Shown here: one piece after another, positions 1 through 64,000 of the stretch
Position numbering within the stretch: the stretch's first letter is position 1
How the letters are laid out: the number at the start of each line of letters is the position of its first letter
From: an uncultured Poribacteria bacterium
GTDB taxonomy: Bacteria > Poribacteria > WGA-4E > WGA-3G
Direction of reading: 5' to 3'
DNA length: 64,000 bases
Assembly (NCBI GenBank): GCA_951813565.1
Contig: OX638351.1
Location: forward strand, 1,824,001-1,888,000
Translations under genes and position numbers: made by a program
Notes under the pieces: generated by a model
Told to the model about the DNA's origin: nothing
The model's input: only the letters and a program-made list of their open reading frames with translations
The model's database searches: none

Positions 1-2
1 AG

Positions 3-860
3 ATTTTGCGTCCGATTGTCGTTGACCTTGTGAGTAGAACACGCCATGAGGAGACATCTCGATGGGCAGATGCTGTACCTGTCTTAAGACCTGTTTTTAA
101 GAGACTTGATAGTATATGGGAGGACAATCAAGCGAACAAAGCAGAACTTGATATATCGGCATTTACACAGACGCTCCTCGCGGATGAGTTTGAACCTACT
201 GTTGCTACAGTTGAGGAAGCACTCCGCAACGGAGTCAAGCCAACCGACATCTGCCGCGCCATGACCTATGCCTCGGCAATTCGCACTGCCCGGTTCCATC
301 TCAAAAACGAAGGCGACTGGCACGATGTTGCGAACATTTACTCTTACGCTCACGCCCTTTATCACGCTTTTCAGTATTCGCCAAGTGCTAACCTACTGCG
401 TGGTATATTTCACGGTGTGGTTTACTTGGCATATCTGCGCTGGTTGAATATGCCTGCCGCTCGCATTCCCAAACCCGGGCAACGGGTGCCTGACGAAACT
501 TACGATTCGCCTAAAAAAATGTTAGAACGTCTTCAAGAATTCGCTGACTTCCAAAAAGTCTACGAAGCAGAGATTCTGGTAAACCAATATCTCGAAGAGG
601 GGCATGATGTAGACGCACTGAAACGAACGCTTGCACACATCCTGCTACGTGAAGACGCAGAACTCCACATGTTCCAGGTCCTTGAAGTTGCCTTCCGACA
701 TTACGACTTGTCAGATGACTTTGAAGAACAACGGATGCATCTATTGGCAGCAACGCGCTACATCACAGCACAGAAGTTGATGAAGAATATTTTGTGGTCC
801 ACCGAGAACGCGGAACGTCTTGCACGAGGTGAGTTACTTAGCGAACGCGACGATGACTAA
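3..860 (+). CDS. C-terminal part of a hypothetical protein resembling the helical C-terminus of long Rieske (2Fe-2S)-domain proteins; 5' end lies outside the window
   Basis: Frame is open from the window start; motifs ARFHLKNEGDW and LLREDAELHMFQ resemble this family as recalled. Confidence 0.55.
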   Translation: MLRPIVVDLVSRTRHEETSRWADAVPVLRPVFKRLDSIWEDNQANKAELDISAFTQTLLADEFEPTVATVEEALRNGVKPTDICRAMTYASAIRTARFHLKNEGDWHDVANIYSYAHALYHAFQYSPSANLLRGIFHGVVYLAYLRWLNMPAARIPKPGQRVPDETYDSPKKMLERLQEFADFQKVYEAEILVNQYLEEGHDVDALKRTLAHILLREDAELHMFQVLEVAFRHYDLSDDFEEQRMHLLAATRYITAQKLMKNILWSTENAERLARGELLSERDDD

Positions 861-1069
861 TATCTATCAAGCAGTCAGTCCCGTAGGTTGGGTAGAGCGG
901 TGAATGCCCAAGACACCTCCAACCTGTCAGGAAAATTCTGCTTTTCAATAATCTATTCATGGAAATCGACATAGCGAAACCCAACAAGCAAAGTTGCCCA
1001 TGTGGTAACGCGTTGAGTTTCCAACTTACACGTTTTGTTGACCGCACATTACGAAATAGAATTCCGCTT

Positions 1070-1270
1070 ATGCAAAACGCAAAACCCAAACTCATTCTTA
1101 CAGACTGGCTTGAAACTTCACCCAACTCAAGACGAGATTTTCTTGCCAAAGTAGGTAAGGGTACATTACTTGTGAGTTTGGGCATGTTTGGCGCAGGCTG
1201 CGAAACCGTCAACCGTGGAATCCCAAGGGCTATCTCGGTAATGTTATTCACAGGTTGCCTGTTTCAATAA
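1070..1270 (+). pseudogene. Short ORF with Tat-lipoprotein-like signal; probable gene remnant
   Basis: SRRDFL twin-arginine motif, hydrophobic stretch and GAGC, then a stop about 22 codons later. Confidence 0.35.
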
Positions 1271-1294
1271 CCGCATAAATAGAAGGATTTAGAA

Positions 1295-1777
1295 ATGAAA
1301 CTTGGTGTAATGTCAGACAGCCACGACAACATTCCGAATGTCAAACGCGCTGTAGCACTTTTCAACGAAATCGGTGTGGATCTTGTTGTCCATGCAGGTG
1401 ATTTTATCGCTCCGTTTGCGATTGACCCGTTAGCCGATTTGAAATGTCGTGTTGTCGGTGTTTTCGGCAACAATGATGGCGAACGCGTTGTCCTTGCGAA
1501 AAAGTTTGAAACTATCGGTGAGGTGCATCCGAACCTTGCCAGCACATCACTCGGTGGCAAGACCATCGCAGTAATGCATTATCCTGAACTTGCTATCCCA
1601 ATTGCAAAAAGTGGAGAATATGACATCGTTGTCTATGGACACACGCATAAGATAGACATTCAAAAAGGTGAATCTCTATTGCTTAATCCAGGGGAAACAG
1701 GTGGTTGGACGACGGGAAAGGCTACGGTTGCTGTTGTGGATATTGAGACGCTTGAAGCAACAATTCATGAACTGTAG
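1295..1777 (+). CDS. Metallophosphoesterase, YfcE/MJ0936 family
   Basis: DSHD, HAGD, GNND and YGHTH calcineurin-like motifs, LNPGE; aagga RBS. Confidence 0.92.
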   Translation: MKLGVMSDSHDNIPNVKRAVALFNEIGVDLVVHAGDFIAPFAIDPLADLKCRVVGVFGNNDGERVVLAKKFETIGEVHPNLASTSLGGKTIAVMHYPELAIPIAKSGEYDIVVYGHTHKIDIQKGESLLLNPGETGGWTTGKATVAVVDIETLEATIHEL

Positions 1778-1802
1778 CAGTGTGAGTGTTACATGTAGGA
1801 TA

Positions 1803-2050
1803 TTATAGTGAAATCCAAAATTATTTGGACACTTTGGTTCTTGTGTGAATTTCAAAACACCTTGAATGTAAAGAGGCGCAATGAATTGCGCGACTACAAA
1901 CGCCACTAACCTAAAGAAAATGTAAATGTATTTTTAGATTTGGCTCATGTAAAGAATGAGTGCGAATGAAAATAGTTAACCCGCATGGTCACTGCCTTCA
2001 TGAAAAACAATCGCACACACCTTTTACATGAGCGTTAGATTTTACTATAA
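1803..2050. mobile_element. MITE-like element with TTATAGT(G/A)AAATC termini carrying a REP-like hairpin; related copy at about 57047-57211
   Basis: ttatagtgaaatcc ... agattttactataa inverted ends; internal ctaacctaaagaaaatgtaaa shared with the copy at ~57171. Confidence 0.55.
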
Positions 2051-2052
2051 AT

Positions 2053-3318
2053 CTACTCAATATACCCCAAATTTCGTAACCTACCCTCTAAAATCTTTTT
2101 CTCCTCAGGTGTAGAGACTTGTGCTTGCAGGTGCTGATAATTAGAATTCATCAAAATCTCGTCGTAAACATCACGGAATCGCTCCGGGTCTTCGCAAGTC
2201 ATATCTTCACTGCTCATAATGTGCCGATAGACAAAATCACCCGTCTGCTCATCTTCACGGTAAAGATGCTCACCATCCGTTAGCGACCAGAGGCGCACCC
2301 CTTCTGAATACTTACTAATCTCTTCGTTATCGACTGTCGTCCGGGAAGTCACGCGGTGATGCGGCATCTCCAAATTCTTCTGACTGAGGAATCCGATACC
2401 ATATAAACTATCTAATTCAGATAATACCAAGCGGTTGTCATCAATTTCAGTTGGGTATAGTAAATCTTTTCCATATCCGTGATAGTCCGTTTCAACACCA
2501 GCAAGGTTCGTAATCGTTGGGAATAGGTCAATTGCTGAAATCGGTGCATTTGGAAATTCTAATGTCTCAACACCAGGGATATGTGCTAACAGCGGCACAT
2601 GTAAGACGTTCTGATTGAGTGTGCTGCCGTGATCAATAATTTCATCGCAAATACCTTCCCCATGGTCGCCAAAGATAAAGACTGCCCATTCTGGCAGCGC
2701 AAGTTGTTTTAGAATTTCAACCAACTTAAACTCAAGTATATGCGTTGCGGCGGCGTAGTAAAACCGTAACGCTTCATCTGTTTTGCCATGTTTTACAAGA
2801 GAACCGAGACTCGGTGCGCCCGGAATGCCGCTCATCCCGTATCCGCCATGTGTATACCAAAAATGTAGAAAACAGAATTGCGGTGTCTCCGAAGGTTGCT
2901 TCAGATGATGTATCAGGTCTTCAAGCGAACCGAGTTGCTGTGCTTTCGCGTTTGGGTCAATGGGCGTGATAAACGACTCATAATCAAGGAAGCGAAACAC
3001 CTCCGCGCGTTCTGAACGCCCTGTAATGTAATAGCCCGCATCAGCAAACAACTGAAATAGGTTCGGAATACCCTCAAACATCTTGAGGTAGGTTTGCCCA
3101 TAAACGCCATGTTCAAACGGATAAAGACCTGTAAAATAGGACGTATGAGAAGGACGCGTGGCAGGGGCAGCTACAAAAAACTTTTCCGCGAGTGAGAAAT
3201 CCTTGGTCAGTAGGTCAAATTTTGGTGTATTGAAGAGAGAGTTAGTCCGACTGAGTGCGTCATATCGCCAACAATCAATTGAAATGAGTAGAAATTTATT
3301 GACAGATTTGGTTTCCAT
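2053..3318 (-). CDS. Sulfatase-like hydrolase/transferase (alkaline phosphatase superfamily)
   Basis: ISIDCWRYD, TRPSHTSYFTGLYP, FGDHGE, HVPL and terminal RLRNLGYIE. Confidence 0.85.
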   Translation of the reverse strand: METKSVNKFLLISIDCWRYDALSRTNSLFNTPKFDLLTKDFSLAEKFFVAAPATRPSHTSYFTGLYPFEHGVYGQTYLKMFEGIPNLFQLFADAGYYITGRSERAEVFRFLDYESFITPIDPNAKAQQLGSLEDLIHHLKQPSETPQFCFLHFWYTHGGYGMSGIPGAPSLGSLVKHGKTDEALRFYYAAATHILEFKLVEILKQLALPEWAVFIFGDHGEGICDEIIDHGSTLNQNVLHVPLLAHIPGVETLEFPNAPISAIDLFPTITNLAGVETDYHGYGKDLLYPTEIDDNRLVLSELDSLYGIGFLSQKNLEMPHHRVTSRTTVDNEEISKYSEGVRLWSLTDGEHLYREDEQTGDFVYRHIMSSEDMTCEDPERFRDVYDEILMNSNYQHLQAQVSTPEEKKILEGRLRNLGYIE

Positions 3319-3322
3319 ATTT

Positions 3323-4681
3323 TTAATCAATTAACCTTGCATTATACTGCCTTGCAGTATGTTGATAGCCTTCAAATAGGTCGGGATCAAAAGGATGAGG
3401 TGTATAGATATAAACTGCATCGCTATACGGGTCGTAGAGGATAACCTCTTCGCGAGCATCGCCACAAACATCAGCAGGAAAACAGTGATACCATCCCATT
3501 TTACCACCAGTGGGAGGTGGCAGTTCAGGAAACGTTACCACCTTGTTACCCTCACCATCATAAAGTGCAGCAGGACTGTAAGTCAATTCGGGGTTTCCTA
3601 AACCGTGCCAGCGGATAACCTCTAATCCTGTATTATTCGGTGTTTCATCAACACGGAATCGACTCCGAATCTGTTCATTGTTGTCCACCACCATTAAATC
3701 TGGATGATGTCCATTATAGCGGATAACTAAATTAGGGGACGCATCTGGGAGTAGATTACCATATCGGATCTCTTGTCCATGTGGCACGACGTCAAATCCG
3801 AGTGAAAACACAGAATTACCTTCAGCATCAACGATTTGTCCACCGCCAGAAAGGATAGCGCGGTTCTCACCATTCCACTCCTCAACCAAAACAGAGTCGA
3901 TATTTTCCCCAAGGTATTTATCCCAAAGGACTGTCCCATCAGCAGCAAGCCCAAAGTTGCCCCCGTTGACCTCATCAAGACCATCACCGTTGAAATCGCC
4001 AACTGCGGGGATGTATGCGGAATGCTTTGGATACCGAAACCATCTGTCGGTATGCTGCCAGAGCAGTTCAAGGTTATGGTTAAAGGCAAGCACATTAACG
4101 CCAACCTTAACGACAAAATCCTGTGGCTGCGGATTTCCGCTGAAATTGGCAATCATCAACCGTTGATGAACATAATTAGGGATATGGCGTTCGCCTTCCG
4201 CGTCCGCATCGCATTGCTGAAGTGCTTCAGACACTATAGAACGTTTAACAGCACCCGTTGCCCCATCTAAAATCATCAGACAAATTGCAGACAGATCCCA
4301 TTTGCTCGCTTGCGCGATATCTGAATCTATCCAGAAGCAGATAACCTCTGCCTGACCATCTGCATCAATATCGTAAATTGCAACGGGACCTGGACGGTCA
4401 GGTGAAAGTGTTTTAAGGGTTGTGGCCTCCGCGTCTATATCTCTGGTTTCCAGACGTTTATCCCCTAAAGACCAGAGCGGTTCACCTTCAAGCGTAAATG
4501 CACCGAGAAAACATGGATGGATACCACCAAGTGACTTGTAAACCAGAAAATCAGCGGTGCCGTTGCCTGTCAAATCACCGATGCGAATATCACCACCCCA
4601 CGAGCGTCCCGCTGTATCATTGAGAAATTCGTCTGGAATTGCAACCCGTTTATAGAGGTGTGCTTCTTGTGGTGTATTCAC
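3323..4681 (-). CDS. FG-GAP/beta-propeller protein, rhamnogalacturonan lyase (PL11)-like
   Basis: Repeated Dx[DN]xDG-type loops (GDLTGNG, YDIDADG, GDFNGDG, ADVCGDAREEV). Confidence 0.55.
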   Translation of the reverse strand: MNTPQEAHLYKRVAIPDEFLNDTAGRSWGGDIRIGDLTGNGTADFLVYKSLGGIHPCFLGAFTLEGEPLWSLGDKRLETRDIDAEATTLKTLSPDRPGPVAIYDIDADGQAEVICFWIDSDIAQASKWDLSAICLMILDGATGAVKRSIVSEALQQCDADAEGERHIPNYVHQRLMIANFSGNPQPQDFVVKVGVNVLAFNHNLELLWQHTDRWFRYPKHSAYIPAVGDFNGDGLDEVNGGNFGLAADGTVLWDKYLGENIDSVLVEEWNGENRAILSGGGQIVDAEGNSVFSLGFDVVPHGQEIRYGNLLPDASPNLVIRYNGHHPDLMVVDNNEQIRSRFRVDETPNNTGLEVIRWHGLGNPELTYSPAALYDGEGNKVVTFPELPPPTGGKMGWYHCFPADVCGDAREEVILYDPYSDAVYIYTPHPFDPDLFEGYQHTARQYNARLID

Positions 4682-5445
4682 TGAACAAATGCCTTGAAAA
4701 GTCCAACGTAGAGTGCTAAGACTTTTTCGGGGTCAGGTCCCGTATAAGCACATTCGTTGGAGATGTAGCCGGAGAAACCGATGCGATTGAGCCATTCGAA
4801 CATTTGCCGATAGAGCTCAAAAGTTTCCGGTACTTCCACCTTGTGGGTATGGACTGAAGTAATATGAGGTGCTACACGTGAAAAGAGTGGTTCAATGCTT
4901 TCCGCATCGCAACCGACAAATTGTGAATTGAAGACAAAACCAACATTCGGAAGATGGACACCTTCAATCACTTCCATCGCAGAATCCGGGTCAGTAAAAG
5001 AACCGTGCATCTCAATAGAGACAGTAATATCTTTCTTACCAGCATAAGTGCCAAGAGCCTTTAATCCATCAATAACATAACCGACAACCGTATCACGGTT
5101 TTCATCGCTGTATCTGTCTCCAAGCACACGGACATGATAACATTCCATAAATTCCGCCATGTCAATCACGCGTGTAACGCGACGGACTGTCTCTTCGCGA
5201 TCAGCAGCATTTTCTGAGTGGAAATTTTGGCAACTCGTTAGCGAAGAAATTACAACGCCACTTGCATCTACTTGTGTTTTTAATCCATCCCATGCATCTT
5301 TCGGGGTATCCCACTCAAACCCATGCTTCTGTTTGTAATCCATTAGCAGTTCAACACCGTGATAGCCTGTAGCCTCAGCGGTATCAAGAATTCGCTTGAG
5401 TTCCCAATCTTGACACGTTTGATATGTATTTAATGCCCACTTCAT
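4678..5445 (-). CDS. Sugar phosphate isomerase/epimerase (xylose isomerase-like TIM barrel)
   Basis: GYHGVEL, SIEMHG, GFSGYISNE. Confidence 0.85.
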   Translation of the reverse strand: MKWALNTYQTCQDWELKRILDTAEATGYHGVELLMDYKQKHGFEWDTPKDAWDGLKTQVDASGVVISSLTSCQNFHSENAADREETVRRVTRVIDMAEFMECYHVRVLGDRYSDENRDTVVGYVIDGLKALGTYAGKKDITVSIEMHGSFTDPDSAMEVIEGVHLPNVGFVFNSQFVGCDAESIEPLFSRVAPHITSVHTHKVEVPETFELYRQMFEWLNRIGFSGYISNECAYTGPDPEKVLALYVGLFKAFVQ

Positions 5446-5451
5446 ATAATT

Positions 5452-6522
5452 CTACTCCTGAATTGGAATCGGGTACCAGAGTCCGCCAGTTTTAGATGAT
5501 AAAGCCAAGTGCGTAGTATCATGAATGCCAATAACATCTACTATGATCTGGTTCTGTTGACACTGACGTAGGACATCTAATAACTTGTAAGACCCTTTGC
5601 TTGCCTCGTCAGTTACGAGAACAAAACGTCGATTTGACCCTTCTCGAAATTTGACACGTCGAATCGCCTTTACGATCGCATTGTGTGCGCGTTCATCGCC
5701 TGCTGCCGCCACTACGTGTGTAGTCAATAACCTTTTATACCGTTCACTGTCCCTTGTCTGTGGATGGATAATTGTATCACCTTCAAGGTACCTAAAGATG
5801 ACAATACCGAGCGTAAAGTCAACGTCTTTTTCTTCAAATACCGTTACCATCTGACTAAGTTGTCTGCCGACAGCGCGGATATTATCTATCATACTCCCAC
5901 TGATGTCAAGCAGAAAAACGATGTCAACGACACGTTCATTTTTACTATCAGCAACACTTTCGGCAATCCCTTCCAATGCTTCTCCCATCATTCCGTCTCG
6001 ATCAACAGGTAGTGGTGCTTTTTCCGCAATTTGCTCAATTGTTCCCGATTGTTCCTGTAATTTTTCCGCAATAGGCGTAATTGTAGGTGATTGTGTTTTC
6101 GCTACCGGTATTGATTTCCACTCTGGTGACTCTGTCGCATGCTCACTAAGCGATATCTCCGCTAAAGGCAAATTTGCGTCTGTTCCTAATGTTATCATTG
6201 ACTCGCTTGTCGTAATAGGCCGTTCGGAAATCATCGGTTGTGGAGTGCTTTGATCGGTAATCTGTACCGCATTCGAAGAAACTGGACGACGCTTTGGCAT
6301 TGAACGTTTGCGCTCACTACTCAGGTGGAAACGTTTGACCGTTGACACGACCATTGCTTCTTCAATCAAGGATTCCGAAGGAAGCATTGGTCGATACCAC
6401 CGCACGTAACTTATACCCGTAAGCGCTATTACGACAACGTGCAAAACTACCGATATCAAAAATGCGCGCCGGGTTTTTCTGCGTTTTTGCTGAAGTTTTT
6501 CTGAATAGGCATCAAAAAGCAT
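5452..6522 (-). CDS. Membrane-anchored VWA-domain protein
   Basis: N-terminal TM helix (ISVVLHVV), S/T/P-rich linker, MIDAS motif DISGSM, LVTDE. Confidence 0.85.
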   Translation of the reverse strand: MLFDAYSEKLQQKRRKTRRAFLISVVLHVVVIALTGISYVRWYRPMLPSESLIEEAMVVSTVKRFHLSSERKRSMPKRRPVSSNAVQITDQSTPQPMISERPITTSESMITLGTDANLPLAEISLSEHATESPEWKSIPVAKTQSPTITPIAEKLQEQSGTIEQIAEKAPLPVDRDGMMGEALEGIAESVADSKNERVVDIVFLLDISGSMIDNIRAVGRQLSQMVTVFEEKDVDFTLGIVIFRYLEGDTIIHPQTRDSERYKRLLTTHVVAAAGDERAHNAIVKAIRRVKFREGSNRRFVLVTDEASKGSYKLLDVLRQCQQNQIIVDVIGIHDTTHLALSSKTGGLWYPIPIQE

Positions 6523-6612
6523 GTCCTGCTTCTCCGATTTAGGTGGAGTCCATTATTAGTTTAACGCTAATAATCCCAAAAACGCAACGCTATTGTTTTT
6601 CAAACAAACCTT

Positions 6613-9165
6613 TTAAGAGGATATGATTGAAACCGTTCCCTGATTCCCATCAACTTGAAGCATTTGCCCATCAGTGATATTTTGCGTAGCATTTGGGATG
6701 TTCGCAACTGCCGGAACACCATATTCCCTTGCGACAACCGCCCCATGCGACAGTAGACCGCCGCGTTCCATCACTAAACCTGCTGCATGTAGAAAAAGCG
6801 GTGTCCAAGCTGGATCGGTTGAGGGACAGACGAGAATATAATCCCGTTCAAAGAGTTGAATATCAGAGGGGTTCAATAGCACACGCGCCTGTCCTTTCGC
6901 TATACCACCGGAAACACCCATGCCTGTATATGTATCCGCTGCACCGCTTGGCAACGGAGCACCTATGCAATCAAGCGAATCACTAAAAATAACGTCCGGC
7001 ATGTCAATCTGTAGCAAAAACTCACGTTGTGCCTTACGTTCAGCAATCACATCACTGAATTCTTCACCATCAATAAGTTGCTCTAATTCACATGGCACCA
7101 GATAGAAAATGCCTCCGTTAAGCGTATAACGGTTATCCAATTCAACTAAAGCGCGTCGAATTTGTTCATAGCCGAGCATCAAGTAAAATTTCGCTGTTTC
7201 CCGAAAAGGCATATAACGTCTTGTAAAATCCAACTCACTTTCAATCTGTTTTCGCAATCCTACCTTATTTTTTATAACCTCAGCAAGTTCTTTTTCTGCC
7301 GTATTACGCTGCTCTATTTGTCGCGCAAAATGTTGGCTACCATTTTGTGTTTCTTCGTCAGGTTCTGAAACTTCTTGTGAAAAGGATGCAATTATCTGTT
7401 CAAGATATGAAGTATCTTCGCGCCACCGCGGTTGTGCCAATTCAAATTCATTGACAGCGCGATGTCCATAGTCTTTTAGAAAATCGGTAAGTGAAATTTG
7501 TCCCTTTGCAACTTCCCACAACTTTTCATTCGTTTCAACGGTGAGATTACCAGAAAGCCCGCTGATAAGTCTACTTACCAATCCCTTCGCCTCTGTTTCA
7601 TCAATACATTTCTGGAGTGTGGCTTCCAACCGTTGAAGTGAAAACGCAGCAAGAAGAGTAGCGGTAAGGGCTTTCGGTGCGAAATCATCTAACGTTTTTC
7701 TGCACCACTCTTGAAACTTTTCGACCAATTCCGCATCAGAAAGTTCTGAATAAGACAAATTCTGTTCGGCTGCAACCATCTCACGAAACTTCGGGAATTC
7801 CTGTTCTGTCAACACTTGATCGAAGTCTGAGCGAAACTTTCTTAATTGTAATTCTGCTTTTGTCATGCGGATTATGTGGAGTGGGAGTTTAAACCAAAAT
7901 GATGATGTACTATGCTTAATATTTGGCGTTGCTTGTGCATACATCGCTTTTTGCGGGTTCTGTTTCAGTTCTGCAAAATCGTGTGCAAACGGGAAACCGT
8001 TAAAGAAAAGTTCCGACTCACGGTTCAAATTGACATAAATTCTTCCACAGATTAGGTCTAAAATACCCGATCTATCTACCCGTTTGCTTGGATAGAAACC
8101 TAAACCACGATAAGCTTTGCCTAAGCCACCAGTACCTGACATAAATTTTCTCATAATTGCCCAGGTCATTGGCAACGGGGCGGGTAAAACTTCGGCAAGA
8201 TTATGATGACTCCATAACGTGCCGTGGGTATCTGCAAGCGTTTTGAGTATTTGGATCTCTGACTGACGATGTTTCTCAATTTCACTGTCTTTTTGGTCAA
8301 TTGAAATATGAGTCTGCGCGTGTGTTGTAATTGGTCTCGCCTGCAACAAAACAAACTTTCCATCCGCAAGTGCCCACTCAATATCCATCGGTTTTCCATA
8401 CAAAGTTTCAACTTGAATGCCGAGTTGTCCCAATTGTTTTAACTGTTCATCTGTGAGACTTGGAATATTTTGCTTTGCAGAGGAAACCTCGCTCACACCA
8501 GATATTGTTATCATTTCCTGTTTTGTTGCGACGGTTCTATCCAATACCTCACCGGTTTCTCGCGAGATTTGGAAACTGTCAGGTGTAATAGCACCAGAGA
8601 CAACAGATTCGCCTAACCCCCAATTCGACTCAATAATACTAACGTTCTTATCATAAGGACTGACAGTAAAAAGCACACCGGAAACATCTGCTGCACACAT
8701 CTCTTGAACAACAACTGCCATCGCCAAACCCCCATCAGGGATGCCTTGTGTGCGACGGTAAGCAATTGCCCGCTCAGACCAGAGAGATGCCCAGCACGTT
8801 TTCAGCGCGTCCAAAAGTTCATCAGATGTTACATTCAAGAAGGTATCCTGTTGTCCCGCAAAACTGGCTTCTTCTAAATCTTCGGCTGTCGCGCTGGATC
8901 GTACAGCTACTGTATCTGTCCGCAATTCGTCTCTCGCTTTTAGGATGGTTTCAATCAATTCAGGTGCTAAGACCACGTTTTTAACACTACTCGCGTTCTG
9001 TTCAGATAAGTGCTCAACAGAAAATCGGTAGGCATCTGTGGTAACGCAGATGCCTTGTGGAACTGAAAAACCTGCCCGCGTCAATTTCCCAAGATGCAGA
9101 CCTTTTCCACCGACACGTGGAAGATCATCTTCGTCAATTTCTAAGAAACGTCTGATAAATTGCAT
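6613..9165 (-). CDS. PEP synthase/rifampin phosphotransferase-like protein (ATP-grasp, central substrate domain, His swivel domain)
   Basis: VGGKG, AVRSSATAEDL, SFAGQQDT, DIEWA, LQARPIT; C-terminal TDPAWTP and SHGAVVAREYG; start placed at MQFIRR. Confidence 0.85.
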   Translation of the reverse strand: MQFIRRFLEIDEDDLPRVGGKGLHLGKLTRAGFSVPQGICVTTDAYRFSVEHLSEQNASSVKNVVLAPELIETILKARDELRTDTVAVRSSATAEDLEEASFAGQQDTFLNVTSDELLDALKTCWASLWSERAIAYRRTQGIPDGGLAMAVVVQEMCAADVSGVLFTVSPYDKNVSIIESNWGLGESVVSGAITPDSFQISRETGEVLDRTVATKQEMITISGVSEVSSAKQNIPSLTDEQLKQLGQLGIQVETLYGKPMDIEWALADGKFVLLQARPITTHAQTHISIDQKDSEIEKHRQSEIQILKTLADTHGTLWSHHNLAEVLPAPLPMTWAIMRKFMSGTGGLGKAYRGLGFYPSKRVDRSGILDLICGRIYVNLNRESELFFNGFPFAHDFAELKQNPQKAMYAQATPNIKHSTSSFWFKLPLHIIRMTKAELQLRKFRSDFDQVLTEQEFPKFREMVAAEQNLSYSELSDAELVEKFQEWCRKTLDDFAPKALTATLLAAFSLQRLEATLQKCIDETEAKGLVSRLISGLSGNLTVETNEKLWEVAKGQISLTDFLKDYGHRAVNEFELAQPRWREDTSYLEQIIASFSQEVSEPDEETQNGSQHFARQIEQRNTAEKELAEVIKNKVGLRKQIESELDFTRRYMPFRETAKFYLMLGYEQIRRALVELDNRYTLNGGIFYLVPCELEQLIDGEEFSDVIAERKAQREFLLQIDMPDVIFSDSLDCIGAPLPSGAADTYTGMGVSGGIAKGQARVLLNPSDIQLFERDYILVCPSTDPAWTPLFLHAAGLVMERGGLLSHGAVVAREYGVPAVANIPNATQNITDGQMLQVDGNQGTVSIISS

Positions 9166-9304
9166 AAACTTAGATTGTTTAAAAAGGATGGAACTATTGG
9201 AATAGTATAGCAAAATCTTTCTGGCGAATGCAAATAAGTTTGGGTTTCTGCTGGTAAGGGAAGGATAACTTAAAATAATGAATAACAACTTTTAGAATTT
9301 TTTG

Positions 9305-9905
9305 TTAATCATCATGACCATCGTCTTTATGTTCATTTTCATCGTGATCATCGTCATCGTCATCCATATCGTCATCGTCATCCATATCGTCATCATCGTT
9401 ATCATGGTCTTCGTCCATGCCATCATGCTCATCCATGTCATCGTTATCATGGTCGTCCATACCGTCATCATGGTCATGCTGCACGACAACCTCTTGTGCT
9501 TCCTGTTGATTAATCCAGTCTCTGAAAAGTTGAATTTCCGCATCAGGCAGCGGTGGACCGTTAAGGGGCATGTTGCCAGATATGATTTCTTCAATCACTT
9601 CACTTTCTTCAGCATTACCCGGGATGAATACAGGACCGTGTTCCCCTCCAGCTATAAAAGACTCGTATGTTCTGAAATCCAGACCGTGAGGACCATCAGC
9701 AACATGACATCCAGCCAGCGCACATTTTGCTGTAAGATATTGGCAAAATATTTTGTTCAAAGGAAACTTCAATATCAACAGATTCGTGAACTTCCATAGA
9801 AGAGGAAATGTCACCTGGCATTATGACATCTGCAGGCTCACGAGTACATCCAAGTATACAAAATAGCAATCCGACAGTAAGTAAGAGAAATCTTTTTGTG
9901 TTCAT
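9305..9905 (-). pseudogene. Planctomycete-type cytochrome c lipoprotein with His/Asp/Met-rich tail, split by a 1-nt frameshift near 9738 (pseudogene or sequence error)
   Basis: ORF 9696-9905 gives lipobox ILGC and VSFEQNILPI; ORF 9305-9814 continues LTAKCALAGCH...MP...WINQ; removing one base joins them. Confidence 0.8.
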
Positions 9906-10071
9906 AACTATAAATAGTTACCTCCCCAATTTAATTTTTTATCTGTTTTCTAACTAAAAGATACTGCTCAAGAAGTGCAGAGCCTCTAACCGCACATCGC
10001 TGCAGCCAATTTAAAGAAAGGATAACATCTTTTGAGATAACCATCAAGGAAAAGTTGATTTCTTGTTTCAT

Positions 10072-11548
10072 CAAGTTTACGGGTTGGAAACCCAATCCTT
10101 TAGGTTTGGGAGGAAAACCCGCCCTTGTGTGTTAGACCACCTATTTTGTCAAAACAAATGATTTTTTTGACAAAAAGTATCAAAAATGTTAGCATTATTA
10201 CTATCACGTTGGCAGACATGTTTAGCACTACCGCTTGGTAGTGTGTCTGCCTACCCGCTAAACAAGGGTTAAAGACGTGATACGTGATAGTCTATGAAAC
10301 GAACCTTTAAATATCGGGCATACCCGATGGTTGCTCAAGAACGCTGGTTGTTTGATGAGTTGAAGCACCAGAAAAAGTTGTATAACTATATGCTTCAGAT
10401 GCGTTCGCAGATGTGGGAGTATGGTAGTATTTCTGTGTCTATGTATGACCAGATCAATCACCTTGCGAAACTTCGTGAATCCAACTTGCACTATTCTGAA
10501 CATCCGCAGGATATGCAGGTGTCTACCATCAAACGCGTCAACGCTGCGCATCAAAACTTCTTTGGCAGATGCAAAGACCCGAAAGCGAAAAAGAAAGGTT
10601 CCCCAAAGTTTAAGCGTTCTGTCCGATCGGTGACGTGGAATTTGCGAAAACACAAACTCAAGACAGGTGAACGTGTCCGTCAAAATCCTATCCGTGGAAC
10701 AGGCGCGCGGCTGAACCGATTGAAAGTTCCGAAACTTGGTGAAGTCAAAATCCGTCAACACCGTCCGCTCATCGGAGACCCGAAAGAGGTCACGCTGAAA
10801 AAGACGGCGCGTGGCTGGTATTGCTTTATCGTTTGCGAAGTGCCTGATACGCTGAGATGTGTTCCGAAATCCGCTTGTGGTGTGGATGTCGGCACACACG
10901 ACTTTCTGACGACCTCTGATGGCGAAACGACACCGAACCCCCGATTTTACCGAACCGCTGAACGCAAACTTGCCAAACTTCAACGCGTCCTTTCTCGTAG
11001 ACAGCGGGGTAGCAACCGTTGGTATAAGGCACGCGTGGCATTGGCAAAACAATCCGATATTGTTGCCTGTCAACGTCTTGACTTTATCGCGAAAACGGCT
11101 TACTCTCTTTTCCATCACAAAGGCTTTGATGCCGTTGTTGCCGAGAAACTCAAACCGAGCAATATGATAAAGAATAGATACCTTGCTAAGTCCATCTCTG
11201 ACGCGGCTTGGGGCATGTTCTTTGACTGGTGCGATTGGGTTGCCAAACGCGATCGCAAACATTTCCATCAAGTGCCTCCACACCAAACAAGCCAAACTTG
11301 TTCGCAGTGTTGCCAAAAATCCAAAGTCAAACTGGGGTTGGCTCAACGTGTGTTCCATTGTCCATCTTGTGGCTTGAAACTTGACCGCGACCACAACGCG
11401 GCTTTGAATATCTTACACAGGGCAGCTTGTGCCCTTCGTGGAGAGGTATGGGATACCATCCTCTATGAAACGAGAAACCCGTTATTACAACAGGCTTGTT
11501 GGGGTTAACCTCTTAACAAGCCCAAGTCTTTAGGCTTGGGGACTTGAC
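10072..11548 (+). mobile_element. IS200/IS605-family element, tnpB-only (IS1341-like)
   Basis: Left hairpin cccaatcctttaggtttggg after TCAT|CAA; right hairpin cccaagtctttaggcttggg ending gacttgac; no tnpA. Confidence 0.8.
10294..11508 (+). CDS. tnpB: RNA-guided endonuclease TnpB
   Basis: MKRTFKYRAYP start; RuvC residues GVDVG, AEKL, DRDHNAA; Zn finger CSQC...CPSC. Confidence 0.95.
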   Translation: MKRTFKYRAYPMVAQERWLFDELKHQKKLYNYMLQMRSQMWEYGSISVSMYDQINHLAKLRESNLHYSEHPQDMQVSTIKRVNAAHQNFFGRCKDPKAKKKGSPKFKRSVRSVTWNLRKHKLKTGERVRQNPIRGTGARLNRLKVPKLGEVKIRQHRPLIGDPKEVTLKKTARGWYCFIVCEVPDTLRCVPKSACGVDVGTHDFLTTSDGETTPNPRFYRTAERKLAKLQRVLSRRQRGSNRWYKARVALAKQSDIVACQRLDFIAKTAYSLFHHKGFDAVVAEKLKPSNMIKNRYLAKSISDAAWGMFFDWCDWVAKRDRKHFHQVPPHQTSQTCSQCCQKSKVKLGLAQRVFHCPSCGLKLDRDHNAALNILHRAACALRGEVWDTILYETRNPLLQQACWG

Positions 11549-11579
11549 AAAGGCATTCAAAAGACTTTCGCTATACTTC

Positions 11580-11608
11580 TTGACAAATCTATGTAAATTG
11601 GTTAAACT
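11580..11608 (+). promoter_or_regulatory. Putative sigma70 promoter of the GT9 gene
   Basis: TTGACA-17 nt-TAAACT just upstream of ATG 11616. Confidence 0.45.
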
Positions 11609-11615
11609 AAAAAGG

Positions 11616-12731
11616 ATGTTCCAGAATGCAGCCGAAAGTCTCACGCTAATTGCTTCTGCTGCTGTGCAGTGGCTTTTTTATAGAAAACCTTTGCCGAAGG
11701 ACTTTATCCCAGAACGCATTCTCGTTGTTAAACTTGACCACCTCGGAGATGTCCTATTAGCAACACCGGTGTTTTCTAATTTCCGTAAGTCTTACCCAAA
11801 CACTGAATTGCACGCGCTCACTGGGGCATGGAGTCGTGTTATTTTGGAAAACCACCCTGACGTAGATAAGGTGTTAGAATACAATTCGCCTGCATTTTGC
11901 CGATCTGGACAACCGACATCTTTTAAGAATGCCCTGCAATTCTACCGTCAATTACGTCGCCATAAATACGATCTGTTAGTAGAACTTCGGGGTGATTGGC
12001 GTATTGTTTTGTTTGCTCTTTTACGTGTTGCTCCGAGACGGCTCAACCGCGCATCTTTACAGATTGCAAACAAGTTAGGTTTCTCACAATTCAGTGGGAC
12101 ACACGAAACAACACGGAACCTTGACATATTAAAACGATCAGGTATTCCAACACCAATACAAACTACTACTTTCTCAATAACAGAAGAAGATGAAAAATGG
12201 GCATCTAATTTTCTTCAAATGCATCAGATCGACATAGAACAGCCTTTTATTGTTATTCATCCCGGATCTCCAATCCCATTAAAAAGGTGGCAGCCTGAAC
12301 GCTACGCTGAATTAGCTGATTGGCTAATCACACAAAAACATGCACAAATATTGTTTGTCGGCGTAAAGGATGAAATCCCGATTATAAGCCAAATTCAAGA
12401 CCTAATGGAAGGAAAGTCTATCAACATTGCTGGCAAAACAACTATAACACAATTGGCATCTATCTTGCACACATGCAACGTGTTTATTGGAAATGATAGT
12501 GGTCCGATGCATCTCGCTGCAGCCGTGGGCACTCAAACAATTGGACTCTACGGTCCCGGCGATCCGAAACGATTTGGCCCTGTCGGAGACAAGTGCCAAA
12601 CTATTCGAAAGAAACCGGACTGTCCCCCATGTTTAGGTGCTAACTGCCGATTTGGAACAGATGGGTGTATGTCTAAAATTCAGGTAGACGATGTAATTCA
12701 GATACTCAAAAATTCTGACTATTTGCATTGA
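11616..12731 (+). CDS. Glycosyltransferase family 9 (ADP-heptose:LPS heptosyltransferase-like)
   Basis: KLDHLGDVLL, IHPGS, KRWQPERY, GNDSGPMHLAAAVG. Confidence 0.92.
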   Translation: MFQNAAESLTLIASAAVQWLFYRKPLPKDFIPERILVVKLDHLGDVLLATPVFSNFRKSYPNTELHALTGAWSRVILENHPDVDKVLEYNSPAFCRSGQPTSFKNALQFYRQLRRHKYDLLVELRGDWRIVLFALLRVAPRRLNRASLQIANKLGFSQFSGTHETTRNLDILKRSGIPTPIQTTTFSITEEDEKWASNFLQMHQIDIEQPFIVIHPGSPIPLKRWQPERYAELADWLITQKHAQILFVGVKDEIPIISQIQDLMEGKSINIAGKTTITQLASILHTCNVFIGNDSGPMHLAAAVGTQTIGLYGPGDPKRFGPVGDKCQTIRKKPDCPPCLGANCRFGTDGCMSKIQVDDVIQILKNSDYLH

Positions 12732-12913
12732 CAAACGGTTGCAGGTAATAATAGGTCTGTTCCTAACAATAAACCTTAAAAACCGAAAACTGAATGCTCC
12801 TGCAATGAATTAAGGAAACTCATAATGTTTACATTTACGGAGTTTGTAGTAACGCAATTCTTTCTGGTATAACAAAAACGAACCTTAAATGCACTAAAAA
12901 GCATTTAGTACTA

Positions 12914-13927
12914 ACGTGAGTTTGATAAATAGTTTTAGTTGTTACATGTCATTGGAAACGGATAATTAATATCCTTGAGTTCTTTGCGTTTGAGTGAGGG
13001 TTTTTTCTTCAAATAGGTATAAGCGATCAAGGCAGCAACTGTATTGACTTGGAAGTTAGCATAACTTCTATGCCGTGTGTGTTGGATCTCTGTCTGAGTT
13101 TTGAGTTCTTTATTCACCGGCTCAATGAGCATCCGTTTTTTCAGGAGTTCTGCGTCAGCATCAGATAAGGGTTCGGGTTTCATGTTCTTGCGCACTTTGT
13201 AAACAAGTGACACACCCCCTTCCCGCAGTTTATCCCGCAGCTTTTTGTTGATATACCCTTTATCGGCATAAAGTTTGCCAAATAGCCCTTTGGTCAACTG
13301 TGGCACAGGTTTCCGGTCATCTGTGTTTCCGGGTGTCACCATAGCAGACAACAACTCACCTTGATCGTTGATGACGAGATGCAGTTTGAACCCGTAGAAC
13401 CATCCCATAGAGGTTTTGGATCGTTCTGCCCCATCAGCGAAGACACGATGCGCTGAAATCCGACGATTATGGCAAACTGGAAGTGGCGTTGAGTCAATGA
13501 AGGAAGTCCCATTACATTCACCGAAACGGGTGTTTAGAAGAATAGACAACGGCATCAAAACCTCTTGGGCAAGCTGCACAAACCGACTATAGCTGACAAG
13601 GTTTGGAAACGCCCAACGGAGGTTGCCACAGACATGCTCTTGATAATAGCTTTTGAAGTTTTTACACTTATGTTGATGAAAATAAATAAGTATTGTCATA
13701 ACTTCGCTCGGATGAAGACACCTAAGTCTGCCACGGGTATTGCTTGTTCCGGATATTTCTGGCAACTGGTGTTGTGCTTGATATTGTTCATACAAAAGAA
13801 AAAAGTCGTCAATTTTACAGAAAAGTGTTATGATATCCATCAGAGAACTCCTTATGTAAGTATTTGGTATACTTCATAATAACAAAGGGGTTCTCTATTT
13901 ACCAGTTTTTAATTATCAAACTCACGT
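12914..13927 (-). mobile_element. IS982-family insertion sequence (1014 bp) with 8-bp target duplication TAGTACTA
   Basis: Inverted ends ACGTGAGTTTGATAA / TTATCAAACTCACGT; TAGTACTA at 12906-12913 and 13928-13935. Confidence 0.92.
12935..13840 (-). CDS. IS982-family DDE transposase
   Basis: LFCKIDDF, SEVMTI, FIDSTPLPVC, GWFYGFKLHL, LYADKGY, RMLIE. Confidence 0.95.
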   Translation of the reverse strand: MDIITLFCKIDDFFLLYEQYQAQHQLPEISGTSNTRGRLRCLHPSEVMTILIYFHQHKCKNFKSYYQEHVCGNLRWAFPNLVSYSRFVQLAQEVLMPLSILLNTRFGECNGTSFIDSTPLPVCHNRRISAHRVFADGAERSKTSMGWFYGFKLHLVINDQGELLSAMVTPGNTDDRKPVPQLTKGLFGKLYADKGYINKKLRDKLREGGVSLVYKVRKNMKPEPLSDADAELLKKRMLIEPVNKELKTQTEIQHTRHRSYANFQVNTVAALIAYTYLKKKPSLKRKELKDINYPFPMTCNN

Positions 13928-13935
13928 TAGTACTA

Positions 13936-14303
13936 CTATACTTTGGACAATTTTAGCTGTTTTCGTGAGGTTGGGTTAGAGAAAAACATATAGTTTTCAT
14001 ATTGGACACCTGTCGCCCCGCTGGGGCTGAAGCGGGTTGTTTACCGCGTTTCTATACACCTGTCGCCCCGCTGGGGCTGCCCAAAAGGTATTTTTGGACG
14101 AGTTCTTTCAGCAAGCAAAATCGCAGAAAATATAAATAATATAAGATGACACCTTAGCCCCAGCGGGGCGACAGGTATATAGAAGAAGGTAATTGCCGCT
14201 GTCTAAAGCCCCAGCGGGGCGACAGGTGTCCAATATTTTGCTTTGGACACCTAACAGTTTCTCAGCAAGTCCTCGAACAATATGTAAATTGTCCAAACTA
14301 TAG
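13936..14303. mobile_element. MITE with CTATA(C/G)TTTGGACAATTT inverted ends carrying four GCCCCGCTGGGGC REP-like palindromes
   Basis: Inverted ends at 13936 and 14303 flanked by TTAGTACTA; two direct and two inverted copies of acctgtcgccccgctggggct. Confidence 0.75.
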
Positions 14304-14376
14304 TTAGTACTACAATATTCAAACATATTTTTAGATTGATTATAACATCAACTTGTGATTTAATGGAGGAATAGAG

Positions 14377-15042
14377 ATGAAACCGAAATCAACGCAGATT
14401 CTATTTATACTTTTCACAATCGGTATCCTAATTACCCACATTGTCGGGTGCGGTAGTGATGATGACACCCCAGCAGAACCTACTGAGACATCTTCAACCG
14501 AAGAATCTACCGAGGAAGTGGTTATTGCATCAAGTAAACCGATTGACTATGATGCTGAAAAACAAGCTATCCAAGAAGTCTTCAGCACTTTTTACCTTGC
14601 CTTTAATAATAGAGATATGCCAGAGTTAAAGAAAACATGGCACGCAACCACCGCAGCTGAATTCGCTGTTGTTTGGGTCGCTGGAGGCTTTAATGAACAA
14701 GTTGGACCCACTGTAAGTTGGGCGAACGTTGAAGCAACAATACAACAAGGTTTGTGGGTTGGTCAAGGCACTGCCGGACAAAAATGGGGAAATACTAACC
14801 GGTTGTCCGAATTTTGGATTAGAAGAAAAAAAACAGGTTCAAGAGAGTTAGAAGCCAGCGCAAGAGGATTGAATTGTTTTAGACCTGGCGCTCCAGGGAC
14901 GACCCTTGTTTATCTTGTCAAAAAAAATGATAAATGGTTAATTGAACAGATAGATAGTATGACACAACCGAGTCTCGCCTCTCGTAGAGGCAAACCACTT
15001 ATTAGTAAATACTTTACTGACCCAGATGCCAAAGCTGAATAA
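14377..15042 (+). CDS. Hypothetical lipoprotein, possibly NTF2-like
   Basis: Lipobox IVGC, acidic linker, EKQAIQEVFSTFYLAFN...KWLIEQI; ggagg RBS. Confidence 0.6.
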   Translation: MKPKSTQILFILFTIGILITHIVGCGSDDDTPAEPTETSSTEESTEEVVIASSKPIDYDAEKQAIQEVFSTFYLAFNNRDMPELKKTWHATTAAEFAVVWVAGGFNEQVGPTVSWANVEATIQQGLWVGQGTAGQKWGNTNRLSEFWIRRKKTGSRELEASARGLNCFRPGAPGTTLVYLVKKNDKWLIEQIDSMTQPSLASRRGKPLISKYFTDPDAKAE

Positions 15043-15235
15043 GCTGCCCCATTTTGTGCAGCTTCTAACCTACTTGCCCTATTTTGTGCAGCTTTTACGC
15101 TCTCAATATAGGGTTTACCCGCATATACCATATACTTTCTAATGGCATATAAATTGCATAGAGAAGTATAGGTTTAGTTTATTAATTTTAAAGTTTGTAT
15201 CAAAAACCAAATTTGTAATATTTTTGTGAGGTGAA

Positions 15236-16720
15236 ATGATGAGTGCTAAAAGAACATCTGGTGCCTTTATGACTTCACTTCTACTCCACTTAGTTTTAGT
15301 TCTTATTGCGGGACTCTATTTTGTTACGCAAACACAGACATTTAAGGATTTAGTTGGAATAGAAACGTTTGATCCGCCGGATCCACCGAAGCCTAAGGTA
15401 CGAAAACCTATTGTCAAGCAGATTATGAAACCGATTGTCCCGGTAGAAAATACGGTTGTCGTTGAACAAGTTCAAGTTCAACCGCGTTTAACAACTGCTT
15501 TCGCGCCAAAGACGACTCAAAATATCCAACAAACGGTACTGGAATTTTCTAACCAAGCCGTCAAGGTAGATGCTCCGATTAATCCAAATGTACCGAAAGT
15601 TGTTAGACCGAACGCACCAGTTCCAGAGGTGGTTACTCACACCGATTTACCCGTGTCAAATGCTCCCAGCGCTTTGGCTTTTGCTGGTCCTGCAGCAAGT
15701 GCACCTTCCGCGGGCCCCACTAACATTTCCCGTGGTGTCGCAGGAAGTCCCGTTCAGGTGAAAGTAACATTTCAACGTGCCCCAGGACTCGCGATGGTTG
15801 AAAACGTCGGTGTAGTTCGCGACGCACTTGGTAATGTTGCTGAAAGCATCACACTTGGTAACGTTGAAGTTCCACCATTGCCCAAGGGTGAACCGGGTGG
15901 ACGCGTCATCGGTAAAGGTCGTGATATTCGTGGTGTCCTCCGCTTTACGCGAATCCGCCATACCCTTTCTGACTGGTGGGCTGATTCTTCTTCGTTGAAT
16001 GCTCTTACCAAATGGCTCAACGAGAAAACCAAGATTAAAACGGATATGAATGTTGAAGGGGGATCACTAAAACTGACAGACTCAAATTTATTTAAAACGC
16101 CACTCGCTTTTATGACAGGACACGATCCGGCACTCACGCGGTCGCGGAACCTGCTCGGAAAACAGTATGGTGGTGGTAAAATGGATAGTCGGTTTACCGA
16201 AGCAGAAGCTGCCGGACTTCGTAAATACCTTGTTGAAAGAGGTGGTTTCTTGGTCTTTGACGACTGCGGTGTAAACGCTCCCGCACAAGCGATGGTGCGT
16301 TTGTTCATCGCACAAATGCGCTATGTCATGCCCGAATACCAAATTGAACGGATTGACAATACCCACGAGATCTATGACAACTTCTATACAATAGGTGGAC
16401 CTCCCGTCGGATTTGATATTTTCTGGTGGGGCACACGTCCGCCAAAACGGAATTACCTTGAAGGGTTCTCCGTAGGTGAAAAATTGTCCGTTATTGTCGT
16501 CCGCCGTGACTATATGTGCGCAATGGAAGCTGTTAGTTTACCAACACGGAGTGTCCACTATTCGCCTGGTGTCTATCGTTTCATGACGAATGTTGTCGTC
16601 TATGCTTTGACACACGGTGCCATTTCCGATTACAAAGGTTATGTGCCTGAAGATACTTTAGCGCAGAAGGAACTTCCGAAACGCGCGCCTGAAGCAGCAA
16701 AAATTGGAGCAACTGAATAA
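15236..16720 (+). CDS. Membrane-anchored DUF4159-domain protein
   Basis: TM helix SLLLHL, Pro-rich linker, FMTGH, LRKYLVERGGFLVFDDC, TNVVVYALTH. Confidence 0.8.
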   Translation: MMSAKRTSGAFMTSLLLHLVLVLIAGLYFVTQTQTFKDLVGIETFDPPDPPKPKVRKPIVKQIMKPIVPVENTVVVEQVQVQPRLTTAFAPKTTQNIQQTVLEFSNQAVKVDAPINPNVPKVVRPNAPVPEVVTHTDLPVSNAPSALAFAGPAASAPSAGPTNISRGVAGSPVQVKVTFQRAPGLAMVENVGVVRDALGNVAESITLGNVEVPPLPKGEPGGRVIGKGRDIRGVLRFTRIRHTLSDWWADSSSLNALTKWLNEKTKIKTDMNVEGGSLKLTDSNLFKTPLAFMTGHDPALTRSRNLLGKQYGGGKMDSRFTEAEAAGLRKYLVERGGFLVFDDCGVNAPAQAMVRLFIAQMRYVMPEYQIERIDNTHEIYDNFYTIGGPPVGFDIFWWGTRPPKRNYLEGFSVGEKLSVIVVRRDYMCAMEAVSLPTRSVHYSPGVYRFMTNVVVYALTHGAISDYKGYVPEDTLAQKELPKRAPEAAKIGATE

Positions 16721-16763
16721 CAATCTATTTTAGAATTATTCAATTGCTATCTTTTTCTATCAG

Positions 16764-16810
16764 AAATCTCCCGATGACAGACTTTTTAAGTTGTCGTCGG
16801 GAGATTTTTT
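16764..16810 (+). terminator. Rho-independent terminator
   Basis: aaatctcccgatgaca...tgtcgtcgggagattt stem followed by a T run. Confidence 0.75.
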
Positions 16811-16997
16811 GTTGGCAATACTCTTGTGGGAGGGTTTTGTAAGCCCGATTTCAATGTAAATTCAGTTAGTTGCTTGTCTGTTTGTAGTCGTGAAATTCAT
16901 TGTGCTTTTTGGCACTATCTTACATTTCAGAACTAAAAAACTATGGTAGATTTTGGAATTACTTGGACACTCTGCACCAGCGAGGTTAGGAAACCTC

Positions 16998-17256
16998 CAA
17001 ATCAAGAAATCAACGCTACAAATCATGGCGAATGCCATACGCGCATTCGTCTTTAGGCATTTGGCCAAATCAACGCTGAATACGCTTTTGGTATTCAGCC
17101 AAATCAACGCAGCATGCGCCAAATCAAGAAATCAACGGTATGAATCATGGCGAATGCCATACGCGCATTCGTCTTTAGTCATTCACCGGGTCCGAATGCC
17201 TGTTGGCATTCCCCGTATGGCATGCTGCGGGTATGAATGCCATTTAGGCATTCCCC
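16998..17256 (+). repeat. Tandem and nested array of ~35-bp CAAATCAACG-hairpin units inserted in a REP-like hairpin
   Basis: Host gcgaggttaggaaacctc^gcctacc is interrupted; four AAATCAACG leaders and several ATGC..GCAT hairpins. Confidence 0.8.
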
Positions 17257-17504
17257 GCCTACCGAGGGAGGCAAGTGTCTATTTATTTTTATAATTCACC
17301 ATAAATAGTCTTGATAACTCAAAGAAATATAGATTCTCCAACAAAATTATGCTATCATAGAACTAATACCAATTCTATGAATTATTTTTTTTTTGAAAAT
17401 AAATGTCCGAGGCGCAATGAATTGCGCGACTACAAACGGTCTATTTCTTTACGAGGCATTATTTTTTAGAAATGGTATAACAATTAATTAGAGGTGAAAA
17501 TAAA

Positions 17505-18341
17505 TTGAAACTTGGCGTATCTACCTATTCATATTGGCATTTTAAAACTGAAAAGGTACCGATTGAACATGTCATTGAAGAAGCCGCACGACTTGAACTC
17601 GACGGCATTGAAATCTTACATCAACAGATGACGACCGAAGCTAATCCCTATCTTCAGAAACTGAAGCGGCTCGCGTTTATTCATGGACTTGATTTGTACG
17701 CACTCTCCATTCATCAAGGTTTCGTTTCTCCAGATACGGACACGCGGCAAAAAAACATCAATCATACGATACACTGCATACGGTTAGCGCATGAACTCGG
17801 CATCCCATCAATACGACTCAACTCGGGGCGATGGGGAACTATCAAATCCTTTGATGAATTAATGAAAACTGAAGGGAAAGAGCCAACCTTACCCGATCAC
17901 ACCGAAGATGAGGCATTCGATTGGGTGATAGCGTCAATTGAAAAGTGTCTCCCAGATGCTGAGAAATACGGGGTAATCCTTGGGCTTGAAAATCACTGGG
18001 GGTTGACATGTGCACCAGAGGGCGTCAATCGCATTCTCTCTACTATTGACTCAGAATGGTTAAAGGTAACAATGGATTGCGGCAATTTCCTCTCCGATCC
18101 TTATGATAAACTTGCACAGATCGCTCCCGAAGCAGTGCTTGTTCATGCAAAAACTTATTATGGTGGAGGGGAATGGTACACTTTAGACCTTGATTATGCA
18201 AAAATCGGAGAGATTCTGCGGCGTGTTGGATTCCACGGATATGTGTCTATTGAGTTTGAGGGAAAAGAGGATGCACACATCGGAGTGCCACAAAGTGTGG
18301 AAATGCTGCGTAACACCCTCAATGCCAAAAGCGATCTATAA
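17505..18341 (+). CDS. Sugar phosphate isomerase/epimerase
   Basis: GVSTYSYW, DGIEIL, LGLENHWG, MDCGNF, HAKTY, GYVSIEFEG; TTG start with gaggtg RBS. Confidence 0.9.
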   Translation: MKLGVSTYSYWHFKTEKVPIEHVIEEAARLELDGIEILHQQMTTEANPYLQKLKRLAFIHGLDLYALSIHQGFVSPDTDTRQKNINHTIHCIRLAHELGIPSIRLNSGRWGTIKSFDELMKTEGKEPTLPDHTEDEAFDWVIASIEKCLPDAEKYGVILGLENHWGLTCAPEGVNRILSTIDSEWLKVTMDCGNFLSDPYDKLAQIAPEAVLVHAKTYYGGGEWYTLDLDYAKIGEILRRVGFHGYVSIEFEGKEDAHIGVPQSVEMLRNTLNAKSDL

Positions 18342-18348
18342 TTACAAT

Positions 18349-18379
18349 AAAAAGGGCGGGTTTGTGCTCGCCCTTTTTT
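18349..18379. terminator. Bidirectional terminator between convergent genes
   Basis: aaaaagggcggg-tttgtg-ctcgcccttttt. Confidence 0.7.
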
Positions 18380-18390
18380 ACATTTATCTA

Positions 18391-18550
18391 ATACCATTTC
18401 AAAAAAATAAGATTTCATTATGAGATTTGTATGTTCACTCTCAAGTGAAGAATGTCCGAGGCGCAATGAATTGCGCTTGGTGAATGTGCGTCCGACATTC
18501 ACATTAAACGCGTTTTTTGTTAATGAAAGGCGATCAATTAGAAATGGTAT
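18391..18550. mobile_element. MITE with ATACCATTTC/GAAATGGTAT ends; related copies at ~17366-17478 and ~21515-21671
   Basis: Inverted ends; interior near-identical to 21570-21671. Confidence 0.65.
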
Positions 18551-19661
18551 AACTTGTTTCCCAAGGTGCTACTTCACCAACTGCTTGTGGTGCTGGGAAA
18601 CGACTTGATACATCAACAGGTTTTCCTAAATCTGACGACTCAAGCACCCGTTCACAAACCTCTAACACATGCCGTGCTTGCGCCCCGTTACACCTTGGGA
18701 TTCGGTCATTTCTAATCGCATCCGCAAAGTCCGCTACACCCTTTCCCCAATCCAAACCCGTGAATGCCTTCGGTGGGGAGGATTCGTCCTGCCATCCCGA
18801 TTGTGGTGTGAATTTCTTGATGCCTCGACCGTCATCATGAGCCTGAATGGAGAACCCTCCTTTTGTGCCATGGATTTCGTACGGAGGAATCTGTGAGGTT
18901 ACGGTAAAACTGTGGTAGATGAAACCGTGCGAACCACCTGCTTGTGGAACATCAAATTCAAGTACAGCGAACCCATGATCCTTTTCAGTGACCTCAAATT
19001 CAGTGCCTTGACGTGGCCCTTGGGTTAACACCCGTTTAGGCACAGCCACTCTTGCAAACCCATGAACTGTTTTGACTGGACCTATCATTGTTGTCATTGC
19101 AGTCAAAGGATAAGGTGCGACGTCTCGGAAGGGGCCTGCATGTTTTAAAAACGCATCCGCATTCGGATGCCAATGTTCCAAAGGACCACCGAAGTTGCCA
19201 AGGGCAGAAATTACATCACCAATTTCACCGTCGCGAATACGTTTCCAGACGTTCTGCTGAACATAACCGAGTATAGCGGATGGCGCACATGCCAGTTTCA
19301 AGCCATTAGCTTCTGCTGTTTCTACAAGTTCGTTCGCTTCATCGGTCTTGATAGAAATCGGCTTTTCAGAATAGACATGCTTACCTGCTTTCAGTGCTGC
19401 TAATGATACAGGATAATGTGAAATATGGATAGTCAAATTCACAATCGCTTCCACATTAGGGTCGTTCAAAACATCTTCAAGCGAGGGATAGACCTTCCCA
19501 CCACCTCTTTCTGCAAGTGCTGATGCACGCGCTTCGTCTTGGTCATAATAGCCAACCAATTCAATCTGATTCGGGTACGCTTGACATCGTGGTTGATAAC
19601 CGCCTGCTGCAATCATACCGCATCCAACGATCACAGTCCGTAACGGGGTTGTGTTAGACAT
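18534..19661 (-). CDS. Gfo/Idh/MocA oxidoreductase
   Basis: IVGCGMIA, GKHVYSEKP. Confidence 0.92.
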   Translation of the reverse strand: MSNTTPLRTVIVGCGMIAAGGYQPRCQAYPNQIELVGYYDQDEARASALAERGGGKVYPSLEDVLNDPNVEAIVNLTIHISHYPVSLAALKAGKHVYSEKPISIKTDEANELVETAEANGLKLACAPSAILGYVQQNVWKRIRDGEIGDVISALGNFGGPLEHWHPNADAFLKHAGPFRDVAPYPLTAMTTMIGPVKTVHGFARVAVPKRVLTQGPRQGTEFEVTEKDHGFAVLEFDVPQAGGSHGFIYHSFTVTSQIPPYEIHGTKGGFSIQAHDDGRGIKKFTPQSGWQDESSPPKAFTGLDWGKGVADFADAIRNDRIPRCNGAQARHVLEVCERVLESSDLGKPVDVSSRFPAPQAVGEVAPWETSYTISN

Positions 19662-19928
19662 TCAAATTCTCCTTTTTGATCGCTAATTCACATTTTAAGC
19701 ATAGCAAATTCTTAAATTTATGCCAATAGAAATCAGGTTTTGACCATGATTATTTAGTTTTGGGATTTTCTTGTGATATTTTTCACAGATGTTTACCCGG
19801 TAGGTGCGGTTTCCTAACCACACCTGACGCCAATAAAACAAGATAAATCCTGTTAATTTGGTATAATAACGTGAGTTCAACATAGGTTAGAGAAATCTGA
19901 CACAATAATATCATAGTATCACATATTG

Positions 19929-21315
19929 GTCATAGCACCCACAGCGTAAACGCTGGGGCTTGTGCTTCGTAGCAGTTAGCGTTGTTCTCCGAAGAGAACA
20001 CCCGTCTCACATCTGCTCCACAAGGGGTTCTAAGCAGCCCCGAAGTATATTGATAGCAGCGTTTATATCTCTATCGTGGTGTGAACCACATTCATTGCAT
20101 ATCCACTGCCTATCTGCAAGAGAAAGATTATTGTTAGAATGTCCGCAGTTGCTACAAGGTTTTGTTGTAGCCATCCATTGCCCGACTTGATGGCATGCAC
20201 GATTATGTTTGAAACATTTGAACTTCAAAATCTCAACGAACTGGTAAAAGCCAAGATCGGAGACTTTACGTCCCCAGAGGCGTTTCATTCCATCAAGGTT
20301 GAGCGTTTCAGTGGCGATAATATCAAAACGTCTGCAGAGGTCAGTGGCAACTTTCCAATGCCAGTCTCTGCGTTGGCTGCTACTTTTGATATAGAGGCGT
20401 GTGAGTTGTCTGATAGCACGATACCAGTTGTTAGAACCTTTAACTTTGCGACTCACGCTTTTATTCAGTTTGCGAAGTTGTTTCAAAGATTGTTTATGGA
20501 ACTGCGGAGACTCTATTTTTTCACCAGTGCTGATTGTCAGAAAAGTTTTCAAACCGAAGTCTACGCCCACGCTCTCACCTGTTTGTTGCATAGGTTCGGT
20601 AGAAGTATTATCGGTGATGATATAGAGCCAGTATTCACCAGCATTATCACGAAGGATTTGGATATATCGGACATCTCCGTGCCAGTTGGGGTGTTGATGG
20701 AAAGAGAACCAAACACGATTGACTTTCAAAGATTTAGAATGCATGTCCCACGATTTGAAAGAGAGACGCACACGCCCATCTTCAAGTTTGTAGCCTGTTT
20801 GGAACTTAGCAGAACGGTATCTATGTTTTCGCTTCGGTTTCGGATGACCGCCTTGACCAGCAAAGAAACGTTGGTATGCGTCATGGATACGGATAATCGC
20901 AGCGTCAAGGGTGTCACGAGGTATCCAAGCCCAATGTTTATGGGTACGTTTCAGCAACTTGGTAAGATGCGGTTGCAACTTGTATCTACCAGCATATTTG
21001 CCGTAGATGCGGTAATATCGCTTTTCAAGACGCAGAAAGTGATTATGCACATCACACAAGTCATCAAGCATGTTGCCCAAACGTTTGTTCTTTGGGTGAT
21101 TGCGTCCCTTATATTTATAGGTTCGCATTACTTTACTCCAGCATTACTTCCGATTCCATTCGGTTTCGGTAGAGACCACCTCATGCGAGGTGGATGGAAT
21201 TCTCTACCTGTAATGCTGAGAATAGTATAACACACTTGGCACATAATTGTCAAGCAAAAAAAGAACGGGCATTCCTCCCCGACCTAAAGCAACGGGGTCT
21301 CCTGCCCGAAGATTG
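19929..21315 (-). mobile_element. Second IS200/IS605-family tnpB-only element
   Basis: Minus strand: TCAT|CAA then hairpin ccccgttgctttaggtcgggg; right hairpin ccccagcgtttacgctgtggg ending tatgac; promoter TTGACA-18-TATACT at 21253-21224. Confidence 0.8.
20007..21128 (-). CDS. tnpB: RNA-guided endonuclease TnpB
   Basis: MRTYKYK start; GVDFGLK, ATETLN, HDRDINAAINIL; CSNC...CNEC. Confidence 0.95.
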   Translation of the reverse strand: MRTYKYKGRNHPKNKRLGNMLDDLCDVHNHFLRLEKRYYRIYGKYAGRYKLQPHLTKLLKRTHKHWAWIPRDTLDAAIIRIHDAYQRFFAGQGGHPKPKRKHRYRSAKFQTGYKLEDGRVRLSFKSWDMHSKSLKVNRVWFSFHQHPNWHGDVRYIQILRDNAGEYWLYIITDNTSTEPMQQTGESVGVDFGLKTFLTISTGEKIESPQFHKQSLKQLRKLNKSVSRKVKGSNNWYRAIRQLTRLYIKSSSQRRDWHWKVATDLCRRFDIIATETLNLDGMKRLWGRKVSDLGFYQFVEILKFKCFKHNRACHQVGQWMATTKPCSNCGHSNNNLSLADRQWICNECGSHHDRDINAAINILRGCLEPLVEQM

Positions 21316-21332
21316 ATGACGGATATATTCCA

Positions 21333-21485
21333 GCACTCCAGCGGAGTGCCATGTCTATAGAAAACCCAATATCCAAACTCCCACACTCCAGCGGAGTGCT
21401 ATGTGTGATAAAATTACGGACCGCTCCGCTGGAGCGGAAACGCTGGAGCGGATAGCTGCTATAAACATATTGCTCCGCTGGAGCA
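21333..21485. repeat. Cluster of CTCCAGCGGAG / CTCCGCTGGAG REP-like palindromes
   Basis: Two direct copies, then inverted copies; same layout as the palindromes at 14007-14230. Confidence 0.7.
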
Positions 21486-21744
21486 AAGGCGGACATTTTA
21501 AGTGATGCCTTCTTATACCATTTCTAAAAATGAGACTTCATTGTGAAATTATCGGTTCAAGCTGAGTTGAAGAATGTCCGAGGCGCAATGAATTGCGCTT
21601 GGTGAATGTGCGTCCGACATTCACATTAAACGCGTTTTTTGTTAATGAAAGGCGATCAATTAGAAACAGTATTATAATGTTAAGGCACAAAAATAGGTTA
21701 AAAAGGGTGCATAATATGAATAATGCAAGTTTCAATGTATATTA

Positions 21745-22188
21745 ACGTGAGTTTGATAATTAGACCTAAATGTAGATGTCCGTTGGGTAGAGCGAAGCGA
21801 AACCTATAGGCGTCAATTTAGTGCCTGATTTTCTTGTGGGAGGGCTTTCTAAGCCCGATATTGTGAGGCTCAAAACGTTATATCGGGGTTGAAAACCCGA
21901 CAAATGCCAAAAAGCGCATTTGGCGTTGATTTGGCAGCATGCCAAACGCGCATGCTGCGTTGATTCGCTCCCACAATAGGATATATCCTAAAATTGACGC
22001 CTATGAGTAGAGCGAAGCGAAACCCAACAATTCAACCGTCTTGGAAGTAATTTAAAGTTGAGTTTCACTCATTTTCCTGTTATTTCGGCATCAAATGGAG
22101 AAAAAATCTCTCTTTTATGTCCGATTTTTTGTTTATTCCGTTCTACCCAACGGACAGTGGTTATTGAATTTTATTATCAAACTCACGT
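21745..22188. mobile_element. Non-autonomous IS982-derived MITE (444 bp) with nested elements
   Basis: Ends ACGTGAGTTTGATAAT / ATTATCAAACTCACGT match the IS982 at 12914; TATATTA duplicated on both sides. Confidence 0.85.
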
Positions 22189-22288
22189 TATATTACGAAA
22201 GCGCTGCACGAGAATTGGATGGATCAGACTTATCCCTATATTTCCTTGACATCATAAACGGATTTGTTGTAAAATTGAGTGAGCAAGG

Positions 22289-22699
22289 ATGGTTAGCAAA
22301 ATGCAACAAACATACACCAGAATCCAGTTACTCTCTATTTTCATAATCCTAACCTTGATCGGATGTGCGTCACACGACACGACAAGTGTCCAAGCGTACA
22401 ATCAGTTTGCCATAAAAGCAGCACAGGCAGGTCTTTGGAATGAAGCAATTTTTCGTTGGAAGCAAGCTGTATCTATTGACCCAGATAACGCTGCCACTCA
22501 CAACAACCTTGGCGTAGGTTACGAAGCTTTAGGTAAAATTACTGAGGCAGTGTCAGCATATCAACGTGCAACCGAACTTGATCCTGAAAGTAAATATTAC
22601 CGCATCAATTACCGCAGATGTCGCCTACATATTCGCCGAAGCGGAACCGACAGCGAAGAAACACTACCCGAATCCTCGGAAGAATCCGTAGGGAATTAA
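22289..22699 (+). CDS. TPR-containing lipoprotein
   Basis: Lipobox LIGC; TPR-like helices (WNEAIFRWKQAVSIDPDN, HNNLGVGYEALG). Confidence 0.8.
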   Translation: MVSKMQQTYTRIQLLSIFIILTLIGCASHDTTSVQAYNQFAIKAAQAGLWNEAIFRWKQAVSIDPDNAATHNNLGVGYEALGKITEAVSAYQRATELDPESKYYRINYRRCRLHIRRSGTDSEETLPESSEESVGN

Positions 22700-22715
22700 T
22701 CAGGGAACCTTCCCG

Positions 22716-23471
22716 ATGCAGAAAAAAATCAAATCTCTCATTTTGCAATCTTATAAGCGACAGATAACAATATGTGCCTTGGTTATGATGACCTTAATGC
22801 TATGTGCCTGTGGCAGCAAGGTAGCGCGCGTTTCTATTCCAATTAAGGTGCAATCCGAAATTGATATTGATACCTATTCAAACTTTGCCGTGCTACCTTT
22901 TGTCAGTGAGAAAAACGCTACAAAACTTGATGGAATACCAGTTAAAACAGGAAACGAAATTGCTGAAATTCTAAGAAGCGGTTTAACACGACAAAAACAT
23001 TTTAAGGTCGTAAACAAACAAGAAACTACACGATTAATGACTGGTGAAGAGGTAGGAGAAGAATGGCTTGTGAATACCGAGCGATTAAGCGAGTTAGGTC
23101 GATACTTTGAAGTCAAAGGTATCATCGTCGGAAGTTATCAATTTAAAACCGATACCCGACCAAGACGCTACTACGGTGAACGATACTCAACCCGTCAACA
23201 ACGTTATGTCATGGATTATCAGGACTATATGCAGAAAACCTATATTCTTGCACTCCGTGTGATAATAATTGATGTTGATACCGAAAAAATTATCTGGGAT
23301 GAAGCATATCTTCAAAAAACAGCAGAGGCACATTCTATCGGTTCCTTCGTCTTTTCGCAGATGGCACCGCAGGAAACCACGTTAAGAGAACTTAGCAAAC
23401 GCGCTGCCTACGAATTTACACGCGATATTTCACCACACTATGAACAAGAGGACCGATTCCTGATGCGGTAG
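22716..23471 (+). CDS. Lipoprotein, CsgG/LpoB/TolB-N-like fold
   Basis: Lipobox LCAC; FAVLPF, VKGIIVG, VIIIDVDTEKIIW. Confidence 0.6.
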   Translation: MQKKIKSLILQSYKRQITICALVMMTLMLCACGSKVARVSIPIKVQSEIDIDTYSNFAVLPFVSEKNATKLDGIPVKTGNEIAEILRSGLTRQKHFKVVNKQETTRLMTGEEVGEEWLVNTERLSELGRYFEVKGIIVGSYQFKTDTRPRRYYGERYSTRQQRYVMDYQDYMQKTYILALRVIIIDVDTEKIIWDEAYLQKTAEAHSIGSFVFSQMAPQETTLRELSKRAAYEFTRDISPHYEQEDRFLMR

Positions 23472-23562
23472 ATACCTCATCATTAGAATGTCCTTTAGAT
23501 ACTTGCGTTGTCATCATTTTGAAATCCCAATCTTAATTCCAAATTTAGTCCGGTAAAAACTG

Positions 23563-26451
23563 ATGAACACTCTGAAAAAACTCACAGCAAAAAACATATT
23601 CGCCGATATTAGAATCACGCGTCTTTTTCTCTGTTTTTGCCTAACGATGCTCATTTCATCAAACGTTTTTGCGCAAGGTTTTGGAAAAAACAAGATTACT
23701 GCACAACGTGATTGGCATATCCATCGCACAGAACATTTTGACATCTACTACTACCCCAGCGAAGCCAAACTTGTGCCGGTGATGGCTGCCATCGCAGAGG
23801 ACGCTTATGAAAAACATAGCGAAGACTTTGAACACGAACTTGAAAACAAAACGCCGCTAATCCTTTACAAATCACATAAAGATTTTCAAGAAACCAATAT
23901 CATACTTCAGGAACTACACGAAGGCATCGGAGGCTTTGCTGAACTCTTCAAACACCGTATTGTCATTCCCTTTACAGGTTCACTGGAAGCATTTCGCGAA
24001 GTTATTTTTCATGAGCTTATCCACATCTTTCAATACGATATTCTCTATCAAAAACCCCATGCAAGCATCTATAGTGGTGAGTTTCTCTACTCTCCACCTA
24101 TATGGTTCATGGAAGGAATGGCGGATTATTTTGCTGAAGATAACGATGCTATCGGCGAAATGGTATTGAGAGATGCAAGTATCAATAATAATATTGTGCC
24201 TTTGACAGAGTTACAGAACTTTAATCGACTGAGTTCACCTTATCTCGGATATAAGATGGGGCAGTTGGCTGTTGCGCATCTTGTACAGACTTATGGACGA
24301 GAAAAAATCGCTGAGATTCTGCAAGGCTTAAGACAGAGTCGAAGAAAAGATATAGATTCAGTTTTTAAAAACGTCTTGGGAGTAAGTCTTGCAGAATTTG
24401 ACAAAGAATGGCGACAAATGATGCGAAAACGTTATTGGCCATTGATTCAGGATATGGAACTACCGAACATCGCTGCCAAGATACTTACCGAAGAAGCAAG
24501 ATTCTCTCATAATATTAAACCTGTATGGTCACCCAGTGGTGATATTATTGCTTATATTACCGGTAATGAAGGATTTTTGGAAATTGTCCTGATGTCTGCC
24601 AAAACTGGGCAACGGCTTGATCGGATTACGAAACGCTTATTCCGTAATAAATACGAGGAAATCCGCACCGATTCCAGTGGATTTGATCAAAGCCTGGCAT
24701 GGGCACCCGATGGAGACCATATTGCCTTCATTGGCAAACATCACAATGCAAATTACCTATTTGAAGTCAATATCCTTACGCATAAATTGACACATTATAC
24801 CAAGCTTGATTTCGACGCTGCCACTTCACCTAATTACGACAGAAGTGGAAAGCAAATCGTTTTTTCCGCCTTAAAGGAAGGGCAAACAGACCTTTATATT
24901 ATTGATCTGGAAACCGAAACGATTGATAGATTAACCCAAGACCCCTTTAATGATACACATCCGTCTTGGCATCCAACAAAAAATGCAATTGTTTACGCTT
25001 CAGAACGAGAACGTAAAAATAGACTCGTGTTAATTGATATCGACCAACGGACCGAACAGACTCTCACAGGCAGCACCTCAAATGCAATCAGTCCCGTATG
25101 GATGTCCGATGGAAAAACTGTTTTATTTTCTGATGATCGTACCGGAGTCTTTGACGCATACAAACTCCACATCGCTGACATGCAAGTAACACGTCTTACT
25201 AACTTTATAACAGGCTGTTCCAACCCAAGTTTTTCACCTGATGAGAAGCGGCTGTTGTTTAGTGCTTATCAAGATGGGAAATATGATATCTGTGTAATGG
25301 AATCAGCAAACATACTCGACGAAAAAATTGAGACCCCCTCGTTAGAAACACAATCGGTTCCTATCGTTTTAGATTCTGATACCCCTGAACCAAATTATAG
25401 AATTGCGAAACGGAAGTACAGTACAAAATCTACTTTCCGTCTTGATGCCATTTTCCCGCAATTTAGTTATGGTGCAGATGGACTACTCCGTAGCCAAATT
25501 CAGATGAGTGCCAGCGATATGTTAGGTAATCATCGCGTGGAAGTTAATGTGATTAATCAATCAGGTGGATATCTTCTTCCGGATTTTATCGCGCAATACG
25601 GGTTTTTGACGCATCGTGCTGATATTGGTGCAGTAGTTTATAACTACCATCAATACCATCAGCGCGGGATTTTACAACGTGTTACGGGACTCGGCGGCTA
25701 TCTGAGCTATCCATTTGACCGGTATCGTCGGTTAGACCTTCAGTTTTCAATGTATACAACACCGTTCTCCTATAATTATCAGACAAGCGAGCCTTTTAAC
25801 TATTATGATCGCGGACTTCTCTCGCTCGGTTCCATCGCTTTTGTCGGTGATAACACAATGTGGAGAGAGTGGGCACCCTACAGAGGCGCGCGTTATCGCT
25901 TTGAAATAGAACGTTCATTTCCAGCTATTGGCAGCCAGTTAGCCCTTACAAACGCCATTTTCGATTTCCGAAATTATTTCGGTTTAGGGAGACGGTCCAC
26001 CATTGCCACCCGACTGCTGCTTGGTGGTAGTTTTGGCACTGACAGGTCTCTCTTTTATCTCGGCGGAATTGATACGCTCCGCGGTTATAATTACGAAGAC
26101 CTCGTCGGTTCTCGTATCGGACTGTTTAACGTTGAACTACGTATTCCGTTCATAGATGTTCTATATTTCGGGTGGCCAATTCGTTGGTCAATCGGCGGCA
26201 TCGGAGGTATCCTCTTTGCTGACTTCGGCGGCACATGGGCAAATTGGCAATACGGTCCCGATAACCCTTTCCAAGCACTCCGACGTGATGGCAATCGCAT
26301 CCGTCTTGTAGATATAAAAGGATCAGTAGGCATTGGACTTAGGCTAAAACTTGGCGTGTTCTCTTTAGATTTTGCTGCCGCACGCCACACTGATTTAGCA
26401 AGCATCAAACCGGGATTCAAATATCACTTTGGTTTAGGACAAGCATTTTAG
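23563..26451 (+). CDS. Omp85-family outer-membrane protein with N-terminal HExxH (peptidase MA-like) domain and TolB-like PD40 propeller
   Basis: HELIH and WFMEGMADY; WSPSG/WAPDG/FSPDE repeats; LGGIDTLRGY, ELRIPF, terminal FGLGQAF. Confidence 0.85.
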   Translation: MNTLKKLTAKNIFADIRITRLFLCFCLTMLISSNVFAQGFGKNKITAQRDWHIHRTEHFDIYYYPSEAKLVPVMAAIAEDAYEKHSEDFEHELENKTPLILYKSHKDFQETNIILQELHEGIGGFAELFKHRIVIPFTGSLEAFREVIFHELIHIFQYDILYQKPHASIYSGEFLYSPPIWFMEGMADYFAEDNDAIGEMVLRDASINNNIVPLTELQNFNRLSSPYLGYKMGQLAVAHLVQTYGREKIAEILQGLRQSRRKDIDSVFKNVLGVSLAEFDKEWRQMMRKRYWPLIQDMELPNIAAKILTEEARFSHNIKPVWSPSGDIIAYITGNEGFLEIVLMSAKTGQRLDRITKRLFRNKYEEIRTDSSGFDQSLAWAPDGDHIAFIGKHHNANYLFEVNILTHKLTHYTKLDFDAATSPNYDRSGKQIVFSALKEGQTDLYIIDLETETIDRLTQDPFNDTHPSWHPTKNAIVYASERERKNRLVLIDIDQRTEQTLTGSTSNAISPVWMSDGKTVLFSDDRTGVFDAYKLHIADMQVTRLTNFITGCSNPSFSPDEKRLLFSAYQDGKYDICVMESANILDEKIETPSLETQSVPIVLDSDTPEPNYRIAKRKYSTKSTFRLDAIFPQFSYGADGLLRSQIQMSASDMLGNHRVEVNVINQSGGYLLPDFIAQYGFLTHRADIGAVVYNYHQYHQRGILQRVTGLGGYLSYPFDRYRRLDLQFSMYTTPFSYNYQTSEPFNYYDRGLLSLGSIAFVGDNTMWREWAPYRGARYRFEIERSFPAIGSQLALTNAIFDFRNYFGLGRRSTIATRLLLGGSFGTDRSLFYLGGIDTLRGYNYEDLVGSRIGLFNVELRIPFIDVLYFGWPIRWSIGGIGGILFADFGGTWANWQYGPDNPFQALRRDGNRIRLVDIKGSVGIGLRLKLGVFSLDFAAARHTDLASIKPGFKYHFGLGQAF

Positions 26452-26496
26452 TTGGCTTATCGGCATGCGCTTGAATATAGATAGAATATAGGAGAT

Positions 26497-29400
26497 ATGT
26501 TCCAAAAAGACATAATCCAGACACAAGGAGAAAAAATGGATTCACGGATCAAACGTTATATCATCACTATTGCAATTTTAGCTATCCTTGCGGGTATTTT
26601 TACCGCCTGGGTCAATATTTATCCAGATTATTTATGGTTTGAGATGGTGGAAAAGATAAACATTTACACCAAAATTCTCACAACAAAAATCTTCGTGGGT
26701 GTAGTCGTTGGGGTTGTCTATCTTGCTATCCTCTTGGTAAATATCTTCATAATTCATCGGTTCACACCTGCACATCTCAGTCCCGCTTTCATGGGCGGCA
26801 CTGAATTCACCGGTGGACAAACCGATACTCGAAAAATGATTTACGGAGGACTTACGCTGCTCGCAATCCTTTTCAGCATTTTAATGGGATATTCAGCGAC
26901 CGATCGATGGGAAGTCTTTTTGCGATATACGCACGCTGAAAATCTAAATTTCCAGTCTGCTACACCTATAGTTGTTGAAAATAACCTCAATTCAGACGAA
27001 ATCACTGTCCCAACGTTAGAACTTGAGGCAAAGAACATACAGGTAGGCGATGAGGTAAACGTTTACATTGATGGGGATGAGCCAATTACCGCACAAGTTG
27101 AAGAGGTAATAACAAGAGGTATTGAACGGGCGGGTGCTCAAAATACAATACCGGTCGGTTTGCGTTTGAACACACCGGTTCAGATAGAGAGTGGACAAAA
27201 AGCGTATTTCACATCACTTGCTCGTGATCCGATTTTTGATAAGGATATTGCCTATTACGTCTTCAAAATGCCGATGGAGCGGTACGTCATCGGCACACTA
27301 TTTGGCATCTTTCTATTAGTTACAATTTTTGCTGTGATTATCTACTTTTTCCATGGATTGATAACAGGTGAAACAAACGAACTTCGCTTTCGCCCGCCTT
27401 TCCGAGTGAAAGCACATCTGTTCACTTTGGTAGGGTTAACACTTATATTCCGCGGTTGGAACTACCGCTATGTAATGTTTGACCTGCTGCATACCTCAAA
27501 CGATGTTGTGCGAGGCGGTGGTGGATACGCTGCAATGAATGCCCGTTACCCTGTTTTATGGATTATGTTGGTAATAACTGGTTTGTGTGCTGCTGTTTTC
27601 ATCATTAGCATCTTCCTGCGGCGCAACACTTTTGCTTTTGCTGGATTCATAATCTTCATAATCGCTGGTTTTGTTGGACAATTGTATCCAAAACTTATAC
27701 AGACATGGCGAGTTGAACCTAACAAACAGGTATTAGAACAGAAATATATTAACTATAATATCAAAGCAACGCTCCATGCTTATGGCTTAGAAAATAATAA
27801 GGTGACCGAAGAAGAGTATCCACTGACAGAGAAACTCTCCTATGCTGACATAACAAGTCCCGAAAATCAGCCTGTTATCAATAGTATCCGCCTCTGGGAT
27901 TGGCGTCCGATACGCAGAATCTTCCGGCAACTGCAAGAATTACGTTCACAGTACGATTTCTATGATGTAGACATTGACAGATACACTGTTAATGACACCA
28001 TTCAGCAAGTGATGCTTTCTGCACGCGAGTTAAACATCAATGAACTCCCGGATGCTGTCAAAAATGATTGGTACAAGCAGACCTATACCTATACGCACGG
28101 CTACGGAGCTGTCGTCAGTCCTGTGAACGAAATTGAGAACGGTAACCCTAATATGTACATCAGAGGATTACCACCTATTGAGTATGAATCCCAATGGCCG
28201 GATAGGTTTAACACAGAACCAGGGCCCCGAATTTACTACGGGGAGCGTACCGACAGGTACGTCATCGTTCATCCAGAACGCACTGAATTAAAACTTGAGT
28301 TCGACTATCCACAAGAGGGTCAACAGTACGTGGACTACGCCTATCAAGGTAATGGAGGTGTGGTGCTATCTTCTTTCTGGCGCAAACTTGTCTACATGCT
28401 CAAGTTTAATAATGAAATTAAGTTTGTCCTACCCGGTGAAATTACATCAGCAAGTAAAGTGCTTTACGAGCGAAATATCAAAAAGCGGATTCACAAGATC
28501 GCTCCCTTCTTGCGCTACGATGGGGACCCGTACGCCGTTATTCATGAGGGGAAACTTGTATGGATAATTGATGCGTATACGATCACGCACCGATACCCTT
28601 ATTCCGTTTCAATGCAAGAGTTTATTCAACGGAGAAGACAACCAGGAGGTGTGAGTCAAAGAGGCGGAGAACCTTGGGGAAACTATATTCGAAATTCTGT
28701 CAAGGTCGTAGTTGATGCTTACGATGGCACAGTTAATTTTTACCTCATTGAACAGGAACGCGATCCGATTGCTGAATGCTATCGCAAGATTTTCCCAGAC
28801 CTTTTCAAGAGTTTTGATGAGATGCCTGCTGACTTAAAAGCACACATACGTTACCCAACTACGATGTTCCTTATCCAGTCTCGTGTCTATCAAGATTATC
28901 ACATGAAAGACCCAATCACATTTTATGCTGGTGAAGACCAATGGGAAATCGGAACGGAATTGTACGACAATACAGACACGCAGATTAGACAAACCAGCAT
29001 GCCGCAGCAAACCAGTCCTCTTACCCCACAACGGATAGTTGAAAAGAGCTTACCCAGTAATGTCCAACCAGTTGAACCTTACTATGTCGTTCTCAGGCTA
29101 CCTGGGGAAGAGAATGCTGAATTTATGTTGATGTTGCCGTTCACACCACGGAATAAACCGAATCTTATCGCATGGCTCGCCGCTCGATGCGATTTACCGC
29201 AATATGGCCAACTCCTTGTCTATCGATTTCCGAAACAGGAATTAGTTTCCGGACCGATGCAGGTTGAAAACTTTATTAGCCAAAAACCTGAAATTTCACA
29301 GCAAATCAGCCTATGGAACACACAAGGCACACGGGTACTTCGCGGCAACCTACTAATTATGCCGATGAATAATTCACTTCTTTATGTGGAACCGATTTAT

Positions 29401-29757
29401 ATCCAATCTGAAGATGAGGCGACCGCAATTCCCGAACTCCGACGCGTCGTTGTTAGCTACGAAGAGAATGACAATCTCCATGTCGTTTGGGGCGAAACGC
29501 TTGATGAAGCACTCAGAGAAATGTTTGTAAGAAGAATAGGAGGGCAAACCGAACTCACGGCTACAGTTGATGGCACACTTGAAGCAACTGACCTCCCAGA
29601 AACCGCTACATCGTTGCGCGGGCTAATTGAGCAGGCAAATAACTATTATAATAGCGCACAACAAGCACAACGCAACGGTAACTGGACAGAATACGGACGC
29701 AATGTTGAACTCTTAGAGCAAACCTTGAAACAACTTGATGCAAACACGCAACAGTAA
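26497..29757 (+). CDS. UPF0182-family membrane protein
   Basis: DYLWF, DPIFDKD, IRLWDWRP, DIDRY, YTHGYG, PRIYYGE, NYIRNSVKVVVDAYDG, PELRRVVV. Confidence 0.92.
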   Translation: MFQKDIIQTQGEKMDSRIKRYIITIAILAILAGIFTAWVNIYPDYLWFEMVEKINIYTKILTTKIFVGVVVGVVYLAILLVNIFIIHRFTPAHLSPAFMGGTEFTGGQTDTRKMIYGGLTLLAILFSILMGYSATDRWEVFLRYTHAENLNFQSATPIVVENNLNSDEITVPTLELEAKNIQVGDEVNVYIDGDEPITAQVEEVITRGIERAGAQNTIPVGLRLNTPVQIESGQKAYFTSLARDPIFDKDIAYYVFKMPMERYVIGTLFGIFLLVTIFAVIIYFFHGLITGETNELRFRPPFRVKAHLFTLVGLTLIFRGWNYRYVMFDLLHTSNDVVRGGGGYAAMNARYPVLWIMLVITGLCAAVFIISIFLRRNTFAFAGFIIFIIAGFVGQLYPKLIQTWRVEPNKQVLEQKYINYNIKATLHAYGLENNKVTEEEYPLTEKLSYADITSPENQPVINSIRLWDWRPIRRIFRQLQELRSQYDFYDVDIDRYTVNDTIQQVMLSARELNINELPDAVKNDWYKQTYTYTHGYGAVVSPVNEIENGNPNMYIRGLPPIEYESQWPDRFNTEPGPRIYYGERTDRYVIVHPERTELKLEFDYPQEGQQYVDYAYQGNGGVVLSSFWRKLVYMLKFNNEIKFVLPGEITSASKVLYERNIKKRIHKIAPFLRYDGDPYAVIHEGKLVWIIDAYTITHRYPYSVSMQEFIQRRRQPGGVSQRGGEPWGNYIRNSVKVVVDAYDGTVNFYLIEQERDPIAECYRKIFPDLFKSFDEMPADLKAHIRYPTTMFLIQSRVYQDYHMKDPITFYAGEDQWEIGTELYDNTDTQIRQTSMPQQTSPLTPQRIVEKSLPSNVQPVEPYYVVLRLPGEENAEFMLMLPFTPRNKPNLIAWLAARCDLPQYGQLLVYRFPKQELVSGPMQVENFISQKPEISQQISLWNTQGTRVLRGNLLIMPMNNSLLYVEPIYIQSEDEATAIPELRRVVVSYEENDNLHVVWGETLDEALREMFVRRIGGQTELTATVDGTLEATDLPETATSLRGLIEQANNYYNSAQQAQRNGNWTEYGRNVELLEQTLKQLDANTQQ

Positions 29758-29817
29758 TCAAGGAATTTCATAATACGGCATGTAAAACCCTACGATTATA
29801 GAGAGGAGGTGAAACAG

Positions 29818-30063
29818 ATGTCTCTTGATTGGAAACCACGTCACAGGGATATGGTAATTGGCGGCATACCTTGGCTCGCAAGAATTTCTGATAAAGCTAA
29901 CGCAAAACTGCAAGGCATCATCGGTGAATACATATATCCGTGACCACAAGATAAAATGTTCCTGGAGGAACATAAGATATCTGCTGAGGATTTTGTTGAA
30001 ATAGTAAAAAACAATCCCTCAGATGATGAAATGATTGCTGCTATAAAGAAGTTGAGCAGTTAA
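29818..30063 (+). CDS. DUF5069-like small protein, probable selenoprotein (UGA codon 42 read as Sec), 81 aa; absent from the ORF track
   Basis: Strong RBS gaggaggtg; MSLDWKPRHRDMVIGGIPWLARISDKANAKLQGIIGEYIYP-U-PQDKMFLEEHKISAEDFVEIVKNNPSDDEMIAAIKKLSS; frame stays open for 39 codons after TGA 29941-29943. Confidence 0.8.
29949..29982 (+). promoter_or_regulatory. Candidate bacterial SECIS element
   Basis: Perfect stem ATGTTCC-TGGA-GGAACAT (29956-29973) starting 12 nt after the UGA; possible lower stem AGATA/TATCT. Confidence 0.7.
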
Positions 30064-30065
30064 CA

Positions 30066-30420
30066 CAATTCCGTCAAATCCGCATGCTTTAGCTTGTGGA
30101 TGTAGACGGGTAACCTGTGCTTGGGCATCACAGACTGCCAGCGAAATTGAAATAGGGGTAATCCCCAATCGTCCTAACCTTTCAAAGTCGGTGGATAGCG
30201 TCCATATCAAGCCAATGCAGCAAGGACTTATCGCGCGGCGTGCCTGGTAGAAAGGGCAGCTGTCCAATGGGTGGAACCAGAGCCAACCCACGACGTTGCG
30301 AAAAACATATTAAACAGGCGGCTAAGCCGCCTAAAGTGGAGCAGACGTAAGACGTTTCTTCGGAAACGCTGACTGCAAGGAAGCACAAGTCCCAGCCTTC
30401 AGGCTGTGGGTCACTATGAC
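30066..30420 (+). mobile_element. Non-autonomous IS200/IS605 mini-element retaining an omegaRNA-like right end
   Basis: Left hairpin tccgcatgctttagcttgtgga; 30336-30420 aligns with the right end of the element at 19929 and also ends TATGAC; no tnpB ORF. Confidence 0.75.
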
Positions 30421-30510
30421 TATCCGGTGGGCTAAAGGCCTACCGGGTATACAATTACAAAGTTATGAAAGTGTGTTTTTACGCGCACAGGAATCCATAG
30501 ACATCGCGCA

Positions 30511-31590
30511 TTGGAGATAGTTTCCGTGGAACTAAAAAAATTACGCGATCAAATTAATAGCATAGACGACCAACTTCTAAATCTTCTTCAAGAACGCGCA
30601 GAGATTTCCAAGAAGATAGGTTCCTTAAAAGCCGACACGGGGAAGGAAATTTATGTACCGCAGCGTGAGTACGAAATTCGTAATCGTCTAAAAACGCAGA
30701 ATCTCGGTATATATCCCAAAGATGCGCTTGACAAAATTTGGACTGAAATTTTTGCTGCTTCACGAGCCGTGCAAACCCCAAATAGGGTTGCTTTCCTCGG
30801 CCCATCAGGTAGTTTTGGACACACGGCAAGCCTATCGTTTTTCGGGCCTTTTGCTGAAATGATTCCGATCACTCCACAGATTGATATCTTTACTGAAGTT
30901 GAAACCGGACGCGCTGATTTTGGCGTGGTAGCAATTGAGAATTCAGTTTACGGCACTGTCCGGGACGTTTTAGAACGTTTTCAACACACATCTATGAAAA
31001 TCTGTGCAGAAATTTACCAACCTATCAGACACCATCTCATCTCAAAATTTCCGCTTCCTGAGGTTCAGCGTGTCTATTCCCACAGCCAACCCTTTGCCCA
31101 ATGTAGAATGTGGCTGAATAAATATATGAAATCAGTGGAACAGGTTGAAGTTGTCAGTACGTCTGATGCTGCACAACGCGCAGCAGATGAACCAAACGCT
31201 GCAGCAATCGCAAGTAAGCTGGCAAGTGAAATCTACGAGGTCCCTGTGATAGCGGATTCTATCATGGACGAACCGAATAACACGACTCGTTTTTTTATTA
31301 TTGGCGACCAAATAGTTGGCAAAAGTGGCAATGATTGCACATCTATCTTTTTTGCAATTAAAGACAAAGTCGGGGCATTGTATGAAATCTTGGGTGTCTT
31401 AGTAAAATATCAATTAAGCCTTAGTTATTTACAATCGCTTCCTTCGCGCACCGAACCGTGGGAATATATCTTTTTTGCTGATATTGATGGACATATTGAT
31501 GATGACAACGTTCATTCTGTCGTTGAACAGCTTGAGGATTTATGTCAGGATGTCAAAATCCTCGGTTCTTACCCACGCGGTGCAAAATAG
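30511..31590 (+). CDS. pheA: Chorismate mutase/prephenate dehydratase (P-protein); true start may be GTG ~30526
   Basis: LRDQINSIDDQLLNLLQERA, AFLGPSGSF, AIENS, NTTRFF, ACT domain, LGSYP. Confidence 0.95.
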   Translation: MEIVSVELKKLRDQINSIDDQLLNLLQERAEISKKIGSLKADTGKEIYVPQREYEIRNRLKTQNLGIYPKDALDKIWTEIFAASRAVQTPNRVAFLGPSGSFGHTASLSFFGPFAEMIPITPQIDIFTEVETGRADFGVVAIENSVYGTVRDVLERFQHTSMKICAEIYQPIRHHLISKFPLPEVQRVYSHSQPFAQCRMWLNKYMKSVEQVEVVSTSDAAQRAADEPNAAAIASKLASEIYEVPVIADSIMDEPNNTTRFFIIGDQIVGKSGNDCTSIFFAIKDKVGALYEILGVLVKYQLSLSYLQSLPSRTEPWEYIFFADIDGHIDDDNVHSVVEQLEDLCQDVKILGSYPRGAK

Positions 31591-31666
31591 CATTTTGTTC
31601 TTTACCTTAAAATGCTATTACGCTTTCTCTATTGAACAATTCCTTTTTAATTCCGAATAGAGAGCA

Positions 31667-32818
31667 ATGGCAAACACATTAACCCAACAAATCCAGACTC
31701 GCGCACACGAACTCGGCTTTGAACTTGTTGGGATTACCCCTGCCGAACAGAGTCAAACTATTCAACGTTACCGGCAATGGATTGAAAGCGGATATGCCGG
31801 GAAAATGGGTTACCTTGAAAGACACCTGCCACTCAAGGAAGATACCCGAAGACTTCTTGAAGAGACAAAATCCATTATTAGTCTGGCGATGAACTATTAT
31901 ACGCTGGATACACCTAAAGCATTAGCAGAAGATCCGAGTCGTGGACAAATATCTCGGTATGCATGGGGTGATGACTATCATGATGTCATTCGTGAACGCC
32001 TACTGCTACTTGTTGAATTTATCAAAAGCACTGCTGAAACTGAACTCAAAAGTCGCGTTTTCGTGGACTCTGGCCCGATTCTGGAAAGGGAATATGCCCA
32101 AAAAGCCAATCTCGGTTGGATAGGAAAAAACACCAATCTGATTAACTGGCGTTCAGGATCATGGTACTTTCTTGCAGAGGTGCTTGTGAGCATTGAATTG
32201 GAATCCGAAACGCAACCTTTCCGCGGCAGTTGCGGCACCTGCACAAAGTGTATTGAAGCATGCCCGACAGATGCGATTATTGAACCAAACTTGCTCGATT
32301 CAAGGCTATGCATCTCCTATTTGACAATTGAATTGAAGGATAGCATTCCGAAGGAACTCCGTCCCAAGATGGGAAACCTGATTTTTGGTTGCGACATCTG
32401 CCAAGAAGTCTGTCCTTGGAACAGCAAAGCAGTCCCCACAACTGAACCTGCATTTCAACCACGTGACGGAAACCTCGCCCCTGAGTTACTCACACTTATC
32501 GGCATGACACAAACTGAATTCAGCAAAAAGTTCAAAGAGAGTCCCATCAAACGCACTAAACGTAGAGGCTTTTTGCGAAATGTCATTGTAGCGATTGGAA
32601 ATTGGCGGTCTCGTGCTGCCGTGCCTGCTCTCAAAAAGGTTTTGACCGACGATGAACCCTTAATCCGTGAACACGCAGCATGGGCATTGGGGCAAATCGG
32701 TGGAAAAAATGCTAAGCAGGCATTACAAACGCAATTAGCGTATGAAAACGATTCTGAAGTTATTTCGGAAATTCAGGATGCGCTGCAAATCATTGCAGGT
32801 AGAGGGGACAACCCATAG
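31667..32818 (+). CDS. queG: tRNA epoxyqueuosine(34) reductase
   Basis: SRYAWGDDYH, VDSGPILER, GWIGKNT, CGTCTKCIEACPT, FGCDICQEVCPWN, C-terminal HEAT repeat. Confidence 0.96.
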   Translation: MANTLTQQIQTRAHELGFELVGITPAEQSQTIQRYRQWIESGYAGKMGYLERHLPLKEDTRRLLEETKSIISLAMNYYTLDTPKALAEDPSRGQISRYAWGDDYHDVIRERLLLLVEFIKSTAETELKSRVFVDSGPILEREYAQKANLGWIGKNTNLINWRSGSWYFLAEVLVSIELESETQPFRGSCGTCTKCIEACPTDAIIEPNLLDSRLCISYLTIELKDSIPKELRPKMGNLIFGCDICQEVCPWNSKAVPTTEPAFQPRDGNLAPELLTLIGMTQTEFSKKFKESPIKRTKRRGFLRNVIVAIGNWRSRAAVPALKKVLTDDEPLIREHAAWALGQIGGKNAKQALQTQLAYENDSEVISEIQDALQIIAGRGDNP

Positions 32819-32898
32819 ATGTCAATTGGGAAAGAACTATACGTTCACACATTCGGTAGGAGCGGTTTCCTAACCGTTCTGTATTGTCCTATAATGAA

Positions 32899-33930
32899 TT
32901 ATACCATCGAATTTTCGAGAATCTCTCCGTTATCAATTTCTCCACCAGTCTGCTCCAAATAGAGATGTGTTGTCAAAATAGCCCAGAGAGGTGTTAAAAA
33001 AGCAAAAATCAGGGTCTTAATAACAAGAATAATCCCAATTGTCCAAAACTGAGGCGTACTTGATAAAGCCAAATTTATATCCCCAATACCTAACAGTACA
33101 TTGCTATATAGCAGCCAAGCCTCAATACCTAAAAGGATACCAATAGATTTTTCAGAAAGCAATTCATTACGGATCGCCATAAACCCAGGTTCTACAATGG
33201 AGAGCTGGATAAGTGTAAAAGCAAATATCAAACCAGTAAGTACTCCGGATCCCCATACGAGCAACAGATACCGGACAAAAAAGCCCCACCATCTACCTCG
33301 AACAAGTTCACTACTTCGGCGAAACGCCTGAAGTGCCGTTAGGTTTTCAATGATGATGCCTTGATTGAAAAGACTCCACCGCACCATAAAGTAAGATATA
33401 ACAAAAATGAAAGCGATTCCAATCAGCAAAAATAAAGGAAAAGAATTAGTTGGAAGCACAAAAAATACAGATAGAAGCAGAAAACATATCCCAATGCATA
33501 GAAACCACACTAACAATAAGAAAGACGCCCCAAAAATAGAACCAATTCTACGGAGCGTCCGTTGCCAGACACTTTGGACTGATACATTTATACTATGGCA
33601 GCGGTGGAATGTTGTAAGGGCAAGAGGGCACATAGCGAACCAAAGAAAAATGGTAATGAAGGACGAAAATGTGAAAGTAAATGTCCAATTCTGCATCGAT
33701 TCGAAAACAGTAGTTACAGAAAAACCTTCTGATGTTCCTACAACCCATGATGTGTTCGGAAAATAGCGATAAAAACCGTTTAGCACCACAAAATCAATGA
33801 GAAAACTGAGAAGGATAAGTGGTATCATCACCTTCCAAAATAGCTCGAAATGTTTGCGATAAAAATTGAAGATACGGCTAAAAAGTTCAAGTATCCTCAA
33901 AGTGCGTCTGTTTTCTATTAATCCTATCAT
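32899..33930 (-). CDS. Multi-pass membrane protein (GPDPase membrane-domain-like), paralog 1
   Basis: YRKHFELF; IENLTALQAFRRSSELVRGRWW; hydrophobic helices. Confidence 0.7.
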   Translation of the reverse strand: MIGLIENRRTLRILELFSRIFNFYRKHFELFWKVMIPLILLSFLIDFVVLNGFYRYFPNTSWVVGTSEGFSVTTVFESMQNWTFTFTFSSFITIFLWFAMCPLALTTFHRCHSINVSVQSVWQRTLRRIGSIFGASFLLLVWFLCIGICFLLLSVFFVLPTNSFPLFLLIGIAFIFVISYFMVRWSLFNQGIIIENLTALQAFRRSSELVRGRWWGFFVRYLLLVWGSGVLTGLIFAFTLIQLSIVEPGFMAIRNELLSEKSIGILLGIEAWLLYSNVLLGIGDINLALSSTPQFWTIGIILVIKTLIFAFLTPLWAILTTHLYLEQTGGEIDNGEILENSMV

Positions 33931-33933
33931 CTT

Positions 33934-34893
33934 CTATCTTCCTTGGCGCGCCGCCATCATTTCAATATCAAATCCCTCTCTCTGAATACGCTGATTAAAG
34001 TAGAGGAGTGTAGCACCAATCACCCAGATAGGCATCGTTATGGTATCAATACCTAAACAGATCAGATGCATGAGTTGGTATGAAAGTCGGAATTCATTTT
34101 GAAAAACAGGGAGCTGCATAAGCCATACGGGTTGTATCACGTTCCTCAACTCCTCCAGGTTAGTGAGTCCTGCCAAAATAAACGAAAAACCGAAGCCAAA
34201 ACGAAATATAAAATTGACACCTAAATATAGCAGAAAAATTGCTGTCATTGTGCCAGTGATTTGCAACGACTTACGTCTGATTAATTCACCTCTACGCCGT
34301 ATACCGTCCCACATAGATTTTCTCTCTACTAAAACCGCACCAGCGAAGAAACACCAATGGCTCACAAAATATACTGCTGCAAAAATCACAACCCCAGAGG
34401 ATAGTAGCGAGAAAACGAAAGTTAAGAAGAAATTGAAGGGAATCTGGATAAAAAATCTGAAGAGTCCACTTAATAAAAGTCCTACGAGAGTTGAGGTGAT
34501 AATCGCGATCAATCCAAAAAGAAACGCATCGACAAAACATGTAATAAATTGGCGTATTCCCAGTTTTAGCACTGCCCCTGTTCTAATAGCACCATCAAGA
34601 TAGGCTTGAGCAGTTGCGGATATCAGGCCGCTTACGACGAAAATAGAAAGACCAAAAAGAAAACCTGTCGTTGGAATCCAGATTGCTATCCTCTCATTTC
34701 GCCCTACCGTATCGTCTAACAGACAAATTGAAAACCCGATGAGCATTGCGAGGAGATAGATTGAAGTGATTCCAAGAAATCGTAGGAAATGTGTCCGATA
34801 AAAACTAAACGTTACATCAAGAAGTTCACCGAAACCCATCGAACGTGGTATAGGAGAGGTGTTTTCAATTGTTGTCGGTGAGTCAATTCCCAT
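33934..34893 (-). CDS. Multi-pass membrane protein (GPDPase membrane-domain-like), paralog 2
   Basis: MGFGELLDVTFSFYRTHF; terminal LLYFNQRIQREGFDIE. Confidence 0.75.
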   Translation of the reverse strand: MGIDSPTTIENTSPIPRSMGFGELLDVTFSFYRTHFLRFLGITSIYLLAMLIGFSICLLDDTVGRNERIAIWIPTTGFLFGLSIFVVSGLISATAQAYLDGAIRTGAVLKLGIRQFITCFVDAFLFGLIAIITSTLVGLLLSGLFRFFIQIPFNFFLTFVFSLLSSGVVIFAAVYFVSHWCFFAGAVLVERKSMWDGIRRRGELIRRKSLQITGTMTAIFLLYLGVNFIFRFGFGFSFILAGLTNLEELRNVIQPVWLMQLPVFQNEFRLSYQLMHLICLGIDTITMPIWVIGATLLYFNQRIQREGFDIEMMAARQGR

Positions 34894-34901
34894 AACCTGT
34901 T

Positions 34902-35705
34902 CTACTCTGTAGGATTAAGCTGGTTAACATCCTTTTCCTGAACAGCTTTAGGAGATTCTGATGTCTTTAGCGCGTAGATTTCCTTTAGAAATTTATCGTA
35001 GCGAATATCACCACCACTTCCCATCTTTCCGGCAATCGGGGTGCCGATGCTCCTTGCGAGTTCATGACGACGAACTAAGGAAAGCGTGGGGCGACGGGAA
35101 AGAAATTCACGTATCATACCTAATTCCGACTCTGTTACCAACTCCAGCTGTATCCAGTCTGCATACAGAAATTCTTGCGGTGGAATGTCTATTGGGGGAT
35201 TTGAATCAACACCGGTCAATTTTCCTTTTTTCCGAGATGTTTTTACGACAAGTGTGCCTGCAGCCAAGTCGCCTAACCGTTGCCAATTTTTATTTATTAG
35301 CATCACAAACAACCCCGCACCATAGCAGAACGGCAGAAAATCAACGACCCGCACTAAATTACGGATTGCTGAATCAGCAAAACTAATCGGGTAACCTCCC
35401 TCTTTGATGACGCGTAATCCAAGTGCGATTTTCCCTGGTGATTGACCGTTCGTCGTAATCTCAAATACCATATAGTACCCCCAAAACAGCGCAAAAACAA
35501 CGATACCACCAATCGCGCCAAACCATTTTCCGAAAATGTCACCGAGTCTTGTAATAAATATGTTATTGACGTAAGAGCCGATAAGCATTATTAGCACGAG
35601 TAACAGTGTGTCAAGCAGTGCTGCATAGAAACGCGATCCGATTCCCGCTTTCTGATAATTGATGTCAATCTGTTCTGGGGTCTCTACTGATAATTGTTCG
35701 TTCAT
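34902..35705 (-). CDS. RDD-family membrane protein
   Basis: VETPEQI, AGIGSRFYAALLD, GQSPGK, RNLVRVVD, QRLGDLAAGTLVV. Confidence 0.92.
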   Translation of the reverse strand: MNEQLSVETPEQIDINYQKAGIGSRFYAALLDTLLLVLIMLIGSYVNNIFITRLGDIFGKWFGAIGGIVVFALFWGYYMVFEITTNGQSPGKIALGLRVIKEGGYPISFADSAIRNLVRVVDFLPFCYGAGLFVMLINKNWQRLGDLAAGTLVVKTSRKKGKLTGVDSNPPIDIPPQEFLYADWIQLELVTESELGMIREFLSRRPTLSLVRRHELARSIGTPIAGKMGSGGDIRYDKFLKEIYALKTSESPKAVQEKDVNQLNPTE

Positions 35706-35719
35706 AATATTTGTAATTG

Positions 35720-36541
35720 TTATTCCCAGCGCGCCCAAGCATTCGGGGTAACATAACCTTCATCAGAATAGGGATCATCACCAGAGACGACAACGACACC
35801 GCGATAATTACGTTGTCCCTTCCATCCAAGCCACGATGCTGTTGAACAGTAATGGCTTACAAGAACACGACGATAACTATCGCTTCTATTCTTTTTTGAG
35901 CGATGTAAAATGTAACCATTGAAAAAGAGAACGCTTCCTGCAGTCATCTCAATCGGGATTTCATCAGAATCGTCAAACCCCATCGCCTCGTGGCAACTGT
36001 CAAACTCTTCGCGTTTATTATGCGGGTGCCGATCGTAAATCACACCGGAACGATGGCTGTTGGGCAATACCCACAGACATCCATTATCAATAGTGGCATC
36101 ATCTAAAGCAATCCACGCGCCAACAAGTGAGCGGTCACGCGTTGGTATCGGGTGTTCGTCTTGATGCCACGGATTGCCCGTGTGTCCCGGCACCTTACCC
36201 AACATCATTGACTGCATACACTTAACACCGCCATCCCAAAATGGAATATGTGCACCGACTATCTCTTGGAGCACCGCACAGATTTTTGGATGCTCAACAT
36301 ATTGACGGACGAGCGGACTAAATGTGTGTGGTTCACCGACACACATAATCCGATCTAATATCTCAGTTTCTGTCGCATTTTCGGGCATTGGCGGAATCGC
36401 TTCACACTCATAATCGCCACGAAAAATTTTTAGCATTTCTGATTTTAACTCTTCACATTCTTGTTGTGTAACGAGGTCTGGGACTAATAGATATCCGTCA
36501 TTGATATACGATTCTGCCCAACTTTTAGATTGATCCGCCAT
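35720..36541 (-). CDS. Phytanoyl-CoA dioxygenase (PhyH) family protein
   Basis: WHQDE, WIALDDATIDNGCL, HRS..N. Confidence 0.92.
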   Translation of the reverse strand: MADQSKSWAESYINDGYLLVPDLVTQQECEELKSEMLKIFRGDYECEAIPPMPENATETEILDRIMCVGEPHTFSPLVRQYVEHPKICAVLQEIVGAHIPFWDGGVKCMQSMMLGKVPGHTGNPWHQDEHPIPTRDRSLVGAWIALDDATIDNGCLWVLPNSHRSGVIYDRHPHNKREEFDSCHEAMGFDDSDEIPIEMTAGSVLFFNGYILHRSKKNRSDSYRRVLVSHYCSTASWLGWKGQRNYRGVVVVSGDDPYSDEGYVTPNAWARWE

Positions 36542-36723
36542 TTACGTGAGCACTCCTTTTGTCTAATTTAATCTGTTTCTTCATGATACCACATCTTGAA
36601 AGACATGTCATATCAAATTCAGATAATTGGCAGAATATTTACATGCTGTTATATTAAGACTTCCTTGATATTTGCACGCTCACATGCTATCCTGTAAGGA
36701 CACTGCACACGGGAGGTATTGAC

Positions 36724-36948
36724 ATGTCAGATCAAGATTTCCGAGAAAGAGTACTTGAATCCTTGTCGCGGATTGAGGCACAAGCAAAAGAAAATAGTAC
36801 ACGTTTAGGAAGTTTGGAACGCGATGTAGGATGGATAAAAGGAAAGCTGGAAGGTAAGCAAGAAGGCAGCAGTAAAGTCCTGACTGTTCTCACTGTGTGT
36901 ACTGCTGTTGGTGCAGCGATTATTGCCCTTATTGCCTTGTTAACTTAA
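36724..36948 (+). CDS. Small coiled-coil protein with C-terminal TM helix (XhlA-like architecture)
   Basis: ggaggt RBS; heptad N-terminal region; hydrophobic C-terminus. Confidence 0.65.
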   Translation: MSDQDFRERVLESLSRIEAQAKENSTRLGSLERDVGWIKGKLEGKQEGSSKVLTVLTVCTAVGAAIIALIALLT

Positions 36949-37326
36949 GATTGCATCGTACGTTGGGTAGAGCGAAGCGAAACCCCATAAATCAACGCCA
37001 AATGCGCGTGTGGCATTTGTCGGGACTAAATGTGCGACAGTCTCAATCATCACGCATATTGAGAAGGATTCATAAAAACATAGATGTTTTCTTAAGTTTA
37101 CACCCGCAGCATGCCGGACGCGCATGCTGCGTTGATTTATGGGTAGAGCGAAGCGAAACCCAACAAATCCGCGAAATCTGTGAAATCCGCGCAAATCCGC
37201 GCTTCAGACAATCCCCTTGACAACGCCCCCCACACCTGCTAAAATACCCAATGTTGAATTTAACTTAGAACTTGCTGGAATGCGCGCTTAGAAGCGCGCC
37301 TACAGGGATTAGGGACTAATACCTGC

Positions 37327-40300
37327 ATGCCGCAACTCAACCTAAAACCGACCCACAAACCGATCAAAGACTATTACGCCACGCTGCAACAATACAGCGA
37401 AGCAAACATCACGCATGAAGGCGCGGTCAGTACACCTTTTGAAACGCTCCTCAATATATGTGCCAAACAGATAGATGCAATCTTCATCCTGCAATACGGC
37501 ATGGACACCGAAATAGGCAAACGTATCATCGTTGACGGCGCGATAAAAAATAACGGACTTTTCTTCGCCTATTGGGAAGCGAAAGATATAGACGATGATC
37601 TATCCAAAGCGGTGCATCAGAAACGGCAAGCGGGCTACCCATTCAACAATATCCTGTTTCAAACACCAGAACGCGGTATCCTGATACAGAACGGACAGAC
37701 AGCGCTTGATTTAGACATCTCCGACCCAGAAAACCTCATCACGGTGCTAAAACATCTGTTCGCATATACCACACCGACACATGAGGATTGGCACAAAGCC
37801 GTTGCCGATTTCAGAGCACACGTCCCTGACCTCGCAAACAATCTGATGGAACTTATTGAGCAGAGGTATGACAAAGATGCGGGGTTCAAAAAGGCGTTCA
37901 CTGATTTCTACGAAGTCTGTCGTACTGCCATCAACCCTAACCTCTCACGCTCCGCTGTTGAGGAGATGCTTATCCAGCACATCATCACCGAACGTATTTT
38001 TCGCACCGTCTTTGAACGCTCCGATTTTACCAGACGCAACATCATTGCACGCGAAATAGAAAATGTCAGCGATGCACTGATGCGGCACGCTGTCAGCAGA
38101 GATGCGTTCCTACAACCGCTCGACAGGTTCTATAACGCCATTGAAAAGGCAGCCACGCTCTTCAGAGATTTCTCACAAAAACAGCACTTTCTCAACACCT
38201 TCTATGAGAAGTTTTTTCAGGGGTTCTCCGAAGATGTCGCAGATACACACGGCATCGTCTACACACCGCAACCGATTGTGGATTTTATGGTGAAAAGTGT
38301 ATCGCATATCCTTGAAACCGAGTTCGGACGCTCGCTTTCGGATACGGGCGTGCATATTATTGACCCGTTTGTTGGCACGGGCAACTTTATCGTCCGACTG
38401 ATGCAGGACATTCAAGGCACAGCGTTAGAGGAGAAATATCGGCATGAACTCCACTGCAATGAGGTGATGCTCCTGCCATACTACATCGCCAGTCTGAACA
38501 TTGAGCAGGAGTTCTATCAGCGCACACAGACCTATCTGCCCTTTGAGGGCATCACGCTTGCGGATACCTTTGAACTGCTTGAAGACCAGCAGATGAAACT
38601 TTTTACACAGGAAAACACAGAACGCTTGGAACGGCAGAAGGCAGCGGATATGTTTGTCGTTATCGGCAATCCGCCTTACAACGCGGGGCAAGTTAATGAA
38701 AATGATAACAATAAAAATCGTAAATACGAAACGATGGATGAACGAATTGCCGACACTTATGCTATAGATTCAAGCGCGACGCTCAGAAATAAACTATACG
38801 ATCCTTACGTGAAAGCGATCCGATGGGCATCGGATAGAATTGGAGATGATGGTGTTGTTGCATTCGTGACAAACAATAGTTTTCTTGATGCTGTAATGTT
38901 TGATGGAATGCGGAAACATCTGGCACAGGACTTTGACGCTATCTACATTCTGGATTTAGGTGGAAACGCAAGAAAAGGATTGAAAATATCCGATGCAAAT
39001 GTATTCGGTATTCGGGTGGGTGTGAGTATCAATCTATTTGTCAAAACAAATCAGAATCCATTAGAGACAGCGCGCATCTTTTACTATCAAACCGATGACA
39101 AGTGGAACAAAAATAAGAAATTTGATTTTCTGAATGAAAATCAGCATACTGGCGATATTGAGTGGCAATTTATTAAACCTGATTCCCGGCATACTTGGCT
39201 TACCGAAGGACTCCACGCAGAATATGGCACCTTTGTACCTATGGGACACAAGGACACGAAAAAATTGAAGAATAGAGGCAAATCAATTTTTAGTCTCTAT
39301 TCTTTAGGCGTTGCTACAAACAGGGATATTTTAGCTTATTCATTTGATCTTGGTCTACTACAAAAGCGTGTTCACTCATTTATTGAAATATATAATACAA
39401 CTGTTGACCGTAAAAAAAGACACGACCCCAAAACACCTGTTGAGAGTTTAATTAATACAAATGACCCAAGCATCAAATGGACGCGTCAGGTTAAGGCATC
39501 ACTGAAGAAATTAGAATTAAGCAGCTATGAAGAGTCGCACTTTCGCAAGGCGTTGTATCGTCCTTTTTGTCAGAAATATCTTTATTTTGATAACTTCTGG
39601 AATGAGGAACGTTATCAACAGTATCGAATTTTTCCCACATCAGAGATCAATACAGAGAATCAAGTGATATGCGTTGGAGGATATGGTCGAAAGGAATTCG
39701 CTGTTTTGATGAGCACTTCTATTCCTGACTTAAACCTATATGGTGATCCGCATCAATGCTTCCCCTTCTACACCTACAGCGAAGACGGCACAAACCGCAA
39801 AGAGAACATCACCGATTGGGCATTGGCAGAATTCCGCAAACACTACGTCGATGACACCATCAGCAAGTGGAACATTTTCCACTATACCTACGGCATTTTG
39901 CATCATCCTGAGTATCGTGAGAAATATCAGGCGAACCTCAAGCGAGATCTGCCGCATATCCCGTTTGCACCAGATTTTTGGGGATTTGCAAACGCAGGCG
40001 CACAGTTAGCAGACATCCACGTTGCATACGAATCACAACCGAAATATGATGGACTAAAACAGATTGAAACACCAGATATACCGATAGATTGGCGTGTGGA
40101 GAAAATGAAATTGTCTAAAGATAAAACGCAGTTGGTCTACAACGATTTTCTGACAATAGACGGTATCCCTACGGAAGCTTTTGACTATAGGCTTGGCAAG
40201 CGTTCTGCGTTAGAATGGGTGATTGATCAGTATCGCGTGAAGGTGGACAAACGGAGTGGTATTGTGAACGATCCGAATCGTGCGGATGAACCGCGATATA

Positions 40301-40377
40301 TTGTGGATTTGGTTGGACGAGTTATCAGTGTTAGTTTGCAGACGGTTGAGATTGTGGCTGGTTTGCCAGAATTTTAA
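37327..40377 (+). CDS. Single-chain restriction-modification enzyme (type IIG/IIL-like) with type ISP-like C-terminal specificity domain and no helicase
   Basis: VDG...WEAK nuclease motif; GIVYTP, DPFVGTG, IGNPPY m6A MTase motifs; YRPF, YGILH..YR, SALEWVIDQY. Confidence 0.88.
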   Translation: MPQLNLKPTHKPIKDYYATLQQYSEANITHEGAVSTPFETLLNICAKQIDAIFILQYGMDTEIGKRIIVDGAIKNNGLFFAYWEAKDIDDDLSKAVHQKRQAGYPFNNILFQTPERGILIQNGQTALDLDISDPENLITVLKHLFAYTTPTHEDWHKAVADFRAHVPDLANNLMELIEQRYDKDAGFKKAFTDFYEVCRTAINPNLSRSAVEEMLIQHIITERIFRTVFERSDFTRRNIIAREIENVSDALMRHAVSRDAFLQPLDRFYNAIEKAATLFRDFSQKQHFLNTFYEKFFQGFSEDVADTHGIVYTPQPIVDFMVKSVSHILETEFGRSLSDTGVHIIDPFVGTGNFIVRLMQDIQGTALEEKYRHELHCNEVMLLPYYIASLNIEQEFYQRTQTYLPFEGITLADTFELLEDQQMKLFTQENTERLERQKAADMFVVIGNPPYNAGQVNENDNNKNRKYETMDERIADTYAIDSSATLRNKLYDPYVKAIRWASDRIGDDGVVAFVTNNSFLDAVMFDGMRKHLAQDFDAIYILDLGGNARKGLKISDANVFGIRVGVSINLFVKTNQNPLETARIFYYQTDDKWNKNKKFDFLNENQHTGDIEWQFIKPDSRHTWLTEGLHAEYGTFVPMGHKDTKKLKNRGKSIFSLYSLGVATNRDILAYSFDLGLLQKRVHSFIEIYNTTVDRKKRHDPKTPVESLINTNDPSIKWTRQVKASLKKLELSSYEESHFRKALYRPFCQKYLYFDNFWNEERYQQYRIFPTSEINTENQVICVGGYGRKEFAVLMSTSIPDLNLYGDPHQCFPFYTYSEDGTNRKENITDWALAEFRKHYVDDTISKWNIFHYTYGILHHPEYREKYQANLKRDLPHIPFAPDFWGFANAGAQLADIHVAYESQPKYDGLKQIETPDIPIDWRVEKMKLSKDKTQLVYNDFLTIDGIPTEAFDYRLGKRSALEWVIDQYRVKVDKRSGIVNDPNRADEPRYIVDLVGRVISVSLQTVEIVAGLPEF

Positions 40378-40395
40378 GATATTCGTTCCCCTGCT

Positions 40396-40506
40396 GTAGG
40401 GGCGGGTCTCCGGGGAATGCCAAAAGGCATTCGGACCGTTGATTTGGTGCCCGCCCGTTGCTTGGCACGTCCTATACAGTGGCGGGGCACAGAGACCCCG
40501 CCCTAC
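40396..40506. repeat. GTAG-type REP doublet with a 35-bp insert at 40412-40446; similar doublets at 41597-41704, 57298-57373 and 60417-60745
   Basis: gtaggggcgggtctc..tgcccgccc and inverted ggcggggcacagagaccccgccctac. Confidence 0.8.
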
Positions 40507-40555
40507 GATGTGATTTATGAGATAGGTTGTATAAATTTTGGGTAAGGATTAATTC

Positions 40556-41503
40556 ATGACTGCTGCTGAATTTATTAACAAAAAAAAGAAGGACTGGGAT
40601 GAGTTAGAAGGGTTGTTGAGCTATCCGGGAAATGCGAATGCGGAAAGACTCAACCGGCTCGGCTATCTGTATCGGCGTATCACATCCGATTTAGCCGTAG
40701 CACGTCGCGATTTTCCACAGGACCGATGTGTTACATATTTAAATGAGTTGGCATCCCGTGCACATTCCACTGTCTACCAAGCCTCACCTCTGAAACGTGG
40801 TTCACTGTTGCAGTTTCTTCGTTATGGCTTTCCGCAAGTATTCCGAGAAAATATCTATTTTGTTGGTGCAGCCTTCCTGATGTTCACCATTGCGTTTGTA
40901 GGCACGTATTGGAGCGCCTTGAGAACCCCTGAATTTGCTGAGAAACTTGTTCCTGAAGACACCGTTGAACACATCAAACAGTTGGGGAGAGGTGCATGGA
41001 ATGACACAGCGGCAGAAAATAGAAATCTTTTTGCCTCCTTCGTAATGACAAACAACATTCGGGTTGCTTTTCTTGCATTCGCATGGGGCATCATGTTTAT
41101 GGTAGGTAGTGTTTATATTTTAGTTTACAATGGGATTCTCATCGGGGCTGTTGGGGGATTGTGCCATGTCAATGGCGTTGCGTTAGCACTCTGGTCATTT
41201 GCGTCCCCACACGGTTACATTGAACTGACAACGATTTTTATTGCTGGAGGTGCAGGCATGAAAATGGGGTATTCACTTATCGCGCCATCGGTATACAAGC
41301 GAAAACGTGCTTTGATAGATGCTGCCAGAACCGCTATTCAAATGCTTGGGGGTTGTGTTGTCTTGCTCATCGTGGCAGGGATGATTGAAGGATTTGTATC
41401 GCCATCTGATTTATCAAGCACTATCAAAATCGGTTTTGGTGCTGTAACAGGAGTCGTCCTGTTCACCTACCTTTTTGGCATGAAACCCGCTAAAACCAGC
41501 TAA
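40556..41503 (+). CDS. Stage II sporulation protein M-like (DUF95) membrane protein
   Basis: LYRRITSDLAVAR, YLNELA, TNNIRVAFLAF, PHGYIEL, AGMIEGFVSP. Confidence 0.9.
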   Translation: MTAAEFINKKKKDWDELEGLLSYPGNANAERLNRLGYLYRRITSDLAVARRDFPQDRCVTYLNELASRAHSTVYQASPLKRGSLLQFLRYGFPQVFRENIYFVGAAFLMFTIAFVGTYWSALRTPEFAEKLVPEDTVEHIKQLGRGAWNDTAAENRNLFASFVMTNNIRVAFLAFAWGIMFMVGSVYILVYNGILIGAVGGLCHVNGVALALWSFASPHGYIELTTIFIAGGAGMKMGYSLIAPSVYKRKRALIDAARTAIQMLGGCVVLLIVAGMIEGFVSPSDLSSTIKIGFGAVTGVVLFTYLFGMKPAKTS

Positions 41504-41557
41504 TCTTCTCACTATCTTTCTTGTAGGAGGTTCTGGTAGGTGGTTTCCTAACCGAAC

Positions 41558-41775
41558 CATAGGTGTCAATTTAGTGGGCAAATCCCGTCACACATTGTAG
41601 GGCCAAATCAACGCCAAATGCGCTTTTTGGCATTTGGCGGGGTCTCTGTGCCCCGCCATTGCTGATGTATTCAAACAACGGGCGGGCACAGAGACCCGCC
41701 CCTACAATCGGGTTACGGTGTTGTTTGGGTTAAAATGTGTGAAACCTAAAATAAATCCTTAAATTGACACCTATG
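41558..41775. mobile_element. MITE with CATAGGTGTCAA(T/C)TTA ends; copies at ~21805-22005, 36986-37141, 44646-44900 and 60523-60724
   Basis: cataggtgtcaattta ... taaattgacacctatg. Confidence 0.75.
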
Positions 41776-42129
41776 GTGCGGTTTTCTAAGCGCACCGGAC
41801 TTACTTGGTTGGTAACTACTCATCGGAAAGACATCTTTGTGGGAGCGCTTTGTCCGCGCGATTATCGGCGTTGAAAACGCCTCCCACAAGAGACAAACTT
41901 CGTTATAAACATCCTGCCTCTACCCGACCTGTGAACCATATTTTAGATTTTGCTTTTTATAGGGTAGGTGCGTTTGGTATTCAGTGCCTCCCGTTTGCGT
42001 ATTTTGCACGTAAAGTGCCTTAAGTTGACACCTATATATATGGCGAGGCACAGAGACCCCGCCCTACAACTGGAAAAGAGGCGCAATGAATTGCGCGACT
42101 ACAAACAGCGCAATTCTACCACATCAACC

Positions 42130-43485
42130 TTATATTTTAGACTTCGCCTTTAACTCCAAATATTTATTCACAACTGCCATTGTCAATTGATGTGCAGGCA
42201 CGTCAATCGTGATAACACCGTGACGTCGCAAAACCTCCAAAGTCGCGTGTTTCTCTTGCAATAACCGCTCAGCAATCGCTTTCTGATAGACAGAATTAGA
42301 ATTTGAAGACTGCTGCTCAGCCAATTCAACGATACCAGAATCTGTCAACGTAACGCAAACAACGAGGTGATGCTTGGAGAATTGTGCAACATAAGCGGCT
42401 ATTCCCTCCGCAGAATCTTTGTCAAAAATATCGGTAAAAAGTATGATGAGGGCACGTTTCCGCTGTTTTGAAGCAAGATAGGTGAAAGCCGATTCATAAT
42501 CCGGTTCTACCGGATGAACAGGCAGTGCGTAAATCGTTTCTAACATCGTCAGAAACTGTTTTTTTCCGGGTTTCGGTGCAAGATATTGGTGAACGGTATC
42601 CGCAAAAGCAATTAACCCAACCTTATCGCCTCTCAACGTTGAGACATGGGCAGCCATTAAAGTTGTGTTGATAGCGTAATCCAACTTTAGCATCGCCTTT
42701 TGCGATCTGGATTCTGCGTCAGGTATTTCAGATGATTCCAAAAGGATCGGTGAAGCCATCAGCCTACCGGTGTCTAACATAATCACAACATCTTGACTCC
42801 TTTCCGTCTCAAATTCTCGTACAATTGGTTTGCGGTGGCGTGCTGTAGCTTTCCAATCAACACGACGAAAGTCGTCATCAGGAGAATATTCGCGCAACCT
42901 TTCCATCTCTGTGCCTTCACCAAATTGCCGAGAGTTTTTTAGGCCCATCCGATGAAGCATCCCACGTTTTACTAAGAGTTCATACTGCCGCACCGCTTGT
43001 AGATTCGGATAAACCTTTATCTCTGTCTCTGCTGGCACACGACGTTGACGGATAACAAAACCTAATACGCCCAAACACCGCACATGAATATCACCAAACT
43101 GATAAATACCTCGCCGTAATGGTGTAAGATGATAAGACACCTCCGCGTCATCCATAGGTGAAACACGACAATCATAGGTTACTTTCTCATATAGAAATTC
43201 GTCAGGGAAGTCATCTTTGAGACGCACCCTTAGCGGATGGCGTGAACGGTTGATAATCTGTAACTTCACGACGTTCTCTGCCCCCAACGAAAATTTAGAA
43301 TTCATCACGCGGCTAATTTCTACTTTTTCAAATAAAGGGTTCGTAACATAATCGATGATACTGACGATAAATAACAACGCCAGATACGCGCCACCGATAA
43401 ATAACAGGTTCGGTGAGACAGTATAAAGCACAATCGGAATTGCTGTCGGAAGGAGAAAAATGAGGAAACGTCTGCTTATATGCAT
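42130..43485 (-). CDS. DUF58-domain protein
   Basis: RRGIYQFG, GEGTEMERLREY..DDFRRVDWKATAR, DTGRLM. Confidence 0.93.
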   Translation of the reverse strand: MHISRRFLIFLLPTAIPIVLYTVSPNLLFIGGAYLALLFIVSIIDYVTNPLFEKVEISRVMNSKFSLGAENVVKLQIINRSRHPLRVRLKDDFPDEFLYEKVTYDCRVSPMDDAEVSYHLTPLRRGIYQFGDIHVRCLGVLGFVIRQRRVPAETEIKVYPNLQAVRQYELLVKRGMLHRMGLKNSRQFGEGTEMERLREYSPDDDFRRVDWKATARHRKPIVREFETERSQDVVIMLDTGRLMASPILLESSEIPDAESRSQKAMLKLDYAINTTLMAAHVSTLRGDKVGLIAFADTVHQYLAPKPGKKQFLTMLETIYALPVHPVEPDYESAFTYLASKQRKRALIILFTDIFDKDSAEGIAAYVAQFSKHHLVVCVTLTDSGIVELAEQQSSNSNSVYQKAIAERLLQEKHATLEVLRRHGVITIDVPAHQLTMAVVNKYLELKAKSKI

Positions 43486-43490
43486 TTTTT

Positions 43491-44444
43491 TTAACGCGGA
43501 ATCTCTACCTCAGCGAGTAAGCGGTCAATCACATCGTCTGGGGTTAACCCTTCAATTTCAGCATCCGGTTTCAAAAGGATACGATGCCGATAGACGTGTG
43601 GCGCCAAATATTTCACATCGTCAGGTAGAATATAATCCCGTCCTTGTAACGCAGCATAAGTTTTGCTTGCTAACAAGAGGGCAATTGAGGCACGCGGACT
43701 CCCACCTAATACCAACTCATTTGACCTACGCGATGCTTCAGCTAAACCAATAATATAGTTTATGATTGAATCTTCTACTGTGACCGTCTGGATTTCCGCC
43801 TGACACTCTTGAAGCGATGTGCTATCAATCACGTTTTCGACTCCTACTGCTTCCAAGCGAGTGGCGTTGAACCCTTGGTGATAATTCATCAAAATTTGTG
43901 TCTCAACCTCTGGGCCAGGGTAATCCACGCGGAGCTTAAACAAAAATCGGTCGAGTTGTGCTTCGGGAAGTGGGTAAGTCCCCTCATATTCAATAGGATT
44001 TTGCGTTGCTAATACAATGAACGGCGCAGGGAGTTCGTGACGCACACCGTCAATGCTAACCTGCCGTTCTTCCATACATTCTAAAAGGGCGGATTGTGTT
44101 TTCGCAGGTGCGCGATTGATTTCATCTGCAAGTAGTACATTTGTGAAAACAGGACCGCGCTTTAGGTTGAATTGATTTGTCGTCAAGTCATAAACACTTG
44201 TACCAACAATATCAGACGGCATCAGGTCGGGGGTAAACTGAACACGACTGAACTGTCCGGAAACCACCATCGCTAACGTTTTAGCTATTAGTGTTTTTGC
44301 AGTGCCGGGAACGCCTTCTAATAGGATATGTCCACCTGAAAACAAACCTACGACCACAAGCTGAAAAAGTTCTGCCTGGCCGACAATAACTTTTTGCGCC
44401 TCTTGTTTCATTCTTTCAAAAGATGTTTGAACTAAGTTCTCCAT
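43491..44444 (-). CDS. moxR: MoxR-family AAA+ ATPase
   Basis: [46 protein letters not shown]. Confidence 0.95.
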
Positions 44445-44936
44445 AATTTATTGCCTTTTTATCCTCCATGCAGTATAGATGTAGGGAATCAACGCCAAAT
44501 ACGCTTTTTGGCATTTGGCGGAGTAGAGCGTAGCAAAATTTGATGGAACGCAATACTATACTCAAGGTAGGCGCGTCTTGTAAACGCGCCTACCGGGATT
44601 GTGGAACGTTAAGTTGATAGTTATCGGTTTCACATTGTTCAATCCATAGGTGTCAACTTAAGAAAAAAGTTGGATTTTCTTGTGGGAGGGAAACCTTGTC
44701 CGCCCGATTTTGCCAGACATAAGCCGTTAATCCAAATCAACGCTGAATACGCCAAATCAAGAAATCAACGGTATGAATCATGGCGAATGCCAAATCAACG
44801 CTGAATGCGCGTGTAGGCATTCAGCCAAATCAACGCAGCATGCCATACGCGCATGCTGCGTTGATTCACTCTCACAAGAAAATCTTCACTAAGTTGACAG
44901 TTGGGTTTCCCAAGCTCTATCCAACCTACGAGATAA

Positions 44937-46055
44937 CTACTTTGTCCTACCAATCTTTGATGTTTCCCGATATGCTTCAACCCGCTTCGCTATTTCAAGT
45001 AGTTGTGCCTCCGATATATTGCCAGATCGTTCAAGGTCTCGAACAAGATTTGTAAGATTTCCCTCTTCATCAACCGCGCCTCGCTGTGTCAATTCTTCCA
45101 GAAAAGTCGTCGTCCCTAAATTGGGATTGACACGCCAACGAATGCCTAAATCTGCCCTGAATCTGTCACGAATATGCCGTAAAATTTCCATGCGCGTGTT
45201 CGCTTTTTGATAGAGTCTTGTCATAGCGTAGACGTATTCAGAACTCAAACGTCTGTTATTTTCCCGCACATCCAACGGCTTTCCGAAACGTCTTCCTCGC
45301 AGTGTTAGAAAAAGAAAAAGAATAAGACATATATAAACAGCAGCTAAACCACCAGGCGTTTTGAACACAAGTGCGACAAACGAATCAGACGGTTTAGACT
45401 CATGCGTATAGTATCTACCTTCAGCAAGACCGATGCGGGCGTTGCGGGGGAGTGTTGACATCAGGTTGTAGAGAAGCGTTGCGTTGCCACTATTTCGCAA
45501 TCCGTCCTCGCTGAACAGATAAGCAGAAGTCGTGAAAAACACACGGCCTTCACCGTCGCGTAGTGTTACAACCACTCCGTTATTTCCTCTCCCGTAAAGC
45601 ATCGCGATATCTCGTTCAAAAGTTTCAATCACAAAATATGCCTGTACGTGAATTTCGTCGGCTGGATGTAATGGTAAAAAAGGTTCATCGCTAATTCTAT
45701 GTACGAATCCCAACCTATTCTCTAATCTACGCAATCTTAAGCCGAACGCTGCAACAAGTTCCGCCATCGCTTGATGGTTTCCACCACTCACGATTAAGGT
45801 GCCCCCGTCTCTAACGAAATCTTGAATCTTCTCAATCTCTGTCTCTAAAGGTGCTTTGTTAAGGTCTTGCAGAAACAACGCATCGTAACTTTTCAGACGG
45901 GACGGAAATTCTGTTGAAATTGCTGTGACACGAAACTTTAGTTTCCCCAAAATGAGATAAAGAACGCTTCCTTGTTCTAACGAATCACATGAAATTTGAG
46001 AACAGGTTAGTGTTATTAAAATCAAGATAAAAATAAGTCTCTGGAGAATTCGCAT
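44937..46055 (-). CDS. DUF4350-like membrane protein
   Basis: FVRDGGTL, GEGRV, TM helix then GRRFGKP...EYVYAMTRLY; conserved position upstream of MoxR. Confidence 0.7.
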   Translation of the reverse strand: MRILQRLIFILILITLTCSQISCDSLEQGSVLYLILGKLKFRVTAISTEFPSRLKSYDALFLQDLNKAPLETEIEKIQDFVRDGGTLIVSGGNHQAMAELVAAFGLRLRRLENRLGFVHRISDEPFLPLHPADEIHVQAYFVIETFERDIAMLYGRGNNGVVVTLRDGEGRVFFTTSAYLFSEDGLRNSGNATLLYNLMSTLPRNARIGLAEGRYYTHESKPSDSFVALVFKTPGGLAAVYICLILFLFLTLRGRRFGKPLDVRENNRRLSSEYVYAMTRLYQKANTRMEILRHIRDRFRADLGIRWRVNPNLGTTTFLEELTQRGAVDEEGNLTNLVRDLERSGNISEAQLLEIAKRVEAYRETSKIGRTK

Positions 46056-46065
46056 TTGTCTTCAC

Positions 46066-46701
46066 CTAGCCGCTATAGATTTTTTGTAACAAGTTTCGAT
46101 AACTCGCAACGGTTTCCGCGTCACAAGGTTTGTGCCCGTACCAAACCTCATCAAAAACTGAAACCGCTGGTCCAAGCGTTGCCTGTAGGTCAATATCTAC
46201 TGGTGATTGGTGAAGATACTCACGATTGGTGAGGCTTTTATCATAGGGAAGGATACCACGTTCTTGGAGATGCAAAATAGCAGAAAGATAAAGATAGCGA
46301 AGTGCGCCACGAAAATCATTAGATTCAACTGCTGTTTCAGCACGAGCAAGGGCAACTTTCTCTGTGTCCACATGATCTGCTGCTATTTCTGGTTCCTCGT
46401 CGCGAACTTCACGTATCAAGTTCCTCTGAATTTGCCTAATAAAAAAGACTACCACAATCCCAAGTGCTATGGCACAGAGCGGAAATAACACATACTCAAG
46501 CCTAAAGTGCCATTCAGGTTTAGGTTCTTTAGATTTAAAGAGTTTCGCTAAATCTTTTTGGTATTTTTCATAAGAAACCGTGGGTTCTGAACGTTTCGAC
46601 TTCAATTCATCGCGAAACACCTGTTCTTCTGCAGCTACTGCCATATACACAACAAGACTGGCGAAGCACACTATGACACAAAAGCAAATTCTTTTTTTCA
46701 C
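46066..46701 (-). CDS. DUF4129-domain membrane protein
   Basis: ALRYLYL, TNREY, FDEVWYG. Confidence 0.85.
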   Translation of the reverse strand: MKKRICFCVIVCFASLVVYMAVAAEEQVFRDELKSKRSEPTVSYEKYQKDLAKLFKSKEPKPEWHFRLEYVLFPLCAIALGIVVVFFIRQIQRNLIREVRDEEPEIAADHVDTEKVALARAETAVESNDFRGALRYLYLSAILHLQERGILPYDKSLTNREYLHQSPVDIDLQATLGPAVSVFDEVWYGHKPCDAETVASYRNLLQKIYSG

Positions 46702-46706
46702 TTTTA

Positions 46707-47843
46707 TTATGCCTCTTGTTTAGCCTCTGCAATATTCTCTACGTTTTCTAAGTAGAGACGCGTAGTTACAATCGCCCATACCGGAACTAAAAAAATAGTG
46801 ATTATAACTTTGACAATAAGGAGTAATACAGTAGGAAGAATGCCTGGTAGGTTTGGTAACTCTGCTGCCACATTTCCACCGATGAAAAGTGACAGAAATT
46901 TTAGCGGCGTTAACGCTTCTCGAATTGGGGCGAGTTCGGAGAAAAAGACTGAAAATAGTAATAATACTGCACCCAGCAGAACGGAGGTAAAAACAGCAGC
47001 GATCCATCCTGTCAAAAGATAAATCCACAAAAAACGTAGTCTTGCACTGCTGACCAGAGCGTGGCTGCGTCGAAAAATGTTTATCAAGGAGTTGTTCTCA
47101 AGGATTAGGCACGGATTGTAGAGACTTAACGTTACCAGAAAATAGATGTTCGCAAGCATTATCAAGATTGTAATTAACGTTGTGGACGACAATTCCATCA
47201 CTGAAGGAATCAATAATCCAAGTCCGAGAAAGATGTTTTTTACCACATCTACAATAAGTACAAATAACACAAACGCACCCAATAATTTAAACGTCTTCTT
47301 TCCTGTTTGTCGCCAAGCCTCACGCGCAGTTAGAGGGGGTGAATCTGAAGGAACATCAGACAATCGTGAATTGGGCGATAGCCGCGCAATAGCCAACGAT
47401 AGTGGGCAGAGTGTGAGTAACATGAGGATTTTTAGAGGCGTGTAGTCGTAGGTTTGGAAGTTAAGTGCCCATCCCCAAGAGGATTTGCTGTCGTTGTTGA
47501 TTGTACCCACCATCGGGACAGGAAAGAATTGCCAAATAACGGAAGGGAAGGACTTTGTATCCTTACCCCCATTTGGGGTAAAGTATTCAAGTGTTCTAAA
47601 GAAGTCAGGTATGGAGACCATAGGAATAATTCCATAGGTTGTGTTTAGTATTGCGGTTGCCCTGTAGTCAGGTTCATCATCATAATGCTTTTCAATGGCA
47701 TTGAAAGTACGAAAAAACATCGCAATATGTAATAAAATTGCGATAATAGCCACCGGTATCATAATACGCCAAAACAACCCAAAATTGTTACGATAGAGCG
47801 TCAAAGTTGTCGCTGCAAAATTAGCGCGTCGGTCATCAGCCAT
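46707..47843 (-). CDS. Multi-pass membrane protein, paralog 3
   Basis: LYRNNFGLFWRIMIP; ILENNSLINIFRRSHALV; similar to 32899-33930. Confidence 0.7.
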   Translation of the reverse strand: MADDRRANFAATTLTLYRNNFGLFWRIMIPVAIIAILLHIAMFFRTFNAIEKHYDDEPDYRATAILNTTYGIIPMVSIPDFFRTLEYFTPNGGKDTKSFPSVIWQFFPVPMVGTINNDSKSSWGWALNFQTYDYTPLKILMLLTLCPLSLAIARLSPNSRLSDVPSDSPPLTAREAWRQTGKKTFKLLGAFVLFVLIVDVVKNIFLGLGLLIPSVMELSSTTLITILIMLANIYFLVTLSLYNPCLILENNSLINIFRRSHALVSSARLRFLWIYLLTGWIAAVFTSVLLGAVLLLFSVFFSELAPIREALTPLKFLSLFIGGNVAAELPNLPGILPTVLLLIVKVIITIFLVPVWAIVTTRLYLENVENIAEAKQEA

Positions 47844-47884
47844 TTAGTTTCCTATGTAGATTCGGAGAAGTGAAGGTAAAGTTC

Positions 47885-48787
47885 TTAATTTGTAACCTGC
47901 ATCTCAATATCATAAGCTTCTTTGCGAATCCGCATGTCAAAGTAGAGAAGCGCTGAACCGACGGATCCAATCGGCATCAAGAGTGTTGAGATACTTAGTA
48001 TAAAAAAATTCCGGATTGTATAAGCGGTCCATCCAATATCCTTCGGCGTAGGAGCGAAAAAAAGACGGATTGTTTCCCAGAGAGTAGGTTCTTCTGCTAC
48101 GGTGGCACCAGTTATAGAAGAGAAGATTAGCAAGAAAGAGGTCTGCAGTATAAATCCTATCATAAAGGTGATAAGAAAAATTGCTAACATAATACCAAAA
48201 ACCCGCCACCAGTTACCTTTAACCAATTCAGTACTTCGCTTGAGTGCTTTTGTCGCTGAAGTTTTTTCAAATAGCACGGGAAGACTGTAAAGCCCCCATC
48301 GGACTCCAAAATAGATTGAAAATGGGATACCGATGATGGTTATAAACAAACCCAAAACAGCTAATATCCAGAGGAGCGCGCTACCACAAAGTGAAGCAAA
48401 ACGTTGTAATGTTTGTTGTAAAGCATCTCCGGCAGTAATATCTCTTTTTAAAAACGCATGTGCACTCGCAAAAATTAGTCCTCCGCCCACCAATACAGAC
48501 AGCAAAAATGAACCAAGAAGATAGACGAACAGTATTGTGAAACTGTATTCCATCCCGCGCTCAATCGTAAAATACATATAAATTTGATCTATACAAAAAC
48601 CTACCACGAGATAAACGACTGCGATTCCCATAAACAAGCGGAAGTGACTCCGATAGAGCGTAAACATCCCATCCAGAATATCTGTGAAACTCATGGGTTG
48701 CATAGCGGGAGTGGCAGTTTGGCTGTTATTTTCAGGTGCTAAATCAGTGTGTTCTTGCATTATTGCCTCGCTTCTGAGAGAACTCAT
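47885..48787 (-). CDS. Multi-pass membrane protein (GPDPase membrane-domain-like), paralog 4
   Basis: PMSFTDILDGMFTLYRSHF; ALKRSTELVKGNWWR; LLYFDMRIRKEAYDIE. Confidence 0.8.
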   Translation of the reverse strand: MSSLRSEAIMQEHTDLAPENNSQTATPAMQPMSFTDILDGMFTLYRSHFRLFMGIAVVYLVVGFCIDQIYMYFTIERGMEYSFTILFVYLLGSFLLSVLVGGGLIFASAHAFLKRDITAGDALQQTLQRFASLCGSALLWILAVLGLFITIIGIPFSIYFGVRWGLYSLPVLFEKTSATKALKRSTELVKGNWWRVFGIMLAIFLITFMIGFILQTSFLLIFSSITGATVAEEPTLWETIRLFFAPTPKDIGWTAYTIRNFFILSISTLLMPIGSVGSALLYFDMRIRKEAYDIEMQVTN

Positions 48788-48895
48788 TGATATTGATTAG
48801 TTTATCTCATTTTGGGTTTTATTTCAAGACAATAGGATTTTCAGGTTATCAGTAGGATTTGAAAGTTGATAGCTGAGAATGTGTAAGAGCTCTAT

Positions 48896-49152
48896 CTAAT
48901 AGATGCTGCTACGGTGTCCAACTTTATGCACAACAATCTCGCGGATTTGTCTATCAAAAGCATAAAGGATTCGGTAATCCTTAGCCACCTTTAAACTATA
49001 TTTCCCTCTGTGTGTCCCTTCAGTGCCTTATGCGGAAAATCATCACAAATTTGGGATAATCGCTGAAGTTTGTTGAGGCTTCGTGCGTGGATTGGCGGAC
49101 TCAAACGCTGTAAATCTGATTCAGCGCGTGGCGTTATTGTTAATCTGTACAT
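48896..49152 (-). pseudogene. relE: RelE/ParE-family toxin pseudogene (two frameshifts)
   Basis: MYRLTITPRAESDLQRL...HKALKG / GKYSLKVAKDYRILYAFD / HKVGHRSSIY lie in successive frames; start overlaps the upstream gene. Confidence 0.8.
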
Positions 49153-49823
49153 TTCAACTCAACCCCGAGTTCCTCTGCCACCTCCTCAAGCGACCTCCTT
49201 TTAACTTTTCCAGATTCGTAATCAGCAACACTGCGATTTACTTCTTCAGCAACTTTTAGAGATATATCAAGTCTCTCATCGGGATCGTACTCATAACTCT
49301 CTAAAAACTGTTCCAATTCCAGATGGCACACGAAAAATTCATAAAACGCTGATTGCAACTGCACATGGTTTACACGCGATGCGGGTTCTTTTATCAACTT
49401 AACCACTTGTTCCCGTGAGGCAAATAGTTCTGAATTCACGAGTGTCTCCGTTAGTGCAAGGAAGTCATTATCAGATAAATCTGCTACCTTTATTGTTGGT
49501 ACAGGCTTGTTAGGAGTCCCTCCGAACCTCCGCATCTGACGTCCTATAGGTAAAGTTTTCCGCTCAGCTTCTATTGCTGCCACACGTTGTTTCAGATGTC
49601 CAAATTCTTCGGATCCTTCCAAAACCTTAAGCACACACGCTTCCTGTGCATCTAACTCAAATGCCAGATCATAAGAATAAGATTCGAAAAATTCTCGGAA
49701 GCCTTCTGCCAAAGTTTCACGGTCAGCATTCTGTGCAAGCAAAGCAGTAAGTTTATCGCGATCAGTAAATAGGGACTCGTTCACAATTAGGCGTAGCCAG
49801 TCGCGGAATTGCGCGGGAGTCAT
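49140..49823 (-). CDS. Hypothetical protein with internal repeat and antitoxin-like C-terminus
   Basis: C-terminal SVADYESGKVKRRSLEEVAEELG; overlaps the start of the RelE pseudogene. Confidence 0.6.
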   Translation of the reverse strand: MTPAQFRDWLRLIVNESLFTDRDKLTALLAQNADRETLAEGFREFFESYSYDLAFELDAQEACVLKVLEGSEEFGHLKQRVAAIEAERKTLPIGRQMRRFGGTPNKPVPTIKVADLSDNDFLALTETLVNSELFASREQVVKLIKEPASRVNHVQLQSAFYEFFVCHLELEQFLESYEYDPDERLDISLKVAEEVNRSVADYESGKVKRRSLEEVAEELGVELKCTD

Positions 49824-50080
49824 GTCTGTTAAGGAGAGTTTTGTTTTATTTGGGTCATTGGAGTTTTCTTTATAGTAAATTATGTAAATAAGTTCACATA
49901 TATTCTGTAGGAGCGATCTCCGAATCGCGATGAAACCACTGTTAGTCGGGAATCGGAGTTCCCTCGGACAGCTCAGATGTCCAGTTAATTGTAGAATCCA
50001 CTATAATAGACATTATAACGTTTTAATTGTCCGTAGTTTTTGGTCTTTCATAAAATCTTTTGTATCCAATAATGCGTGAA

Positions 50081-50316
50081 TCATCCGTATTTTTTTAAAC
50101 GCTCCTCTTCAATAATCTTTTTACATTCTTCGTCAGTAGGCGGCGGGGCATCTGTTTTCAAAATTCCGATTACCTCATCTAATGACATAGTTTGCGCTGG
50201 TTTTAGAGGTCGCGCGGGGTCACAGTTTCTAAAATTCGACGAGCGAGGTCAATGCGCATCTCCATATCCCAAGTTCACACACGATCAAGCACTTCAGACA
50301 TCTCTTTAGTATTCAT
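50081..50316 (-). pseudogene. Degraded paralog of the 51222-51455 antitoxin-like gene, followed by a truncated PIN-like start (MIHALLDT)
   Basis: MNTKEMSEVLDRV*TWDMEMRIDLARRILETV, frameshift, then ...APPPTDEECKKII. Confidence 0.75.
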
Positions 50317-50459
50317 AATCTAATCTCCGGACGATCATCGGATATATAAAAGGCGATTGCTTGTCCGAAATGATTTGGACATGAGAAGCAATCGCCCAAT
50401 TTGTGTTCTTATGATACTGCAAAGCCTGAGGTTTTGTCCTAAACCCTATTCATCTTACG

Positions 50460-50669
50460 TCAATCGGCAGCATTGGATTTCTCTTTTTCAACCTCACGTT
50501 CCTTCTCAATTTCCTGCACAATCGTATCAATATCTGGATCGGGGAAATTATATCGGTCAACGGTATAATCGTCTTTTCCATCTTTATAATTTAAGAGTTC
50601 ATCCAAAAGTTTCACAAGCTCAGGATGCCGTTGGCGGAGTTCATTCAGTTTTCTATTAAGACTGTTCAT
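50460..50669 (-). CDS. Small protein, putative antitoxin
   Basis: Overlaps the PIN gene stop; GKDDYTVDR motif. Confidence 0.5.
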   Translation of the reverse strand: MNSLNRKLNELRQRHPELVKLLDELLNYKDGKDDYTVDRYNFPDPDIDTIVQEIEKEREVEKEKSNAAD

Positions 50670-51225
50670 TTTGAGCCATCCCCCTTAACCAAGTATAAGG
50701 GTTTTCAACACGGACGCGAAGCTGGCTGCTAAAACGTTGCGCTCTTTTAAGCATTCTATCGTCTGTTGTAAGAAGAATATCTGTATTCACGCTCTCCGCG
50801 CAGGCAATGTGCAATGCGTCCCTATTCTGAAAACCTAATGAGGAAATCTGCTTTCCGCGCAATCTTTCTGGTGCTACAAGGACAGTATAATGCGCGTAAG
50901 TTAGCAATTCTTTTATGTGTAAACGTTGTTTTAGATTCTTATTTTGGTTAACTTCAAATATTAGAACTTCACTGGATACCCACTGCCAATCCATTATGAT
51001 AAAATGAGAAATAATTTCTGCTACTGCTTCAGTTTCTTGGGGGATTCTTGGTTGTGTCTGATCATTAAAGAAACGATTCAAACAACACGTATCAAGATAG
51101 ATTTTCCAGTTTTGAGATGGAGTTTGCACACAATTTACTCTGTTAGACAAATCTGTAGCAGTAAGGATTTTTGTAGAGGAGGATTCAACCTTCTCTACAA
51201 AGGAGAAAAATGTGGGAGAACTCAC
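50656..51225 (-). CDS. PIN-domain (VapC-like) nuclease; start uncertain
   Basis: KIYLDTCCLNRFFNDQTQPRI, DALHIACAE, LLTTDD, VENP. Confidence 0.88.
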   Translation of the reverse strand: MSSPTFFSFVEKVESSSTKILTATDLSNRVNCVQTPSQNWKIYLDTCCLNRFFNDQTQPRIPQETEAVAEIISHFIIMDWQWVSSEVLIFEVNQNKNLKQRLHIKELLTYAHYTVLVAPERLRGKQISSLGFQNRDALHIACAESVNTDILLTTDDRMLKRAQRFSSQLRVRVENPYTWLRGMAQNEQS

Positions 51226-51455
51226 TCACCCTTTAATAATCTAATCGCCTTTGTGCATTCTTCATCGGTGGACGGCGGTGGTGCCGTTTCCAAAAAGTTG
51301 ATAGCATCATCTAATGACGTAGTTTGGGCCGACTTTGGAGGGAGCGGAGATGCCACAGGCACAGTTTCTAAAATTCGGCGAGCTAAGTCAATCCGCGTTT
51401 CAACGTCCCATATTCTCACACGATCAAGAACTTCAAACATCTCATATGTATTCAT
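51222..51455 (-). CDS. Small antitoxin-like protein
   Basis: aaggag RBS upstream; 77 aa; stop overlaps the PIN ORF; has a degraded paralog nearby. Confidence 0.55.
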   Translation of the reverse strand: MNTYEMFEVLDRVRIWDVETRIDLARRILETVPVASPLPPKSAQTTSLDDAINFLETAPPPSTDEECTKAIRLLKGE

Positions 51456-51884
51456 GATATGGTACTCCTTAATAATAGTTTGACATAAAAAACCGATTGC
51501 TTATCCAAACAATTTGGACACAATTATAGTAAAACCTATAATTAATGGGACACTTCTGTAGCGCAAACTTTTAGTTTGCGTCTCATAAGGCACAAACTAA
51601 AAGTTTGTGCTACAACTTCTATTGTCCATTATCTTTCCAAGACAAGTTTATCAAAGTGTCCCAATAATTTCAAAGTTCACTATAAGTAATCGCCAAGTCT
51701 GTGTTCTTAAGTATATGGCGTAGTCTAATGAAATTTGACAATCGAAAGCGGTAATTGAATGCCCAGGGGTTGGGTTTCCCAACTCAATGGGTGCGGTTCC
51801 CCGCACCCTACGATTTTCCAGGTTGTGGAGCCGCTGAGCATACCAAACATGAACGTCAAAATTCATTAGGTGTTTACGCTAATC

Positions 51885-54329
51885 CTACTCACCTTTTTTG
51901 ATAGTCAAGCGATAGTGTTTTCCAATCTTCTTTGTATCAAGAATATCATGCCCATCATTCGTGAGGCTCTTCGGCACGTTCTCAATCGGTTCACCATCAT
52001 CAATGGTAATCTCTAAGAGTTGACCGGCTTGCATCGTTTCCAACCGAACCTTCGCTTGGACGTAGTTGAACGGGCATGCAACACCTTTCAGGTCAAGACT
52101 ATCAGTGATTTCCTCAACAGGTTTCGTTTCCTTAACCACTTTTGGCTTCGGTGCAGGACGCGATCTGCGTGTCTTACGCTTACTTGCTTCCTCTTCCTCC
52201 TGCTTGATACGCATACGGTTATACACGTTATGCGATTCTTCTACGAAGAGAGTAGCTTCTTCTACGCGGCGGTGCGCCAATTCGTGGTCGAAAGTAGAAC
52301 TATCTTCTTCCGTAGCCTTAAACAGATGTGCTCCGAATCCTGCGAAGAAGTTGCCCGGATCAAAGAAATGGGTGCGGAATTCACTGACTGTCGTTGCATC
52401 GTCAATATATTGCAAGCCTACAGTCGTCAAGAGTCCATCCGCGGCTTTGATCATCGCACTAAATGCCTTATCTGCAGATTCTTGGAAGGTTTTATCTTCC
52501 AAGCTCAAACCGGATTCATAGATGAGTCGATCTGCTTCTTCCAACTTCATGGAGACAAGTGCGATTACCTCTCCAGCACACTCACCGACACCGGTTTTGA
52601 GTTGGTAATCTTTCGTGTCACCTGTGTCTATGTAGAATTCCGGTGCTTCCTCGTAGGTAGGAATAGAACGGTACTTGGACAAGATTGCTTTTACCTCCAC
52701 TTTGCCGAGGCGTGCGACATAATCAGTAAAGGTTTCGTCATCTTGCTTTTCATTGACATATTTTCCAGTCAATTCTTCAATGAAAGCCGGAATATATTTG
52801 CCATGAATTTTTCCGGTGGCAAGTCCGTAAGAACTGGCGTTTTCCACCATGTGTCCACCGAGTAGCACAAGGTAGAAGGGAGCGATATGTCCGCCTATTC
52901 TCAGCGAAGAACCGAAGAAGCCAATATTCGCGATGTGGTGTTGTCCGCATGAGTTGGGACATCCGCTAATCTTAATCCGAAAATCTTTGATTTCATCATG
53001 AACACCGGTTTCAATGAAATGGTTTCGCAGATGCGCTGCCAGACCACGCGAAGAAGAAATACCGAGTTTGCAGGAGTCAGTGCCAGGGCAAGCTGTAATA
53101 TCCACTAAGGATTCTGCTCCTGGATCCCCCAGACCGACTGCCTTTAGTTCACGGTAGAGTGCGGGTAAATCAGTCATCGTTACCCAACGCAGGACGATGT
53201 TCTGTTCCACTGTAGCACGGATAGTGTCTTTGACATATTTACGTGAAATATCTGCCAAAGCGCGCGTTTGATCGGCTGTAATATCTCCCAGTGGTAGTGT
53301 AATCGTCACAAAAGCGTATCCGGGCTGACTCTGTAACTGCACATTAGATTGATACCACTCTTCAAATCCTTCAGGTTTCGTGGTGCCGTTGAGTTGTGTC
53401 GGTGGTTTAAGCGGACTTTCATCGTAAGCATCCAGATTGTCAAGATACGCTGTCCATTCAGGATCGTCCCGTAGCGTTTCCCGATCTTCAAGCACCAACT
53501 TGCGAAATTCCTCAATGCCGTGTTTAGCGATGACAAACTTCAGGCGTGCCTTATTCCGATTTCTGCGTTCACCTAAACGGGTGAAGACTCTGCAAATTGA
53601 TTGTGAAATCGGCAGGAGTTCCTCAGCAGGGACAAAATCGTCAAAGATTTTTGCCTGATGCGGGACGGCACCGAGTCCGCCGCCAACGTAGAGTTTGAAG
53701 CCGCGTTTGACTTCACCGTCTACCTCTTTAATCGCAGCAACCGCACCAATGTCGTGCATATTTGCTAAACCGCAGGCATGTTCTTCACATCCAGAAAATG
53801 CAATTTTGAACTTACGACCAAAATTTTCTGCATCCGGGTGTCCTAAAAGGAACGCAGATAACGCTTTAGAATAGGGGGTAACGTCAAATGTCTCATCATG
53901 GCATACACCGCTGAGAGGACATGCTGTAACGTTTCGAACGACATTACCACACGCTTCTTTTGTTGTGATGTCAACGCTTGCGAGGCGACGCATCAACTCA
54001 GAGGTGGTGTTGATGTCTACGTAATGATATTGCACATCTTGACGCGTCGTAATGTGAATGATGTTATCCGAAAATTCTTCGGCAACATCTGCGAGCATTT
54101 CGAGTTGTGCCGCTGTAAGCCCTCCGAAGGGGATCTTGACACGGATCATCTGCGACCGGTCATCGCGCTGTCCGTAAACGCCGCGCCGAAGTCTAAATTC
54201 AGTAAAGGTTGCCTCTTCCACTTGACCGGCTTGGAACCGATCGAGTTGTATCTCATAAATTTCAATTTCGCGGGCAACATCAGCAGGGATTGCCGATGCC
54301 TCGTAAGCTCCCGCGTATTCAATAGCCAT
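51885..54329 (-). CDS. Sirohaem nitrite/sulfite reductase fused to a HEPN-like helical domain and a C-terminal TusA/SirA domain
   Basis: RGVYGQR, TTRQD, RKFKIAFSGC, CPGTDSC, SGCPNSCG; C-terminal LDLKGVACPFNYV...DDGEPIENVP. Confidence 0.9.
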   Translation of the reverse strand: MAIEYAGAYEASAIPADVAREIEIYEIQLDRFQAGQVEEATFTEFRLRRGVYGQRDDRSQMIRVKIPFGGLTAAQLEMLADVAEEFSDNIIHITTRQDVQYHYVDINTTSELMRRLASVDITTKEACGNVVRNVTACPLSGVCHDETFDVTPYSKALSAFLLGHPDAENFGRKFKIAFSGCEEHACGLANMHDIGAVAAIKEVDGEVKRGFKLYVGGGLGAVPHQAKIFDDFVPAEELLPISQSICRVFTRLGERRNRNKARLKFVIAKHGIEEFRKLVLEDRETLRDDPEWTAYLDNLDAYDESPLKPPTQLNGTTKPEGFEEWYQSNVQLQSQPGYAFVTITLPLGDITADQTRALADISRKYVKDTIRATVEQNIVLRWVTMTDLPALYRELKAVGLGDPGAESLVDITACPGTDSCKLGISSSRGLAAHLRNHFIETGVHDEIKDFRIKISGCPNSCGQHHIANIGFFGSSLRIGGHIAPFYLVLLGGHMVENASSYGLATGKIHGKYIPAFIEELTGKYVNEKQDDETFTDYVARLGKVEVKAILSKYRSIPTYEEAPEFYIDTGDTKDYQLKTGVGECAGEVIALVSMKLEEADRLIYESGLSLEDKTFQESADKAFSAMIKAADGLLTTVGLQYIDDATTVSEFRTHFFDPGNFFAGFGAHLFKATEEDSSTFDHELAHRRVEEATLFVEESHNVYNRMRIKQEEEEASKRKTRRSRPAPKPKVVKETKPVEEITDSLDLKGVACPFNYVQAKVRLETMQAGQLLEITIDDGEPIENVPKSLTNDGHDILDTKKIGKHYRLTIKKGE

Positions 54330-54572
54330 TCTATACTCCTTATAACCTCATTTTATACAAATCAACGCCAGGTGCGCCAAATCAACGGTATGAATGCCTG
54401 CAGGCATTCCCCGTATGGCACACTTGTCGGGGCATTAATCAATGTTCGATAACTTTATTTGGATAAAACTTGCCAGACAACAGTGATGCAGAGTTGCGTG
54501 CCGTTAGAAATCTTTTATTAAATAAAGTAGTATACTCTAAAAAGGAATTAAAATCAAGCGCAATTTTTGAAT

Positions 54573-55667
54573 TTAAGTTTTTGAGGCATCTCCCCAATCC
54601 GGAATTTGGAGTAGTTCACCATCTTTAAGGGCTGATTCATGTGCTACGAGTCCCGGTGCACAGTACCGAACTGCTTCCCAAACATTGACGCGTGGTAACC
54701 GCTGCTGGTTGACTGAATCCACAAATTCATGCACCAAATAAGCGTGCGAACCACCGTGCCCACCTAAATTCTCTGCAAGTGCGTCAGGAAGATGTTCATG
54801 CATCTGGGTGGGTTGGACGTTCTCCGTTCTGTGCTTCTCTGCCCACACACTACCTGCAAGACTCTGCTCGTAACTCCCTTCTGTTCCATAGATACCACTG
54901 ACGCGTTCAGATCCGGGGTGTCCAATCCGTCGGAACTCACAGATTTGCATTGTCGAACCGTTGCTCATTGTGAAAAGTCCTACTTCGTTAGAGAACGGAT
55001 TCTTGTGAATGGTATCCTCCCGAAACCAATCGTCGTTTGGATAGATATATCCTTGTGCGGAAACTGATGTTGCGTGCGCCTTCATTACGGAAATAGGAAA
55101 ACAGGTTGAATGGGTTGGATAGTACATCGGGATTCCACCGCTTTTGTCTATGCTCCACTGATCACCCCACCGATTTTTTGCTACATCGTAAAGACCGTGG
55201 CTAATGTCATGAAAATACTCAGCGCGACAGTGAACAAACTCACCAAACGCACCTTCTGCCGCTTTCTGACGGCAAAAGGCTGCCTCTGGACGAAAATAAC
55301 TTGTCTCGCCGTTCATGTAGATCATTCCAGTCTTTTCAACGGTTCTGACCAACTGCTCACATTCATCCAATGACACAGCTGCAGGCACAGCAGTGTAGAC
55401 ATGCTTTCCTGCTTCCATCGCTTGAATAGCCTGTGGCGCGTGCATCCAGTGTTGCGTGATGATGACAAGCGCATCCAAATCCGATTTACAGATTTCGTCA
55501 AGACTTGAATACGTCTCGGTAATCTCAAAGTCTTTTGCCCATTTTGATAAGCGCTCCGAACGTAAATCGCATAAAGCAAGCCGATGGACGTCTGGATGTG
55601 CTTTATAGGATTGGATAAATGAGGGACCGAACATCCCTAAACCAACCATTCCGACACTGATACTCAT
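54573..55667 (-). CDS. Gfo/Idh/MocA oxidoreductase
   Basis: VGLGMFG, GKHVYTAVP, YPTHS, GHGGSH. Confidence 0.9.
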   Translation of the reverse strand: MSISVGMVGLGMFGPSFIQSYKAHPDVHRLALCDLRSERLSKWAKDFEITETYSSLDEICKSDLDALVIITQHWMHAPQAIQAMEAGKHVYTAVPAAVSLDECEQLVRTVEKTGMIYMNGETSYFRPEAAFCRQKAAEGAFGEFVHCRAEYFHDISHGLYDVAKNRWGDQWSIDKSGGIPMYYPTHSTCFPISVMKAHATSVSAQGYIYPNDDWFREDTIHKNPFSNEVGLFTMSNGSTMQICEFRRIGHPGSERVSGIYGTEGSYEQSLAGSVWAEKHRTENVQPTQMHEHLPDALAENLGGHGGSHAYLVHEFVDSVNQQRLPRVNVWEAVRYCAPGLVAHESALKDGELLQIPDWGDASKT

Positions 55668-55860
55668 CTGATTATTCCTCGTTCACAAACCTTGTAGATT
55701 AGATTTATACCAATTCCATTTACTTAGAAGCGTTTTGAAAGTTAATTGCTCTCGGATTTTGGGTGCTAAAAAAATGCACCTACAAAAGAGTGGCGTGAGT
55801 CTTAAGTGGTGCAAAAATAGCATGTATCATGATTGCTGTCAAGTGAATTTCAGATATTTG

Positions 55861-55890
55861 TTGACAAAACCACAACTAACCATATAGAAT
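55861..55890 (+). promoter_or_regulatory. Putative sigma70 promoter
   Basis: TTGACA-18 nt-TAGAAT upstream of the gene at 55936. Confidence 0.45.
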
Positions 55891-55935
55891 CGTATTATTA
55901 TAGTCTATTTTCACCTATTGGAAGGAATTCAAAAA

Positions 55936-57015
55936 ATGGCATTAAAAGTTGGCGTAGTCGGCATGAGTGGAATTGGGAATAATCATGCTAATTGCCACGC
56001 AAATAATGATTTAGCAGAACTTGTTGCAGTATGCGATATTATGAAAGAGCGCGCGGACAGCGCAGCAGAACGTCTCGGTGTGAAAGCCTATTACAGTTTG
56101 GCAGACATGATTGATGGCGAACCGGACCTTGACATCGTTGACGTTACTACAGGCGGAAATGAGAACGGTAGTTGGCACTATGAACCGACGATGGAAGCAC
56201 TTGAGAACGGAAAACACGTTCTCGTCGAAAAACCGATCTCTAACGATATAGGACAGGCACGTGAGATGGTGGCAAAAGCAACGGAAATGGATCTCTACCT
56301 CGGATGCAATCTGAACCATTACTTCACACCGCCTGCTGAACAAGCAAAGAATTATATTGACAACGGACAGATCGGTGAGATGGTCTACGTCCTTCATAAA
56401 ATGGGGTTTGCTGGTGGGGAATTCAACTACAGTTATTCAAAAGCCCCGCGTTCCGACGGTTTCCCCTATTTTCACGTGAAAGCGTTTCTTTCACATCCGT
56501 TCAGTGTGATGCGTCATTTCTGCGGGGATGTGACACATGTGCAAGCTTTTATGGAACGCCCACATTTTCGGCGCCGTGAAGGCGATCTAATGGTTTCTAT
56601 TAATAGTATTCACCTCCGTTTTGAAAACGGTTGTATCGGCTATCTACTAAGCCAACGCGGAGATGCTACGTTTGGACTCGGCGGGTGGTGGAGCGTTGAA
56701 CTTGCTGGCACACGCGGCACATTCTGTATTGAAAACTGTATCGAAAAGATTACTTTCTGGCCCTCCCCCGGGGCACCTGAAGGAGGAGAAACAGTCGTGA
56801 CCGAATCAGGCATCAGCGACTTTGGGCAGACCTTTCCGTTAAGGATTCATGCGTTTTTAGAAGACATCACAAATGGCGTGCCGAAAGAGAAGATACGCGC
56901 TTCAGGCAGAGATGCGCTCGCTGCACTTGAATACACATGGGCGGCGATGGAATCTTATGAACAGGGTGGTATTTTGGTACGTCCGCATCCCCTTCCCACA
57001 ATGAGCGGACTGTAA
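55936..57015 (+). CDS. Gfo/Idh/MocA oxidoreductase
   Basis: VGVVGMSGIG, GKHVLVEKP. Confidence 0.92.
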   Translation: MALKVGVVGMSGIGNNHANCHANNDLAELVAVCDIMKERADSAAERLGVKAYYSLADMIDGEPDLDIVDVTTGGNENGSWHYEPTMEALENGKHVLVEKPISNDIGQAREMVAKATEMDLYLGCNLNHYFTPPAEQAKNYIDNGQIGEMVYVLHKMGFAGGEFNYSYSKAPRSDGFPYFHVKAFLSHPFSVMRHFCGDVTHVQAFMERPHFRRREGDLMVSINSIHLRFENGCIGYLLSQRGDATFGLGGWWSVELAGTRGTFCIENCIEKITFWPSPGAPEGGETVVTESGISDFGQTFPLRIHAFLEDITNGVPKEKIRASGRDALAALEYTWAAMESYEQGGILVRPHPLPTMSGL

Positions 57016-57474
57016 AGTAAACAATCGGAACAGAAACTACGGGCCTTATAGTGAAACCCATAATTATTTTTATGTTTTGTTCTTATATGAATTTCAAACA
57101 TAGCATGAATGTCCGAGGCGCAATGAATTGCGCTTGGTGAATGCGCGTCCGGCATTCACATTAAACGCTGCTAACCTAAAGAAAATGTAAAGGTATTTTT
57201 AGATTTTACTAGTGGAGTGTCTACCGAAATTTTGCGGGTAAAGGTCGCGATTCGGAGATCGCTCCTACAGAACACTAGAGCATCTCATAAATCATTTGTA
57301 GGGCGAGGTCCCTGTGCCTCGCCATCTCTCTCATAAGTGTAAACAATGGGCGGGCACAGGGACCCGCCCCTACGATGAATGTAGAACCTGTGTAAGGAAC
57401 CGTATTTAACGATTTATGAGATAGACTGTATAAAAATTCGTCCTCACGGCTTTACATAAAAGGAGAAAAAACAT

Positions 57475-58272
57475 TTGAAATTAGGAGCAAATTCGGTGCT
57501 GTTTGGCGGTTACAATATGGAAACCGCCTTTAAGCATATCGCCATGGCTGGCTACGATGGCATTGAACTTTCTGCGATTGATGGGATGAGCCAGCATTTG
57601 GTTCTCGCGAACTGGCAGGAACTCGCTGATGACATTAAACGCCTATCAAAAGAATATGACCTTGAGTTGTTAGCAATGGAACAACCCTCACGCGATCCTG
57701 AAAGGATGGAATTGGCATTTCAAGCGGCTGCTGAGATAGGTATCCCAATTGTTAACTGTGGCCCCGGTGGTTCGTCAGACGATGAATCTGCGTGGTCCGG
57801 GGTTATTGATTCTCTGGGCAGTCTCTCTGAACGGGCAGAACACTACGGTGTGACGCTATGTGTCAAAGCACATGTCGGTGCAAGCATCTATAATACGCCT
57901 ACAACTCTCCGCGTTATGGAAGAGATTTCATCGCCCGCATTTGGTATTGATATGGATCCATCACATATTCATCGCGCAGGTGAAAATCCTGTGGAAGCGA
58001 TTGCTGCTGTTGTTTCACGCGTGAAACACGTGCATATCCGAGATTGCAAAGGTACGCAACGCGGCCCTGGCAATCCCGAGTTGCAAGCGAATGGACGTGG
58101 AGACATTGACCTTGTCGGTTACATCCGTGTCCTACATGAAAATGGTTATACGGGCCCCCTGAACCTTGAAGTTATTGGGGCTAAAGAATATAGCATGGAG
58201 CAGTGTTGCACAATTGCTGCAGAATCGCGTGGACACATGCAAGCGTGTTTGCAAGCGTGTGGTGCGCGTTAA
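57475..58272 (+). CDS. Sugar phosphate isomerase/epimerase
   Basis: GYDGIEL, MDPSH, HVHIRD, GYTGPLNLE; TTG start with aaggag RBS. Confidence 0.88.
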   Translation: MKLGANSVLFGGYNMETAFKHIAMAGYDGIELSAIDGMSQHLVLANWQELADDIKRLSKEYDLELLAMEQPSRDPERMELAFQAAAEIGIPIVNCGPGGSSDDESAWSGVIDSLGSLSERAEHYGVTLCVKAHVGASIYNTPTTLRVMEEISSPAFGIDMDPSHIHRAGENPVEAIAAVVSRVKHVHIRDCKGTQRGPGNPELQANGRGDIDLVGYIRVLHENGYTGPLNLEVIGAKEYSMEQCCTIAAESRGHMQACLQACGAR

Positions 58273-58340
58273 TTCCTAAATCTGGTAGGCGGGTTAATAA
58301 CCTGCCTACTACTAAACTTTAGCTTTATGAGGAACCCACC

Positions 58341-58871
58341 ATGAAACAGAATTCACTTATACTCCCAATAGTAGGTGGAGGCGTTGCCTTTCTCTGCTTC
58401 TTTTTTCCATGGATTGCATTTGACATGTCATCTCTTGATTTAGACTTAGTAATCTCCCAATTGGAGGGATCCATAACAATTGCAGGCTTCAGGATGGCAA
58501 TAAGCGGTGGAAATCTGTTCACCAGCATTGCCTTTCTCGCCACATTGACAATTCTTGGTGTGTGCATTTATATGTTGAACCAAAAAACGCCTTGGAAAGC
58601 CAGAAGCCCAGTGCTAATTAGCAGTGGAATAGGATTATTATTTATGGTTTTCACATTAATCCAATTTTTCCCAGGAGCTAATCCTGACTTGCGTATGGTG
58701 TCCGACATGTTAAAATCTACTGACTTCAAAATAGATATGAGTAAACTAATCAGTCCGCAATTCGGCGGATTTGGTGTGGCGATTGGATTTATTGTAGCGC
58801 TTATCGGAGCATGGAACATTCCAAAATCTGATACTTCTATGAAAAATAACGAGCAAGAGGTTACCGCATAG
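58341..58871 (+). CDS. Four-TM hypothetical membrane protein, tandem paralog 1
   Basis: CFFFPWI...TPWK...QFGGFG...IGAWNIP. Confidence 0.75.
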   Translation: MKQNSLILPIVGGGVAFLCFFFPWIAFDMSSLDLDLVISQLEGSITIAGFRMAISGGNLFTSIAFLATLTILGVCIYMLNQKTPWKARSPVLISSGIGLLFMVFTLIQFFPGANPDLRMVSDMLKSTDFKIDMSKLISPQFGGFGVAIGFIVALIGAWNIPKSDTSMKNNEQEVTA

Positions 58872-58941
58872 AAAAACAATTCAGCGGATATGTGGCGGGA
58901 ATATAGCCTTCTGATTTGTCAGCGGATTATGTTCCTGTCTA

Positions 58942-59451
58942 TTGCAATCAATTGATATTCAAAAGAAAATGAAACGTTATTCACGATTTCTTATGTTAAC
59001 AGGCGGGATTTTGACAACGTTCTGCTTTTTTATACCATGGATGAAATTGAACTTACCATCCGAAACTGGTATGTTGTTAGTCCCCAAAAAAATGGGTATT
59101 CGGACAGTAACAGGAGACGCAAACGTTGCCACTTTTGCCTTCATTGCCGCATTGGTAATTCTTGGTATATCCATTCACTATATGTTGACCCAGAAGATAC
59201 CATGGAAATTCAGAACCGCTACTCAAATTAGTTGTATTATTGGGGTCTTATGTATTCTCTTTACACTCATGCAATTTGTTCAATGGTATAGACCTTACAC
59301 GAGCATAGTTATTGGTACATACTTAGCTAAAAATCCACAGGCAGAATTTGATCTATATAAAATACATAGGATTCAATTAGGTGGATATGGGGCAGTTATT
59401 GGGTTCATTCTTGCTTATATCGGGGCATGCAACATCCCAAATCGGACTTAA
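58942..59451 (+). CDS. Four-TM hypothetical membrane protein, tandem paralog 2 (start probably ATG ~58969)
   Basis: CFFIPWM...IPWK...QLGGYG...IGACNIP. Confidence 0.75.
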   Translation: MQSIDIQKKMKRYSRFLMLTGGILTTFCFFIPWMKLNLPSETGMLLVPKKMGIRTVTGDANVATFAFIAALVILGISIHYMLTQKIPWKFRTATQISCIIGVLCILFTLMQFVQWYRPYTSIVIGTYLAKNPQAEFDLYKIHRIQLGGYGAVIGFILAYIGACNIPNRT

Positions 59452-59498
59452 TTTAGCAGTGAAGAAGACGAAAACACGGATTCTCAAGGAGATGAAGA

Positions 59499-60062
59499 AT
59501 GAAACAGCATTCAATTTTAATAACATTTATAGGTGGAATTTTGGCGTTGTGTTGTTTTGCGCTGCCATGGGTTACATTTACACAGGGCGGCTATAAAAAA
59601 AGCTGGGAAACCGACGTGAGAACTGAAAAAATAGGGAGTGCCACTGCCAGATTCAGCAGACCTGTCACAGAACAGGAAACAATAATAAAGGGTGCTCCCA
59701 GTACTCATCACAGTTATTTAGGTTTTAAAATTGCTACAAAAGGAAATTTAATCACGCTTGTCTTCGCTACAACCATTGTCACCGTCGGTTGCAGTGTCTA
59801 TATGCTGATTCAACGAACACCGGGGAAATCTAAACTACTTGTTCTCATCAGCAGCGGGTTTGGATTCGGCTGTCTTCTACTTACATTTTTACTGGTCATG
59901 GTAATAAGTGGCATCGGGCTTCGTAGCGTTGGGAACACAACTTACACTGTAAATGGAAATATCCAATTTGGTGGGTTTGGGACAGTGGTTGGGTTTGTTA
60001 TTGCATTTATCGGCGCATGGAACATTCCTAAACCAAACGCTTCCATAGAGAACAATGTATAG
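59499..60062 (+). CDS. Four-TM hypothetical membrane protein, tandem paralog 3
   Basis: CFALPWV...TPGK...QFGGFG...IGAWNIP. Confidence 0.75.
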   Translation: MKQHSILITFIGGILALCCFALPWVTFTQGGYKKSWETDVRTEKIGSATARFSRPVTEQETIIKGAPSTHHSYLGFKIATKGNLITLVFATTIVTVGCSVYMLIQRTPGKSKLLVLISSGFGFGCLLLTFLLVMVISGIGLRSVGNTTYTVNGNIQFGGFGTVVGFVIAFIGAWNIPKPNASIENNV

Positions 60063-60200
60063 ATACTTCGTCAAGAGGAATGTATTCTTTATAAACGAAA
60101 TCAAACATAACCCTTTTTTGTAAGAGCGGTTCCAGATCGCGACCACTAAATCACAAATTTGGGTAGACGTAACGTTACTGTGTCTGAATGCGGAAATGAT

Positions 60201-60395
60201 ATGCAACAGCATTCGCGGTTAATCACGCTAATTGTCGGTGCCGCTATTTATATGTTAAACCGACAAACTCCGTGGAAATCTATACCGACCTTGGTAGTCC
60301 TCATTAGCAGTAGCATTGGACTCATCTGCTTTTTTATCTTATTTTTTAGTGGAAGTCTTGCCATTGGTTCTGGCGGGTGTGTAAAGTTTTTGTAG
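60201..60395 (+). pseudogene. Internally deleted fourth paralog
   Basis: MQQHSRLITLIVG joined directly to IYMLNRQTPWKS; C-terminal motif missing. Confidence 0.6.
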
Positions 60396-61067
60396 AAATC
60401 CGCACAACTCCTATTGTAGGGGCGGGTCTCCGGGGAATGCCAAAAGGCATTCGGACCGTTGATTTGGTGCCTGCCCGTTGCATGGCACGTCCTGCACAGT
60501 GGCGGGGCACAGGGACCCCGCCCATAGGCATCAATTTAAGCACACAATTACCAGATTGCCTCTTGTGGGAGGGCTTTATAAGCCCGATTTATATGTATTT
60601 ATCGGGGTTGAAAACCCGACAAATGCCAAAAAGCGCATTTGGCGTTGATTTGGCAGCATGCCAAACGCGCATGCTGCGTTGATTCGCTCCCACAAGAGGG
60701 TATATCCTTAAATTGACACCTATGGGGCACAGGGACCCCGCTCTACAGTGGAAAACGCCGCGTAATCATTGCAAATTGAACCTATGTAACCAAATATTTA
60801 CACACCCGTTCTGGCAATAGGGTTGACAATACTCAATATGGTGCATCTCTGACTGCAATAGGATAACTCTTGCTATGGTCGGATTATTGTGTTTTCCGCA
60901 AACTGAAAAGAGTTCTGAATCTGACGATGGACAGGAAAGCGATACGAATCCTTGAACCAAATCGATAATTTCGTGGTAAGCAGACATGAACTAAATATAC
61001 GGTTGATCTTTTACATTCACTAATACCAACCGTATATTCATTGTTACGCTCGGAATTTGTAAAACTG

Positions 61068-61859
61068 CTAAAGGCGGATTTCTGACAACGGGATACCGCG
61101 ATTAAACATTTTCGCTGGTGGGAGCGTCTCCTCAACTTCTGTCAATCCACACAACCAGTTCCATGTCAATTGACCCCTCTGCCGATCTCGATAAGATTCC
61201 ACTTCCGTTACATACGGATGTCTTCCTTTATGTTGGTAAGGTGGAATTTCATCGGAATCGCGCACCCAATCCCGTTTTGGCATAGCGGTACGGAAATATG
61301 AAAACTTTATCATGCCGCGTCTGTCGGCATTGAGTTTTGGACCCGCCTTATGCCAAATACCGTAGCGTGTCATCGCAACGGTGCCAGCAGGCACAGTGAG
61401 CGATAGTTGTCCCAAAATATCACCGTAATGTGCAATTGCTTCCCTATCAACAAGGCGAAAGTGTGACCCCGGCAAAATCATCGTGGGACCATCCTCAATT
61501 TTTACCTCTTTCGGATAATAGTAGCACTGAAGATGTGTGATACCGTATCCGTATTCGGTGAGTCCGTCTGAGTGCCATGTTTGTCCACGGTGTGGTGCTT
61601 CAAACAGATGATGATGTGCATTTGTCGGCACAATGAAATTCGCACCTAACAGCGAACGTACAACGCCAGCAACCTCCGGATGGAGAAGGACGTTTCGGCG
61701 AAATTCATCCGTTTGGACAAAATCGCCCATACCTCCTCTACCAACTGATTTACATTCCCGATTGTAATCCGCATCGATTATGTTTTCTAATGTGATATAT
61801 CCGTTGTGGATAAACTGCATGACTTGGTCATCATTTAGTGTTGGTTCTACGTTAAACAT
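61068..61859 (-). CDS. Phytanoyl-CoA dioxygenase (PhyH) family protein
   Basis: FIHNGY, WHSDG, GPTMILPGSH, IWH. Confidence 0.88.
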   Translation of the reverse strand: MFNVEPTLNDDQVMQFIHNGYITLENIIDADYNRECKSVGRGGMGDFVQTDEFRRNVLLHPEVAGVVRSLLGANFIVPTNAHHHLFEAPHRGQTWHSDGLTEYGYGITHLQCYYYPKEVKIEDGPTMILPGSHFRLVDREAIAHYGDILGQLSLTVPAGTVAMTRYGIWHKAGPKLNADRRGMIKFSYFRTAMPKRDWVRDSDEIPPYQHKGRHPYVTEVESYRDRQRGQLTWNWLCGLTEVEETLPPAKMFNRGIPLSEIRL

Positions 61860-61871
61860 TTGTGTTATTCC

Positions 61872-62249
61872 TTATACGATTTTTTCTAAAATGAATTCAA
61901 AGCTGAGATACGCGTTTTTAACATCCGAAAAGTTGTAGAGTTCGGGGCGCGGAAATTGCACAATTCGCCATCCATCACGAACTGCATCAAGCACAGAGGC
62001 ATAGGGCGGATCTTGTGATGGTAACGCTGGGTCGTCCGGTGCTGTTGGGTCATATAATGCCCAAGCACCAAGTGGTGAACGCAGATTAGTTGATTTGGAA
62101 TAGAGATAGAGGACAAGCTGTTTTTCTGAATTCAACGCAGCTTTTACAGTGGACAAATCTTCAGCTGTCAGTTCACCCGCGTTGAGTTTTTTTGTGCAAT
62201 TGTCAAGCCATTCTTTTATTGCTGATTTCACGCAAAGGTCTCCCTTCAA
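61872..62249 (-). CDS. Hypothetical protein co-transcribed with PhyH
   Basis: QLVLYLY...PPYASVLDAVRDGWRIVQFP...EFILEK; 12 nt upstream of the PhyH start. Confidence 0.7.
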   Translation of the reverse strand: MKGDLCVKSAIKEWLDNCTKKLNAGELTAEDLSTVKAALNSEKQLVLYLYSKSTNLRSPLGAWALYDPTAPDDPALPSQDPPYASVLDAVRDGWRIVQFPRPELYNFSDVKNAYLSFEFILEKIV

Positions 62250-62348
62250 TTAAGTTTTTGCATTATAGCATTAAAACAAAAAATATGGTATGATAGTTAT
62301 TGAAGTGATTTGACATTATGCAAACTGGCGAAACGATAAAACTGAGGA

Positions 62349-63608
62349 ATGCTAATTATGGCTAAAACACCGAGCAATAAGCGAAAGAAACGCACCAACA
62401 ACAAAAGGAAAATCACCAAGAGTCCAGATGCTTACAACAAGCAAGGGTTTGCCAAAGCTAGTCGTCAAGAACATCATGGAGCGATTAAGGATTTCAACGC
62501 TGCGATCCAGCTTAAACCAGACTATGTTGAGGCATACTACAATCGCGGTATATCAAAGAATGCGTTAGGTGAATATGAAGAGGCTATTGAAGATTTTGAT
62601 GAAGCAATCAAACATAATCCCGAATACGTTGACGCCTATGTTAAGCGTGGATTTGCACTGAGTTTCATCGGTGAGGAGGAAGCTTCCATTGCAGATTGTG
62701 ACACCGCAATCAATCAAAAGCCGGACTTTGCTGAAGCTTATTGGGTCCGCGGCTTGGCAAAAGGGGATTTAGAACTATATAACGAAGCTCTTGCTGATTT
62801 TGACGAAGCAATTCGCCTGCAGCCCAACAGCAGTGACGCATTCTATTATCGAGCGTGCCTAAAAGAAGAACTTGAGGAATATGAAGATGCCATTGCCGAC
62901 TACGATGAGGCAATACGTTTAGACCCTACTAATAATGATGCCCGTGAGAATTGTCAAGTATTAAAGGAGATGTTGATGGAGGACGAATCGCCTGATTTCC
63001 CAGGTTTGATCTTTATACCAAATCCTGAAAGTGAAGATATGTTGCCAGACGATTCAAATTTCGTCATTCCTATAATGCCCGATGTTTTTGAGAATTATTT
63101 TGACAAATCTGATGAAGATATTGAAGAATACGAAACCGCCATTAAATCCGCTGATGAAGCAATACGTCTGGATCCTGAGAATATCAAAGCATACTATGAT
63201 CGGGGAACTGCAAAGCATAATATATTTGATTTTGAAGGCGCTATCAAAGATTTTGATGAAGTGATTCGCCGGCAGCCAGAGAATGTTGATGCTTACAACT
63301 ATCGGGGAATGTCTAAGGATAACCTTGAGCTGCACGAAGAGGCGATCGCCGATTTTGACGAAGCAATACGTTTGCAACCGAATTTTGCCGAAGCGTATTA
63401 CAACCGTGGCATCGGAAAGTCTAATCTTGAGTTGCACGAAGACGCGATTGCTGACTATGACGAAGTAATACGCTTACAACCGGATTTCGCAAGAGCTTAC
63501 GTAGGTCGCTCACTTGCTAATAGTGAACTTGGCAGAGAGAAGGAATCTATAGAAGACTTCAAAAAAACTCTGCAGATGATTGCATTTTCTGAAGATGATG
63601 AAAAATAA
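62349..63608 (+). CDS. Tetratricopeptide repeat protein (two TPR blocks separated by an acidic linker)
   Basis: Repeated AYYNRG...AIADFDEAIRLQP units. Confidence 0.92.
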   Translation: MLIMAKTPSNKRKKRTNNKRKITKSPDAYNKQGFAKASRQEHHGAIKDFNAAIQLKPDYVEAYYNRGISKNALGEYEEAIEDFDEAIKHNPEYVDAYVKRGFALSFIGEEEASIADCDTAINQKPDFAEAYWVRGLAKGDLELYNEALADFDEAIRLQPNSSDAFYYRACLKEELEEYEDAIADYDEAIRLDPTNNDARENCQVLKEMLMEDESPDFPGLIFIPNPESEDMLPDDSNFVIPIMPDVFENYFDKSDEDIEEYETAIKSADEAIRLDPENIKAYYDRGTAKHNIFDFEGAIKDFDEVIRRQPENVDAYNYRGMSKDNLELHEEAIADFDEAIRLQPNFAEAYYNRGIGKSNLELHEDAIADYDEVIRLQPDFARAYVGRSLANSELGREKESIEDFKKTLQMIAFSEDDEK

Positions 63609-63766
63609 TGCGCAACACTCACATCAACAGCGGCGGAATTAAATGCATAGATTAGCTGTATTGTGTTAAAATTATTAGAACTGAATTGGGAACCTTAACC
63701 TGTCATCTCTGGATCCGTGTCAGGTTGTTAGTCAACACACGAGAAAATATACAGAAAGGATTTTTT

Positions 63767-64000
63767 ATGAGATTGGAAGGAAAAGTTGCAATTGTCGCTG
63801 GTGCTGCATGGGGCGGCATCGGGGCAGCAACTGCTTACAAATTTGCTTGCGAAGGCGCAAAAGTGGTTGTCAACACGCGCCGCCGAGAAGGGAAACTTGC
63901 TGAAACCGTCCAACGCATTCAGGACGCTGACGGTGAAGCAGTCGCTGTGATGGGTGATGTTGCCGAGGAAAAAACATGGCAAACACTCGTCGAAACAGCG
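63767..64000 (+). CDS. SDR-family oxidoreductase, 3'-truncated by the window
   Basis: MRLEGKVAIVAGAAWGGIGAATAYKFACEGAKVVVN; aaagga RBS. Confidence 0.88.
   Translation, partial: MRLEGKVAIVAGAAWGGIGAATAYKFACEGAKVVVNTRRREGKLAETVQRIQDADGEAVAVMGDVAEEKTWQTLVETA

What the first reader, a model, noticed from the sequence alone, without database searches (positions are those of the whole stretch)
16998..17256. Family of ~35-bp self-nesting insertion units (CAAATCAACG + bulged hairpin + C) that appear to target C^G
Seen: about 20 AATCAACG/CGTTGATT leaders occur in intergenic DNA (17.0-17.1, 21.9, 37.0-37.1, 40.4, 41.6, 44.5, 44.7-44.9, 54.4, 60.4-60.7 kb), nearly all followed by a 21-25 nt hairpin. 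Here a REP (aaacctc^gcctac) is split by a 259-bp stack. Units sit head-to-tail (17066-17099, then 17100), and one unit is itself opened at GCGC^GTATGG by 17120-17214. Because a unit ends in C and is followed by the host G, each insertion recreates the target, which would explain tandem growth. No target duplication, terminal inverted repeats or ORF. Inference: an ultra-small mobile DNA, far below normal MITE size, possibly moved in trans by a hairpin-recognising HUH (Y1/RAYT-like) enzyme or another recombinase not encoded in this window.
Basis: partly seen in the sequence, partly recalled or inferred. Interest (0 to 1): 0.85.

Follow-up and report, generated by a model that had tools for sequence, protein, structure and literature searches.

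The report
Nested pile of tiny hairpin insertions
A 259-base stretch between two genes of a sponge-symbiont bacterium is a Russian-doll pile of 34-36-base hairpin units that behave like some of the smallest mobile DNA known, a kind first described in cyanobacteria in 2008, and the enzyme that moves them is still unknown.

Summary
AATCAACG occurs 23 times in the window (3.7 expected) and 1270 times in the 5.43-Mb genome. The unit is a 9-nt leader (NN+AATCAAC) plus a 9-bp hairpin closed by G...C, 34-36 nt in all.

The block 16998-17256 splits a RAYT-type REP hairpin (CCTC^GCCTACC). That site has 10 empty and 8 filled copies in the genome.

Mobility is supported:
- Two orthologous filled/empty sites were found among congeners.
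- A paralogous copy of this stack differs by exactly one 35-nt unit.
- There is no target duplication.
- Copy number ranges from 29 to 550 across 32 genus members.

- The pile was largely copied as a block with its host MITE, not built on the spot.
- The base after the insert is G in 96-98% of cases, but the base before it is C in only about 59-79%.
- The organism is Candidatus Poribacteria.

The HUH/RAYT idea gained no support. No Y1 gene is flanked by units, and two near-complete congeners with more than 100 units show no Y1 match.

In kind this resembles the SDR repeats of Nostoc (Elhai 2008; paper not held, recalled). This scan had already noted the same family elsewhere in this genome and in other Poribacteria.

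The parts
16940..16997 (+). Left arm of the host MITE-like palindrome. It ends in the REP hairpin GAGGTTAGGAAACCTC (16982-16997). The insertion point lies after C16997.
   Evidence: 77 genome copies of this REP core. It also flanks a RAYT-like gene at genome 5070794-5071330 in inverted orientation.
16998..17015 (+). 18-nt composite leader (CAAATCAAG + AAATCAACG) of the outer element.
   Evidence: The same leader heads 7 of the 8 filled copies of this REP site.
17016..17065 (+). Hairpin A of the outer element. At 17024-17051 it carries a 28-nt second-family hairpin where the simple form has GCCA.
   Evidence: simple form at genome 724068 and 1449725; the form with the 28-nt piece at 969333, 3280443 and here.
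17066..17099 (+). Simple 34-nt type-I unit (leader + CTGAATAC/GTATTCAG hairpin + C).
   Evidence: DNA fold -7.4 kcal/mol, z -4.97. Ten identical copies in the genome.
17100..17119 (+). 5' half of a type-I unit (leader + CAGCATGCGC), split in its loop.
   Evidence: the loop site GCGC^GT..GG is intact 172 times and split by a leader 121 times in the genome.
17120..17214 (+). 95-nt nested element. It comprises the 18-nt leader (17120-17137), a bulged hairpin with a 28-nt second-family piece (17138-17188; piece at 17146-17173) and a second bulged hairpin (17189-17214).
   Evidence: CAGCATGCGC followed by this leader occurs 33 times. Copies of 17093-17229 at 94-95% identity lie at 3 other loci.
17215..17228 (+). 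3' half of the split type-I unit (GTATGGCATGCTGC).
17229..17256 (+). Hairpin B of the outer element (bulged type, ends CCCC).
   Evidence: it directly follows hairpin A in the simple 72-nt form at genome 724068.
17257..17306 (+). Rest of the REP (GCCTACC...) and the right arm of the host MITE-like palindrome.
   Evidence: the arm is shared with empty and filled paralogs.
17402..17439 (-). Empty copy of another target REP (ATTCATTGC^GCCTCGG on the minus strand).
   Evidence: 38 empty and 87 filled copies in the genome.
21899..21967 (-). Two head-to-tail type-I units next to a GGGTTTTCAACCCC hairpin.
36988..37139 (.). Two units in opposite orientation (36988-37021 on +, about 37105-37139 on -), each beside a GGGTAGAGCGAAGCGAAACCC repeat.
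40411..40446 (-). Bulged unit in the loop of a GGGCGGG...CCCGCCC REP. A twin lies at about 60431-60466 (-).
44733..44868 (+). Second nested stack of the window (five leaders, one on the opposite strand).
   Evidence: It is absent from the orthologous spacer of all 5 congeners compared.
54358..54428 (+). Type-I unit with a 35-nt bulged unit (54378-54412) nested in its loop.
   Evidence: the orthologous site is empty in G012 and holds an un-nested unit in G006.

Best explanation
The block is a nested pile of members of a genus-specific family of non-coding insertion modules in a Candidatus Poribacteria genome.

The unit. Each module is 34-36 nt: a single-stranded 9-nt leader (two variable bases plus AATCAAC) followed by a hairpin. 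The hairpin's 9-bp stem always closes with G...C. The inner stem bases vary in a compensatory way, and the loop is conserved (GCGYNTG or GCTTTTTG). There are two shapes. Type I has a plain 8+1-bp stem. The bulged type has GTATGAATGCC...GGCATTCCCC.

Shown:
- Modules sit precisely, without target duplication, directly 5' of a G.
- Type I sits mostly before GGG at the foot of other hairpin repeats, or behind another unit.
- The bulged type sits mostly in the GCGC^GTATGG loop of type-I units or in loops of REPs.
- Filled and empty versions of the same site exist among paralogs and among orthologous sites of sister species.
- Here the pile is lodged in the C^G step at the 3' foot of a RAYT-associated REP that forms the core of a roughly 110-bp MITE-like palindrome.
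- The MITE plus most of the pile was copied as a block. The paralog at 3.28 Mb has the same architecture, and after the copy one copy gained or lost exactly one 35-nt unit.

Inferred:
- The modules move as single-stranded hairpins. Their targets are loops and feet of other hairpins, that is, places exposed when DNA is single-stranded.
- A trans-acting protein recognises them by leader, loop and shape and not by stem sequence.
- The enzyme is not identified.
For: Excess and structure:
- Motif excess.
- Compensatory stem pairs: pair 2 is CG/AT/TA 76/27/24, pair 3 is AT/GC 78/58, pair 4 is AT/CG 113/27 and pair 7 is GC/AT 104/26 among 142 distinct units. Overall 95% are paired against 80% in shuffles. 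The units were selected for at most one mismatch, so only the double changes count as evidence.
- The leader G pairs with the terminal C.

Precise boundaries and no target duplication:
- Exact 24-nt empty junctions exist elsewhere in the genome for up to 93 of 418 units under one boundary definition.
- Filled/empty counts at four target families are 8/10, 87/38, 83/51 and 28/21. Type-I loops are split 121 times and intact 172 times.
- Flank logo: G at +1 in 262/274 and 151/154.

Orthologous polymorphism:
- At the spacer 54329-54573, G012 is empty, G006 has one unit, and G000 has that unit plus a nested 35-nt unit.
- G006 and G012 differ by a 32-nt gap that is a unit, within about 90% identical flanks.

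Paralog and distribution:
- The paralog has the same stack plus one extra 35-nt unit at GCGC^GTATGG.
- CAAATCAACG occurs 29-550 times in 32 of 32 genus members, against 10-40 in the other genera of the phylum sample of 121.
- The orthologous spacer of this locus is 130-614 bp in 11 congeners, and none carries the MITE or the stack.
Against: - No enzyme was found.
- The direction of each difference (gain or precise loss) is not polarised by an outgroup.
- Much of the copy number is explained by hitch-hiking inside larger repeats. This stack is an example.
- No strain-level polymorphism could be read, because the public contigs break at the repeats.
- GC skew is too flat to test a replication-strand bias.
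- The link between the first two leader bases and the base before the insert is not explained by a simple cut-and-paste of a fixed element. CA follows C in 205/209 and TG follows G in 92/104, each with several hairpin types.
Confidence: 0.72

Rival explanations
1. The units are non-autonomous substrates of a resident Y1 HUH enzyme (a RAYT or an IS200/IS605 TnpA). The enzyme would cut single-stranded DNA beside the hairpin and paste the unit 5' of a G.
For: - The genome has 10 PF01797 matches. Three of them are RAYT-like genes flanked by their own GTAG-type REPs.
- The units insert into exactly those REPs, including the REP of the RAYT at 5.07 Mb and the REP just upstream of the RAYT at 242 kb.
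- There is no target duplication, the orientation is fixed and recognition is hairpin-dependent.
- RAYT-type matches and unit counts correlate weakly across 32 congeners: rho 0.37, p 0.04, not corrected for kinship.
- Nested junctions are few in the three better-assembled genomes without a Y1 match: 4, 5 and 0, against 121 and 63 in G000 and G051.
Against: - No Y1 gene is flanked by units as its own REP, and each has a different cognate repeat.
- The ends of the resident IS200/IS605 are unlike the unit.
- PF01797 gave no match in G047 (one contig, 92% complete, 160 leaders), G001 (97% complete, 125 leaders), G010 and G130.
- G009 has 21 Y1 matches but the fewest units, 29.
- Total Y1 count against units gives rho 0.12.
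- The RAYT type is as common in the sister genus, which lacks the units: 28 of 36 against 26 of 37.
Confidence: 0.3
2. The units do not move themselves. They are building blocks of a BIME-like mosaic that spreads by transposition of the larger MITEs that carry them, and by gene conversion or unequal recombination between repeat clusters.
For: - This stack and its MITE flanks recur at 3.28 Mb, and part of it recurs at 969 kb.
- Composite blocks such as 17093-17229 recur at 94-95% identity.
- Most units lie inside other repeat families.
Against: - The same units occur in at least nine unrelated contexts with exact empty counterparts.
- One orthologous filled/empty pair lies in a spacer whose flanks align at about 90% on both sides.
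- The two copies of this stack differ by exactly one unit at the family's usual loop site.
- Successive units in arrays carry different hairpins, which is not what slippage gives.
Confidence: 0.18
3. The units spread through an RNA intermediate and reverse transcription. This is what Elhai and co-authors suggested for the cyanobacterial SDRs (recalled from that paper's abstract).
For: - The stems covary while the leader and loop stay fixed, as expected for a folded transcript.
- The genome encodes two reverse transcriptases.
Against: - Neither reverse-transcriptase gene has a unit array nearby.
- Covariation fits a DNA hairpin equally well.
- There are no poly-A or truncated 5' ends; both boundaries are exact.
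- No Rfam family matches.
Confidence: 0.08

Closest known systems
Small dispersed repeats SDR1-8 of Nostoc punctiforme and relatives (Elhai et al. 2008, Genome Res 18:1484; paper not held; I saw only citing passages, and otherwise rely on recall of the abstract)
   Same: - Very short non-coding repeats.
- They form hairpins supported by compensatory changes.
- They sit precisely inside other repeats and inside copies of themselves.
- No enzyme is known.
- A citing passage confirms precise insertion of SDR5 at one position of the HIP1 octamer.
   Different: - Size is 34-36 nt here against 21-27 nt (recalled).
- The host is Candidatus Poribacteria and not heterocystous cyanobacteria.
- The unit has a fixed 7-nt leader plus two variable bases.
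- The targets are C/G^G steps at feet and loops of REP hairpins.
- Sequence relatedness to SDR1-8 could not be tested.
REP / BIME / REPIN elements with RAYT (TnpA-REP) Y1 transposases (passages of PMC3116915 and PMC3733652)
   Same: - A 20-40-nt hairpin with a short conserved unpaired tag at one foot.
- High copy number, intergenic location, clustering.
- Suspected single-strand HUH mobilisation.
- True GTAG-tagged REPs with RAYT genes are present in this genome and serve as the units' targets.
   Different: - The tag is AATCAAC, not GTAG or CGTC.
- No RAYT gene is flanked by the units.
- Units are head-to-tail or nested and are not inverted doublets.
- Clean filled/empty sites and self-nesting are not features reported for REPs in the passages I read.
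IS200/IS605 family and its miniature derivatives (features recalled, not read here)
   Same: - No target duplication and no terminal inverted repeats.
- Insertion in one orientation next to a short specific sequence.
- Dependence on hairpins.
- A short tail between hairpin and cut site.
   Different: - One hairpin in place of distinct left-end and right-end hairpins.
- Ten to fifty times smaller.
- The ends of the resident IS200/IS605 copies bear no likeness to the unit.

Membership tests
SDR (Elhai 2008) | Unit length 21-27 nt (recalled from the abstract) | tested here: not met
   Units are 34 nt (261), 35 nt (116 + 116) or 36 nt (37).
SDR (Elhai 2008) | Confined to a coherent group of cyanobacteria (recalled) | tested here: not met
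   Most of the 80 listed loci with the pattern are Candidatus Poribacteria MAGs and none is cyanobacterial. The units are enriched only in genus g1.
SDR (Elhai 2008) | Nested insertion into copies of itself and into other repeats | tested here: met
SDR (Elhai 2008) | Sequence likeness to SDR1-8 consensus sequences | not testable with these tools
   The paper and its sequences are not held. A full-text search for the leader found only unrelated primers.
REP/RAYT | Conserved GTAG or CGTC tetranucleotide at one foot of the hairpin (PMC3733652 abstract passage) | tested here: not met
   The tag is NNAATCAAC. GTAG-tagged REPs exist in the genome but are a different family.
REP/RAYT | A RAYT gene flanked by copies of the repeat | tested here: not met
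   Ten PF01797 matches were inspected. Each RAYT-like gene has other flanking repeats. The single unit upstream of the 242-kb gene is an insertion into that gene's own REP.
REP/RAYT | Imperfect palindrome of 20-40 nt, intergenic, high copy number | tested here: met
IS200/IS605-derived miniature element | Different subterminal hairpins at the left and right ends, matching those of a full-length IS in the genome (recalled) | tested here: not met
   The unit has a single hairpin. The ends of four aligned IS copies are unlike it.
IS200/IS605-derived miniature element | No target duplication; insertion beside a short specific sequence in one orientation | tested here: met
MITE | Terminal inverted repeats and target-site duplication | tested here: not met
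   The unit ends (CAAATC... and ...GC) are not inverted repeats. Filled and empty sites differ by the unit alone. The roughly 110-bp host element does have inverted arms.

The most novel reading that the evidence does not exclude
The units are moved by something other than a Y1 HUH transposase. This could be an unrecognised hairpin-specific enzyme, or the host's own replication and repair machinery acting on extruded hairpins. Under this reading the leader and loop form a minimal self-contained insertion signal of about 35 nt, and the first two leader bases are set at the moment of insertion by the base on the left of the target (CA after C, TG after G).
Probability: 0.25. Interest if true: 0.85.

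Novelty: new variant of a known kind. Interest (0 to 1): 0.5.

Why it matters
If these 34-36-nt units really transpose, they are close to the lower size limit for mobile DNA. They pose a clean question: which protein recognises a 9-nt leader plus a hairpin of free stem sequence and splices it, scar-free, next to a G in another hairpin?

The family is abundant, with hundreds of copies and about half of several target families filled. It varies nearly twenty-fold among species of one genus. It also builds long intergenic piles that break short-read assemblies, so it shapes genome structure and MAG quality in an uncultured sponge-symbiont phylum.

A scar-free, hairpin-guided inserter could also be of use as a tool.

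The phenomenon in kind has been in print since 2008, and this scan had already met the same family. This particular locus therefore adds detail and not a new class.

Tried and rejected
- Cyanobacterial origin. My first guess was that these were literally the Nostoc SDRs.
- Read support and strain polymorphism. The contigs of four runs from four studies (X1, X4, X8, X9) stop at about 16831-16985 and resume at 17410. None bridges the stack. The joints listed come from paralogous repeats. This gives no verdict on assembly or polymorphism.
- Replication-strand bias. Cumulative GC skew is nearly flat and gives no usable origin or terminus. Orientation is 294 forward to 256 reverse overall.
- A gene flanked by units. 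Among 27 ORFs with units within 300 bp on both sides, the 15 of 170 aa or more read as ordinary housekeeping proteins by eye (DnaK-like, GroEL-like, a sigma factor, a methyltransferase and others). None is transposase-like. I did not scan them against a library.
- Other recombinases. There is no IS110 DEDD match. The Y2 search found nothing, but its control was silent, so it says nothing.
- Reverse transcriptases. There are two, with no unit arrays nearby.
- Rfam. No family reaches gathering score in the window, and only chance-level hits lie outside the stack.
- Integron attC likeness. The reverse complement GTTGATT is one base off the recalled GTTRRRY core. But the unit boundary lies two bases beyond the motif and not at G^TT, so I dropped it without a search.
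- Pseudoknot between the leader CCAAA and the loop TTTGG. It fits only some subtypes and was not pursued.
- Automatic collapse. Removing 536 simple units exposed only 29 newly complete ones (control 9). This is because most nested inserts are composite: an 18-nt leader, two hairpins and second-family pieces. 705 of 1270 leaders were left unparsed, about 166 of which are expected by chance.
- Literature. Two searches found no description of these units in Poribacteria. The searches for SDR4/SDR5 and for the leader sequence gave nothing relevant.

Full report
**What is there**

The window is G000:C1:1824001-1888000 of a single-contig 5.43-Mb genome with 43% G+C. The octamer AATCAACG occurs 23 times in the window, where 3.7 are expected and no shuffle reached 23. 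Two hits (14387, 35339) lie in long ORFs and have no hairpin. By my reading, 15 are followed by an intact hairpin and 6 by a hairpin interrupted by another unit.

Genome-wide there are 1270 leaders. CAAATCAACG occurs 550 times against 13 for the reversed control. A perfect stem of 7 bp or more follows 418 of 1270 leaders, against 40 of 1270 random positions.

**Anatomy of the unit**

Folding as DNA shows that the G of the leader pairs with the terminal C. The unit is therefore a 9-nt single-stranded leader (two variable bases plus AATCAAC) and a hairpin with a 9-bp stem.

Among 431 type-I units found with at most one stem mismatch:
- 382 end in C.
- The loop is GCTTTTTG, GCGTTTG, GCGTATG or a close variant.
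- The main stems are CCAAATGC, CAGCATGC, CTGAATGC and CTGAATAC.

Four of the eight inner pairs show two or three different Watson-Crick pairs among 142 distinct units. Because the units were chosen for pairing, only these double changes count as evidence.

A second shape has a bulged stem (GTATGAATGCC...GGCATTCCCC), with 154 simple copies. Lengths are 34-36 nt.

**The locus**

The flanks are a REP hairpin, GAGGTTAGGAAACCTC followed by GCCTACC. It sits at the centre of a roughly 110-bp palindromic, MITE-like element.

Of 77 genome copies of the core:
- 54 belong to a CGCCAGC subfamily.
- 10 have the exact empty site.
- 8 are filled with a leader directly after the C.

The 8 filled copies form a series:
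- One bulged unit with a 10-nt leader (4.45 Mb).
- A 72-nt element made of an 18-nt composite leader and two bulged hairpins (724 kb).
- That same element with a 28-nt second-family hairpin standing where hairpin A has GCCA.
- The form in the window.

In the window, two type-I units (17066-17099 and 17100-17228) lie between hairpin A and hairpin B. The second is opened at GCGC^GTATGG by a 95-nt copy of the composite element (17120-17214).

**Built here or copied?**

A paralog at 3.28 Mb has the same architecture and the same MITE arms, so the MITE and most of the pile were copied as a block.

The two copies differ by one 35-nt bulged unit. It lies in reverse orientation at the family's usual loop site, inside the 28-nt piece of hairpin A. 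They also differ by a replacement of about 24 nt in the inner element. So there has been a change of exactly one unit since the duplication.

**Is it mobile?**

Four lines of evidence bear on this.

1. Exact empty sites. For up to 93 of 418 units under one boundary definition, the 12+12-nt junction without the unit exists elsewhere in the genome. Filled and empty counts at four target families are 8/10, 87/38, 83/51 and 28/21. Type-I loops are split by a leader 121 times and intact 172 times.
2. No target duplication at any of these sites.
3. Orthologous sites. In the spacer 54329-54573, G012 has nothing, G006 has one unit, and this genome has that unit with a 35-nt unit nested in its loop. 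In the ortholog of the spacer 41503-42130, G006 and G012 align at about 90% on both sides of a 32-nt gap that is a unit.
4. Distribution. CAAATCAACG occurs 29-550 times in all 32 members of the genus sampled, and this genome has the most. It occurs 10-40 times in the other genera, where the control is 2-17.

The spacer that holds the stack is 130-614 bp in 11 congeners with conserved flanking genes (a DUF4159 protein and a xylose-isomerase-like TIM-barrel protein). None has the MITE or the stack.

Two things remain unshown. I have no outgroup to say gain or loss for any single site. Strain-level data could not be read, because the public contigs break at the repeats.

**Target**

The base after the insert is G in 262 of 274 type-I units and in 151 of 154 bulged units. 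Type I mostly precedes GGG (224 of 274). The bulged type mostly precedes GTATGGC or GTGTGGC (loops of type I) or GGGACCC/GGAGACC (loops of a REP).

The base before the insert is C in 161 and G in 80 of 274 type-I units. This goes with the leader: CA follows C in 205 of 209 units, and TG follows G in 92 of 104. Each leader type carries several hairpin types and occurs in several left contexts. I have no explanation for this link.

The idea that a unit recreates its target at its 3' end fits the head-to-tail arrays.

**Enzyme**

The genome has 10 PF01797 matches:
- Five copies of an IS200/IS605.
- One group-II Y1 gene plus a pseudogene.
- Three RAYT-like genes, one of them with a stop codon.

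The IS ends are unlike the unit. Each of the other genes is flanked by its own, different repeat. The unit just upstream of the 242-kb RAYT gene is an insertion into that gene's REP.

Across the genus, PF01797 matched in 36 of 40 genomes. It did not match in G047 (one contig, 160 leaders), G001 (97% complete, 125 leaders), G010 or G130. Unit count against Y1 matches gives rho 0.12. Against RAYT-type matches it gives rho 0.37, p 0.04, uncorrected for kinship. The RAYT type is equally common in the sister genus, which lacks the units.

Nested junctions are few in the three better-assembled genomes without a Y1 match (4, 5 and 0). They number 121 here and 63 in G051. This is the only hint in favour of a Y1 link.

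Other candidates gave nothing:
- No IS110 match; the Y2 search was uninformative.
- Two reverse transcriptases lie away from any unit array.
- None of the 15 longer ORFs (170 aa or more) bracketed by units looks transposase-like.
- No Rfam family matches.

**Comparison with what is known**

In kind this is what Elhai et al. (2008) called small dispersed repeats. I could not read that paper. I saw it only through citing passages. These call the SDRs some 20 bp long and possibly mobile. They report the precise insertion of SDR5 inside HIP1. They also list the SDRs beside REPINs as short palindromic repeats of unknown origin. The size range, the self-nesting of SDR1 and SDR4, and the RNA suggestion are from my recall of the abstract.

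The present family differs in size, leader, host phylum and targets. It also resembles tagged REPs, but it lacks their tag and has no RAYT of its own.

I found no paper in the held library that describes such units in Poribacteria. This scan itself had already noted the same family at other places of this genome, and similar families in other Poribacteria, always with the enzyme unknown.

**Verdict**

The mobile-element reading is supported, with corrections. The HUH proposal remains an untested guess with mixed indirect evidence. The finding is a new variant of a known kind and not a new class. This locus is one more, well-resolved, example.

Noticed in passing
genome G000:C1:5070794-5071330 (outside the window); REP core in window 16982-16997: A RAYT-like Y1 gene (178 aa frame) is flanked on both sides by inverted copies of the GGCGAGGTTAGGAAACCTCGCC hairpin. 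The same REP is the host of the stack in the window. Two further RAYT-like genes (242 kb; 3.55 Mb, with an in-frame TAG) are flanked by GTAG-tagged GGAGCGACCTCC-type REPs, one with a downstream tandem array of them.
   Followed up: partly
window 17024-17051 and 17146-17173: A second micro-family of 28 nt (CATGGC + GAATGC hairpin + GTC). It carries the same loop as the main units but in reverse, has no AATCAAC leader, and stands where the simple host hairpin has GCCA. It therefore looks like a replacement of four bases and not a clean insertion.
   Followed up: partly
window 16998-17015, 17120-17137, 44753-44770: An 18-nt composite leader (CAAATCAAG + AAATCAACG). It looks like a partial duplication of the leader and heads a roughly 72-nt two-hairpin element that behaves as one insertion unit.
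   Followed up: partly
genome-wide: The first two bases of the leader track the base left of the insertion (CA after C in 205/209, TG after G in 92/104). They do not track the hairpin type. No mechanism considered here explains this.
   Followed up: partly
L144:3857-4989 (G012, ortholog of window spacer 40377-40556): In G012 this spacer holds a RAYT-like gene between GTAGGTTGGGT...ACCCAAC REPs, followed by two AATCAAC-type units beside a GTCGCGACCAGGAGGTCGCTCCTAC REP. In the window the spacer is 178 bp with one bulged unit in a different REP.
   Followed up: no
genome G000:C1, 54 copies of the CGCCAGC subfamily: About 35 nearly identical copies of a roughly 130-bp element (aattcacaattacctttacattggc + REP + cgccagcgcatgcgtgtgggaattgctg...ttttactataa). 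It looks like a recently active MITE built around the same REP core. None of these copies carries a unit.
   Followed up: no
window 16744-16818: A conserved terminator-like hairpin (atctcccgatgac...gtcgtcgggagattttt) follows the DUF4159 gene in this genome and in all the congeners aligned. It marks the old end of the spacer, before the repeats were added.
   Followed up: no
G009: The congener with the fewest units (29 leaders) has 21 PF01797 matches. Many are split into two pieces by a TAG at the same place, which suggests a burst of an IS200/IS605 copy with a stop or recoding site.
   Followed up: no

Follow-up and report, generated by a model that had tools for sequence, protein, structure and literature searches.

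The gene for a short DUF5069 protein in the window (by which we mean the whole stretch of 64,000 nucleotides of poribacterial DNA that was analysed) is a real, mis-annotated and widespread selenoprotein gene, encoding a selenocysteine (Sec) variant of a family of unknown function. By computation its codon 42, an in-frame UGA, is almost certainly Sec, decoded via a SelB-bound hairpin with a UGGA loop. Taken alone, the window sequence offers modest evidence: at least 39 open codons follow about 15% of ordinary stops, and a G-loop hairpin of at least 7 bp arose by chance in 8% of 20,000 random synonymous-codon draws. It is conservation, that of the TGA, of the frozen hairpin codons and of a downstream frame under purifying selection, which carries the case beyond chance.

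The reading frame (Table 1) starts with an ATG, runs over 41 codons ending in GEYIYP to the TGA, and after 39 further sense codons is closed by a TAA at 30061-30063. All of this, together with the ribosome-binding site, had been given in the preliminary description of the locus, and every detail is present in the sequence; GGAGG-type sites also lie ahead of most of the orthologs listed. The same description had claimed that similarity to DUF5069 continues past the UGA, and the Pfam profile search of the read-through product agrees, since the match to PF16798 (DUF5069) covers residues 7-78 and spans both sides of the UGA with an E-value of 1.9e-14 and 54.4 bits (cut-off 27). Only positions 4-75 of the 133 profile positions are covered, the full 133-position domain not being reached, and therefore the window protein represents a short form of DUF5069. 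It has no Cys besides position 42 and neither a CxxU nor a UxxC/S/T motif (YIYPUPQD). The closest named homologs among the matches listed are titled Candidatus Poribacteria and share 66-96% identity. The expectation that standard gene callers miss such a gene is borne out by the public catalogues, which give either a 41-aa hypothetical protein, as in the NCBI records, or a Trp version on short contigs; one relative is annotated with a 47-aa ORF starting at M47.

Table 1. Coordinates of the short DUF5069 selenoprotein gene, its RNA elements, its neighbours and the kinase gene of the same genome (window positions unless a contig is named).
Feature	Position	Strand	Basis or remark
Shine-Dalgarno AGGAGGTG	29804..29811	+	6 nt ahead of ATG; sequence inspection
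Short-form DUF5069 selenoprotein gene, 81 aa (U42)	29818..30063	+	translation, Pfam match, orthologs in 168/176 phylum genomes, model fit to 3OMD
In-frame UGA, Sec codon 42 by computation, motif YIYP-U-PQD	29941..29943	+	61/61 orthologs TGA; Cys in 116/166 homologs
Upper stem-loop of the SECIS (7 bp, UGGA loop), within codons M47-H52	29956..29973	+	fold, frozen synonymous sites, covariation, loss in Cys orthologs
Extended hairpin with weak lower stem (29949-29953 with 29978-29982)	29949..29982	+	single-sequence fold; absent from consensus fold
UPF0182 membrane protein, upstream neighbour	26497..29757	+	adjoins gene in 44/104 loci, Poribacteria only
pheA (chorismate mutase/prephenate dehydratase), downstream neighbour	30511..31590	+	39/104 loci; 6/8 Cys orthologs of family f8
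Multi-copy non-coding repeat between gene and pheA	30071..30420	.	61 blastn matches in genome, self included
APH-fold kinase of this genome	contig C1 2707475-2708566	-	family found in 167/176 phylum genomes

Codon 42 is TGA in every ortholog of the order, for which 61 genomes were drawn and all had the gene. Across the phylum, in a tally over several searches, 160 genomes have a TGA form and eight a Cys form; the 150 phylum matches listed, from 149 genomes, each contain one TGA. When the corresponding column was inspected in 166 database homologs we found Cys in 116, Ser in 15 and Trp in 13, while 14 were cut at the codon and eight had other residues or were unaligned. These counts and the YNCPLD of PDB 3OMD uphold the earlier proposal that the UGA falls on the Cys of the family. 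Those Trp versions for which the length of the contig is recorded (n = 12) all come from contigs of 530-1237 bases and, seen together with the 41-aa records, they are therefore artefacts of gene callers (code switching). Because Ser occupies column 42 in some members, the long paralogs of this genome among them, the DUF5069 fold is not always dependent on sulfur or selenium, and the sequences suggest that the long DUF5069 forms may do something else. The frame downstream of the UGA is under purifying selection, with a pN/pS of 0.185 after the UGA vs 0.116 before it in a crude pairwise count. A DNA contig of another strain has 27 differences over 29890-30055, and of those listed none touches the UGA or falls within the hairpin. 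No RNA run is listed as containing the sequence; two sequencing runs which we guessed to be RNA gave only short contigs of relatives and are not taken as evidence of expression.

The perfect 7-bp hairpin with a G in its loop that had been reported 12 nt after the UGA is present exactly as described (ATGTTCC-TGGA-GGAACAT), its loop starting 19 nt past the UGA. We compared it with the bSECIS consensus as set out in the legend of Fig. 2A of PMC13188914, where the loop has 3-9 nt with G within its first two nucleotides, the stem 4-16 bp, the distance from the UGA is 16-37 nt and the MFE at most -7.5. The loop of 4 nt (UGGA), the stem of 7 bp, the spacing of 19 nt and the MFE of -10.3 kcal/mol all lie within this model. 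Folding of 70 nt gives a z-score of -1.35 and folding of 45 nt one of -3.09, and the RNAalifold consensus keeps only the five inner pairs.

At the RNA level the hairpin is under selection. Codons 48-51 read TTC CTG GAG GAA in 60 of the 61 orthologs, the lone TTG retaining a G-U pair, and pS at these codons is 0.014 vs 0.71-0.76 elsewhere; from the codon usage of the genome this string would be expected at 0.8%. They encode the invariant residues FLEE. Among 44 well-conserved codons, only codons 6 and 11 are degenerate ones that are equally fixed elsewhere in the gene. The three outer pairs have changed on both sides, in some cases with amino-acid changes, and the covariation score exceeds that of 500 out of 500 shuffles and of every slid control, on a basis of seven cells from a few related genera, with 21 of 343 cells breaking the two outermost pairs. 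A conserved hairpin in close relatives, named beforehand as a check, was thus found, as the TGA forms keep a covarying one.

A G-loop hairpin of at least 4 bp follows the TGA in 61/61 genes of the order, in 119/120 matches listed from the GTDB scan described below and in 4/4 others, compared with a background of 47 in 440 ordinary TGA stops and 1290 in 11201 Cys codons. None of the eight Cys orthologs has one, and one Cys gene folds a stem with a CUC loop. These eight, all from family f8 and all with TGC or TGT, are the best control for a hairpin that tracks the Sec state, six of them being located at the same place before pheA and seven of the eight genomes retaining selA. A scan for promoters and terminators found nothing on the plus strand and, on the minus strand, flagged the hairpin as resembling a terminator; we rejected a terminator as the cause of conservation, because the presence of the hairpin follows the Sec/Cys state. 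A scan of 29700-30600 with Rfam found no family of note.

SelA, SelB, SelD and the tRNA-Sec (selC), the search for which had been proposed as a test, are all found in the genome above cut-offs, and its selD itself contains an in-frame TGA. The tRNA-Sec folds in the 8/5 manner, with UCA as its anticodon, G as discriminator and a long variable arm, and none of the other tRNAs among the 49 has UCA. Since TGA ends 440 of 2265 long ORFs, the genome uses code table 11. Its tRNA-Sec gene follows selB directly on the 3' side, and the frame of the next ORF begins inside the 3' end of the tRNA.

Two other readings of the UGA have to be weighed against decoding as Sec. If it were a true stop, the locus would be a pseudogene or would encode a 41-aa peptide, and what lies downstream would be a relic or another ORF, in line with the 41-aa protein of the catalogues and the ORF from M47 in one relative. 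However, the codon is always TGA and never TAA or TAG in 61 orthologs, though TGA provides only the above minority of stops, the part behind it is under purifying selection, M47 is kept in only 40/61, and a stop would sever the predicted four-helix fold after helix 1, so that we regard this reading as extremely improbable. Hardly more credit can be given to a genome-wide reassignment in which UGA would stand for Trp or Gly (table 4 or 25), or to a suppressor tRNA that reads it as Cys. The Trp in 13 database homologs would fit the former, but the 12 with a recorded length sit on the short contigs already mentioned, UGA terminates 440 long ORFs, 11 of the 61 orthologs themselves end on TGA, and the only tRNA with a UCA anticodon is the 8/5 tRNA-Sec with its discriminator G beside selB. 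Decoding as Sec is the reading which we follow from here on.

A pattern scan of GTDB for TGA forms returned at least 120 loci; in its taxa this set overlaps with that of the phylum, and its titles may lag behind the taxonomy. The 120 matches listed are all true homologs (worst E-value 6.5e-19), and 106 of them have the same 12-nt hairpin core. By their titles 51 of these matches belong to Latescibacterota, 41 to Poribacteria, 12 to Gemmatimonadota, six to Chloroflexota, two each to Planctomycetota and Bacillota and one to Alphaproteobacteria, and five are unclassified. The TGA forms of Chloroflexota and Bacillota have different G-loop hairpins at the same place; one Planctomycetota TGA form shows no hairpin by the rule used. 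Four out of five TGA-form genomes picked from other phyla contain selA and tRNA-Sec. The bin titled Alphaproteobacteria holds a Latescibacterota-like TGA locus, and neither selA nor tRNA-Sec was found in it; this locus is probably a mis-binned contig. The class of one Chloroflexota genome has a DUF5069 match in 92 of 98 genomes, ten of them with TGA; selA is present in all ten TGA genomes, and the eight out of 64 tested genomes without selA all have no-stop forms.

In a tree of 73 rows (column masked, 86 columns), from which near-duplicates and truncated rows were left out, seven changes between Sec and Cys are counted, at least four of which are forced by starred branches. A starred clade uniting Poribacteria and Latescibacterota includes 32 Sec and nine Cys forms. 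Because the columns are few and rows were left out, the order of these events is weakly determined. In complete genes of the short subfamily the UGA is followed by 38-56 residues. A search of the PLSDB plasmids with one Cys form of the protein gave no homolog.

The AlphaFold model of the window protein (pLDDT 89.6) has helices at 20-32, 43-51, 56-65 and 69-80 and one small hairpin, and places residue 42 just ahead of helix 43-51. It fits residues 4-82 of 3OMD with a Z-score of 13.1 and an rmsd of 1.2 (79 aligned residues, 35% identity; next match Z 3.5), Foldseek gives a TMq of 0.85 to the same structure, and in structural searches of the model no fold besides 3OMD stood out. The window protein is thus predicted to comprise the N-terminal half of the DUF5069 fold, with four helices. 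PDB 3OMD is a protein of unknown function from Leptospirillum rubarum, and its title names no ligand.

P7, R8, W19, R22, D25, K26, A29, Y38, D45, L49 and F59 are invariant in 112 Sec sequences, a tally which covers 112 of the 120 matches listed (eight were dropped as truncated or out of register) and in which several positions, R22, D25 and K26 among them, were fixed by the search pattern. In a wider alignment R22, D25, K26, D45 and D69 reach 90% or more. A second Cys is absent in 85 of the 112, and there is no conserved His. Fusions to cupin and DUF2249 domains occur among the Cys homologs. The other DUF5069 genes of this genome (contig C1, 2772061-2773345 and 1590894-1591317) encode a three-repeat protein of 427 aa and a protein of 140 aa, and Ser stands at the column in each of the four domains; the 140-aa gene sits among genes for NADH-dehydrogenase-like subunits. 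We also noted a subfamily of 175-180 aa in which a short DUF5069 unit with a CGGD/CAGD motif stands behind an N-terminal domain of about 95 aa.

The two genes that flank the Sec gene on either side in the window, UPF0182 and pheA, were rejected as functional partners, because they are found only beside Poribacteria loci and reflect lineage synteny; pheA marks the syntenic position common to the Sec gene and the Cys orthologs. The repeat in front of pheA is an insertion and stands outside the selenoprotein system. It contains palindromes and presumably resembles the ends of IS200/IS605 elements, and a 373-aa ORF at window positions 20007-21128 on the minus strand is, as we take it, similar to an IS605-type TnpB.

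A kinase-like gene of 345 aa lies directly upstream in 25 of 104 loci with flanks. This arrangement occurs in 22/24 loci of one Latescibacterota-type clade, many of them with an ATGA overlap, and in 3/3 Chloroflexota loci, and in 0/23 loci of the other Latescibacterota-type clade and 0/28 loci titled Poribacteria. Within the Chloroflexota-titled class 76 of the 88 genomes with both genes have the kinase directly upstream, for Sec and Cys forms alike, a count that leaves out two genomes with only weak paralog matches. It is found directly upstream in one Limnochordia genome too, where a sulfhydrylase-like ORF, which we take to be O-acetylhomoserine sulfhydrylase-like, the kinase and the Sec gene follow each other in this order on the minus strand. 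In the own phylum the kinase is unlinked and present in 167 of 176 genomes; the same six genomes, which belong to three families, lack both the kinase and the DUF5069 gene. Three of these six genomes are also without selA, and since the families are related these shared absences amount to few independent events. Searches of 18 further TGA-form genomes gave a strong kinase match in 14, a weak one in two and none in two. The copy in the genome of the window is oriented divergently from what is presumably an rpsB-tsf-frr-like cluster.

The partner has the invariant kinase residues K, E, D and N in 24/24 rows and matches the corramycin phosphotransferase PDB 8AGY, its best solved relative, in an HMM comparison (E-value 5.9e-11). 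Its top Foldseek matches all have the APH/choline-kinase fold, PF01636 is detected in eight of 24 members, and its top Atlas clusters are 'hypothetical' proteins of Latescibacterota and Poribacteria. A complex prediction for a natural pair of kinase and small Cys protein scored 0.00 in two runs, which speaks neither for nor against binding. Reductase neighbours vary by lineage: in family f4 a fusion of Grx and TrxR is located directly upstream of the Sec gene (7/7 genomes), and 14 loci have an FNR-like gene directly downstream.

By computation, SelB almost certainly binds the UGGA-loop hairpin 19 nt past the UGA and delivers Sec-tRNA, so that Sec is inserted at codon 42. From established selenoprotein chemistry and the position at the start of a helix we infer that U42 would be a single reactive selenolate with no second Cys. 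It may become oxidised or modified and be recycled by an outside reductase, such as glutaredoxin/thioredoxin reductase or an FNR-type flavoprotein. Gene order and co-occurrence make it likely that the short DUF5069 protein serves the pathway of the APH-fold kinase, in which it may act as an accessory or as a redox switch. Of the chemistries ranked, a one-selenol redox nucleophile comes out as the most probable, with a chance somewhat below even, and a chemistry that is neither redox nor phosphoryl nor metal appears quite unlikely.

Alternatively, Sec or Cys at position 42 might accept or displace a phosphoryl group, the kinase phosphorylating a substrate or the small protein; the invariant Arg and Lys would bind the phosphate and Asp might act as acid/base, by analogy with Cys-dependent phosphatases and arsenate reductases, which use comparable Cys/phosphate chemistry. 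For this speak the invariance of R8, W19, R22, D25, K26, Y38 and D45 in the 112 sequences tallied, the kinase residues and APH fold of the partner, and the one locus behind the sulfhydrylase-like ORF. The structural matches other than 3OMD, however, include no phosphatase fold, and long DUF5069 forms are widespread, so that we hold the phosphoryl chemistry to be rather unlikely. Still less probable is that U42 ligates a metal (Cu, Zn, Hg or an Fe-S cluster) which subunits might share. The cupin and DUF2249 fusions of Cys homologs would be compatible with a metal site, and several of the predicted selenoprotein families in Table 1 of PMC13188914 bind metals, but most Sec sequences have no second Cys, no His is conserved, the title of 3OMD gives no ligand and the conserved neighbours include no metal-resistance genes.

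The redox nucleophile is therefore kept as the preferred chemistry. If, which we consider possible only with clear reservation, DUF5069 and the APH-fold kinase formed an undescribed two-part system, in which a phosphoryl group made by the kinase is taken up or displaced by Sec on a new helical fold, nearly all Poribacteria and Latescibacterota and nearly all members of one Chloroflexota class would have this system. A selenoprotein would then do phospho-chemistry or gate a kinase rather than engage in the classical exchange of thiols and disulfides, and Sec would have been gained or lost several times within the family.

The short form of DUF5069 is an unlisted addition to the bacterial selenoproteins, its recoding mechanism being a known one. 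NCBIfam has no model for the family. Deng et al. 2026 reportedly describe unvalidated new selenoprotein candidates, and their supplements could hold the family, which our literature searches (DUF5069, 3OMD, Poribacteria selenocysteine, selenoproteome Latescibacter) did not find named. DUF5069 is absent from the inventory of 119 selenoprotein families in Table 1 of PMC13188914, and the text passages and four supplements seen of PMC12013277 do not contain it either. With it the bacterial selenoproteome gains a new family and fold, which is common in that 160 of 176 phylum genomes and at least four other phylum labels have it, and whose entries in public records are hypothetical proteins of 41 aa or have a false Trp. 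Because Sec marks the working residue of a crystallised family of unknown function, DUF5069 becomes testable, and natural Cys orthologs can be expressed by standard means. The conserved kinase neighbour is a concrete candidate partner, and the syntenic Sec and Cys orthologs represent a natural experiment on retention vs loss of a SECIS inside a coding sequence.

A de novo SECIS scan of the genome used a narrow pattern and does not give a full selenoproteome. Contig C1 carries on its plus strand, around 2853089-2858026, a tandem pair of paralogous ORFs (526 aa and about 680 aa), both of which have a TGA in frame (SCUGSG / ACUGSG) and a G-loop hairpin; the motif is reminiscent of animal selenoprotein N. 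The tandem ORFs have no NCBIfam match, and their family is absent from the 119-family table of PMC13188914. A literature search for selenoprotein N together with Poribacter gave no match. Near 879948 of contig C1, on the minus strand, a frame of 500 codons ends with WFC-TGA-AEP and ten more codons, has a 5-bp hairpin and looks to us like a radical SAM selenoprotein with a CUAEP tail.

Comparing the window gene with known systems, it resembles SelB-dependent genes with an intragenic SECIS in having its UGA at a conserved Cys column, selABCD in the genome and Cys homologs elsewhere, and also in the 4-nt loop with GG at positions 2-3, the 7-bp stem and the 19-nt spacing. It differs from known selenoprotein families in its YxYP-U-PxD motif without a CxxU/UxxC partner, and probably from the thioredoxin-like CxxU/UxxC oxidoreductases in its fold, its product being modelled as a small, helical protein. 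With the APH/choline-kinase phosphotransferases the partner shares the fold and the catalytic Lys, Glu, Asp and Asn, from which its activity is predicted. In contrast to them, it forms a separate family that is single-copy and nearly universal in its lineages, and has the loop G-[SP]-x-D-x-N-A-x-N instead of HGD, the usual loop of APH-type kinases. With 3OMD and PF16798 the window protein has in common the motif PR...R..DKARA...G..GEY.Y.CP.D, the Pfam score and the fold, whereas it carries Sec for Cys, is only 81 aa long without the last 55-60 profile positions, and is tied to the gene of an APH-fold kinase.
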